A stretch of DNA of 45,265 nucleotides. It comes from Planctomycetota bacterium. GTDB taxonomy: Bacteria; Planctomycetota; SZUA-567; H5-PLA8. The translations under genes and the position numbers were made by a program. Positions 1 to 45,265 of the stretch are shown here, piece after piece. Location of the stretch: assembly GCA_038227875.1 (NCBI GenBank), contig JBBRPR010000065.1, positions 1 to 45,265 on the forward strand. The letters are read 5' to 3'. Numbering within the stretch: the first letter of the stretch is position 1; each line of letters begins with the position of its first letter. Below the pieces are notes generated by a model. It was not told the origin of the DNA. It saw nothing but the letters and a program-made list of their open reading frames with translations, and made no database searches.

Positions 1-53
1 GAGCATGTCGAACGGGCGAGAGACGCGCCGCGTTTGCAATTTGGCCCGCAGTT

Positions 54-243
54 GTGTGCCACTGGTGGCTGGCCGTAAAGCCACCAGTGCCGACCTCGCA
101 AACAAAGCTCGCCCGTCCGAAGCGCCACCGATCGCGCGTAGCGCCCGTCAATAGCCACGCGCCCCGCGCGCACTCAACCTCTCACGAACCATCCACTTGG
201 TTCCGCGAGCGCGGCACTGGTGGACAAGCCACCAGTGGCACAC
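54..243. repeat. Inverted REP-like doublet (GTGTGCCACTGGTGG...CCACCAGTG hairpins)
   Basis: Hairpin unit at 54-92 and its reverse-complement partner at 212-243; each has a CACTGGTGG/CCACCAGTG stem and a GTGTGC foot. Confidence 0.8.
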
Positions 244-386
244 TCCAACGTCCAAATTCCAAGAGAATCCCGATGATCCGAATTGCAATCGCAACGACCC
301 AATCACCAATCTCTCGTTCCCCGCGAGCCGAAGTCAGCCGCGGTCCGCCCCGCATCCCAACCACGCCCCGCCATCCGCCCCTCGTA

Positions 387-421
387 AATGAAAAATGACC
401 AATGCCCAATGACCAATGACT
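387..421. repeat. Heptamer tandem repeat (AATGACC)x5, degenerate
   Basis: aatgaaa aatgacc aatgccc aatgacc aatgact read directly. Confidence 0.8.
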
Positions 422-457
422 CCGTAAAACCCCTCTTGCAACAGGAGACAAAAGACC

Positions 458-1102
458 ATGCCACTAAACCCCAACCAGCACCGCGCCGTCGGCCTCCTCG
501 CGATGGGCCTGAGCACCACCATTGTTGCCAACGATCTCGGCATCTGCCGACAAACGCTCTGCCGCTGGAAACAGATCCCCGAATTCCAGGAAGCTCTCGA
601 TCGCGAAGTCGGCGAAATGATGGCCGGCCTCAGCACTCAAGTTCAATCCACCGCGCACAACCTCGTCGAAGGCGGCCTCGAAGCCACGCAGCACCTGCGC
701 TACGTGATGGTCAAGCACGGCGTGAAAGATCAAGACCGCAGAATCTGCGCCGCGCAACTCCTCCATTACGCGCAACGCTTCTACGACCTGCTCGGCTTCA
801 ACGCGAAACTAACGACCCCGCGCAAACTCCAGAACGAAGACCTCGCCAATCTCTCGCAAGCGGAGCTCTCCAACTCTGAAGCAACTCCCGACTCCCCAAG
901 CGACGCCGCCGCATTCCCCTCTCCCCTTGAACGAGAGGTCCGACGCGACCCTGAGCTTGTCGAAGGGGAGAGCGGGGTAAGCGGTAACGCGCCGCCCGTT
1001 CTCGACAGCGCCCAAGCCGCAGCGCAAGCACCCCTCAACGCGCTTGAACCCAACCCTGTGCCGCGCGCCGCCATTCGATCCTCCGACTTGCAACCGGCTT
1101 GA
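458..1102 (+). CDS. Helix-turn-helix protein (N-terminal HTH resembling phBC6A51/terminase-small-subunit-like HTHs) with a low-complexity C-terminal tail
   Basis: AGGAG upstream of ATG; N-terminus LLAMGLSTTIVANDLGICRQTLCRWKQIPEFQEAL fits an HTH followed by WxxxPEF. Confidence 0.7.
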   Translation: MPLNPNQHRAVGLLAMGLSTTIVANDLGICRQTLCRWKQIPEFQEALDREVGEMMAGLSTQVQSTAHNLVEGGLEATQHLRYVMVKHGVKDQDRRICAAQLLHYAQRFYDLLGFNAKLTTPRKLQNEDLANLSQAELSNSEATPDSPSDAAAFPSPLEREVRRDPELVEGESGVSGNAPPVLDSAQAAAQAPLNALEPNPVPRAAIRSSDLQPA

Positions 1103-1215
1103 CCACAGTGACCAGGGCTTATGCAGCGCGGTTCTCAGCGCCAACGGGATTCGTTCCCGGGTGTGTCCTGACTCGGCGCGTTACCCACTCGCAAACCCTT
1201 TTCGCACGGTCACCG

Positions 1216-1569
1216 TTACTCCACGCGTACAGGAGCCTCTCGAGCAGGCGTGACGTCCGCCTGCTCACACTTCCCAATCAAGTACTCCCAGAGCCTCGCC
1301 ACAAACGCCAACATCAACAGCGCCACGCATCCATCGCCGACTGCGGCAAGAGGAAAATAATGATTGCTGTCCTCCCCAATCCTGAAGGCAAACGGCCACC
1401 CCTGGCGCAATTCAAAAAGCGGTTCGAGCGGCGGAATAAACCCCGGCAAGTCGCGAAGGATATGCCGCGGCTCCACATTCGCCCAAACCAGCCACGCCGC
1501 AACAAACATCAACACGACGCATGTCGAGAGATGCAACTGAAACCACCGCCGTCTTCGCTTGTCGCTCAT
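1216..1569 (-). CDS. Small two-TM membrane protein with RRWFQLHLST N-terminal motif
   Basis: MSDKRRRRWFQLHLSTCVVLMFVAAWLVWAN, internal GWP, second hydrophobic helix; recalled as a planctomycete-type family; start chosen at ATG 1569. Confidence 0.65.
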   Translation of the reverse strand: MSDKRRRRWFQLHLSTCVVLMFVAAWLVWANVEPRHILRDLPGFIPPLEPLFELRQGWPFAFRIGEDSNHYFPLAAVGDGCVALLMLAFVARLWEYLIGKCEQADVTPAREAPVRVE

Positions 1570-1869
1570 CGCACGCACCCGGGAGACATTCATAACAGAG
1601 CCTACACCACCTCCACCCCTGTTCAATAATGACCTATGGGATCACTTAGCCCAGCCAATATCAGGAATTGGAACAGCATATTTGTAATTGCGAATCGCCA
1701 GAGACACATTTGAGATCGTGTCATTTTTGAAGCCCATTTCTTCTGACTTTAAATGAATTCCGACTGATTTTATTAAGAACTCATGAGCAAGACTTTGGGT
1801 ATGAACGTTGCTCCGTTTTCAACGGTGGAGCAACCATCGATGCAAGCCAAACGATATGAGGAGCAAACT

Positions 1870-3750
1870 ATGGCCACTTCTGAACTGCACTCGCGGCACA
1901 CGGAGAGTGATTTGAAGGAAGTCCGCGAATTGATAACCACATTGGGATCCATCTATGATGCGATGGTCCGCGGTGGCGATCACGCTGTGAAAGTCGCGGC
2001 ACATCAGGCATGGGAGAAGAGTGTGGTAAATCTGCGGCATTACCTCGAATTGCGCCGCCACGATCTGCGATCCTGTCAGCCCAAACTGGCACACCTCGGC
2101 CTCTCCTCATTGGGTCGTTCCGAGGGCCACGTCATTGCAACGTTCAGCGCCGTGATGCGTACGCTTCATCAGCTGGCCCACCGCGAGTTCCAGGAACGTA
2201 TGAGTGGTTCGCAGATGGTTCGATTTGGAGACGGAGCTTCGCTTCTTGAAAGTCATACCGATGCGCTCTTTGGACCTTCTCGGCCCGGACATCCTGTTCG
2301 AATCATGGTGACGATGCCCGAGGACGCGGCGACTGATGCGAAGCTGGTGCGCAGTCTGGTGGAAGCCGGCATGGACTGTATGCGTATTAATTGCGCCCAT
2401 GACGATGCAGCCTCCTGGAAAGGTATGATCGACAATCTTCGCGCGGCAGAGCGGGAAACCGGCCGTACCTGCAAAATATTGATGGATCTGGCCGGACCCA
2501 AATTGCGAACGGGATCCATTCATGCGCTGCCCGTCGTAAAGTGCCGGCCAAAACGCGATGAACTGGGGCGGGTGATTTCACCGTCGCGGGTGTGGCTCTT
2601 TAAATCCGACTACACCGGATCCCTCCCTGACGCCGATGCACATCTGCCTCTTCCAGCTGCGTTTATTGAGAAACTCAAACCCGGCGATGTTCTCTGGTTT
2701 TCCGATTGCCGCGGCGCCAGGCGCAGCTTGAACGTCGTAGGCATTGCCACTTCGGGACGTTGGGCTGAAGCGACGCGCACATTCTACGTCCGTCCTGGAT
2801 TGAAACTCCATTTGAGCTCCACCACGCACGTACTCGATACGCTCACGGCGGAGATCGGCGCCGCGATTCCTTTCGAACCGTTCTTAACGCTGCGCGCCGG
2901 CGATCCGCTGGTGCTCATGCGCTCGCAGGATCCCGGAAAGCCAGCGGAGTTGGATGCCGGCGGCCGCGTAATCCAGCCGGCGCGTGTGCCATGCACGCTG
3001 CCTGAAGTGTTCGACAGCGTCAAGCCCGGTGAAGCGATCTGGTTTGACGACGGCAAGATCGGCGGTGTTATCACAGAGGCGAACGCAGATGAATTGCGGG
3101 TTAAGATTCAGGTCTTGTCGGGCGCGACGGCAAAATTGTACAGCGACAAGGGAATCAACCTTCCTGACAGCCGCCTCTCCCTCCACGCGCTGACCGAGAG
3201 CGAACTCGCCCATCTTCCGTTTGTGGCCGAACACGCCGACCTCATCGGAATGTCCTTCATTGAGCGCGCAGAGGATATCCTGGATTTGCAACACCGGCTT
3301 CACGAGATGGGACATCAACCCGGTATCATTTTGAAAATCGAAACACGCCGTGCCTTCGAAGCGCTTCCGGAACTGCTGCAGGCCGCCATGCACAGTTCCA
3401 CCGCCGGTGTGATGATTGCCCGCGGCGACCTGGCGGTGGAATGCGGTTTTGAACGACTCGCTGAAGTGCAGGAAGAAATCCTATGGATTTGCGAAGCCGC
3501 GCATATGCCGGTGGTTTGGGCAACGCAGGTGCTGGAATCAATGGCGAAGTCGGGGCGTCCCTCGCGTTCGGAAGTGACCGATGCGGCCATGGGCGAACGC
3601 GCGGAATGCGTCATGCTCAACAAGGGTCCGCACATCCTCGCAGCAATCCGCACGCTCGATGAGATTCTGCAGCGCATGCAGTCCCATCAGCGCAAGAAAT
3701 CGGCGCTTCTGCGAGAGCTGAAATCATGGGGACACCTGGCCGTACCGTAA
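1870..3750 (+). CDS. pyk: Pyruvate kinase, long form
   Basis: Motifs RINCAHD, MDLAGPKLRTG, DDGKI, KGINLPD, LKIET, MIARGDLAVE, WATQVLE, RSEVTDAA, ECVMLNKG; GAGGAG RBS before ATG 1870. Confidence 0.92.
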   Translation: MATSELHSRHTESDLKEVRELITTLGSIYDAMVRGGDHAVKVAAHQAWEKSVVNLRHYLELRRHDLRSCQPKLAHLGLSSLGRSEGHVIATFSAVMRTLHQLAHREFQERMSGSQMVRFGDGASLLESHTDALFGPSRPGHPVRIMVTMPEDAATDAKLVRSLVEAGMDCMRINCAHDDAASWKGMIDNLRAAERETGRTCKILMDLAGPKLRTGSIHALPVVKCRPKRDELGRVISPSRVWLFKSDYTGSLPDADAHLPLPAAFIEKLKPGDVLWFSDCRGARRSLNVVGIATSGRWAEATRTFYVRPGLKLHLSSTTHVLDTLTAEIGAAIPFEPFLTLRAGDPLVLMRSQDPGKPAELDAGGRVIQPARVPCTLPEVFDSVKPGEAIWFDDGKIGGVITEANADELRVKIQVLSGATAKLYSDKGINLPDSRLSLHALTESELAHLPFVAEHADLIGMSFIERAEDILDLQHRLHEMGHQPGIILKIETRRAFEALPELLQAAMHSSTAGVMIARGDLAVECGFERLAEVQEEILWICEAAHMPVVWATQVLESMAKSGRPSRSEVTDAAMGERAECVMLNKGPHILAAIRTLDEILQRMQSHQRKKSALLRELKSWGHLAVP

Positions 3751-3842
3751 TCATCTCGCGAATTGTGGCGAGGGTCAGTCACCCCGCCGTCTCGGTCTGT
3801 CGCACATCGCACGCAGCACCTATGGTGCACCCCTGTTTCGAT

Positions 3843-3870
3843 GTAACATTCGGTAACATTCCGTAACATT
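3843..3870 (+). repeat. Three phased GTAACATT direct repeats (10-bp period), possible protein-binding site
   Basis: gtaacattcg gtaacattcc gtaacatt read directly; related inverted copy at 39167-39195. Confidence 0.7.
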
Positions 3871-3884
3871 GTCCGCTGGAAAAC

Positions 3885-3912
3885 GAATCCCGACTCCCCA
3901 ATCCCGAATCCC
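3885..3912. repeat. Heptamer tandem repeat (GAATCCC)x4, degenerate
   Basis: gaatccc gactccc caatccc gaatccc; same family at 14854-14881 and 37121-37141. Confidence 0.75.
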
Positions 3913-4003
3913 GTACCTGATCCATTCCGCAATAGACCTTGACTCAAAATCGGTAGCACACTATCTACTCCCCACTCTAATCAACCCACGAGGTCCGTGC
4001 TTT

Positions 4004-4297
4004 ATGGCCAGTTTCGATTCCAAAGACGCTCCGCAGCCCGATACGTCTGAAAACGCGGGCACCATCGCCCGCAACGCGTTCTACGGGCTGATCCTGTTTG
4101 TGATCTACCTCGCCTTTTACGGCGGCTTCATGTACCTCAACGCCTTCAACCGCGATCTGATGGCCTCCCGGCCCTTCGGCGGGATCAACCTCGCGATCCT
4201 CTACGGCATGGCGCTGATTCTCGCCGCCCTCGTCCTCGCCGCGATCTACATGTTCCTCTGCCGCGCCAGCAAGACGGAGGACGCCGCGAAACCATGA
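4004..4297 (+). CDS. DUF485 family small membrane protein (ActP partner)
   Basis: Two TM helices (GLILFVIYLAFYGGFMYLNAF, GINLAILYGMALIL); stop overlaps the actP start (ATGA). Confidence 0.85.
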   Translation: MASFDSKDAPQPDTSENAGTIARNAFYGLILFVIYLAFYGGFMYLNAFNRDLMASRPFGGINLAILYGMALILAALVLAAIYMFLCRASKTEDAAKP

Positions 4298-6222
4298 TCT
4301 ACGAATTCTCCTCCTTCACCTTCTCGATCTTCGCGGCCTTCGTCGGCTCGGTCCTGATCTTAAGTTTCTATCTCGGATCGAAGGCCAAATCCGCCAAGGC
4401 CTACTACGCGGCCGGCGGCGGTATCCACTGGTTCGTCAACGGCGTGGCCTTCGCCGGAGACTACTTGTCCGCAGCATCCTTCCTCGGCATCTGCGGCATG
4501 ATCGCTTTCTACGGCTACGACGGCTTCCTGTATTCGATCGGCTTCCTCGCCGGCTGGATCGTGGCGCTCTTTGTCGTCGCCGAACCGCTGAAGCGCATGG
4601 GCCGCTTCACCTTCGCCGACGCTCTCGACAGCAAGTTCCATTCGCGCGGCATCAAGCTCACGGCCGCGATCAGCACGCTGGCCGTCAGCATTGTCTACCT
4701 GATTCCGCAAATGGTCGGCGCCGGAGCGCTGATCAAACCGCTGCTGGGCTTGGAGCACATCTACGGCGTGCTGATCGTCGGCGTGGTCGTCACGCTGATC
4801 GTCGTCACCGCCGGCATGGTCTCGACGACGTACGTTCAGTTCATCAAAGGTTCGCTGCTGGTCGTCTTCTGCTCGATCCTGACGGTGATGATCCTCAACC
4901 GCGGCCTGACCACGCATCCCGGCACGGCGGAGCAGCCCTTCCACACGTTCCGAATTCTCCCCGCCGCGGAAGTCCTCCCCGCCGGCGTCACTGAACTTCC
5001 CGCCGACGGCCCGTGGAAAGACAAGCCCTACGTCCGCTTCAAAGAAGCCGACGGCAACATCGCTATCTGGCGCAAAGGCCCGAATGGCACGCTCTCTGAA
5101 ACTCAAGTCGTGACCACAGCCAAAGCCGCCGGCTCCAAGCAAATGATCAACGGCAAGCCGCTGGGCAAAGGACCTGACGAAGCGACGCTCTACACCGTCG
5201 GCAACATCAGCAAACTTCCCGGCGGCAAAACCGAAACCGGAAGCCTCGGCCCGCTCGAGTTTTTCCAGACCCTGCAGGACAGCGAAGTCATTCTCTGGGG
5301 CACTGATACCATTCAGGAAGCCGACGGCAAAACTGTCGTCTACTACCAGAAGCCCACCTCCGGAGCAGAAGTTTTGATGCCCGGCAACAGTTCCACGTTC
5401 AAAGGCATCAAAAGCCCCAAGTTCACCGACAAACTCGACTTCCTCTCGCTGATGCTCGCGCTCTTCCTCGGCACCGCCTCGCTGCCGCACATTCTCATCC
5501 GCTACTACACGGTCAAGGATCAGGCCAGCGCGCGCAAGAGCACCGTGGTCGGCATCGCCAGCATCGGCTTCTTCTACATTCTCACGCTCTATCTCGGCCT
5601 CGGTGCGATGACCAGCGGGACACTCGACGTCACCAACACCAACATGGCCGCGCCGCTGCTGGCCAAGAGCTTCGGCAGCCTGCTCTTCGCAATCGTCTCC
5701 GCGATCGCCTTCACTACAGTGCTGGGCACCGTCAGCGGCCTGATCATGGCCGCCAGCGGCGCCGTCGCGCACGACATCTTGACCAACTACATGCAACTGG
5801 AACTGAACGACGACGGCAAAGTCCGCGCCGGGAAAATGGTCGCCGTGGTTGTCGGTATTGTAGCGATGGCCCTGGGCGTCGTCTTCGAAACGATGAACAC
5901 CAGCTTCCTGGTCGGCTGGGCCTTCAACGTCGCCGCGTCAGCCAATTTGCCCTCGCTGGTGATGGTGCTTTTCTGGAAGCGCACGACCAAGCAGGGCATC
6001 ACCGTGGCGATCCTGGTCGGGATGCTCTCTTCGCTGCTCTGGATTTTCCTGAGCGCCCAGGCCTACACCGTCTACGGCTGGGACCCCGCGAAGGCGATCG
6101 TCCCCTTCAGCCAGCCGGCGATTGTCACCGTGCCGCTGGGCTTCATCACCTTGATCGCCGTCTCCCTGTTCACCCAAAAAACCGGCACCGCCGAAGCGGT
6201 GGCCGCGCAGCGGGCAGGGTAG
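4294..6222 (+). CDS. actP: Cation/acetate (monocarboxylate) symporter, SSS family
   Basis: NGVAFAGDYLSAASFLG, GRFTFAD, YLIPQMVGAG, GTASLPHILIRYYTV, AFNVAASANLP; coupled to DUF485. Confidence 0.9.
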   Translation: MIYEFSSFTFSIFAAFVGSVLILSFYLGSKAKSAKAYYAAGGGIHWFVNGVAFAGDYLSAASFLGICGMIAFYGYDGFLYSIGFLAGWIVALFVVAEPLKRMGRFTFADALDSKFHSRGIKLTAAISTLAVSIVYLIPQMVGAGALIKPLLGLEHIYGVLIVGVVVTLIVVTAGMVSTTYVQFIKGSLLVVFCSILTVMILNRGLTTHPGTAEQPFHTFRILPAAEVLPAGVTELPADGPWKDKPYVRFKEADGNIAIWRKGPNGTLSETQVVTTAKAAGSKQMINGKPLGKGPDEATLYTVGNISKLPGGKTETGSLGPLEFFQTLQDSEVILWGTDTIQEADGKTVVYYQKPTSGAEVLMPGNSSTFKGIKSPKFTDKLDFLSLMLALFLGTASLPHILIRYYTVKDQASARKSTVVGIASIGFFYILTLYLGLGAMTSGTLDVTNTNMAAPLLAKSFGSLLFAIVSAIAFTTVLGTVSGLIMAASGAVAHDILTNYMQLELNDDGKVRAGKMVAVVVGIVAMALGVVFETMNTSFLVGWAFNVAASANLPSLVMVLFWKRTTKQGITVAILVGMLSSLLWIFLSAQAYTVYGWDPAKAIVPFSQPAIVTVPLGFITLIAVSLFTQKTGTAEAVAAQRAG

Positions 6223-6502
6223 AAAATTGCTCGAACTTCCACTTTCACAACAATTTCTCCCGAGGTAAGCTTTCCCCTTCGTGCAAATTTCAGCCTTTTG
6301 TCGAGCGTTGGGCTCGGCGCCTGAGTTTGCGTTTTAGTCAAAGTCTGGTCTTGGGCTTCGTTTAAGTCTAAGCATTACACAGGTGGAACTTATCGTCGCA
6401 CGCCTCCTATCCACACAGGGAAGGCGCTCGCGCATCATTCAATTCACACCCACTTCGAATGAGCTCGAGAGCGGAACGATTCCGCCGGGAAGGTCTTTTT
6501 AA

Positions 6503-8197
6503 ATGGTCAAACGTTTCAGCACATTGGACATCGGAGTCGGCACCGCCGAACTCGATGCCGAAGTCGCCGAATGCATGAAGGAACTCGGTGACGGCACCAC
6601 GTACAACGACACGGCCGTTGAATCCGTCGCCAATTTCACACAGGGCGCAATCATCAAGGGTCGCGTCGTCCGCGTCGCCGGTGACGACATCGTCGTCGAC
6701 ATTGGTTACAAGTCCGAAGGTTTCATCCCCAAAGCAGAATTCGAATCGCTCGACGATATCGAACCGGGCGTCGAACTGGAAGTCTACCTCGACCAGATCG
6801 AAGACGAATCCGGTCTCGTGGTGCTCTCCAAGAAGAAGGCCGACCGCATCCGTGGCTGGGAACGGGTCATGGAGGCCTACAAGGTCGGCGACGTCGTCAA
6901 AGGCAAAGCCGTGCGCAAGATCAAGGGTGGCCTGCTCGTCGACATCGGCGTGCACGTCTTCCTGCCGGCCAGCCAGATCGACATCCGCCGCGTGGGCGAC
7001 CCGGGCGACTGGATCGGCCGCGAGTTGGAATGCAAGATCATCAAGATCGACGAAGAACGCCGCAACATCGTCCTGTCCCGCCGCAAGATGCTCGAAGAAG
7101 AGCGCGACAAGATGAAGAAGGACCTGCTCACCACGATTCAGCGCGGCGAAGTCCGCCGTGGCGTGGTCAAGAACATCACCGAGTTCGGCGCGTTCATCGA
7201 CCTCGGCGGCATCGACGGCCTGCTGCACATCACCGACATGTCCTGGGGCCGCATCCAGCATCCCGGTGAAATGCTCAAGGTCGATCAGACCGTTGAAGTC
7301 AAGGTTCTCGAGTTCGATCTGCAGCGCGAACGCATCAGCCTGGGCATGAAGCAGCTGACGCCCAATCCCTGGTCGCAGGCGAGCACCAAGTACCCGATTG
7401 GCAGCCGCGTGACGGGCGAAGTCGTCAACATCATGCCGTACGGCGCGTTTGTGAAGTTGGAGCCGGGCGTCGAAGGCCTCGTCCACATTTCCGAGATGTC
7501 GTGGACGCGCAGCATTCAGCACCCGAACGAACTGGTCACGCTCAGCCAGCAGGTGGAAGTGGTGGTCCTCGACATCAACACGGAAAAGCAGGAAATCAGC
7601 CTGGGCATGAAGCAGGCCGAAGCCAATCCGTGGACGCACGTCGAAGAACGCTACCCGCCGGGCACGAAGATCAAGGGCAAGGTCCGCAACATGACCACCT
7701 ACGGCGCGTTCGTGGAACTGGAAGAGGGCATCGACGGCCTGCTGCATGTCTCCGACATGAGCTGGACGAAGAAAGTCACTCACCCCAGCGCCATGCTGAA
7801 GAAGGGCGACGAAGTTGAAGCGGTCGTCCTGAGCGTCGACAAGGAACGCAAGCGGGTGGCGCTCGGCCTGAAGCAGCTGGCCGACGATCCGTGGGCGACG
7901 GACATCCCCGGCCGCTTCCACGCCGGCGATGTGGTCCACGGCGAAGTGACGAAGCTGACCAGCTTCGGCGCGTTCGTCGAAATCGACAAGAACCTCGAAG
8001 GCCTGCTCCACATTTCCGAAATGTCCGAAGGAAAGGTCGAGAAGCCCGAAGAGATCGTGCAGCCCGGTCAGAAGCTGGACCTGAAGGTCCTGAACGTCGA
8101 TCCTGTGGAACGCAAGATCGGCCTCAGCCTGAAGGCGATGGCCCCCGGCGCGATTCTGAACCCGAATCCGCCGTCGGAACCGAAGGACGCACGCTAA
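6503..8197 (+). CDS. rpsA: 30S ribosomal protein S1
   Basis: Repeated S1 domains (VDIGYKSEG, FGAFIDLGGIDGLLHITDMSW, YGAFVKLEPGVEGLVHISEMSW); strongly biased codons. Confidence 0.98.
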   Translation: MVKRFSTLDIGVGTAELDAEVAECMKELGDGTTYNDTAVESVANFTQGAIIKGRVVRVAGDDIVVDIGYKSEGFIPKAEFESLDDIEPGVELEVYLDQIEDESGLVVLSKKKADRIRGWERVMEAYKVGDVVKGKAVRKIKGGLLVDIGVHVFLPASQIDIRRVGDPGDWIGRELECKIIKIDEERRNIVLSRRKMLEEERDKMKKDLLTTIQRGEVRRGVVKNITEFGAFIDLGGIDGLLHITDMSWGRIQHPGEMLKVDQTVEVKVLEFDLQRERISLGMKQLTPNPWSQASTKYPIGSRVTGEVVNIMPYGAFVKLEPGVEGLVHISEMSWTRSIQHPNELVTLSQQVEVVVLDINTEKQEISLGMKQAEANPWTHVEERYPPGTKIKGKVRNMTTYGAFVELEEGIDGLLHVSDMSWTKKVTHPSAMLKKGDEVEAVVLSVDKERKRVALGLKQLADDPWATDIPGRFHAGDVVHGEVTKLTSFGAFVEIDKNLEGLLHISEMSEGKVEKPEEIVQPGQKLDLKVLNVDPVERKIGLSLKAMAPGAILNPNPPSEPKDAR

Positions 8198-8221
8198 GTT
8201 CAATGTAAAGAATGTACGAAA

Positions 8222-8260
8222 ACGGCGCGAGGCCTCAAAACCTCGCGCCGTCTCATTTTA
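8222..8260 (+). terminator. Intrinsic terminator after rpsA
   Basis: ACGGCGCGAGG/CCTCGCGCCGT 11-bp stem followed by ctcatttta. Confidence 0.75.
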
Positions 8261-8366
8261 TTGGAACGCTCACCCGCTTGACGCAAAATTTTAAACACCA
8301 CTCCTATTGCCTGCGCTGTAAAACGCCCTACGCTAATTTTACGAACATCGAATCAGCAGGGAACGC

Positions 8367-8606
8367 ATGAACCAGATCCTCGTCGCAGAACTATTGGCCG
8401 AAGACGCGCTCCTCAAGGAGATCGCCGACGAGCTGACCGCCGCCGTCGCATCGGGCAACGCCGCGCGGATCCAGGCCGCCGAAACGCAGCAGCTCAAACA
8501 CAACAACCTCCGCCGCCTGATCCTCTCCGAAATGAGCAAGCTCGAGCTGGAACTTTACGAGCTGCAACGCGACCACGGCATCGCGGCGATATTGATGGAC
8601 AATTAA
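8367..8606 (+). CDS. Small helical/coiled-coil hypothetical protein (79 aa)
   Basis: Host-like codon usage, Leu/Glu/Ala-rich amphipathic sequence, purine-rich upstream; no family recognised. Confidence 0.6.
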   Translation: MNQILVAELLAEDALLKEIADELTAAVASGNAARIQAAETQQLKHNNLRRLILSEMSKLELELYELQRDHGIAAILMDN

Positions 8607-8616
8607 CACCACACTT

Positions 8617-8654
8617 CCGTTCTTTGCGCCTTTGCGTATTTGCGCGAGACAAAA
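8617..8654. repeat. CTTTGCG(C/T) octamer-type dispersed repeat (~40 bp)
   Basis: Reverse complement matches 44710-44747 almost exactly and 39092-39125 partly. Confidence 0.8.
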
Positions 8655-8709
8655 ACTCCAAAATCCAATTTGCGCCACACCCAACACACCCGGATAATCC
8701 GCCCCGAAA

Positions 8710-11610
8710 ATGAGCGAAAATACCAAGCCTGCCGACAAGGGTGGCCCTAACGACACGCCGGTGATGAAGCAGTACCTGGCGGCGAAGGCGCGTTACCCCA
8801 AGCATCTGCTCTTCTTCCGCGTCGGCGATTTTTTCGAACTGTTCTACGACGATGCGAAAACGATCTCGCGCGTGCTGGGTCTCACGCTGACCTCGCGCAA
8901 CAAGGGTGTCGATCCGATTCCCATGGCCGGCGTGCCGGCGCACACGGCCGAACAGTACCTCGCGCGTCTGCTGCGGATGGGATTTTCCGTCGCGGTCTGC
9001 GACCAGACGCAGGATTCGTCGGAAGCCAAGGGCCTCGTCCGCCGCGAAATCACGCGCGTGGTCACGCCGGGCACGGTGCTGGAAGAAAACCTGCTCGACG
9101 CCAAGAAAGCCAATCGCCTCGTCGCGATTCTGCCCTCAACGCACACGAGCGAACCTTCGCGCGGCGATGCGGTGCGCTTCGGAGTCGCCTCCGTCGATCT
9201 GGCCTCCGGTTGCATTCACGTTCAGGAACTCGAAGGCGAAGCGGCGCTGCGTTCGGAATTTGCGCGACTTTCGCCCTCGGAGATTCTGTTGCCGGAAGAT
9301 CCGCCACTTCCCAACGGGCAGGCAACTCCGCTGCCGTTTCACGAAGGACTGCTCGGCGACATTGCCACGTCGCGGCTGAAGCCCGCCGCATATTCGGCAC
9401 GCGAAGCCCACGCGGGCGTGATCGCGCGCTTCAGCGAAAGCGGTCGCGAATCGGCGCGAGCCGCGACGCTCAAACGTCTGTGCAAGGAACTGCCGCTGGC
9501 GCTCTCCGCGGCCGGCGCGCTGACCGGGTACATCGACGAGACGCATCCCGGCGGCAAGGTGCTGCTCTCGCCGCCGCAGCCGTTCGATCCCGAGAACTTT
9601 CTGATGCTCGGCGACGCGGTGATCCGCAGCCTGGAGCTCACCGAAACGATGCGCAATCGCAGCGTCGAAGGTTCTCTACTCTGGGCCATCGACCGCACCT
9701 GCACCGCGCCGGGCAGCCGCTGTCTGCGCGAATGGATGATCCGCCCGCTGCGCGATTTGAAAGCGCTCATTGCGCGGCAGGATTCCGTCGCGGCACTGGT
9801 CGAACGGACCGAACTGCGCGAAGACCTGCGCGCGATGCTGAAGTCGCTCTCCGATCTGGAGCGCATCGCGGCGCGGTTGTCGGCCAATCGGGCGACGCCG
9901 CGCGACCTGATTGCGCTGAAAGACACGCTCGAACTCACGCCCAAACTCCACGCCAAGCTCAGCGCAATCGACACCACACCGCTGCTCGAAGCGGGTTCCG
10001 AATCCGCGCCGAAGCCGTCGGCCACGCTGCCGCTCGGCGGAGTGAAAGGCTGTCCGGCGGTCCTTGCGGATATTCGCGACGCGCTGACGGGATTCGATCC
10101 GGTCGCGAAGTACATCGCCCAGTCCCTGCGCGACGACTGCTCGAATGTCATCACCGAAGGCGGGCTGATGAAGGCTGGCGTCGACAGGGAACTCGATCGG
10201 CTGCAGGCGATCTCCACCGGCGGCAAAGATTGGATCGCGCAGTTCGAAACCCAGGAGGCGGAACGCTCGGGGATCGGCAGTCTCAAAGTCGGCTACAACC
10301 GCGTCTTTGGCTACTACATCGAAATCTCGCGCGCAAATTCCAAACTCGTGCCGAAAGATTACGAACGCCGGCAGACGCTGACCAACGCCGAGCGCTACAC
10401 CACGCCGGAACTGAAGGAACGCGAAGCCGAAGTGCTCGGCGCTGAAGAGAAAATCCGCGTGCTGGAGCAGAAGCTGTTTCTCGCGCTGCGTGAATCAGTC
10501 GCCGAATCGGCGGTGCGGCTGCTCTCGGCCGGACACGCGCTGGCGGAACTCGATGCGCTCTGTTCGCTCGGCGAAGTCGCGCAGAAACGCGGGCACGTCC
10601 GGCCGGTGCTTTCCAATTCCGGCCGCGTCGCGTTCGATCAGATGCGCCACCCGGTGCTCGAGGAAACATTGCCCAAGGGCGAACTCGTGCCCAACGATCT
10701 GGGACTGTCCGCGCCGATCCGCCGCGACGGCACTACCGCGCCCAACGGCAACGGCGACAAGCGCGATCCGCAGATTCTCCTGCTGACCGGACCGAACATG
10801 GCCGGTAAATCGACGTACATCCGCGCCACGGCGCTGTGCGTGATCCTCGCGCAGATGGGCGGCTTTGTTCCGGCGGAAGCGGCGGAAGTGGGACTTGTCG
10901 ACCGCATCTTCACGCGCGTCGGCGCAGCTGATGACCTGGCCGGCGGACGCAGCACGTTCATGGTGGAGATGACGGAGGTCGCCGAAATTCTCTCCGCGTG
11001 CACGAGCCGCTCGCTGGTGATTCTCGATGAAGTCGGCCGCGGCACGAGCACCTACGACGGCGTGAGTCTGGCGTGGGCTCTGGTCGAACATCTGCACGAA
11101 CGCGAAGCGACGCCGCGCACGCTCTTCGCCACGCATTACCACGAACTCAGCGCGCTGGAGGAAGAACTCCCGCGCGTACGCAACGCGTCGGCGGCGGTGA
11201 AAGAGTGGCAGGGCGAGATCACGTTCCTCCACCGCATCGTTCCCGGCCCGAGCGAACGGAGCTTCGGTATTCACGCAGCGCGCTTGGCGGGGCTGCCCGA
11301 ATCGCTGCTCGAACGCGCCCGCGCGATTTTGCGGTCGCTGGAATTCGAATCCAGCCACCGCGTCGACAATCTGACCGACGACGGCGCGCAGTTGCTCAGC
11401 GGAGGCAGCGGGAAGAAATCCAAAAGTCGCAAACGTGCGCCGACCAAGACTGACGGCCAGTTGCAACTCTTTGAGCCCGAGACTGAGGACATCGATTCGG
11501 ACGTTAAAGCGCTCTTGGATGAAATCCGCGAGACAGCTCCTGATACGCTGACGCCGATTCAGGCGCTGGCCGCGCTGGACAAGCTCGTGAAAAAGGCGCG
11601 TGGTATGTAA
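8710..11610 (+). CDS. mutS: DNA mismatch repair protein MutS
   Basis: TPVMKQY, FRVGDFFELF, GPNMAGKST Walker A, STFMVEM, DEVGRGT, FATHYHEL. Confidence 0.98.
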   Translation: MSENTKPADKGGPNDTPVMKQYLAAKARYPKHLLFFRVGDFFELFYDDAKTISRVLGLTLTSRNKGVDPIPMAGVPAHTAEQYLARLLRMGFSVAVCDQTQDSSEAKGLVRREITRVVTPGTVLEENLLDAKKANRLVAILPSTHTSEPSRGDAVRFGVASVDLASGCIHVQELEGEAALRSEFARLSPSEILLPEDPPLPNGQATPLPFHEGLLGDIATSRLKPAAYSAREAHAGVIARFSESGRESARAATLKRLCKELPLALSAAGALTGYIDETHPGGKVLLSPPQPFDPENFLMLGDAVIRSLELTETMRNRSVEGSLLWAIDRTCTAPGSRCLREWMIRPLRDLKALIARQDSVAALVERTELREDLRAMLKSLSDLERIAARLSANRATPRDLIALKDTLELTPKLHAKLSAIDTTPLLEAGSESAPKPSATLPLGGVKGCPAVLADIRDALTGFDPVAKYIAQSLRDDCSNVITEGGLMKAGVDRELDRLQAISTGGKDWIAQFETQEAERSGIGSLKVGYNRVFGYYIEISRANSKLVPKDYERRQTLTNAERYTTPELKEREAEVLGAEEKIRVLEQKLFLALRESVAESAVRLLSAGHALAELDALCSLGEVAQKRGHVRPVLSNSGRVAFDQMRHPVLEETLPKGELVPNDLGLSAPIRRDGTTAPNGNGDKRDPQILLLTGPNMAGKSTYIRATALCVILAQMGGFVPAEAAEVGLVDRIFTRVGAADDLAGGRSTFMVEMTEVAEILSACTSRSLVILDEVGRGTSTYDGVSLAWALVEHLHEREATPRTLFATHYHELSALEEELPRVRNASAAVKEWQGEITFLHRIVPGPSERSFGIHAARLAGLPESLLERARAILRSLEFESSHRVDNLTDDGAQLLSGGSGKKSKSRKRAPTKTDGQLQLFEPETEDIDSDVKALLDEIRETAPDTLTPIQALAALDKLVKKARGM

Positions 11611-11619
11611 GTTCCACAC

Positions 11620-11670
11620 TTGACTCAATATACAAATATGTATTATATTCCCTATAGGGTTTGTAGGAAT
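11620..11670 (+). promoter_or_regulatory. Sigma70-like promoter and palindromic operator upstream of the Rrf2 gene
   Basis: TTGACT (11620-25), 18 bp, TATATT (11644-49); CCTATA-N5-TGTAGG imperfect palindrome (11651-67) overlapping the RBS. Confidence 0.6.
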
Positions 11671-11675
11671 TCAAA

Positions 11676-12104
11676 ATGCGCGTCTCTCAGAAACTCGATT
11701 ACGCCCTGCACGCGATGCTGGAACTGGCGATCCGCGCCGACCGGCCCGAGAGCGCGCGCACGGCAGAGATCGCGCGGCAGCAGCGCATACCGGAGAAGTT
11801 TCTCGAGGCCATCGTCGTTGAGCTCCGGCGCGCGGGGCTGATCGTCAGTCAGCGCGGACCGGTTGGCGGGCATCGGCTTGCCCGGCCGCCGCATGAAATT
11901 TCGATCGGCGACATCTGGCGCGCGATCGAAGGCGCGCCACCCGATCCGGCGGCGCGCGCCCGTACCAAGAAGGGGAACGATCCGTTTCAGGATGTGTGGG
12001 ATGAAGTCGACCGCGCGACGGCCAGCGTGGTCGACGCAATTACGCTGGCGGAAATGCGCAAACGTAGCGAGTCGCGGCAGAGCGTCCCGGATTTCAGCAT
12101 CTAG
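11676..12104 (+). CDS. Rrf2 family transcriptional regulator, CymR-like (no Fe-S cysteines)
   Basis: DYALHAMLELA, IPEKFLEAI, SQRGPVGGHRLAR, IGDIWRAIEG; no Cys; upstream of cysK; ends DFSI. Confidence 0.9.
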   Translation: MRVSQKLDYALHAMLELAIRADRPESARTAEIARQQRIPEKFLEAIVVELRRAGLIVSQRGPVGGHRLARPPHEISIGDIWRAIEGAPPDPAARARTKKGNDPFQDVWDEVDRATASVVDAITLAEMRKRSESRQSVPDFSI

Positions 12105-12221
12105 TCTAAATGGAGTTGCGAATTGCTCGAAAGGCTCGTACTTCTTAGAGCCTCGATTCACAGGTAAATTGGCGACTGGCTATCTGCGCAGTGTGGCATT
12201 GGAAAACGAGGAGGTTTTGGC

Positions 12222-13190
12222 ATGAGCAAGATTTACGAAGACAATTCGATGAGCATCGGCAACACCCCGCTGGTTCGTCTGAACCGGATCACGGCCGGCA
12301 CGGGCGCGGAAGTCGTGTGCAAAATCGAGGGCCGCAACCCCGCGTATTCCGTGAAGTGCCGCATCGGCGCCGCGATGATCTGGGCCGCCGAACGCGACGG
12401 CAAACTCACCAAGGGCTCCAAGGACGTCACCGTCGTTGAGCCGACTTCCGGCAATACCGGCATTGCGCTGGCGTATGTCTGCGCCGCGCGCGGCTACCCG
12501 TTGATCCTGACAATGCCGGAAACCATGTCGCAGGAACGCCGCCGCATGCTGCGCGCGTTCGGCGCGGAACTGGTTCTGACCGAAGGCGCCAAGGGCATGT
12601 CCGGCGCGATCGCCAAGGCCGAAGAAATCGTCGCCAGCAATCCGAAGAAGTATTTCATGCCGCAGCAGTTCAAGAACCCGGCCAACCCGGAAATCCATTT
12701 CAAGACCACCGGTCCTGAAATCTGGAACGACACCGACGGCAAGATCGACATCCTCGTCGCGGGCGTCGGCACGGGCGGCACAATCACAGGCGTCACGCGC
12801 TACATCAAGCAGGAAAAGAAGCGGGCCATCCGCTCGATCGCCGTTGAGCCGATTCATTCGCCGGTGCTCACGCAGATCCGCAATGGCGAACCGATCAAGC
12901 CCGGCCCGCACAAGATCCAGGGCATCGCCGCCGGTTTCAAGCCCGATGTCCTCGACTTGAACCTCGTTGATGAAATCGTCACCGTCACGAACGAAGAGTC
13001 GATCGAGATGGCCAAGCGCCTCCACAAGGAAGAAGGCATCACCTGCGGCATCTCCTGCGGCGCCGCCGTGGCCGCCGCGCTGAAGGTCGCGCAGCAACCG
13101 CAGAGCAAGGGCAAGCTGATCGTCGTCATCCTGCCGGACTTCGGCGAACGCTACTTGTCGACGGTGCTCTTCCAGGACATCCCGGCTTAA
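12222..13190 (+). CDS. cysK: Cysteine synthase A (O-acetylserine sulfhydrylase)
   Basis: [16 protein letters not shown] (PLP Lys), [31 protein letters not shown]. Confidence 0.97.
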
Positions 13191-13200
13191 GCGCGCTAAA

Positions 13201-13286
13201 GCGCGAGGGGTCAGTTCGCTCGCTAACAGCCGCGAGCGAACCAGTGGGGGTCAGGGGTCAGGGGCCAGAGGTGGGTGTACGCGCGG
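13201..13286. repeat. GGGGTCA heptamer element end with internal hairpin
   Basis: ggggtcaggggtcaggggccagaggtggg matches the termini of the 22970-23236 element; GTTCGCTCGC/GCGAGCGAAC stem at 13214-13241. Confidence 0.7.
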
Positions 13287-13436
13287 GGTTGTGTGTGCGT
13301 CCTGCGCGTGGGAAGTCGGTGTACCACCGAAAAAGAAACAAAGCGCTGGCTGCGGAATGTCCGCAGCCAGCGTCATCTTGAAGCAGTCGGACTTCACGCG
13401 ACGAGACCACTCGAGCAGAAGGACGGGTCAGCGGAA

Positions 13437-13664
13437 ATGGAAAGTCACTCACGTAGCATCGCCAAGACGCTCAGTTGGCGCCTGTGGGCTACGATCATCA
13501 CGACGGCAGTGGTCTACTTCTCGACGCACGAATTCAAGTTCGCGATGGAGATCGGATTGCTCGACACCACCATCAAGCTCGGCGCCTATTTCTTCCACGA
13601 ACGCCTGTGGAACAAAGTCAACTTCGGCCGCGTCGTTGAAGCGCCCAGCGACTTCGAGATCTGA
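13437..13664 (+). CDS. DUF2061 family small membrane protein
   Basis: RSIAKTLSWRLWAT...KLGAYFFHERLW matches the DUF2061 pattern; start set at ATG 13437; ends SDFEI. Confidence 0.85.
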   Translation: MESHSRSIAKTLSWRLWATIITTAVVYFSTHEFKFAMEIGLLDTTIKLGAYFFHERLWNKVNFGRVVEAPSDFEI

Positions 13665-13669
13665 CCTGT

Positions 13670-14833
13670 CTATACGCAGTTGCCCGCGGGGACCCGCGGG
13701 TTCTGTGACAGCACGCGCTGGTACACCGCTTCGTACTTCGAGACGATCTTTTCTGGCGAGAACTGGAGTGCCTTCTTCCGCGCCGCTGCGCCAAACGCGG
13801 CGAGTTTGGCATCGTTGATCAGCAGATCGTAAGCGCGTTCGGCCATGCACTGACAATCACCGACATGGCACAGCCAACCGTCGACGCCCGGCGTGACGAC
13901 TTCGCCCAGGCCGCCGATCTCGCTGGCCAGCACCGGCAACCCGCAGCTCATCGCTTCCAGCGCCGACAGACCGAAGCTTTCGTACGCCGACGGTAGCAGG
14001 AACAGATCCGCGCAGGGCAGAATGTTCTCCACCGACTGCTGCTTGCCCATGAAGAGCACGTCCTTTTCAACGCCGAGTTCCTTGGCGAGGGCGCGGGCGG
14101 GCGGCAGTTCGGGGCCGTCGCCGACCATCAAGAGCCGACAGCGCAGGTCTTTGCGCAGCAGCGCGAAGGTCTTGACCACGTCGGGAATATTCTTCACCGG
14201 CCGGAAATTCGAAACGTGGATCAGCAGCTTTTCGCCATTCGGCGCGAGCTTCTTGCGCTGGCACGGATTGGCATCGCGCTTGGGCAGGAAGCGGTCGGAG
14301 TCCACAAAATTATGGATGACATCGATCGGCGTCTGCTCGACGTTGAAGGTTTTGATCGTCTCTTTCTTCAGGTACTCCGAGACGGTCGTGACGCCGTCGC
14401 TGCGCTGAATGCCGAAGCGCGTCATCTTGAAGAATTGCGGGTCGCTGCCCACGAGCGTGATGTCCGTACCGTGGAGCGTAGTGACGATCTTCAGTTGCTT
14501 GCAGGTCTCCGCGATGACTTCGCGCGCCAGATGCGCACACACCGCCCACGGCACCGCGTAGTGAACGTGGAGTACCTCGAGCTGATGGGTCTCGGCGATT
14601 TCGATCATCTTGCACGCGGCCGTCAGCGTGAATGGGGGGTACTTGAAGAGCGGGTACGAGCCGACTTCGATCTCATGATAGAACAGCCGGTCGGTGTATC
14701 CTTCCAGGCGGAACGGCAGCGCGTAACTGAGCACATGAACTTCATGCCCGCGCTTAGCCAGCTCCAGTCCCAGTTCACTGGCGACCACGCCCGAGCCGCC
14801 GTAGGTCGGGTAACAGGCAATGCCGATTTTCAT
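13670..14833 (-). CDS. bshA: N-acetyl-alpha-D-glucosaminyl L-malate synthase (bacillithiol biosynthesis)
   Basis: MKIGIACYPTYGGSGVVASELG, HVHYAVP, TTLHGTDITLVG, HVSNFRPVK, ESFGLSALEAM. Confidence 0.93.
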   Translation of the reverse strand: MKIGIACYPTYGGSGVVASELGLELAKRGHEVHVLSYALPFRLEGYTDRLFYHEIEVGSYPLFKYPPFTLTAACKMIEIAETHQLEVLHVHYAVPWAVCAHLAREVIAETCKQLKIVTTLHGTDITLVGSDPQFFKMTRFGIQRSDGVTTVSEYLKKETIKTFNVEQTPIDVIHNFVDSDRFLPKRDANPCQRKKLAPNGEKLLIHVSNFRPVKNIPDVVKTFALLRKDLRCRLLMVGDGPELPPARALAKELGVEKDVLFMGKQQSVENILPCADLFLLPSAYESFGLSALEAMSCGLPVLASEIGGLGEVVTPGVDGWLCHVGDCQCMAERAYDLLINDAKLAAFGAAARKKALQFSPEKIVSKYEAVYQRVLSQNPRVPAGNCV

Positions 14834-14853
14834 GAATCACTCCCGCCGACGTC

Positions 14854-14881
14854 GATTCCCGATTCCCGATTCCCAAATCCC
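14854..14881. repeat. Heptamer tandem repeat (GATTCCC)x4
   Basis: gattccc gattccc gattccc aaatccc between bshB1 and bshA. Confidence 0.75.
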
Positions 14882-14889
14882 GAACTTTC

Positions 14890-15636
14890 CTATAACACCG
14901 CACCAATCTCATTTATTCCCAGCGGCCCCTTCACGCAGTACGCTTCGCCGAAATCGACGCCGACCTGGTAGCCGTAGTACGAATGCATGCCCTTCAGCCA
15001 ATCCATGAAGCGCGGGTTGCTCAGCCTGGTTTTGAATTCCTTGGCGCGTCCCTGTCCCGCCCCGCCGGCGCCGAATTGAGTCTGAAAACAGGCGACGAGT
15101 TTCAGCTTCGCCTCCATCACGTCGGTGATGTCGATGACCAGATCCGCCTGAATGCCGTAGCGGTTGTTGTAATGCAGTACGCGTTGCGGGCGGTACGGTA
15201 GCGCGCCTTTGGATGCGACGCCGTGCGCCGATTCCGGAGCGTAGCGCGGCGCGCCGCAGAGCCACGCCGCGTACAGGCCGGCCTGGCCCACGGCCGCGTG
15301 ATCGGGGTGCTGGTCTTCCCAGTGCGGAATCAGGAGCGTTTTCGGCCGGTGCTCGCGCAATGCATCGACCAGCGCGGTGCGCAACGTATCGTCGTCGTGA
15401 AGATGGCCGTCGGGCAGGCCGAGATTTTCGCGCGCGGAAAGTTTCAGCATCCGCGTTGCCGCCGCCGCTTCGCGCTGGCGCGTTTCCGGCGTGCCGCGCG
15501 TGCCCATTTCGCCCCGGGTGATGTCGACGACTACCAGTTTCTTCCGCGCGTGCATGGCTTTCAGCAGCAGTCCGCCGCAGCAAAGTTCTGCGTCGTCGGG
15601 GTGCGGTGCAAAACAAAGGATGTCGCAGGTTGGCAT
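14890..15636 (-). CDS. bshB1: Bacillithiol biosynthesis deacetylase (PIG-L/LmbE family)
   Basis: APHPDDAELCCGG, TRGEMGTRG, RENLGLPDG, DQHPDH; directly upstream of bshA. Confidence 0.9.
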   Translation of the reverse strand: MPTCDILCFAPHPDDAELCCGGLLLKAMHARKKLVVVDITRGEMGTRGTPETRQREAAAATRMLKLSARENLGLPDGHLHDDDTLRTALVDALREHRPKTLLIPHWEDQHPDHAAVGQAGLYAAWLCGAPRYAPESAHGVASKGALPYRPQRVLHYNNRYGIQADLVIDITDVMEAKLKLVACFQTQFGAGGAGQGRAKEFKTRLSNPRFMDWLKGMHSYYGYQVGVDFGEAYCVKGPLGINEIGAVL

Positions 15637-15766
15637 GACGTGAATCTAAACCGGACAGCGCGCGGACACAACGTGCGACCGCGCACAGACCCGGCGCAGC
15701 AAGCATTGGCGCGCGGACGTGAGTTCGCTACAATCGCGCGACCATCAACGGCAGGAGAACACAGAC

Positions 15767-17071
15767 GTGTCAGAACCCGATTCGACCATCGAACTTCAAC
15801 CCGTAAAAGGCGCGCGGGATTTCTATCCGGAAGACATGCGCGTCCGCAACTGGCTCTTCGGCCAGTGGCGCGCGATCGCGACGCAATTTGGCTTTGAAGA
15901 ATACGACGCCTGCGTGCTCGAACACGAACAGCTTTACGTGCGCAAGGCCGGCGACGAGATCACCAGCCAGCTCTACAATTTTGAAGACAAAGGCAAGCGC
16001 CGTGTCGCGCTCCGCCCGGAACTCACACCCAGCCTCGCGCGCATGATCATGGCCCGCGGTGCGGCGCAGAAACTCCCGGCGCGCTGGTTCGCGATTCCGC
16101 AGTGCTTCCGCTACGAACGCATGCAGCGCGGCCGAGGCCGCGAGCACTTTCAGTGGAACATGGACATCGTGGGCCTCGCGCACGTGGCCGCCGAAGCCGA
16201 ACTGATGGCCGCGCAGGTTGCGTTTCTAAAGAGTGTCGGATTCAAAATCGACTCCGAGAAGACCGAAGTCGAACTGCGTGTCTCCAACCGCGTGCTGCTG
16301 CAGCACGCGCTGGAAGGGCTGGGCATCAACGGCGATCACTTCGGTGAAGTCTGCGTGATCATCGACAAGCTCGACAAGATTGGACCGGAAGCGACTCGGG
16401 AACTGCTGCTGGCGGCGAACGTCAACGCGGATGCCTGCGAGCGCATCCTGAAGCTGCTTTCGATTCGCGGCATCGACCAGGTCAAAGCCGAATTCCCCGC
16501 GACCAATCCCGGCGTCGCGGCGCTGGAAGAACTGCTGACGATGTGCGAATCGTTCGGCATCGGCAGCGCGGTGAAGATCGATCTCTCGATGATCCGCGGG
16601 CTGTCGTATTACACCGGCACCGTGTGGGAATTGTTCGACACCAGCGGCGCGCTGCCGCGCGCGATTGCCGGCGGTGGGCGTTACGACCGGCTGATTGAAC
16701 ACTTCGGCGGCAAGCCCACGCCGATGGCCGGATTCGGTTTCGGCGACATCGTCCTGATCGAACTGCTCCGCGAACGTGGCATGCTCCCGAACCTGCCGCG
16801 CGCGGTCGACGACGTGGTTTATCCGATGAGCGCCGCGGAATTCGCGATCGCCAACAAAATCGCGACCGCGCTGCGCAAGAAGGGGCATGTGGTGCTCGTC
16901 GACTACGCGCAACGCCGCTTCAAGCACGCGGTCAAGAGCGCCGAGGACGAAGGCGCCAAGCGCATGCTGGTGCTCGGTGGGAACGAAGTCGCCGAAGGCG
17001 TCTGCCTCGTCCGCACAGTTGGCGCGGAACGCAAAGAGGAAAAGGTGGCAATCAGCGCGCTACTGAGCTGA
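15767..17071 (+). CDS. hisS: Histidine--tRNA ligase
   Basis: KGARDFYPED, LRPELTPS, FRYERMQRGRGREHFQ, RGLSYYTG, GGGRYD; AGGAG before GTG 15767. Confidence 0.96.
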   Translation: MSEPDSTIELQPVKGARDFYPEDMRVRNWLFGQWRAIATQFGFEEYDACVLEHEQLYVRKAGDEITSQLYNFEDKGKRRVALRPELTPSLARMIMARGAAQKLPARWFAIPQCFRYERMQRGRGREHFQWNMDIVGLAHVAAEAELMAAQVAFLKSVGFKIDSEKTEVELRVSNRVLLQHALEGLGINGDHFGEVCVIIDKLDKIGPEATRELLLAANVNADACERILKLLSIRGIDQVKAEFPATNPGVAALEELLTMCESFGIGSAVKIDLSMIRGLSYYTGTVWELFDTSGALPRAIAGGGRYDRLIEHFGGKPTPMAGFGFGDIVLIELLRERGMLPNLPRAVDDVVYPMSAAEFAIANKIATALRKKGHVVLVDYAQRRFKHAVKSAEDEGAKRMLVLGGNEVAEGVCLVRTVGAERKEEKVAISALLS

Positions 17072-17211
17072 TGTGCCATGGATGTGCGGGCACTTGAGCG
17101 AAGCGAAAGTGGCCGCTCATCCGTGAGAGACGCTTTGCGACTGCGGGGCGTAACGCACGGATGAGCGAATTTCTTCGCTACGCTCAGAAACTCGCACATC
17201 CATGGCACATC
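17070..17211. repeat. Inverted doublet of 54-bp REP-like hairpins
   Basis: Units 17072-17125 and 17156-17209 in opposite orientation; TGTGCCATGGATG foot, GAGCG(A/T)AGCGA loop. Confidence 0.88.
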
Positions 17212-17279
17212 GGAGACGTTGACTTCTCCCGCGAATCCACGATGATTGAATGAGCTTCTGACGAAAGGAAACACACACC

Positions 17280-17882
17280 ATGCCCCTGGCTAAGATCACC
17301 CATGTTGAAGGCACCGCCGTCAACGTTCCCGGCAACGACATCGACACCGACCGCATCATCCCCGCGCGCTTCATGAAGTGCGTAACGTTTGATGGGCTCG
17401 GCGAGTACCTCTTCTACGATGTCCGTTTTGAGAAGTCGGGCGCGAAGAAGCCGCATCCGCTCAATGAAGCCAAGCACGCGGGCGCGAAAATCCTGATCTC
17501 CGGCCAGAACTTTGGCTGCGGTTCCTCCCGCGAACACGCGCCGCAGGCGATTCAGAAATTCGGGCTGCAGGCCGTGATCGCGGAAAGCTTCGCCGAAATT
17601 TTCGCCGGCAATTGCACCACGCTCGGCATTCCCTGCATCCAGATGAAGACCGCCGAGATCGCGCAGCTGGCCGCGGCCGTCAACGCCGACGCCAAGACGG
17701 TCGTCAAGATCGATCTGACGCAGGGCAAGGTTTTCTGGGGCGCGTCGAGCGCGACGTTCGAAATGAAGAGCGGCGCCCGCGATTCCCTGATCAAGGGTGA
17801 ATGGGACGCGCTGGGCCAGCTGATCGACGGCAAGGATCAGGTCGCCGCGCTGGCCGGCAAGCTCGAGTATTTCAAGGCGTAA
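17280..17882 (+). CDS. leuD: 3-isopropylmalate dehydratase small subunit
   Basis: NDIDTDRIIPARF, NFGCGSSREHAPQA, AESFAEIF. Confidence 0.97.
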   Translation: MPLAKITHVEGTAVNVPGNDIDTDRIIPARFMKCVTFDGLGEYLFYDVRFEKSGAKKPHPLNEAKHAGAKILISGQNFGCGSSREHAPQAIQKFGLQAVIAESFAEIFAGNCTTLGIPCIQMKTAEIAQLAAAVNADAKTVVKIDLTQGKVFWGASSATFEMKSGARDSLIKGEWDALGQLIDGKDQVAALAGKLEYFKA

Positions 17883-17884
17883 CG

Positions 17885-18025
17885 TTGTGCCATGGATGCG
17901 CGAATTTCTGAGCGTAGCGAAGAAATCCGCTCATCCGTACGTTGCGTTCCCCCATTTCAAAGTGTTCCGGCACGGATGAGCAAATACTTTCGCTACGCTC
18001 AAGTATTTGCGCATCCATGGCACAA
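17885..18025. repeat. Second inverted doublet of the same 54-bp REP-like hairpin
   Basis: Units 17886-17939 and 17971-18024; same foot and loop as 17070-17211. Confidence 0.88.
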
Positions 18026-18114
18026 TGAATGACCTGCCACCCGATCAATCTGTACACCTATTGCAAGATTGTGTAGAGTTGCCCGCGCCAATGAGCCCGA
18101 GAACCCGATACGCC

Positions 18115-20820
18115 ATGCCCACCCGTCTGCCGGTCCGATTTTGCGCGCTCACGTTGTCGCTGCTGTGTTCAATTTCGCTCGTGTATGGCGCTGACGATCC
18201 GGCCGATGCCCTCGCTCCGGCGCTGAAGGGTGAGCCCTCGGCCGACGGCCTGATCACGTGGTGGCTCAACTCGCCGTTGCTGAAGGAACCGTTCGACAAG
18301 ATTGCCGCGCCGAAGAACGTTCGCGAAGGCGACGCGATTCCCGGAAGCGATGGCAAGTGGTCGCTCTACATCGCGCCCGCGCGATCGGTGACCTTCCGCG
18401 AGTACGCGCTCTCGAAAGGCGTTGTGCTTTCCTGCGTTCATATTTTCAGCCCGAATGCGGGAGGGCGGCGCCTCTCCGTGGCCAGCTGCGGCGGGGTCAA
18501 AGTTTTTCTCAATGGACAATTGTGCATCGACAAGCCGGAGCCGTTCACGCCGGTGACCGATCTGGGCGAAGCGACGATTGATCTGGCCCAAGGCATGAAC
18601 GAAATCTGCGTCGCGACCAACATGCGGCAGGGTTACATCACCAATTTTCAATTCGCGATCCGCCAGACCGGACCGCCGGGAGTCAAGCCGGCCGCCGGCG
18701 ATCTTCTCGTGTTGCCGACGGAGAAGGGGAAGGAAGCACAACCGGAAGCCGTGCTGGTTCGGTCGCTGACGTTCAACGCCAAGGAATCGTTCGTGAAACC
18801 CGGCGACAAAATTGCGCTGGCCGCGTACATCCTCGGCTCAGTGCCGTGGAATCTCGGCCTGCTCACGCCAACGATCGTCGATCCCGACGGCAATCCCGTG
18901 CCCAGCGACGTCCCGCGCACGGCCTCTGAGCTCGGCACGCGCTCGTTCTGGCAGTCGCAGTACACTGTGCCGTCGACGAAGGCGCCATCGATCACGCTGA
19001 CGCTGCAGATCAAGTCCGGCGAGAAAACGCTCGGCACCAAAACGCTCTCGCTGTTCAACTATCCTGGACTGCAAGCCACCGCCGAAGCACTGACCCAGTC
19101 GCTGAAGGAGCGTGCGCAGCGCGCCGGACATCCGTTCCCCAATGCGGCGCTTTACGCGGAGAAGGCTGGCCAGTTTCTGAACAAGATCGAAACCCACGAC
19201 GAACTGCCGTCCCCGCAGCTCGGCGACGCGATCGTGCAGTACCTCGAAATCGCCAAGCGCTGCGCCACAGCGGAAGAGGCCGGAAACGATCCGTGGGAAG
19301 GCAAGACGGGGTATTTCGAAAAAGCGTACCAGAGCGAGATCGACGAGAGCGCGCAGCCCTATCAGCTCCAGGTCCCCAGAAGCTTCGCGGCGCCTAAAGA
19401 CGGGAAGAAGTATCCGCTCGTGTTGTTCCTGCACGGCTACGTGCCGTATTACGACCGCCAGCATTGGTGGGACGAAGCGCCCGACTTTGACGTGATCTTC
19501 GAGAAGAACGATTGCTTCCTCGCGCTGCCCTTCGGCCGTTCGAACACCGATTTCCAATCCTGCGGCGAGACCGACGTGCTCGATGTCCTCGCCGATGTCC
19601 GCAAGCATTATCCCATCGACGAAAATCGCATCTATCTCTACGGCTACTCAATGGGCGGCATGGGCGTTTACACCATCGGCGCGCACCATCCCGATCTCTT
19701 CGCCGCTGGAATCGTGCTCGCCGGCCGCGCCGACAGCCCGCTCCAGAATTTCAAACCGCTGAACACGTTTGCGCCGTACAAGCAATGGATTATCCAGTCC
19801 GACAACCCGATCAGCCTGTGCGAAAATTTCGTCAACATTCCGCTGCGCCTCTATCACGGCCGCGACGACACGATCATTAACGTTTCCGAATCCAACCGCA
19901 TGGAAGCGCGCCTGAAAGAAGTCGGCTGCGACGTGAAATTGCAGCTCGGTCCCGGCAGCCACGGTTACGGACTGGAGATCATGTTCAGTGCCGAGCCGGT
20001 GGCGTGGCTGCTCTCGCATACGCGCGGGGCCACTCCGGAAAAAAATCACCTCAAGACATTCCGCCTGGAATACGCGAAGCAGAACAACGTAGCCGTCACC
20101 GCGACGACCGGCGAACTGCAGCCCATTGAGCTGGAGTGGACCACCAAGGACGGCGCAGTTGCGTTCACGAAGGACGACGCGAAAGTTCTGCAGCGCAGCA
20201 TCGCGGGGAAACTCGAGCCGGCGAAGCTCGACGGCCTGCGCAAATCGCCGCAGCTTTGCGGCCCAGTGCGCGAAGCGGTCTGCAGCGCCTTCATGGTTGT
20301 GTACGGCACGAAAGGTACGCCGCAAGCCGTTCTCGCCAACCGCCGCAACGCCGATCAATTCGCCGCCGACTGGAAAGAATTCTCAAAGAGTCCCGCGCTG
20401 ATCAAAGCCGATACCGAGGTGACCGCCGCCGACAAAGCTGCGAAGAATCTTTTCCTCTTCGGCGAAGAGCAGGAGAATACAATTCACGCCGAATGCGCCG
20501 CGAAGCTGCCGTTCTCCGTGAAAAACGGTAACGCGGTGATCGACGGCAAAACCGTTCCGCTCGAAGGCAAGGGTCTCATGTATCTCTACCCAAGCCCGCT
20601 GGCCAATCCTGAGCACCCGCGGTCGGTGATCATCTGCGCCGGGATGCTGTACGGAGCCGGCGTCTCGTCGAATCACAAGCTTGACCTCGTCCCGGATTTC
20701 ATTCTCTTCGACGACAAGCGCGACAATGACGGCACGAGCACCAACCGCGCCCTCTGCGCTGGATTCTTCAACGGAGAATGGAAGCTGGATCCGAAGATGA
20801 TCTGGTGGAGTGATAAGTAA
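18115..20820 (+). CDS. Large secreted multidomain alpha/beta-hydrolase (esterase/peptidase S9-like)
   Basis: Signal-peptide-like N-terminus; YPLVLFLHG, RIYLYGYSMGG nucleophile elbow, YHGRDD, GSHG; start uncertain (18091 or 18115). Confidence 0.8.
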   Translation: MPTRLPVRFCALTLSLLCSISLVYGADDPADALAPALKGEPSADGLITWWLNSPLLKEPFDKIAAPKNVREGDAIPGSDGKWSLYIAPARSVTFREYALSKGVVLSCVHIFSPNAGGRRLSVASCGGVKVFLNGQLCIDKPEPFTPVTDLGEATIDLAQGMNEICVATNMRQGYITNFQFAIRQTGPPGVKPAAGDLLVLPTEKGKEAQPEAVLVRSLTFNAKESFVKPGDKIALAAYILGSVPWNLGLLTPTIVDPDGNPVPSDVPRTASELGTRSFWQSQYTVPSTKAPSITLTLQIKSGEKTLGTKTLSLFNYPGLQATAEALTQSLKERAQRAGHPFPNAALYAEKAGQFLNKIETHDELPSPQLGDAIVQYLEIAKRCATAEEAGNDPWEGKTGYFEKAYQSEIDESAQPYQLQVPRSFAAPKDGKKYPLVLFLHGYVPYYDRQHWWDEAPDFDVIFEKNDCFLALPFGRSNTDFQSCGETDVLDVLADVRKHYPIDENRIYLYGYSMGGMGVYTIGAHHPDLFAAGIVLAGRADSPLQNFKPLNTFAPYKQWIIQSDNPISLCENFVNIPLRLYHGRDDTIINVSESNRMEARLKEVGCDVKLQLGPGSHGYGLEIMFSAEPVAWLLSHTRGATPEKNHLKTFRLEYAKQNNVAVTATTGELQPIELEWTTKDGAVAFTKDDAKVLQRSIAGKLEPAKLDGLRKSPQLCGPVREAVCSAFMVVYGTKGTPQAVLANRRNADQFAADWKEFSKSPALIKADTEVTAADKAAKNLFLFGEEQENTIHAECAAKLPFSVKNGNAVIDGKTVPLEGKGLMYLYPSPLANPEHPRSVIICAGMLYGAGVSSNHKLDLVPDFILFDDKRDNDGTSTNRALCAGFFNGEWKLDPKMIWWSDK

Positions 20821-20863
20821 AAGAAGGATCGAGTTTGTAAAAATCGCACGACAAACCCGCGAG

Positions 20864-21044
20864 GGGTGGCCCGGCCCCTCGGGCCGGGTCGCTCGCGACA
20901 AGAAGCTCCAGGACTGTTGTTGCGTTCGTGGAACGATTACGTCTGTCCGGATTGCTTTGAAGTCGGATGGTTTTTTGGCAGGGGTGATTCCGTCCTGGAG
21001 CTTCTTATTGCTGACGCAACCCGGCCCGAGGGTCCGGGCCACCC
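20864..21044. repeat. Inverted REP-like doublet (GGGTGGCCCGG...CCGGG) with extended inner inverted arms
   Basis: 20864-20889 versus 21019-21044 and AAGAAGCTCCAGGAC/GTCCTGGAGCTTCTT (20900-14 / 20992-21006). Confidence 0.85.
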
Positions 21045-21049
21045 AGCAT

Positions 21050-21082
21050 AAAAAAGCTCGCCGCTAAAGCGGCGAGTTTTTT
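21050..21082. terminator. Bidirectional intrinsic terminator between the hydrolase gene and leuA
   Basis: AAAAAA-G-CTCGCCGC-TAAA-GCGGCGAG-TTTTTT. Confidence 0.85.
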
Positions 21083-21105
21083 CAACGTTAAACACTCAAC
21101 AATCC

Positions 21106-22698
21106 TCACACCGGTTTCGGTGCCAGCCGTCCCGGGACCGGAATATCTTCCGCCGGCCTGTTGCTGGAGCGCACCGCCGCTCGGCAGATCGCGTTCACGT
21201 ACGCTTTGGCGGACGCTTCGATGATGTCCGTCGAGACGCCGCGTCCGTGGACGACCGTGCCTTCGATCTCGACTTTCATGTCGACTTCGCCCTGCGCTTC
21301 CTGCCCGACGGTGATCGAGTGGACCTGGAAATCAAGAAGCTTGGCTTTCACGCCGGTGAGGCGGTTGATCGCATGTGTCATCGCGTCGATCGGGCCGTCG
21401 CCAATCGCGGCATCCTGAAAACGCTCGTCGCCGCGCTTCAAACAGACCGTGGCCGTCGGCACAGATTTATTGCCGCTGGAGACCTGGAGCAGTTCCAATT
21501 CCCACGCCGGCGTGGTGGAATCGAGTTGATCCTCCACGATCGCCTGCAAATCGGCGTCGTAGATCGACTTCTTCTTGTCGCACAGCACCTTGAACGTATC
21601 GAACGCGCGTTCCAGTTCTGCGTCGTGGAGATTGTAGCCCAGTTCCTTCAAGCGCGATCCGAACGCGTGCTTGCCGGAATGCTTGCCCATCACCAGCGAC
21701 GACTGTTCCAGGCCGATGTCCGCCGGATGCATGATCTCGTACGTCGAACGTTCCTTGAGCATGCCGTCCTGATGGATGCCCGATTCGTGCGCGAACGCGT
21801 TTTCGCCGACGACGGCCTTGTTGCGCTGAACGTGGATGCCGGTCAGATTCGAAACCAGGCGCGACGTCTGGAGAATGCGCCGCGTGTCGATATTCGTTGA
21901 GTAGCCCTTGTAAAAATCCTGCCGCGTGCGCAGTGCCATGACCAGTTCTTCGAGCGCCGCGTTGCCGGCGCGTTCTCCGATACCGTTGACCGTGCATTCC
22001 ACCTGCCGCGCGCCGTTGCGCACGCCGGCAAGGCTGTTGGAGACCGCCAGGCCCAGATCGTTGTGGCAATGCGTCGAGATCACCGCTTTGTCGATGTTCG
22101 GCACTTTGGTTTTCAGCGTGTGAATCAATTGGCCGTATTCTTCCGGCACCGCGTAGCCGACGGTGTCGGGAATATTCACGGTCGTCGCGCCTGCTTCGAT
22201 CACCGCCTGCACGACCTCGCAGAGAAATTCCGGCTCGGTACGGCTGGCGTCTTCGGGGCTGAATTCAATGTCCTTGCAATACGTGAGCGCCATTTTCACG
22301 GAGTTCACCGCCTGCTTGACGATTTCGTCCTTCGCTTTCTTGAGTTTGAACTCGCGATGAATGGCGCTGGTGGCCAGGAAGACGTGAATGCGCGGACGCT
22401 TCGCGTTGGCAACGGCACCGGCCGCGGCCTTGATGTCCTTCTCCAGGCTGCGCGCCAGGCCGCAGATCACCGGACCGTCGATCTCTTCGGCGATGGCTTT
22501 GACCGCGTCAAAATCTCCCGGCGAGGCGATCGGGAAGCCCGCTTCAATAATGTCCACCTTCAACCGCGTGAGGGCTCGGGCGACCTGCAGCTTCTCTTCG
22601 CGGTTCATGCTCGCGCCCGGCGACTGTTCGCCATCGCGCAGCGTTGTATCAAAAATCAGAATCTTGCCAGAATCAGGACCAGCGTTATCAGCACTCAT
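21106..22698 (-). CDS. leuA: 2-isopropylmalate synthase
   Basis: [44 protein letters not shown]-terminal regulatory domain (GDGPIDA). Confidence 0.97.
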
Positions 22699-22969
22699 GT
22701 TCGTTCACCCTTTCAATCGCATTTCAGACAAAGCATAGTATCGCCGCCGGACTCAAAGCCGGAAAGCGCGTAAACGATAGGTTTTAAAAATCATGAACTA
22801 CGAATTTAGCGGGATAGGATGAGGCATGGAAGCGCGGCGCTCGCGGGTCTTTTTCCGCGAGCGGGGATACCTCCATGAACAAGGCGTGTACCGGATGCGT
22901 GACTCATGGCGACTATCAAACACTGTGCGGCGCGAATAATCAAGTAGGAAATTAAGCGCGCGCTAACGC

Positions 22970-23236
22970 GCGAGGGGCCAGGGGTCAGGGGTCAGAGATG
23001 GGCACGCGCACGGATTATTTTGACGGTTTGAGCGTGTGTCAGCAAGAAGGCAGAAGGCAGTAGCAGTTGGCAGCCCCGAGAGATCCACCCAGACCTTTGT
23101 GCCTTTGGGCACAAAGGTCTGTCTTCTAGCGGCGGCACGAAAAAACGGCTCCGTCGTCCATCGCCGCGCCGTTGCGAGATCCATTCCGTGCTCGCACCCA
23201 CCTCTGACCCCTGGCCCCTCACCGCTAACCCCTCGC
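22970..23236. mobile_element. MITE-like non-coding element with ~45-bp imperfect inverted termini built on GGGGTCA heptamers
   Basis: Left gcgaggggccaggggtcaggggtcagagatgggcacgcgcacgga matches the reverse complement of 23185-23236; perfect internal 14-bp hairpin at 23090-23121. Confidence 0.6.
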
Positions 23237-23271
23237 CGCGCGTGCCGAAGGCACGCGCGGCGCTTCGCACA

Positions 23272-23326
23272 TGTTCACTTGTCGACCTAGTTGTTCAATA
23301 GTAGACATATTGTTTACTTTGCAGCA
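23272..23326 (+). promoter_or_regulatory. Three tandem TGT-N10-ACA-like candidate enhancer (bEBP) sites
   Basis: TGTtcacttgtcgACC (23272), TGTtcaatagtagACA (23292), TGTttactttgcaGCA (23311); about 100-140 bp upstream of the -24 box. Confidence 0.55.
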
Positions 23327-23411
23327 AAACGGTGGCGTCACCGGTCGCGCGTGGGGAATCTAAGGCGCGAGAGTCAAACGAGTTGCAAATAAAGCAGGGC
23401 CACGTAATGAT

Positions 23412-23426
23412 TGGCGTTGCTTTTGC
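23412..23426 (+). promoter_or_regulatory. Sigma54 (-24/-12) promoter
   Basis: TGGC-gttgctt-TTGC with exact GG-N10-GC spacing, 31 bp before the P-II start. Confidence 0.75.
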
Positions 23427-23457
23427 CCACTAATTAATCAGCGCCCGGAGCCTCTCC

Positions 23458-23805
23458 ATGAAGTTGATCGAAGCCATCATCCAGCCTTCCCGGCTGGAGG
23501 CAGTGAAAGAAGCATTGAACGAAGTCGAAGTGGTGCGCCTGACGGTCTGCGACGTTCAAGGCTTCGGCCGGCAGAAGGGGCACACAGAAATTTACCGCGG
23601 GCATGAGTACACGGTAAATCTGCTGCGCAAGGTGAAGCTGGAGATCGCGGTCAACGACGATTTTGTCGAGCCGACGATCCAGGCGATCATCCGCGGCGGC
23701 CGCTCGGGCGAAGGCGGCCAGATCGGCGACGGCAAGATTTTTGTATTGCCGCTGGAAGATTGCGTGCGCATCCGCACCGGCGAACGGGGACCGGAAGCGA
23801 TTTAG
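23458..23805 (+). CDS. glnB: Nitrogen regulatory protein P-II (GlnB/GlnK family)
   Basis: GFGRQKGHTEIYRGHEY (Tyr51 kept), IGDGKIFV, RIRTGERG; upstream of glnA. Confidence 0.93.
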   Translation: MKLIEAIIQPSRLEAVKEALNEVEVVRLTVCDVQGFGRQKGHTEIYRGHEYTVNLLRKVKLEIAVNDDFVEPTIQAIIRGGRSGEGGQIGDGKIFVLPLEDCVRIRTGERGPEAI

Positions 23806-24132
23806 AAAAATCGGGTTGCGAATTTCAAGCTCCGGATAGAGTCGGGTGATCTTTTAAACTTTCACTGCAAGGCACTGCGCACCAGCAGGATTTTTCACGC
23901 GTGGCGCCATGCAGACGGGCAGGAATTATCGGACCGAAGAAGAAATTTCCCGGACCGGTTTGAGCAGGGAGCAGGAAGCAGGTCGCGCGTTTACGCGCTC
24001 GCTGTGGGGGCGTTCCGACAGCATCGAATTTTGAAATCTTAAGAGTAGCGTCACGTCGATAGGGATGGATGGTGCGGGGACAAATCCGCAATCCGGATCG
24101 TTCGGACGCAATGTGTAGAGGAGCAGAAGCGC

Positions 24133-25560
24133 ATGCCCAAGACGGCAAAAGAAGTCCTTGAGTTCGCCAAGGCCAAGGGCGTCACCACCGTTGACTTCCG
24201 ATTCATGGATTTCATCGGTACTTGGCAACACTTTTCAACCCCGTTGCGTGAGTTGTCCGAAGAAGTGTTCAAGGACGGCTTGGGTTTCGACGCGTCGTCG
24301 ATCCGCGGTTGGGCGCACATTCACGAATCGGACATGCTCGTCGTTCCCGATCCGGACACCGCCTTCATCGACCCGTTCTTCAAAGACACGACCCTCAACA
24401 TCATCTGCAACATTCAGGACCCGATCACGCGCGCCGATTACAGTCGCGACCCCCGCAACATCGCCATCAAGGCTGAAAAGTACCTGAGCAGCACGGGCAT
24501 CGGCGACACCTGCTACGTCGGACCGGAAGCCGAATTCTTCATCTTCGACTCCGTCCGCATCTACGGCGGCGTCAACTCGGCCGGTTACGAAATCGAATCC
24601 GAAGAAGGCCACTGGACGTCGAAGAATCCCTCGACGGACGCGAAGCCCAATCTCGGCCACGACATCCGCCCCAAGGAAGGTTACTTCCCGGTTCCGCCCA
24701 CCGACCAGCAGCAGGACATCCGCAACGAAATGATGCTGGTGATGGAAGCGTGCGGCATCGAAATCGAACGTCAGCATCACGAAGTCGCCACCGCCGGTCA
24801 GGCCGAAATCGACTTCAAGTTCGACAAGCTGACCCGCTGCGCCGACAAGCTGATGATGTACAAGTACATCATCAAGAATGTCGCCAAGCGCCACAACAAA
24901 GTCGCGACGTTCATGCCCAAGCCGCTGTTCGGCGATAACGGTTCGGGTATGCACACGCACATGTCGTTCTGGAAGGGCGGCAAGAATCTGTTCGCCGGTT
25001 CCGGCTACGCGGGTCTCTCTGACCAGGCCTTGTTCGCCATGGGCGGCGTCCTGAAGCATGCGCGCGCGCTGATCGGTCTGACCAACCCGACGACCAACAG
25101 CTACAAGCGCCTGACCCCCGGTTACGAAGCGCCGATCAATCTCGCCTACAGCGCCCGCAACCGCTCCGCTTGTCTGCGCATTCCGATGTTCAGCCAGAAC
25201 CCGAAGGCCAAGCGCTTCGAGTTCCGCTGCCCGGATCCGACGTGCAATCCGTACCTCGCGTTCTCGGCGATCATGATGGCCGCCATCGACGGCATCCAGA
25301 ACAAGATCCACCCCGGCCAGCCGCTCGACAAGGACATCTACGACCTCCCGCCGGAAGAGTTGGCGAAGGTTCCGAACACCCCGGGCAGCCTCGACGAGTC
25401 GCTCAACGCGCTCGAAGAGGATCACGAATTCCTCCTGAAGGGCGAGGTCTTCACGTCCGACGTGATCGAAACGTGGATCGACTACAAGCGCAAGAAGGAA
25501 GCCGACCAGGTCCGCCTCCGCCCGCATCCGCACGAGTACTACCTGTACTTCGACATGTAA
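24133..25560 (+). CDS. glnA: Glutamine synthetase type I
   Basis: FDASSI, HHEVATAGQ, TFMPKPLFGDNGSGMH, YKRLTPGYEAP, DKDIYDLPPEE (adenylylatable Tyr). Confidence 0.98.
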   Translation: MPKTAKEVLEFAKAKGVTTVDFRFMDFIGTWQHFSTPLRELSEEVFKDGLGFDASSIRGWAHIHESDMLVVPDPDTAFIDPFFKDTTLNIICNIQDPITRADYSRDPRNIAIKAEKYLSSTGIGDTCYVGPEAEFFIFDSVRIYGGVNSAGYEIESEEGHWTSKNPSTDAKPNLGHDIRPKEGYFPVPPTDQQQDIRNEMMLVMEACGIEIERQHHEVATAGQAEIDFKFDKLTRCADKLMMYKYIIKNVAKRHNKVATFMPKPLFGDNGSGMHTHMSFWKGGKNLFAGSGYAGLSDQALFAMGGVLKHARALIGLTNPTTNSYKRLTPGYEAPINLAYSARNRSACLRIPMFSQNPKAKRFEFRCPDPTCNPYLAFSAIMMAAIDGIQNKIHPGQPLDKDIYDLPPEELAKVPNTPGSLDESLNALEEDHEFLLKGEVFTSDVIETWIDYKRKKEADQVRLRPHPHEYYLYFDM

Positions 25561-25587
25561 TCGTCGATGTACGTTCACTGTTTCAAG

Positions 25588-25620
25588 ACTGGCGGCCCGC
25601 AAGGGCCGCCAGTTTTTTTT
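25588..25620 (+). terminator. Intrinsic terminator after glnA
   Basis: ACTGGCGGCCC-GCAA-GGGCCGCCAGT followed by a T run. Confidence 0.92.
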
Positions 25621-25632
25621 GCGTGGCGGCGC

Positions 25633-25816
25633 GAATTCAAAATTCCAAATTCAAAAACGTACGCGGATGGGATACGTTCAAGGAGCGACGATGCTTTGTC
25701 CGTAGTCCGGGCATCCTGCCCGGTCCGCGACGAACGGGAGAAATCTTGAAATTGTAGTGTCGTCGGGGAATGCAGTTTCATACCGCGTGCATTTTTGAAT
25801 TTTTAATTTTGAATTC
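25633..25816. mobile_element. MITE-like element with ~37-bp inverted termini built on TTCAAAA heptamers, containing a GTAG-type REP hairpin
   Basis: gaattcaaaattccaaattcaaaaacgtacgcggatg versus reverse complement of 25779-25816; GTAGT-CCGGGCA-TCC-TGCCCGG at 25702-25723. Confidence 0.6.
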
Positions 25817-25830
25817 TGTCCGGAGGACGC

Positions 25831-26283
25831 GTGGGTCTCGAGATCGAACACAAATTCCTCGTCCGTCGTGAACACTTGCCCAAGCGCTTGCCGGCGGGCA
25901 AAGAGATTTACCAAGGCTTCCTCTGCGCGCTGCCGGTCGTGCGCGTCCGACTGATCCGCGAGCATGGGAAGCAGTCGGGCTTTCTCACCATTAAAGGGAA
26001 GGGACTGCGCGTGCGCGCGGAATACGAATACCCGATCCCCGCTAAAGACGCGGTCGAACTGTTGAAACTCTGCGGTACGCGCACGATCCGGAAAATCCGC
26101 CGCGACCTCGGCCCGTTTGAAGTCGACGAATTCCTCGGCCGCCACAAAGGCCTGTGGCTCGCCGAAATCGAACTAGCCTCCAGCACCGCCAAACTCCCAC
26201 CCCTCCCGGAATGGATCGGAAAAGACGTGACTTCTGATAAGCAGTATGCGAACGTGAATCTGGCGGGCTATAGGCGCATGTGA
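25831..26283 (+). CDS. CYTH domain protein (triphosphate tunnel metalloenzyme)
   Basis: EIEHKFLV (ExExK), RVR, LTIKG, RAEYEY, EVDEF, LAEIE; GGAGG before GTG. Confidence 0.9.
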   Translation: MGLEIEHKFLVRREHLPKRLPAGKEIYQGFLCALPVVRVRLIREHGKQSGFLTIKGKGLRVRAEYEYPIPAKDAVELLKLCGTRTIRKIRRDLGPFEVDEFLGRHKGLWLAEIELASSTAKLPPLPEWIGKDVTSDKQYANVNLAGYRRM

Positions 26284-26299
26284 TTTCAGGAGCGAAATC

Positions 26300-28171
26300 G
26301 TGGCGACCGCGGCTGAGAAAACAAAAGAGCCGACTGTCGCGCGCCAGCTTGCGAATGACGGTGCGGTGTTTGTCTCATTGGGCGGGGTTGCGTTTGTTGT
26401 CAGCGCCTTGTTGACGCACTTTTTCTCGATAGACACGCACGAGACACTGACAATCGCAACTTTTGGCGGTGCTTGCACATTTGTATTTATGGTAACGGGA
26501 CTATTGAAATTCATTTGGGCCAGACAAGCGGGGCTGACGACCGGAGTACAAGCACTCCTCATATACCTCTGCTGGGCTGCTCTCGTCCTACTCGGTACAT
26601 CCTTATTTGGTTTTATGCTTCCGCGCTTTCTGAATTGGCCCGCAAGCGAGGCCCGAGACTTCTTCCTATGGACTCTCGGTTTTTTACTGATCACCCTGCT
26701 CCCTGTAGCCGTTGGAACTCTTGAGCGATTCCCACTTGTGCGCCGTAGTGGTTGCACAATCACGGTTAGTTGGCTGAGCCTGATATATTGCTGGGCGACG
26801 ATTCGCTTCGCGCCCAGATTCGAGCTCTCGCTCACCAGCACCGCCACAGTTCTCGCGCTCGCGCTGGGCGCTGGAATTTCCGTCCTCTTTATGATGATCG
26901 GAATATCGTTGCTTCGAAGGATTGGCTGCGCGAATCAAAAGACCCGTACAACCGATTGGATCTGCCGAGCTACGGCGTTGAATGTCTGCTTAATGATCAT
27001 CACGCTCCTGTGGTTCTTGCCGCTGAATCCCATCCGTTTTCTTACCATCGCGGCAACACTTTTTTTGGGGACTGTTGCAATCGTCCTCGGTTCACTATTG
27101 GCGCATTGGCGGCATGCGGGACGGATCTCAATTCGGCGGCGAATCCTGGTAACCACGCCGGTTTTGATCCTCGCTTTTCCGTTGGTAGTCGCGGCCGGGA
27201 CGTACGCATCACTTACGTCGCACCGATACTATCTTTCCGTCGGACATGACTATTGGGTTTGGCATGTTCCTGAAATCCTCCGCGCGCCGATAGTCAGAAC
27301 TGTGGTATGGGCGCAGCCGAATCTGGAAAAAGAAGCGTACACGGACGGGTTGGTCTCGACGGCAGAACTTAGAGAAGCAGCTTTGACGGATGACAAATAT
27401 CATACGTTGCGAGCACTAATCTGGTTGGCATGGTGCGAACGGGATCCAGAATCCGCGCTTTCGGCGGGGCTTGCAATTCCGCCCCTTGTTGGGAGCGAGG
27501 ACGCCAATTCCCCTTACGACTATTGGGGCGCGGGAATGGTGATTGGCAAGTTGGGCACGGACGACGACATTCGCGCGCGTCTGACGAATAACTACGGTAC
27601 CGGGCTTGCGGGAGGAACATTGGCGGGATTGCTTCATATTCCAGAGCGTGCTTCCCGCCTGCGCTTTGACGTCATCCATTATTTTACCGCGTCGGGTAGC
27701 GAGCACAGCCCATGGTACTGGTTTCTGGATAAGCTTCCCGCGGACGCTGATGCTGTCCTCAAGGCAAAGATGACCTCTTCGGGACTAAAAGACTACGGTT
27801 CACTCCGAAACGCATTGGGAAATGCAACCTACCATATAGCGCTGAAAGAGTGCGCTTTGAGCTCTGACGACGTGGTTCTCCGAAAGATCGCAATTGAGAA
27901 TTATGTTGCTACAGGAAATTCGGAATACTTTACGCACATGCTTAAAGCCGCTCGCGGTCTTTTGCCCAATTCGGATGCAGACGAGCAGCGCGCCAGCGCA
28001 CACTACTTCGATATTTTTTTCCAGAAGGAAAAATCGCAGTTCTCCAATTTTACTCTCGACCCTCTCGCCACCCCCACGCCACTCACCCCGCAGGAGCTCG
28101 ACGCCATCGACAAAATCTGCAAGGATGCCGAAGAGAAGCTGAAAGCCACCTCTCCGTTTTCGAACAACTGA
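26300..28171 (+). CDS. Hypothetical ~9-TM membrane protein with C-terminal soluble domain, paralog 1
   Basis: Nine hydrophobic segments then ~320 aa soluble region; shares WVWHxPExLRAP, WxERDP and AAxGxLPxxDxDExR with the next two ORFs. Confidence 0.85.
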   Translation: MATAAEKTKEPTVARQLANDGAVFVSLGGVAFVVSALLTHFFSIDTHETLTIATFGGACTFVFMVTGLLKFIWARQAGLTTGVQALLIYLCWAALVLLGTSLFGFMLPRFLNWPASEARDFFLWTLGFLLITLLPVAVGTLERFPLVRRSGCTITVSWLSLIYCWATIRFAPRFELSLTSTATVLALALGAGISVLFMMIGISLLRRIGCANQKTRTTDWICRATALNVCLMIITLLWFLPLNPIRFLTIAATLFLGTVAIVLGSLLAHWRHAGRISIRRRILVTTPVLILAFPLVVAAGTYASLTSHRYYLSVGHDYWVWHVPEILRAPIVRTVVWAQPNLEKEAYTDGLVSTAELREAALTDDKYHTLRALIWLAWCERDPESALSAGLAIPPLVGSEDANSPYDYWGAGMVIGKLGTDDDIRARLTNNYGTGLAGGTLAGLLHIPERASRLRFDVIHYFTASGSEHSPWYWFLDKLPADADAVLKAKMTSSGLKDYGSLRNALGNATYHIALKECALSSDDVVLRKIAIENYVATGNSEYFTHMLKAARGLLPNSDADEQRASAHYFDIFFQKEKSQFSNFTLDPLATPTPLTPQELDAIDKICKDAEEKLKATSPFSNN

Positions 28172-28188
28172 ATGCGCGGAGTAATCGA

Positions 28189-30177
28189 GTGACAACACCG
28201 TCTGACTCCGACACAGCGCTGCGTGTTGCGCTCGCCCGCCGGATCGCGAAGGACGGGGTGGTGTTTCTGGGGCTCGCGTATCTGGCGGGGCTGATCAGCC
28301 TCGGCGCAGCCTTTGTGTTTTCCGCGGATTCCAATGAACGGCTTCCGGTTCTGGGGCTGAGCATCAGCTGTTCGTTTGTCCTGGCCTTGTTTGGACTGTG
28401 GAAATTTCTGGTCTCGCGCAAGACGGGCATCAAGTCGGCGCTCAACAGCTTCGGTCCGGTGGCGGCGTGGCTTTACTGCGTCTGGCTGGCGATCGGAATT
28501 TTTGGATACGCGCTGCCTCGATTGTTGCAGTGGAATCTCCAGAACAGCGCACTTCTCACCATCCTTTCCGCGGTCTTCCTGGGAATCGGACTTCCGCTGG
28601 TATGGGGCATGGTGCGCAGTGATACGCCGGCCCGGCGCAGTTGCTATGCGATCGTGGGGAGTTTGATGTGCCTGCTGTACACGTGGGCTTTGCTCTACGC
28701 ACCGGATTGCCATGTCCTGATCTACGGCCTCCAGGAATCGCTTCGCCGGGATTTTTGGGATGACGTCAGGCCCGTGGCTTGGAGTTGCATTTTCGCTGCG
28801 TTGATGGTCTCGATACCGCTCTTGATTTTCGGCCTGCAGGAACTTCGCTCTGCAGGTAGGACGCGTTCCAACAGATGGATTCGAGGCGGGGCATGGTTGT
28901 ATGTCGGCATGCTCGCGATCACTGGCGCGTGTTTTATGCCGATTCGTCTCGCGACGTACTGGGGATTTGCGGCTGCGATTCTGCTGACGGCGCTCGCCCT
29001 GGCGCTCGGGTCCATTCTCGCTCATCTTCGCCAGCGGGGAGGAATTTCTTTCAAACGCCGCGCGCTGTTTACGGCACCGCTGTTGATGCTGACGCTGCCG
29101 CTGATCATCGCGGCGGGGATCGCCGGTTCGGTGTGCGCACTGAGTCGCGCGAACTTTAGCAAGAGTTATTCTCCACAGGGAGATTGGGTCTGGCACCTGC
29201 CCGAGTTGCTGCGCGCTCCAATCGCGCGCCTGATCGCGCTGGAAAGTGAAGAGGCCACGTATGGTGTCTATATTAACGGCCTGGTTTCCAATTCCGAAGT
29301 TCAGGCTCAAGCGCTCGGGACAGCCTCTCAATCTTTCCGTAGTTGGCAGTGGGCTGTCGTATGGAATTCCTGGTGCGAGCGTGATCCGGTGGCAGTTCTC
29401 GCGGCAGCCAACTCAGTCCCTCCTGTAGTCAGCGTTGCGGCAACGGCAACCGACTACGATGAGGGTGCTGGACTCGCACTGGGCAAAATTGGCAGTGACG
29501 AGGATGTTCGCGCGCATTTGAATGGAACCTATAGCAAGAAACTGGTGAATGGAATGCTGGATGCATTAACCCCGGCGCGCACGACTCGCCTGCAGCCCGA
29601 GTTGGTTCAGTACATGTCCTCCTACGCTTTCAGCCCGCTAAATCAGGAGGCATGGGTCTGGTTCGTGCGCCGGTTGCCTGTGGAAGCGGAAGTCGTCGTC
29701 CTGAAAAAGTTGGATACCCCCTCGGCGGACACGACCGAGCTATTCATGTCGGTGTTGCAAACCGGTGCTATCTCCCAAAAAATGATCGAGAAGGCGCTGG
29801 TCTCGTCCGATGTCATGATCCGCAAATGCATGCTGCAATTTTACAATGTTCCGTTCGACGGTCGGCGCATCGCCCAGCACATGCTCGCCGCCGCAAAAGG
29901 CCGGCTGCCCAAAGCGGATGCCGATGAACGGCGTGCCGGTGCGCAGCGGCTCCAACGTCTCTTCCATATTCCCGACGTCAGTCCTGAACCCAATTACCAA
30001 TTGATCCCTCCTCCGCCATTAACGCCAGAAGATCTGCTCCGAAGTTTTCAATTGAATCCCTCAACTGTGAACCGGATCGAGCCTCTCTCTACCGAAGACG
30101 CGGCGAACATCGACCGGATCTGCAATTTTGCCGAGGACTGGCTTGCCAAGCATCCGGACGAGGAGCCGCAGGAATGA
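28189..30177 (+). CDS. Hypothetical ~9-TM membrane protein, paralog 2
   Basis: Same motif order as paralogs 1 and 3; GGAG before GTG. Confidence 0.85.
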   Translation: MTTPSDSDTALRVALARRIAKDGVVFLGLAYLAGLISLGAAFVFSADSNERLPVLGLSISCSFVLALFGLWKFLVSRKTGIKSALNSFGPVAAWLYCVWLAIGIFGYALPRLLQWNLQNSALLTILSAVFLGIGLPLVWGMVRSDTPARRSCYAIVGSLMCLLYTWALLYAPDCHVLIYGLQESLRRDFWDDVRPVAWSCIFAALMVSIPLLIFGLQELRSAGRTRSNRWIRGGAWLYVGMLAITGACFMPIRLATYWGFAAAILLTALALALGSILAHLRQRGGISFKRRALFTAPLLMLTLPLIIAAGIAGSVCALSRANFSKSYSPQGDWVWHLPELLRAPIARLIALESEEATYGVYINGLVSNSEVQAQALGTASQSFRSWQWAVVWNSWCERDPVAVLAAANSVPPVVSVAATATDYDEGAGLALGKIGSDEDVRAHLNGTYSKKLVNGMLDALTPARTTRLQPELVQYMSSYAFSPLNQEAWVWFVRRLPVEAEVVVLKKLDTPSADTTELFMSVLQTGAISQKMIEKALVSSDVMIRKCMLQFYNVPFDGRRIAQHMLAAAKGRLPKADADERRAGAQRLQRLFHIPDVSPEPNYQLIPPPPLTPEDLLRSFQLNPSTVNRIEPLSTEDAANIDRICNFAEDWLAKHPDEEPQE

Positions 30178-30282
30178 GCAGCGGATGGCTTCAAATTATC
30201 CTGTGACCCCCCATTACTTCACAGGTTAGGTGAATCGCACGGCCCGGTCCTTAGCCGTCCGGTTTCCCAGGAGAGCGTAGGC

Positions 30283-32244
30283 GTGACCTCAACGTCCCTA
30301 ATGGTTGATTCTTCCGAAGATGCGCTGCGCTCGCGGCGGTGCGTCAAGGATGGGTTGATGTTCCTCGGGTTGGGCTTCGTTGCAGCGCTAATGGCGGTGG
30401 GCGCGATGCTGCTTGCCACACGTGATTCGCAGGAAGCGCTGACGGGTCTGGGCGTTGGCGGCGCGGCGGCGGCGGTGTTCACGGGGATTGGGCTGCTCAA
30501 GCTGGCTCAAGCGCGACACGCGGGGAAGAAGTCCCTCGGGCTGGGCGCGGCAAGTTTTGTGGGCGTCATGTACATCGCGGTGGTCTTCCTGCTGGTGTGC
30601 GGATTTCTGCTGCCCCTCGCGCTGGAGCGGTATCTGGGGTCGTTCACGAATTTGATTTCCTGGTCGCTGCCGGTGCTATCGGCTGCGGTGTGGCTGGTCT
30701 TGCAGATCCGCAAAACCGATCTGGCTCCCGCGCGACGCGGGCTGTTGGCGCTGGCGGGAAGTTACCTGAGTCTGCTTTACATCTGGGGCTTGCTGGTCTC
30801 CATGCGCTGGCATTGGCTGGTGTTTGGGGTTCGCGTGGTCGCTCATCATGACAGCGAATTTTTTAACGCGCGCTTGCAGACGATGATTACGTGCATGTCG
30901 GTGGCTGGCGTCGCCGCGCTCCTGTTCCTGCTGACGGGGGCGCGGATCCTTCGGCGCGCTCCGGCCATGTCCACGTGGGTTCGCTCGGCGTTGTGGTGGT
31001 GCATGAGCCTGCTGGTGGCGACGATCGCGTGTTTCACGGCCGACCGGCTGGTTAACTACTGGTTCGTGGTCGCCGGCGTGTTCTGTTTGGCAGGCGCCCT
31101 GACGATCGGCTCGGTGCTCGCGCATTTCCGGCAGCCGGGCGCGGTTTCCCTTGGGCGGCGCGCAGTGTTCACGCTGCCGCTGTTGCTACTCGCCGTGCCT
31201 CTGGTCACGGCCGTGAGCATGTTCGGATCGGTGTTCTGGATCTGGAATTACTACGACTTGCACGATACCCACCGGCAAGACTGGGTCTGGCATGCTCCCG
31301 AGTTTCTCCGGGCGCCGCTGGCAGAGAAACTGGCTGGCGTTAACGCGAATTTTGAAATGGCAATCTATTACCAGGGCCTGGTCTCCACCGCAGATCTGAA
31401 AAAGGAGGCGCTTGCGCTCTCTCCGAAACCCTGGCGCATGTACGGCGGCATGCTGGGCATCGGTGATCCAGTATGGCAAGCGTGGTACGAACGCGATCCG
31501 CAGGACGCGTTCACTACCGCGGTCGCCGTTCCCGCTCAGCCCCCGGGATCGAAATTGAATGCGACCTGTTACGATTTCGGAGCAGGAACAGTGATTGGAG
31601 TGGCAGGCTCCGATGCAGAGATCCGCACGCGTCTTGGCGGTGGGTACAGCGTGACGTACGTGGATGGCCTGCTGGAATCACTGACGCCTGTACAGCGGCG
31701 GCATTTTGAGACGGAGATCATCGCGTACTTTACCAAATTTGGCGGCGATCCCATGGGCTGGAACTGGCTGGAACGCTCGTTGCCAAAGGCGGCGAAGACT
31801 GTGATCGAGGCGCAACTGCAGGCGCCATCGGGGGTGAATTACAGCAGTCTCCAGATTTCACTGCTCGGGTATTATGGGCACGACGATTTGATCGACATCG
31901 CGCTGCACTCCAATGACGTCGAGGTCCGGAAGATCGGTATGAAGGCGCATGAAATGCGCTTTCCTCAAAACGCCGATGCAGCCTTCCTCCGACGGATGTT
32001 GGAAGCCGCCAAAGGCCTCTTGCCGAATGCCGATGGGGATGAACAACGGGGGGCCGCGTCCGTCCTAACCAACCGTTGCCGCGTGCCGGGGTCTCTTTTT
32101 ACACTCAACGCAGTCAATTACGTCGTCAATACCACTGTCTCCCCAGCGCCACTCACCGCCTCGGAAAGTCAAAATATCCAGTCGACCTGCAATCAGGCGG
32201 AAACGTATATCCAAACGCACTTCACCTCCCCGACGGACAAGTAA
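30283..32244 (+). CDS. Hypothetical ~9-TM membrane protein, paralog 3
   Basis: Same motif order as paralogs 1 and 2; AGGAG upstream. Confidence 0.85.
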   Translation: MTSTSLMVDSSEDALRSRRCVKDGLMFLGLGFVAALMAVGAMLLATRDSQEALTGLGVGGAAAAVFTGIGLLKLAQARHAGKKSLGLGAASFVGVMYIAVVFLLVCGFLLPLALERYLGSFTNLISWSLPVLSAAVWLVLQIRKTDLAPARRGLLALAGSYLSLLYIWGLLVSMRWHWLVFGVRVVAHHDSEFFNARLQTMITCMSVAGVAALLFLLTGARILRRAPAMSTWVRSALWWCMSLLVATIACFTADRLVNYWFVVAGVFCLAGALTIGSVLAHFRQPGAVSLGRRAVFTLPLLLLAVPLVTAVSMFGSVFWIWNYYDLHDTHRQDWVWHAPEFLRAPLAEKLAGVNANFEMAIYYQGLVSTADLKKEALALSPKPWRMYGGMLGIGDPVWQAWYERDPQDAFTTAVAVPAQPPGSKLNATCYDFGAGTVIGVAGSDAEIRTRLGGGYSVTYVDGLLESLTPVQRRHFETEIIAYFTKFGGDPMGWNWLERSLPKAAKTVIEAQLQAPSGVNYSSLQISLLGYYGHDDLIDIALHSNDVEVRKIGMKAHEMRFPQNADAAFLRRMLEAAKGLLPNADGDEQRGAASVLTNRCRVPGSLFTLNAVNYVVNTTVSPAPLTASESQNIQSTCNQAETYIQTHFTSPTDK

Positions 32245-32296
32245 GTTCCGCCGCGTGACGCTGTACACCGAAAGCCGCTGTGGTAAATTATTCCAC

Positions 32297-34510
32297 ATGA
32301 CTGATAACCTCTTTTTGTCCTTCTTCGACCTCTCGCGGCCGTCGATGCGCGAGGCGAAGGCTCAGCTTGATTCTGGTAACGTTCATGGCGCGGCGTTGAC
32401 TGCCGCGCGCAATGCGTCCGAAGGCCCCGTCGCGAGCGTGATTCACGGACGCGATGTGGCGTCGACCCGCGATGCGATTCAGAAGCATTTTCCGCGCAGC
32501 GTCGATGTCCTCGTGAAGTCCGCGGAGCTCTGGCAGCGCAGCGCGATTCCGCCGCCGGAGGACATGGGCTACGTCGACAATTGCAAGTACGGCGGCCTCG
32601 CGCGCTCGGGAAGAAAGCGCGGCACCGAATCGCTGATCCTTGCGTTGCTCTACGGCACCACCGGCGAGAAGTCGTGGGCCGAAGCGGCGATCCAGGCCGG
32701 TGTCAAAGCCGCAGCCGCGATGCCCGAACTGCCGCACGGAAAAGGCCCGGTGCCGCCGGAGAACTCCGGCATCGTCACCAGCGAAGCGATGGCGACGAAC
32801 ATGCCTGCGTACTCGTGGCATCCGCTCTCGAGCGGCCACATGAGCCACGACGGCGCGCATCAGCTTCAATACTGGATGCAGGCGTGGGCGATCTTAAGCC
32901 CCGCGATGAGCGACGAAGACCGCCTGTCGTGGATGAAATGCATCGTCCGCTACTCGCGCGACATGCTGCGCGCCAACCGCCATGAGATTCCGTTCAATCT
33001 GACCTTCCATCCGCTGCTGCCGTGCCTGCAGGTGGCCGTCGCATTTCCAGCGCTGAAGGAATCGAAGGAGTGGATCAAGATTGTCGGCGGCCGCATCGCG
33101 CAGGATTTCTCGCAGTTGCCATCGGTCAATGAGGAAGGCTACACGCGCGAAGGGTCCAGCTACCATAACGTCAACACGCGGCTGCTGACCTTGTCTCATC
33201 TCATATTTTTGCGCGGACTGGGCGAGGCGGTCCCGGCCATCGCGAAGGCGTGCGAAGGTGCGTATCACTTGCAGACGACATTCGTCTGTCCCGACGGCTC
33301 GCTCTTTCTGCTTGGCGATTCGCTCCATCTCGCCTACCACGAACACTGGCAGGACGCGCACGAAGCGCTGCAACTCGGCGCGGCGTTGTTCAACCGGCCC
33401 GAATGGAAGACGATGGGCGGTTCGCTGGCGGGCACCGATCCGCAGCTGCTGAATCTGTGGCTGATGGGCGCGGAAGGCATCGACCGCTGGCGTTCGTTCC
33501 CGAGCGCCGATGTCCGCAAGCGCACGCTGCCGACGACGCGTGCGCCGCTGGCCGCTTTTCACACGCTGCGCTCCGGTCCTGGCGCGGACGGGCATGCGGG
33601 AATCCTGTGCTTCGGCATGGAGCACAACCACGCGCACCACGACAAGGGACAGTCGCTGATTTACGGGCTGGGCCGGCATCTCATTTCCGATCCCGGTCAT
33701 CCCGGCTATCCCGGCACCGACATGGTCCCGGCGATGAGCGTCAAGGTTCATGCGTCGGCTTCGCCGATCCGCCGCGCGCCGCTGGGGCCGCGGACGGAGT
33801 TCACGGACTTCGCCCGGACGCTTGGCCAGTACGAAGACGAGAAGATTTCGATCGCGCTCTGCGAGCATACCTATTTCGAGAATCATCTGGTCCAGCGCGC
33901 GATGGCGCTGGTCTCGCCGCAGGGCAAGACGTCGCCGGACGCGTTCTGGCTGATCTGGGACTTCATGAAATTCCGTCGTCCGTGGCCGGCGGGCGCCAAC
34001 GAGCCGATTGAGATGGTCGATACAATTTTCCCGTTCCATGCGCCCGCGTGCGGCGCGAAAATTTCGAGCGACGGACGCTCGGCGTGGAGCCAGTACGACG
34101 GGCCGGAAGGACTGCCGTTCGTCCAGCGCGGTCCCATGCGCAAGGAATACGCAGAAGGCAACGAACTCTCGGATTCCGACGCGAACATCCAGGTCACGCG
34201 CATCGCCACGACCGGAAGCGGCGCAGCCTGCGACGTGGAATTGCGCGCCGGCCAGACGGTTTCGCACGGCGGCGCGCCGGGCGGATTCGTGCCGCGGCCG
34301 ATGGCCGCCTTCCGTTGGCGCGGGTACCTGCCGCACGTCTCGGCGTATGTGCTCGTCCCGTTCCGCGGCGTACGCGACGCGGAGTTCGCTCAGGTCAGCG
34401 GCGAGACGGACGCCAATACGCTGCATGCTTCGGTGGTGCTGCCAAGCGGGAAAGTCGACGTCAACGTCACGGGCTTCGCGAGCGGGAAGTTCAGCGCAAA
34501 GGTCTCGTAG
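32297..34510 (+). CDS. Heparinase II/III-like polysaccharide/oligosaccharide lyase family protein
   Basis: Helical N-half with FN..H and EGYTREGSSYHN; PDGSLFLLGDS; HNHAHHDKG; LISDPG..GY in the beta-sandwich half; no signal peptide seen. Confidence 0.75.
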   Translation: MTDNLFLSFFDLSRPSMREAKAQLDSGNVHGAALTAARNASEGPVASVIHGRDVASTRDAIQKHFPRSVDVLVKSAELWQRSAIPPPEDMGYVDNCKYGGLARSGRKRGTESLILALLYGTTGEKSWAEAAIQAGVKAAAAMPELPHGKGPVPPENSGIVTSEAMATNMPAYSWHPLSSGHMSHDGAHQLQYWMQAWAILSPAMSDEDRLSWMKCIVRYSRDMLRANRHEIPFNLTFHPLLPCLQVAVAFPALKESKEWIKIVGGRIAQDFSQLPSVNEEGYTREGSSYHNVNTRLLTLSHLIFLRGLGEAVPAIAKACEGAYHLQTTFVCPDGSLFLLGDSLHLAYHEHWQDAHEALQLGAALFNRPEWKTMGGSLAGTDPQLLNLWLMGAEGIDRWRSFPSADVRKRTLPTTRAPLAAFHTLRSGPGADGHAGILCFGMEHNHAHHDKGQSLIYGLGRHLISDPGHPGYPGTDMVPAMSVKVHASASPIRRAPLGPRTEFTDFARTLGQYEDEKISIALCEHTYFENHLVQRAMALVSPQGKTSPDAFWLIWDFMKFRRPWPAGANEPIEMVDTIFPFHAPACGAKISSDGRSAWSQYDGPEGLPFVQRGPMRKEYAEGNELSDSDANIQVTRIATTGSGAACDVELRAGQTVSHGGAPGGFVPRPMAAFRWRGYLPHVSAYVLVPFRGVRDAEFAQVSGETDANTLHASVVLPSGKVDVNVTGFASGKFSAKVS

Positions 34511-34571
34511 CGCAGCGCCAAGACGTGACGGGGCGAAAAAGGTAACGGTATTCATAATGATTCCTGATGGG

Positions 34572-34608
34572 AACCCGCTGATAAATTGGGGCAGCGGGTT
34601 TTTTATTT
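34572..34608 (+). terminator. Probable intrinsic terminator
   Basis: AACCCGCTG/CAGCGGGTT stem followed by TTTTATTT. Confidence 0.65.
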
Positions 34609-34641
34609 AGGACGAGTTACTTCGAGGTGGTTCGACAACTA

Positions 34642-35856
34642 CTATAGCCGGCCGAGCGTGGATGACGTGAGGCCTACGGACGACGAAGGCACCGCCTGTT
34701 CAACGGGCGGGGCGAGGTATTGATCGATCACGAACGACAGGCCTTGAATCACGACGACGCTGAAGACCACGCCTTCGGCGACGCCGGGGGTGAAGAGGCG
34801 CAGGAGCACTTCAATGACGCCGAAGGCCACGCCTGCGTAGATCTTCCCGGCGAACGAGCGCGGGGCGCAGGTCGGGTCGGCGGCGAGGTAGAAGATCGCC
34901 AGCAACGTGCTGCCGGAGAGCAGGTGAATCGGGATGTTCTCGGAGATCACGGCCGGGTTGGCGCTGCTGCCGGCCATCCAGGCGAACAGATGCAACCCGC
35001 CAAACATCGTCGCCAGCGCCGAGAGCGGCAGCGCCCAGTGGACGGCGCCGGTGAAGACCAGCAGCAGGATGCCAAGAAAGAGCGCCAGCGCGCTGGCTCC
35101 GCCGATGGTCGCCGGCACGTAGCCGAGAATCATCTGCAGCATGTCGTAGGGCTTTTCGTTGTTGGCGTTGCCCAGCGAGACCTTGCTGACGTCACGGCCG
35201 GGCTGCGCTTTCACTTCGTCGATCGGGCGGGGGCCGCTGAGCGAATCCTTCTGGGAGCGGATGTCGCCCCCGAAGAAATCATTGAGCAGCTGCTGGACAA
35301 CTTCGGCCATCGCTTTGCCGCCGTTGGCACTGGGCGCCTGCGGCCGCGAGATACCGCGGCTGAGTTCCGGCCACTGCGCCTGTCCGTTGTTGGTCGAGAG
35401 CATGAAGTTTTCGTGCGAGATGGACTGTCCGGCGAAGGCGCCAAGGTAAAGCGCGACCAGCCCGATCACCGCCGGCTGGAAGAAGGACATGTTGTCGATG
35501 GCGCTCCAGTACTTGCCCACGACGATGGCGACGAGGGAGCCGAGTACCGGCACCCACCAGCCAACATTGGGCGGCATGAACAGCGCCAGGATCAGGCCCG
35601 TGAGCAGCCAGATGCCATCACCGGTGCCGACCGAATCCGTCCAGATGTACTTGTGGCAGACGATGTCGGTGACCAGGGCGGTGAGCACGGAGATGGTGAC
35701 GATCAGTCCCGCCCACCAGCCGAAGACGAACATGCCGACCATGATGGCGGGGATGAGCGAGACGGTGGCCGTGAAGCGTCGCGAGGCCAGAGCCTGCTGG
35801 TCGGGAGGCACGGATGAACGCCAGAGCAGGTAGCTGTGTATCTGAGTCGGGTACAT
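34642..35856 (-). CDS. RnfD/NqrB-family membrane protein, divergent
   Basis: LLTGLILALFMPP..WW, IHLLSGS, ADP..AP, EGVVF..IDQY follow the RnfD layout; flavinylation motif altered (see findings). Confidence 0.8.
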   Translation of the reverse strand: MYPTQIHSYLLWRSSVPPDQQALASRRFTATVSLIPAIMVGMFVFGWWAGLIVTISVLTALVTDIVCHKYIWTDSVGTGDGIWLLTGLILALFMPPNVGWWVPVLGSLVAIVVGKYWSAIDNMSFFQPAVIGLVALYLGAFAGQSISHENFMLSTNNGQAQWPELSRGISRPQAPSANGGKAMAEVVQQLLNDFFGGDIRSQKDSLSGPRPIDEVKAQPGRDVSKVSLGNANNEKPYDMLQMILGYVPATIGGASALALFLGILLLVFTGAVHWALPLSALATMFGGLHLFAWMAGSSANPAVISENIPIHLLSGSTLLAIFYLAADPTCAPRSFAGKIYAGVAFGVIEVLLRLFTPGVAEGVVFSVVVIQGLSFVIDQYLAPPVEQAVPSSSVGLTSSTLGRL

Positions 35857-35891
35857 CTCGGATCCTGTCTCTCGAATGAAAACGGTACGCT

Positions 35892-37022
35892 TTATGGTAG
35901 CAGATCGATCAGTCCTTGCTCGATCTTTTTCAGGCCGGCGGGATTCGGGGACGCTCCGTAGGCGCCTTCCACTTCCGGATCGACGCGCCACAGCTTTTCG
36001 TTGAGGAACTCGCCCGGATCGACAGCCTGCATGCCATAGACGGAGGCCGATTCCTGAACTTCACTGTTCATGCGCTGCCAGTATTTCTCCGGCGTGCCGA
36101 ACTGGAAGGGCGGGATCAGCGTGATCTGCTTGATGCCCAGCGCGACCAGGCGCGCCTGGATTGCGTCGACGACCATGCGGTAGACGCGCGGATCGCTGGC
36201 GACGCCGAGGTCCTCCGGCGGCAGGCAGATGGCCACGCGCGGCGGGTTGGGCAGCGCCGATCCGTCCTTGGGCGTCAGCTCGCGGACGATCTGGTCGAAG
36301 GCGCGGAGCGCCGGCATCGAGCCGTCGGCGGGGTAGGGGCCCAGCGCGATCCATTTCTGCTTGTCCTGCGTGTGCGCCGCGACGTTGAGCGGCCAGCGGC
36401 CGGGAATGAAGACAACCGACGAATCGCCTTTGCTCTTGGGCTGAGCGGGCGCGTCGCCGACGATCCACTTGATCGGCGCAAAAGCGCGGTTCTGGACTTT
36501 GAGCAGTCGGTGAACGACCGGAACGATCACGTCGCCGTTGTCCTTGGCGACGAGGCGTCCGTTGACGATCTTGGTCTCCGGCCACGCCATGCCGTCGCGA
36601 ATCAGGCGCACGTTGACTTCGCCGTACTTCCCCGTCGCCTTCTTCAACGTGAAGCGGATCGACGCCGCTTTGCGGATGTCCTGCGTGTACTGGCACTGCC
36701 CAAAGCCGCTCACGGGCGCCATCACCGCTTTGGTGACCTCTTCGGCCACGCCACCGGCGTCGTCGGTGACTTTGATGACGAGATCGAGATTGTCCTCCTT
36801 GCCCGTCGTGTTCTCGACGCGGAAGCACCCCGTGACGCTGTCGGCGTCATAAATGGCCTGCGGAAGATAATCAGTGATCAGGTAAAACGGCTCTTTTACA
36901 GCCGGAGCGGACTGCGTTGCGGGGCCGGATGGAGTTTGGGGCGCGGTCGGCGCCGTCTCTTCGGCGGCGGCGCCAAGTGTGATGGTGAGAATCGCGAGCA
37001 TGGGTAGCGTCATCTTGTTCAT
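35892..37022 (-). CDS. Secreted hypothetical protein, C-terminal half SGNH-hydrolase-like but degenerate
   Basis: Signal peptide MNKMTLPMLAILTITLGAAA-EE, Pro/Thr linker, beta-rich domain, then alpha/beta region ending GASPNPAGLKKI. Confidence 0.75.
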   Translation of the reverse strand: MNKMTLPMLAILTITLGAAAEETAPTAPQTPSGPATQSAPAVKEPFYLITDYLPQAIYDADSVTGCFRVENTTGKEDNLDLVIKVTDDAGGVAEEVTKAVMAPVSGFGQCQYTQDIRKAASIRFTLKKATGKYGEVNVRLIRDGMAWPETKIVNGRLVAKDNGDVIVPVVHRLLKVQNRAFAPIKWIVGDAPAQPKSKGDSSVVFIPGRWPLNVAAHTQDKQKWIALGPYPADGSMPALRAFDQIVRELTPKDGSALPNPPRVAICLPPEDLGVASDPRVYRMVVDAIQARLVALGIKQITLIPPFQFGTPEKYWQRMNSEVQESASVYGMQAVDPGEFLNEKLWRVDPEVEGAYGASPNPAGLKKIEQGLIDLLP

Positions 37023-37120
37023 GATTTTATCTCTCAAGAGTCGCTACGACTAACCGTTTGGACCGATGAACCGTCACTACTTCCCGGCTTGAGCCGAGAT
37101 CCGGCACCCTCGCGAGTGCC

Positions 37121-37141
37121 GAATCCCGATTCCCGATTCCC
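37121..37141. repeat. Heptamer repeat (GATTCCC)x3 next to a small CGGCAC/GTGCCG hairpin
   Basis: Read directly downstream of the aspS stop. Confidence 0.65.
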
Positions 37142-37146
37142 GTCCG

Positions 37147-38997
37147 TTACTTCTGTACCACGGGAGCTGTCGGCGCTGGCGGCGCCACCGGCTCTTCGAT
37201 CACTTTGATGCCCAGCTCCTTCAACTGCTTTTCAATCACCGTCACTGGCGCGCTGGTCATCAAGTCGACGCCCTTCTGGTTCTTGGGGAAGGCGCAGACG
37301 TCGCGCATGGCTTCCGTCTCCGTCAGCAACCACACCACGCGGTCCCATCCGAGCGCGATGCCGCCGTGCGGAGGCGCGCCGTATTGGAAGGCGTCGAGCA
37401 GGAAGCCGAACTTCTCGCGCGCTTCTTCTTCGCCGATGCCCAGCGTCTGGAAGACGCGCTTCTGGATTTCCGGATCGTGAATGCGCACCGAACCGCCGCC
37501 GAGTTCGTACCCGTTGAGCACCAAGTCGTAGCGGTAGCACTTCACGCGCTCGGGGTTGGTCTCGAGGTACTGCAAGTCGGCTTCGTGCGGCGAGGTGAAC
37601 GCATGATGCGCCGCTTCCCAGCGCTTTTCCTCGTCGTTGTATTCAAACAGCGGCGGGTCGACGACCCAGAAGCAGTTCCACTTGCCGTCAGAACCGTACT
37701 CCGGAATCATGCCGAACTTCTTGGCGAGATGGACGCGCAAGTTGGCCATGACCGTGTGAACCATCGCCGGTTTGCCAAACTGGAAGAGCAGCGTGTCGCC
37801 GTCTTCGGCGCCCAGCGCCTGGTTGAACGCCTGGCGCATGTCCGCGGAGATGTTTTTGGCCAGCGGCGCCTGTCCCCAACCGCCGCTCGCGTCGATTTTC
37901 GCCCACGCCAGCCCCTTCGCGCCCATGCCCTTGGCGAAGTCTTCGAGCTTGTCGATCTGCGAGCGAGGCAGCTCGTACTGCTTGGGCAGACGGATGCCCT
38001 TGATAATGCCGTGCGAATCGACGGTCATCTTCATCAGTTTCAAACCGCCGCCATCGAACTTCTTGACGATCTCGGTCAGCTCGACGTGCTCCAGCCCGAA
38101 GCGCGTGTCGGGCTTGTCGTTGCCGTACTTGCTCATCGCTTCGTCGAAGGGCATGCGCGGCAGAGGGAGCTTGAGCTCCACGCCCTTGGTCTCTTTGAGC
38201 AGCGCGGCGATCAGGCCTTCGATGATGGTGAAGATGTCGTCCTGTTCGACGAAGGACATTTCGATGTCGACCTGGGTGAATTCCGGCTGGCGGTCGATGC
38301 GCAAGTCTTCGTCGCGGAAGCAGCGCACGATCTGGAAGTAGCGCTCGTAGCCGGCGACCATCAGGAGCTGCTTGAAGAGCTGCGGGCTTTCGGCCAGCGC
38401 GTAGAACTTGCCCTTGTTGGTGCGCGAGGGCACGAGGAAATTGCGCGCGCCGCCGGGCGTGTACTTCACCAGGAACGGCGTTTCGACTTCGACGAAGCCG
38501 TTCTTCGTGAGGTAGTTGCGCACGGTCTGGGCGGCGGTGCTCCTCAGGCGGATGATGCGCTGCATCGGGCCGCGCCGCAGATCCAGGTAGCGGTACTGCA
38601 GGCGGATGTCGTCGTTGGCCGTGATGTCGTCGCGGATTTCGATCGGCGGCGTCTTGGCCTTGTTGAGGACCCGGAGTTCAGCGACGTCGATTTCGATCGT
38701 GCCGGTGGGAATCTTGTCGTTGCGCGTGCCTTCGGGGCGGACGCAGACCTGGCCGGTGACGGAGACGACCCATTCGCCGCGGAGCTTGGAGGCTTCGGCG
38801 TGGACAGCCGCGTTCTTTTCGGGCTTGAAGACGATCTGCGTGATCCCGTCACGGTCGCGCAAGTCGATGAAGATCACGCCGCCCATGTCGCGGTTAATAT
38901 GGACCCAGCCGGAGAGCGTAACGGTCTTCCCCGCATCGCCTTCCCGCAGTTCTCCGCAGGTGTGCGAACGGTACTTGTTGGGATGTGTAAACGGCAA
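37147..38997 (-). CDS. aspS: Aspartate--tRNA ligase (bacterial type with GAD domain)
   Basis: RSHTCGELR, YRYLDLRR, SPQLFKQLLM, CFRDEDLRIDRQPEFTQVD, GAPPHGGIALG; TTG start behind GAAGGAG. Confidence 0.97.
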   Translation of the reverse strand: MPFTHPNKYRSHTCGELREGDAGKTVTLSGWVHINRDMGGVIFIDLRDRDGITQIVFKPEKNAAVHAEASKLRGEWVVSVTGQVCVRPEGTRNDKIPTGTIEIDVAELRVLNKAKTPPIEIRDDITANDDIRLQYRYLDLRRGPMQRIIRLRSTAAQTVRNYLTKNGFVEVETPFLVKYTPGGARNFLVPSRTNKGKFYALAESPQLFKQLLMVAGYERYFQIVRCFRDEDLRIDRQPEFTQVDIEMSFVEQDDIFTIIEGLIAALLKETKGVELKLPLPRMPFDEAMSKYGNDKPDTRFGLEHVELTEIVKKFDGGGLKLMKMTVDSHGIIKGIRLPKQYELPRSQIDKLEDFAKGMGAKGLAWAKIDASGGWGQAPLAKNISADMRQAFNQALGAEDGDTLLFQFGKPAMVHTVMANLRVHLAKKFGMIPEYGSDGKWNCFWVVDPPLFEYNDEEKRWEAAHHAFTSPHEADLQYLETNPERVKCYRYDLVLNGYELGGGSVRIHDPEIQKRVFQTLGIGEEEAREKFGFLLDAFQYGAPPHGGIALGWDRVVWLLTETEAMRDVCAFPKNQKGVDLMTSAPVTVIEKQLKELGIKVIEEPVAPPAPTAPVVQK

Positions 38998-39091
38998 GAC
39001 AAACTCCTTCCATTCCTGTGGAACGTTGTGACGCCTGTTTCAGACGGTACAGAATATGGCGGATGCACGGTGGCGATGCAAGCGGTTCTGG

Positions 39092-39129
39092 GTCTCACGC
39101 CAAGCCGCAAAGGCGCAAAGAACGGCGGG
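39092..39129. repeat. CGCAAAG octamer-type dispersed repeat
   Basis: gtctcacgccaagccgcaaaggcgcaaagaacggcggg; same orientation as 44710-44751. Confidence 0.75.
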
Positions 39130-39166
39130 GGTGGGGTACGGACGGGCGGGTGAAGTCTCCTGCGAG

Positions 39167-39195
39167 ATGTTACCGAATGCGACAGAATGTTACCG
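39167..39195 (-). repeat. Phased GTAACATT repeats (10-bp period), inverted relative to 3843-3870
   Basis: Minus strand reads cg gtaacatt ct gtcgcatt cg gtaacat. Confidence 0.65.
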
Positions 39196-39269
39196 GTTTG
39201 AGCACCAATTAGCGCCGAGGGTCCATCGGCCAATGGTCAACGGGTGAATTCTGATTGATTTGAGCGATG

Positions 39270-42033
39270 TTACTTGATCTCACAGGACTCTTCCGTGGCG
39301 TAGGCGAGATCAACGCGCAGCAGCCGCCTGTTGATGGCATCGCCGATGTAGGCGTGCTTGTCCGTCACACCCAAGCCCGTGGGCCAGGCCATAGCGATCT
39401 CCGGCTTGGCGAATGGACTGACCAGGTCTTTAGGATCATCGGTCCTGCGAGGGCGGACGATGCCGGTCTTGGGGTCAATCACCTGCGAATCCGGGCCGCA
39501 GTTATCGGCGTTGCCGTAGCCTCCGAAGTTGACGATGGAATTTCCCGCCGTGTCGATCACCCGGATCTGGTAGAGGCAAAAGTCCGGGAAGAACGTCCGG
39601 CCGAATTCATCCACATCGAAGGTCATATTTTCACAGTTGCAGGCCCAAAGCCCGATATGCCCGACACCCGGGTGGACCCATTCCGCTCCGGTGATCTTGA
39701 CCGGAGAGAGCGAGCGGAAGAATAAATCCGCCTCGATTTCCTTGAGGCCGGCCGTCAGCTTCGCTGTTCCCTCGAACGGCTCGGGCTTTGCCGTTCCCAT
39801 GTACGTTTCACCGGAACCGAAATGAATCGTTCCACCTTTTGGGCTGAACTTGACGATGCTGCCATAGAAGCCGGCGACCAGGGCCGCCTGCCCCTCCAGC
39901 ACCTGTCCGGCGGCCGGCTTGCCAAGAGTCGGCTGCAGTTCCGGGGGAAATGCCCAGCCTCTGGGACGAACGATGTCTGCGACGTAGATATTGCCGGCAG
40001 CGTCGAACTTGGGTCCGACCGCGGCGTCAGTGAGCTTCCAAAGTATGGGATTCTCCGGCGACGTGACCCGCTTTCCACTGGGCAGGTATTCGTGCAGCGA
40101 CTTCATAATGCGACCGCCGCAACTCTCCATGGACGTCACTTTATCGACGCTATAGAGATAGGGCTCAATCACAAAGAGATGCCCGTCACTCCAGCGCACG
40201 CCCAGTGTATGAGGGAGTTCTCCCATGGCTACGGGAACATAGGCAGTCGTTTTGCCGTCCCAGTTCTGGAGGTCGTTCTTCATCTGACCGTATCGGGTCG
40301 GAAAGTTCAGTTTCATCTCCAGATCCGTGGGCTTTCGCGGGTCGGAGAACGGCAGCAGCTTGCCGCTGTGATCCCATTGATAGAAAGTATAGGGCCATTG
40401 CAATCCGTAGAGGTTACCGTTGGGAGCCGGCACCACCTGCGGTCCCAACCCGCCTCCGCCTTTGGGGAAGCCGTCGAGCAGTTCCGATTTCCCCGTCTCG
40501 TCGTCGAACCGCTCCCAGATGCCTCCGAAGTTGCCGTTACGCGCATACACTTCCTGGGTCCGTCGGTCGACAACCACGCCCAGGTAGCCCTCGTCAGTTT
40601 TCGGCTTGCCGCCGTCGGGTGCGGGCACTTGGGCGGCTACGAATTTGCCGTCGCCGTCCTCGATTCGGAATAGTTCTCCGAAATATCCAGCGGTTGTCCA
40701 GATGACCGTCGGCATCGGCTGATGCGTCCACCGCCATTGACCGGGTGTTGTCGGTTCGGCCGAACTTCAACGCGATGCTGCCCGCTGGCTTGACCGCTTG
40801 CCAATCTAGTGCCCCGGCAGCGGCCGGCGCCGCAGGCAAAGCGAAGCGCGTGAGGTTTGCGCCGCCATTGCGGCTGAAGACGTAGACGATTCCTTTGGCC
40901 GAGGCCGTGCCGAGCATCTCGGGATAGTCGGCCTTGAACTCACCCCGGTACTTACCGTCGGTCTCCCCGACTACGACCACGCGATTGTTCTCCGTGTCTG
41001 CCACCAGCAGCGATCCACGCCCGTCACTGGCAATGCCGCCGGGGTTGGCACCGAGATGCTCGCGATCGTTCCCGGCCTTCCTGGGGTCGCCGAAGAGGAG
41101 ATCCTGGCCGGAGCGCTCCGGCAGACCGATGCGGTAGATGGCGCTCAGCCCGGTCTTGCCACCATCGGCCACACCGGAGATGAAGAGTTGCTTGCCGTCT
41201 GAAGATACGCACAGGCTGGCCGCCGTAGTGATCGTCGGCTTCGCGCCGATCTTGCCCTCGTCGCCTTTTTTCAGCAACTGGACCATGGGCTCGGCGCATC
41301 CTCCGCTGGAATAGAAGCACATGATGCCCGCGTCCGTCGCGGCATAGATGCTTTTTCCGTCGCGGCTGACCGCCAGATTGCAGGGCTGAAAAATGCCGCT
41401 GCTGCTGAAGGATGGGTGGAGGTCCTTTTCCGCCCCCAGTACGGGGACCAGGCTGCCGTTGAGCTCCAGAACAGAGAATCCCTTGGCCGCCTTGTTGTCC
41501 GACGTGGCCGCAAAGGGCACCAGTGTCTGACGGTAACTTCCGTCGCGATTCATCGCCAGCAACTGGGAGTGTGAAAAGAAAGCCGGGAAGTGGCTATGAC
41601 GGACGTAGAGCGTCCCGTCCGGCGCCGTCCCCAGCGCAATTGCTCCAGCGAAACTCGGAGACCGTCGCGAGATAATCTTGTCGTACTTGGGCCGCAGGCC
41701 GAGGGCGACGCGAACCTTGAAGGGACCTCCCTCAGCGGGTTTGCCGTAGTCGGCCAGGCCGTCCCACTCGAGTTCCTGGCTGAGGCCGGTCTTGAACGGC
41801 GGCGGTGGATTCCCACCCAGTACGCCGGCGGCCAAATGCCGGATCACCTTGCCCTTGACGTCCTCGATGTAGACAGCCACATCCGTCGGCGCCGAGACGG
41901 CAAAAGCGATCTTCACCTTGTCTCCGGCCTTGCTGGTGGCGGGCTTGGCAGTAAATGTTGGGGGTGGCTCGCCTGCCGAAAGCGCCGCCGAACCCACGAG
42001 CAGGGCAAACCAGGCAATAGCCACTATCCTCAT
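39270..42033 (-). pseudogene. Large secreted FlgD-Ig-like + NHL/beta-propeller protein split by a single frameshift near 40713 (or sequencing error)
   Basis: ORF 42033-40594 (signal peptide, VIRHLAAG, LEWDG, VADTENNRV) turns to nonsense after VDASAD; ORF 40715-39270 continues PTVIW; removing one base gives one ~920-aa frame. Confidence 0.75.
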
Positions 42034-42059
42034 GACGATTCTCCTCATAATACGGAATC

Positions 42060-42196
42060 TGATTCCCATCTGATTCCGTATTGATTTCCTATTATTTCTA
42101 CACCAAGCTCCACCGTTCGCACTAAAAAAGTTCATATTTATCTCGACAGACTTGAATGGTTACAGGATAAGAGGATTGGGAATCAGAAGGAAATCA
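42060..42196. promoter_or_regulatory. Divergent promoter region with TGATT(C/T)C repeats at 11-bp period, candidate GntR operators
   Basis: TGATTCC 42060, 42071, TGATTTC 42082; inverted GGAATCA 42179, GAAATCA 42190. Confidence 0.55.
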
Positions 42197-42198
42197 GA

Positions 42199-42642
42199 AT
42201 GATCCATTCACGCCTTTCCAAAGAGCTTTCAGACCAGCTCAAACAACTGTCGCAGGCTCGAAAATTCAAGCCCGGCGAACTTTTGCCGGGACAGCGTGTA
42301 CTGGCCAAGGAACATCAGCTCAGCGAGAAAACCGTCCGTCGCGCGCTAAAAATGCTGGCCCTGGAAGGCTTGCTCGCACCGGAGGACCGCCGCGGCTACC
42401 GCGTGCTGGGAGGCACCAACGACCCGAAGCAGGGATACCCTTTTGCCTGCGTCATTTCCAAACCACTTCAGGAAACAGTGAGCTGGTTTGTCCGCCGGTT
42501 GACGAACGAACTGCAAGCCGCCGTCGGACCGCAGGCGATGATCCGGCATGGACGCGCACTGGTGTGTGGAATACAACTCCATCCCAAATTTCCTATACTG
42601 GTCCAGGCCATAGCGCCAGCCATCAGCCTCCAGACGGCATGA
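42199..42642 (+). pseudogene. GntR-family winged-HTH regulator, apparently truncated after ~residue 110
   Basis: FKPGELLPGQRVLAKEHQLSEKTVRRALKMLALEGLL..RRGYRV; the start of a sensor domain (FACVIS..ELQAAV) runs into unrelated sequence. Confidence 0.6.
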
Positions 42643-42652
42643 GACCTTATGT

Positions 42653-43126
42653 GTGCATAGACGTGTCTCCAATTTTCTCGCGGTGGTTTGCCTGCTTGGC
42701 CTCATCGCAAGTGTGTTCAGCGTAGCGCTGACATTTATCAAACCTGCGGGTTCAGCTTCATCGATTGCAGAGTTGTCGGAGGATTCGACCTATATTTTCA
42801 TTGGGATGCTTTTTTTTCTGGCTCTGGTCACCTTGGTGCGGAATAGAGGATTCGTTTTATCGGATGGATCCAATTTGAGAGTCTTGGCGCTCATTTGCAA
42901 ATTTGCTTTGGCCCTTGGGTTGGTTTGCACGATTGTGACGTTTCGAGGAACCCACGAAGTAAAGATCATTGAAGGCAGGTACTATCTCACATCGAGAGCC
43001 ATTCCACTAATGCAAACGTCGCTTATGGATTTTATGAGTGCGGGTTGGAACAACATTCGGTTTTTGTCGAGCATTGGTATTGCTGCGTTTGCGGCAGGCT
43101 TTCTTAGGCTAATGAGTAATGATTAA
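42653..43126 (+). CDS. AT-rich hypothetical membrane protein (about 4 TM)
   Basis: 157-codon open frame in AT-rich DNA with four hydrophobic stretches; codon usage unlike core genes. Confidence 0.6.
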   Translation: MHRRVSNFLAVVCLLGLIASVFSVALTFIKPAGSASSIAELSEDSTYIFIGMLFFLALVTLVRNRGFVLSDGSNLRVLALICKFALALGLVCTIVTFRGTHEVKIIEGRYYLTSRAIPLMQTSLMDFMSAGWNNIRFLSSIGIAAFAAGFLRLMSND

Positions 43127-43143
43127 CGCTGCTGTTAACGACA

Positions 43144-43246
43144 ACTTTTAGCCGGACAGATCAGGTACTCGTGTAGTGCATAATAAAGTTCAGCGCGTGA
43201 TACGAGGCAAGCCCCCGACCCGGCCACAACCACTTTTAGCCGGACA
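43144..43246. repeat. 15-bp direct repeat ACTTTTAGCCGGACA, 88 bp apart
   Basis: Exact copies at 43144-43158 and 43232-43246. Confidence 0.8.
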
Positions 43247-43298
43247 AATATGGGTCACGAAGGACCATGTCTCAGGCCTGTCCACGTTGAAAAACACT

Positions 43299-44309
43299 TC
43301 ATCCCAACTTCACCACCATCTTGCCAATGTTCTTGCCCTCAAAGAGACCGATGAATGCGCCGACCGCGTTCTCGATTCCAGAGACCGTCGTTTCTTTGTG
43401 CTTCAGCTTTCCGGCTCGGTAGTAGGCGCCGACTTCGTTTTCGAATTCTCCCTGCCGGTCCAGCCAGTCGCGTACGAGCATGCCTTTCATCGTCAGGCGT
43501 TTGGTGATCATGGTGTGGAGATTGGAGGGACCAGGGCGCGGCTTTTCATCGTTGTAGCCGGAAATTCCTCCGCAGGCGATGATCCGGCCGTGGACGCGCA
43601 AGGCGTCGAGCGCGGCTTCGAGCGCTTCGCCGCCGACCATGTCGAAGTAGACGTCGATGCCATCCGGACATTCGCGATTCAAGTGGTCTCGCACGGGGCC
43701 GTCTTTGTAATTGAACGCAACGTCGAAGCCGCATTCGTTGCGCAGGAAGTTGAGCTTCTCTGCCGAGCCGGCAGTGCCGATGACGCGGCAGCCGCGCAGT
43801 TTCGCCAGTTGTCCGGCGACGCTGCCGACAGCCCCGGCGGCTCCGGAAATGAAAATCGTTTCACCGGCTTTGACGTCGACGAGTTTCAGCCCGATCCAGG
43901 CGGTCATGCCAGTCATGCCCAGCGCGCCGAGATACACCGAGAGTGGTTGGACCTCGCGGTTGACTTTCTGCAGTTTTTCCGGAGCGGCGATGAACAGCTC
44001 CCGCCATCCCAGGTTGGAAAGAACGACCTCGCCCGGCTTGAATTCGCTGGCGCGTGACTCGACGACTTCGCCCACTGCACCGCCTTCCAGCGGCTGACCG
44101 AGCTGGAACGGTGCGACATAGGATTTGCTGTCGTTCATGCGCCCGCGCATGTACGGGTCCACGGACATGAATAGATTCCGCACCAGAACCTGGCGGTCCT
44201 GCAGCGGCTGCAGTTCGGTCTGCGCCAGGGCAAAATTGCCCGGGGTTGGAACGCCCGTTGGCCGGGAAGCCAGCCGGATTTCGCGGCTTGTGGGGTGGGG
44301 GTGGGTCAC
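43299..44309 (-). CDS. NADP-dependent oxidoreductase (CurA/YncB/prostaglandin-reductase-like MDR)
   Basis: LASRPTGVP, SVDPYMRGRM, LGMTGMTAW, SGAAGAVGS, GIDVYFD, CGGISGYN, GKNIGK; AGAGGAG before GTG 44309. Confidence 0.93.
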   Translation of the reverse strand: MTHPHPTSREIRLASRPTGVPTPGNFALAQTELQPLQDRQVLVRNLFMSVDPYMRGRMNDSKSYVAPFQLGQPLEGGAVGEVVESRASEFKPGEVVLSNLGWRELFIAAPEKLQKVNREVQPLSVYLGALGMTGMTAWIGLKLVDVKAGETIFISGAAGAVGSVAGQLAKLRGCRVIGTAGSAEKLNFLRNECGFDVAFNYKDGPVRDHLNRECPDGIDVYFDMVGGEALEAALDALRVHGRIIACGGISGYNDEKPRPGPSNLHTMITKRLTMKGMLVRDWLDRQGEFENEVGAYYRAGKLKHKETTVSGIENAVGAFIGLFEGKNIGKMVVKLG

Positions 44310-44353
44310 GCGTGTCTCCTCTGAAACTGTAGGGCTCGGATTGCCACGGCGGA

Positions 44354-44557
44354 TCATTCCGCGGGCAGAATTTCAACGTCCGTCTTGTCTCCGTAGTAGC
44401 GGTCGCGCCGAAAGGCTTCCAGATCCGCCGCATCCCTGGTCGGAAACAGGATTGCCCGGCTGCGCGGGAAGGGTTCGCCGGCATCGTCTTCAAAGCCGAT
44501 CATGCCGTCCGTGCGCTTGCCGAGGTATCGCGATCCGAATTTGACGACGTAGTTCAT
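44354..44557 (-). CDS. Small hypothetical protein (67 aa)
   Basis: GGAGG RBS 8 nt before ATG; GC3-rich codons; globular-looking sequence. Confidence 0.65.
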   Translation of the reverse strand: MNYVVKFGSRYLGKRTDGMIGFEDDAGEPFPRSRAILFPTRDAADLEAFRRDRYYGDKTDVEILPAE

Positions 44558-44709
44558 GGCTGGGTCCTCCACTGTGAATTCGACACCTTGTCGCGACTCC
44601 GTTGCCAAAAGCGTGCCACCACAAGTCTATTGGCATCGGGCGGTGGATCGGCATGGGTTGGCGATAATCAGTCAGTGCTGGCAGAAATTCGCAGGGGCTA
44701 AGCAACGGA

Positions 44710-44751
44710 TTTTGTCTCGCGCAAAGACGCAAAGACGCAAAGAACGGCGGG
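44710..44751. repeat. CGCAAAGA octamer-type dispersed repeat
   Basis: ttttgtctcgcgcaaagacgcaaagacgcaaagaacggcggg. Confidence 0.8.
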
Positions 44752-45170
44752 TGGAGGTGTTGCATGGGGATCGCCCGAAGGTCGGGGGGAGAGGAATGCA
44801 GGAGCGGGACGACCGGGGAAAGTGATGGGTTACATGGGTAGATCTCCGTGGGACGAGTGCAGGGACCTGAGTTGGGCGGAGCGGACTGGATGGTCTGAGC
44901 GGCGTGAGGACGTTGGTGTGGGTTTGTGGATTTCCTTTATATATCTATGCGGTTGATAAATGCAAAATTCAAGTAATATCTTGAAACTTCGTGTATAAAC
45001 GTTAAGTATTTTTCGAACTAAAAGAAGTTATGAGAATTTGGTTTTCAGTTCGCATGGGGCAGTTTTCGTTTCTATTGGCCGGGGACGCGCGATGAAGGTG
45101 ATGCGTCGTGTGGAAAGTGACCTTATATATAAAGCAACTCTCGACACTGAAAATCAAGGGAAATCTGGTG

Positions 45171-45265
45171 GATGAGCTAATTTGAGCAGGAATGAGAGCG
45201 AATGATAGCAAATGAGCGCGAATGAGCAGGAATGATTCAAAATGAGCGTGTTTGAGCAGGAATGA
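45171..45265. repeat. Phased decamer tandem array, consensus AATGAGCAGG, running off the window end
   Basis: Nine full units and one partial unit, each with TGA at positions 3-5. Confidence 0.85.

Follow-up and report, generated by a model that had tools for sequence, protein, structure and literature searches.

The window, i.e. the whole stretch of 45,265 nucleotides analysed here from a planctomycete contig, carries a gene for an Rrf2-family regulator followed on the same strand by cysK and by a small gene whose product belongs to Pfam family DUF2061 (Table 1). The Rrf2 protein terminates in ...SRQSVPDFSI and the DUF2061 protein in ...VVEAPSDFEI, the last codon of the latter ending at position 13661 and its stop codon occupying positions 13662-13664; the common DFxI ending on which the first-pass annotation of this DNA was built is thus plainly there. 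The DUF2061 start needed correction: the frame of that annotation opened at 13275, which is too early, while orthologues of 74-76 amino acids begin MES..RSIAK and place the start at the ATG at 13437. A whole-genome search returned a single match to DUF2061, i.e. one copy. The PF09834 match spans residues 8-59 (model positions 1-52 of 52), and the C-terminal tail therefore lies outside the domain. The search for promoter-like sites found two against 0.5 expected, and the one in front of the Rrf2 gene overlaps an AT-rich stretch with the palindrome CCCTATAGGG.

Table 1. Features of the Rrf2-cysK-DUF2061 locus, with positions in the window.
Feature	Position	Strand	Basis or remark
Promoter-like site TTGACT-18-TATATT	11620..11649	+	In front of the Rrf2 gene; 10/12 matches
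Rrf2-family regulator, 142 aa	11676..12104	+	PF02082, 107.7 bits
VPDFSI, C-terminal tail of the Rrf2 protein	12084..12101	+	Sequence
CysK (O-acetylserine sulfhydrylase A), 322 aa	12222..13190	+	TIGR01139, 465 bits (cut-off 351)
KPGPHKIQG loop of CysK	12897..12923	+	Sequence
DUF2061 protein, 75 aa	13437..13664	+	PF09834, 66.3 bits (cut-off 23.1)
DUF2061 helical hairpin, predicted membrane anchor (residues 4-30 and 33-60)	13446..13616	+	AF2 model
DUF2061 linker, variable and unstructured (residues 61-70)	13617..13646	+	AF2 model, alignment
SDFEI, C-terminal tail of DUF2061	13647..13661	+	Sequence

The cysK product is the sole copy in the genome above the TIGR01139 cut-off; one paralogue stayed under the cut-off of the cysKM model with 312.6 bits. 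As stated in the first-pass annotation, CysK keeps the KPGPHKIQG loop, for which we assume, from work on plant OASTL, a putative role in partner binding. Across 14 CysK sequences, residues H230, I232, Q233 and G234 of this loop were invariant, and P227, G228 and P229 were conserved to at least 90%.

The Rrf2 protein of the window contains no cysteine, and its PDB matches include CymR (2Y75, 3T8R). Its best specific NCBIfam model is likewise CymR (NF047409), with 78 bits against a cut-off of 195 bits. A second Rrf2 protein, encoded 3.6 kb upstream of sbp and ending in MMFHI, aligned end to end with the CymR model at 79.6 bits. With 97.9 and 116.5 bits both proteins exceeded the 73.3 bits required by the Rrf2 superfamily model, and given scores of 78-80 bits versus 195 on the CymR model we place both outside the CymR equivalog family by this sequence measure. 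The proposed CymR-like repressor is CymR-like in its lack of cysteine and its closest model, but not in its family score. Among the neighbouring Rrf2 proteins of related genomes, an aromatic-x-Ile end was present in 11 of 11 and the strict [DE][FY]xI motif in 7 of 11.

The AF2 model of the DUF2061 protein (mean pLDDT 81.8) consists of the two helices listed in Table 1 followed by coil from residue 61 to residue 75, with pLDDT values below 50 for residues 72-75. Family-mean hydropathy peaked at 1.95 in helix 1 and at 1.35 in helix 2; since helix 2 is only moderately hydrophobic, membrane insertion stays a prediction. The summed lysine and arginine content was 2.9 for the N-terminal part, 1.0 for the loop and 4.1 for the C-terminal part. 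In natural fusions, APS kinase was joined to the DUF2061 C-terminus in 10 of 10 tested forms, while CysN and a CysQ-like domain occurred at either end. The predicted cytoplasmic position of the tail is supported by this charge distribution together with the fusions to CysC, CysN and the CysQ-like enzyme, all of them cytoplasmic.

Of 13 relatives, 12 kept the [DE][FY]xI tail of DUF2061, as did 43 of the 46 closest homologues. It was also present in 31 of 150 cluster representatives, which are the matches most similar to the tail-bearing query within a family of 2,220 clusters. When 35 tail-bearing DUF2061 proteins were aligned, at a mean column identity of 36%, Ile75 was one of eight invariant columns and position 73 was Tyr in at least 90%, whereas the linker ahead of the tail consisted of variable columns. 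In 73 tail-bearing proteins, 14 to 18 residues separate the HERxW core from the C-terminus. Conservation of the terminal Ile in cysK-linked copies, which the first-pass proposal presupposed, was complete: all ten such copies (that of the window, eight from relatives and one from a further locus, L032) bear the tail.

These endings go beyond what chance would give: the motif is rare in the genome and, among proteins with a family match, confined to sulfur proteins. Among 48,827 open reading frames of at least 60 amino acids in the whole 9.3-Mb genome, just 12 end in [DE][FYW]xI. Six of these match a family, and all six are sulfur proteins, namely Rrf2, DUF2061, CysA, CysH, a TauE-like protein and a fusion of serine acetyltransferase with TrpC (CysE-TrpC); the other six had no Pfam match. 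Three of the matches fall into a canonical 12-protein pathway set that had been fixed beforehand (hypergeometric p = 2.5e-9). The tail-bearing CysA (TIGR00968, 406 bits) is encoded in an sbp-cysT-cysW-cysA operon, CysH scored 219 bits on NF002537, and the CysE-TrpC fusion (TIGR01172, 211 bits; IGPS, 287 bits) ends in DDFSI. The resemblance to tails of CysK partners claimed in the first-pass annotation is thus found in the organism's own acetyltransferase as well as in Staphylococcus aureus CysE, which ends in DDYII. Its description of two proteins in one locus was too narrow, as at least seven proteins genome-wide have such a tail.

Related genomes gave a similar picture for most of these proteins. 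CysA encoded in a cysTW context ended in DY[SAV]I in 4 of 4 relatives, versus 0 of 22 lower-scoring ABC ATPases, and close CysH relatives ended in DF[SNA]I in 9 of 9 cases. The CysE-TrpC fusions of the same family carried aromatic-x-Ile directly after the TrpC domain in 14 of 16, a placement that puts the presumed docking tail at the C-terminus newly created by the fusion. Counting against docking to CysK, two relatives (G005 and G008) have tails on Rrf2 and DUF2061 and none on CysE-TrpC. For the TauE-like protein one relative was found, its copy being cut by a contig end.

To place DUF2061 in a wider context, related loci were collected by a search built on a 9-sequence DUF2061 alignment; the resulting 80 loci are, again, the matches most similar to the tail-bearing query. 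In 58 of the 78 complete loci, which come from many phyla, a sulfate-assimilation gene lies within 2 kb of DUF2061. Direct fusions were frequent, with APS kinase in 29 of 78 loci and with CysN in one, and protein P0121 joins a DUF2061 tandem to a CysQ-like phosphatase domain. DUF2061, a Pfam family with no prior assigned function, thus belongs to sulfate assimilation across phyla. Whereas 34 of 48 standalone copies bear the tail, all 30 fused ones lack it (Fisher p = 5e-11): in DUF2061, tail and enzyme fusion are mutually exclusive.

Proximity to cysK followed a different pattern. In this broad sample cysK lies within 2 kb of only 1 of the 34 tail-bearing standalone copies, and 10 of the 34 have no sulfur gene at all within that distance. 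Outside the planctomycete family DUF2061 usually adjoins cysH/cysD/cysN or cysJ/cysI, not cysK, so that cysK adjacency is specific to the family of the source planctomycete and elsewhere unlinked to the tail. The check put forward with the first-pass annotation, enrichment of the tail in cysK-linked copies, is for this reason uninformative: only one family shows the adjacency, and most standalone DUF2061 copies carry the tail in any case.

The flanks of the DUF2061 genes from other phyla provided a second background for the motif. Of 2,615 other open reading frames of at least 100 codons, just six carry the strict motif at their end, every one of them encoding a sulfur protein (two Rrf2, two CysH and two CysN). 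This bears on a reading in which the tail serves DUF2061 itself, by oligomer or lipid contacts, its likeness to other tails being coincidental or compositional. Such a role would fit the wide occurrence of the tail in DUF2061 whatever the neighbouring gene, but the motif is almost confined to sulfur proteins in two independent backgrounds, the genome and these flanks, and the fused forms of DUF2061 lack it; we regard this reading as highly improbable.

A short, conserved C-terminal motif that lacks structure and recurs on proteins linked in function might also be a degradation or processing signal by which a protease removes proteins of the sulfur regulon together, and C-terminal degrons do exist in bacteria. 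We nevertheless hold this to be very unlikely, given that in the loci examined no protease gene accompanies the tail-bearing genes, that the motif corresponds to experimentally defined CysK ligands, and that the mutual exclusion of tail and fusion fits recruitment better than turnover.

We consider it probable, on balance, that DUF2061, as a small hairpin in the membrane, serves to anchor assimilation enzymes and, in the locus described here, docks CysK via its cytoplasmic tail; from the data above we infer membrane insertion, the role of CysK as receptor and the effect of binding. CysK is named by analogy and is the most likely receptor. To our knowledge it is the only receptor for the C-terminal Ile tail of serine acetyltransferase, and a nematode hydroxylase also docks CysK by a C-terminal Ile tail. 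All 10 of the other genomes that have a tail-bearing DUF2061 encode a CysK above the family cut-off, as do 11 of 14 control genomes, and its presence thus hardly discriminates. Uncontrolled co-folding of CysK with DUF2061 (alignments A3 and A1) gave scores of 0.34, 0.27 and 0.25 versus a mark of 0.32, which weigh in neither direction on binding. In the DUF2061 flanks the tail was absent from 7 CysK, 36 CysD, 26 CysI and 10 CysJ proteins alike, and this count alone therefore does not single out CysK.

The same ten genomes were compared for the tails of further proteins. CysA was found in two of them and ends in Ile in both (GEGI and GDYQI). A match between the tails of serine acetyltransferase and DUF2061 within one genome had been expected and held in only 4 of 10. 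In the other six the best serine acetyltransferase has no terminal Ile; these genomes thus lack the canonical partner of CysK, which is a receptor by analogy only. This last observation would suit a common sulfur-pathway receptor other than CysK, such as an undescribed scaffold or C-terminal-peptide-binding domain that is anchored by DUF2061, and so would the position of tail-bearing DUF2061 genes, mostly beside cysH/cysD or cysJ/cysI and not cysK. We consider such a receptor unlikely: CysK is the one receptor known for the Ile tail of serine acetyltransferase, and the acetyltransferase fusion has the same motif in the source genome and, within its family, in 14 of 16 genomes. Moreover, according to the available part of a recent report, decapeptides of S. 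aureus CysE (NGEIQDDYII) and of CymR (EDLDGYMFYI) were crystallised in SaCysK's active site, the CymR peptide binding with a K_D of 25 nM (10.1101/2024.09.19.614015).

With CysK as the receptor, the following mechanism can be proposed. DUF2061 would cross the membrane as a hairpin of two helices, its two ends lying in the cytoplasm, and would serve as an anchor for sulfate-assimilation enzymes. In many bacteria the presumed cargo is fused to it, as APS kinase, CysN or a CysQ-like phosphatase, and in the standalone form a flexible [DE][FY]xI-COOH tail would replace the fused enzyme. The carboxylate of the terminal Ile would most probably enter the CysK active site, in the manner of the serine acetyltransferase and CymR tails. 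In the source planctomycete the candidate partners, all with the same tail, would be Rrf2, CysA, CysH, CysE-TrpC, the TauE-like protein and DUF2061, and CysK could act as their common sensor of O-acetylserine and sulfide, holding the tail partners at sulfur sufficiency and letting go of them as O-acetylserine accumulates. The accessible part of one account of the cysteine synthase complex reports the same direction of control, with sulfide stabilising the complex and O-acetylserine dissociating it (PMC13040420).

More tentatively, and with somewhat more doubt than confidence, we suggest that CysK may be a pathway-wide hub in several phyla, whose O-acetylserine- and sulfide-sensing active site would reversibly capture interchangeable, repeatedly arisen [DE][FY]xI-COOH tails of CysA, CysN, CysH, serine acetyltransferase, Rrf2 and DUF2061. 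If so, one metabolite signal would post-translationally set import, activation and reduction as well as transcription and the location of enzymes. If the tails on CysA, CysH, CysN and a membrane anchor dock CysK, a complex of two proteins would become a general feedback device for a nutrient pathway. The set of natural CysK ligands would also widen, which is relevant to antibiotic-adjuvant peptides; CysK-binding peptides are reported to be under development for this use (10.1101/2024.09.19.614015). A full-text literature search, with subscription journals outside its coverage, gave, among the matches listed, nothing on docking of CysA, CysH or DUF2061 to CysK and nothing relevant on a CysE-TrpC fusion; it found DUF2061 mentioned just in passing and never in a title or abstract.

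Docking of an Ile tail into CysK is already known for serine acetyltransferase, CymR and one toxin. The tails described here resemble that of the cysteine synthase complex in being flexible C-terminal peptides ended by Ile, and the DDYII of S. aureus CysE itself fits [DE][FY]xI. In contrast to that complex, DUF2061 bears its tail on a predicted membrane hairpin of 75 aa that has no enzyme domain, and the acetyltransferase of the source organism is fused to TrpC and bears its tail after the TrpC domain. With the CymR-CysK pair of Bacillus subtilis and S. aureus, the locus shares an Rrf2 regulator with an aromatic-x-Ile tail that, in the window's case from its lack of cysteine, is predicted to be without an Fe-S cluster; it differs in its planctomycete host and in that the Rrf2 tail of the window, DFSI, is of the serine acetyltransferase type. 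The CdiA-CT toxin of E. coli 536, whose C-terminal Ile tail is described in the accessible parts of two reports as mimicking CysE and filling the CysK active site (PMC4961446, PMC5562914), is likewise an unrelated carrier of such a tail, but it is an interbacterial toxin, whereas the proteins considered here are housekeeping proteins of one pathway. Finally, a precedent for CysK at the membrane and in import, which is what we suggest for DUF2061 and CysA, is the binding of cysteine synthase to a sulfate transporter, which lowers uptake (PMC4212615); in the available part of that account, the contact is made by the STAS domain of a SulP-type carrier and not by an Ile tail, an ABC ATPase or DUF2061.

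Three genes of the window, encoding an Rrf2 regulator, CysK and a DUF2061 protein, lie head-to-tail on the plus strand. The genome that carries them comprises 9.3 Mb with 59.6% G+C, and the nearest homologues with a named source belong to Planctomycetota. The DUF2061 frame is open from position 13275 onward; since every orthologue (74-76 aa) opens with MES..RSIAK, we assign the start to the ATG that yields 75 residues. The first-pass annotation had proposed that the Rrf2 and DUF2061 proteins may compete for CysK via their C-terminal tails, and the two C-termini concerned (VPDFSI and SDFEI, respectively) were borne out in the sequence.

The bacillithiol synthesis genes bshA and bshB1 are convergent with the cysK-DUF2061 pair, cysteine synthesis thus adjoining a cysteine-consuming thiol pathway. 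A 13-pair hairpin with 10 G-C pairs reads as an intrinsic terminator on the minus strand only, where a T-run follows it; as its position is upstream of where DUF2061 begins, a bshB1-bshA transcript may cross the whole DUF2061 gene in antisense. The Rrf2 promoter region contains ATTCCCTATAGGG...GGAATTC, and similar elements, TTCCC-ATA or CCCGATAGGG, precede cysH, the TauE-like gene and a second Rrf2 gene in this genome; they may represent the operator of a common regulon.

Features of the DUF2061 locus and related tail-bearing genes (positions in the window unless prefixed; G000, genome carrying the window; C, contig; L, extracted locus)
Feature	Location	Strand	Remarks
Rrf2 promoter region	11640-11675		
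Rrf2 regulator	11676-12104	+	142 aa; PF02082, 107.7 bits
CysK	12222-13190	+	TIGR01139, 465 bits (cut-off 351)
Terminator-like hairpin	13344-13372	-	
DUF2061 protein	start ATG 13437	+	PF09834, 66.3 bits (cut-off 23.1)
bshA and bshB1	13670-15636	-	bshA TIGR03999, 523 bits; bshB1 TIGR04001, 209 bits
CysE-TrpC fusion	G000:C14:110066-111991 = L011:8067-9992	-	single 641-aa frame
Second Rrf2 regulator	G000:C15:79268-79723 = L008:1269-1724	+	3.6 kb upstream of sbp-cysT-cysW-cysA operon
CysN ending PEFHI	L054:9962-11764		Acidobacteriota genome; adjoins tail-bearing DUF2061
CysN ending PDFQI	L057:10072-11916		Spirochaetia genome; adjoins tail-bearing DUF2061

DUF2061 was present in 14 of 41 related genomes, and the order Rrf2-cysK-DUF2061 was retained in 8 of these 14 loci. 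The strict motif [DE][FY]xI terminates 12 of 13 DUF2061 proteins in the relatives' loci and 7 of 11 neighbouring Rrf2 proteins, all 11 of which end in aromatic-x-Ile. Among 91 DUF2061 homologues retrieved by a word-indexed search, 43 of the 46 most similar (45-100% identity) bore the tail, which was absent from all 45 remoter ones; the latter mostly end in WGK or WGR and, where named, are flavobacterial. An alignment of 35 tail-bearing proteins showed a mean column identity of 36% and only 8 invariant columns, the terminal Ile being one of them; position -2 was at least 90% Tyr, and the segment between the HERxW core and the tail was variable.

Scanning the C-termini of all 48,827 open reading frames (ORFs) of 60 aa or more in this genome with [DE][FYW]xI returned 12 ORFs. 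The six with a protein-family match are, without exception, proteins of sulfur or cysteine metabolism: the Rrf2 and DUF2061 proteins, CysA (ending EDYSI; TIGR00968, 406 bits; last gene of the sbp-cysT-cysW-cysA operon), CysH (QDFSI; NF002537, 219 bits), a TauE/SafE-like protein (VDYQI), and a serine acetyltransferase fused to indole-3-glycerol-phosphate synthase, CysE-TrpC (DDFSI). The other six lack any Pfam match and resemble ORFs that arose by chance. Within a canonical set of 12 sulfur-pathway proteins fixed in advance, three carried the motif (p = 2.5e-9); the tail was absent from this genome's CysD, CysN, sulfite reductase, SirC, periplasmic Sbp and permeases. Relaxation to aromatic-x-Ile added the second Rrf2 protein (MMFHI), which aligned end-to-end with the CymR model at 79.6 bits, below the cut-off of 195.

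These tails recur in orthologues. All four CysA orthologues in a cysT-cysW context end in DY[SAV]I, an ending found on none of 22 lower-scoring ABC ATPases, and all nine close CysH proteins end in DF[SNA]I. Five of nine distant CysH-like proteins (L147, L148, L149, L151, L152) end in GxGI or NGNI, which may constitute a second tail class; the endings seen were GGAGI, GSGI, GAGI or NGNI, and one CysA (L197, in genome G043) ends in GEGI. The CysE-TrpC fusion, on which a literature search found no paper, occurs across the order, its open frames spanning 489-642 aa. Fourteen of the 16 copies in the window's family end in aromatic-x-Ile directly after the TrpC domain; five complete fused copies from other families bear no tail. 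Serine acetyltransferase is the canonical partner of CysK. That its fusion bears a docking-type tail at the newly formed C-terminus provides the strongest internal evidence that the motif serves this organism as a CysK ligand.

To place DUF2061 across phyla, we scanned one genome per species and kept the best 80 of 579 relatives, of which 78 loci were complete. They span Planctomycetota, Acidobacteriota, Bacteroidota, Verrucomicrobiota, Victivallales, Spirochaetia, Omnitrophota, Myxococcales/Haliangium, Desulfuromonadales and further groups. Standalone tail-bearing copies made up 34 of the 78 loci, and 31 of the best 150 representatives of 50%-identity clusters bore the tail, both samples consisting of the top matches to a query that itself carried the tail, so that these shares need not be those of the whole family (2,220 clusters). 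A sulfate-assimilation gene lay within 2 kb of 24 of these 34 copies, of 10 of the 14 standalone copies without tail, and of 23 of the 29 fusions to APS kinase, none of which carried the tail; all ten tested forms of ~250 aa were such fusions (L037, L038, L041, L046, L052, L061, L083, L091, L096, L099). The remaining locus (L093) encodes CysN with DUF2061 at its C-terminus. A further protein, P0121, joins a tandem DUF2061 pair to an inositol-monophosphatase-family domain, a family that includes the PAP phosphatase CysQ. The commonest contexts were DUF2061-cysH-cysD-cysN and, in Bacteroidota, DUF2061-(sirC)-cysJ-cysI. Tail and fusion are mutually exclusive (tail in 34/48 standalone versus 0/30 fused copies, p = 5e-11). 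As a control, we examined the 2,615 other ORFs of 100 or more codons in the DUF2061 flanks; only six end in the strict motif, each of them encoding a sulfur protein (two Rrf2, two CysH, and two CysN from an Acidobacteriota and a Spirochaetia genome). The sulfate-activating GTPase thus bears the tail, too, outside planctomycetes.

DUF2061 is predicted to insert into the membrane. AlphaFold2 modelling from the alignment gave helices at 4-30 and 33-60, residues 61-75 forming an unstructured tail (pLDDT <50 at residues 72-75). Family-mean hydropathy peaks were 1.95 and 1.35 for helices 1 and 2. K/R sums were 2.9 for the N-terminal part, 1.0 for the loop and 4.1 for the C-terminal part, and in other genomes either end is fused to cytoplasmic enzymes. 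Together, these features place the tail in the cytoplasm.

Docking into CysK via a C-terminal Ile tail is established for other proteins. The plant serine acetyltransferase tail reads DYVI, and in plant OASTL the KPGPHK loop has a role in partner binding. Decapeptides from the C-termini of S. aureus CysE (NGEIQDDYII) and CymR (EDLDGYMFYI) have been crystallised in the SaCysK active site, with four hydrogen bonds from the terminal carboxylate and 25 nM binding for the CymR peptide (10.1101/2024.09.19.614015). The C-terminal Ile is described as critical for the cysteine synthase complex, which sulfide stabilises and O-acetylserine dissociates (PMC13040420), and plant OASTL-A is reported to bind the STAS domain of SULTR1;2 and lower uptake (PMC4212615). 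By analogy with these partners, DUF2061 probably docks into CysK. This assignment is weakened by the 10 other genomes with tail-bearing DUF2061: a terminal Ile is present on the best serine acetyltransferase of four (DGAGI, NGSGI, LDFQI, IDFVI) but not of the other six, CysK exceeds the cut-off in 10/10 versus 11/14 control genomes, and CysA was found in only two, ending in Ile in both (GEGI, GDYQI). Moreover, cysK lies within 2 kb of only 1 of the 34 tail-bearing standalone copies. That the tail binds a common receptor other than CysK is unlikely in our estimate, the remaining probability being left for a degradation signal, a function of the tail within its own protein, or chance.

In the most economical account, DUF2061 would be a membrane anchor module of sulfate assimilation whose cargo is either fused (CysC, CysN or a CysQ-like enzyme) or recruited via the docking tail, with CysK as the receptor. 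In this planctomycete the tail has spread to control points of the pathway, namely import, reduction, O-acetylserine synthesis and transcription, and CysK would thereby act as a common sensor of O-acetylserine and sulfide. The new elements are a tail on DUF2061, the placing of this family in sulfate assimilation and the extent of the tail across the pathway; a literature search found no description of DUF2061 as a carrier or of a pathway-wide tail. Among known systems, the E. coli CysE tail, GDGI, resembles the GxGI/NGNI ends of the distant CysH-like proteins and of one CysA, and the S. aureus CymR tail, YMFYI, is close to the DMMFHI end of the planctomycete's second Rrf2 protein.
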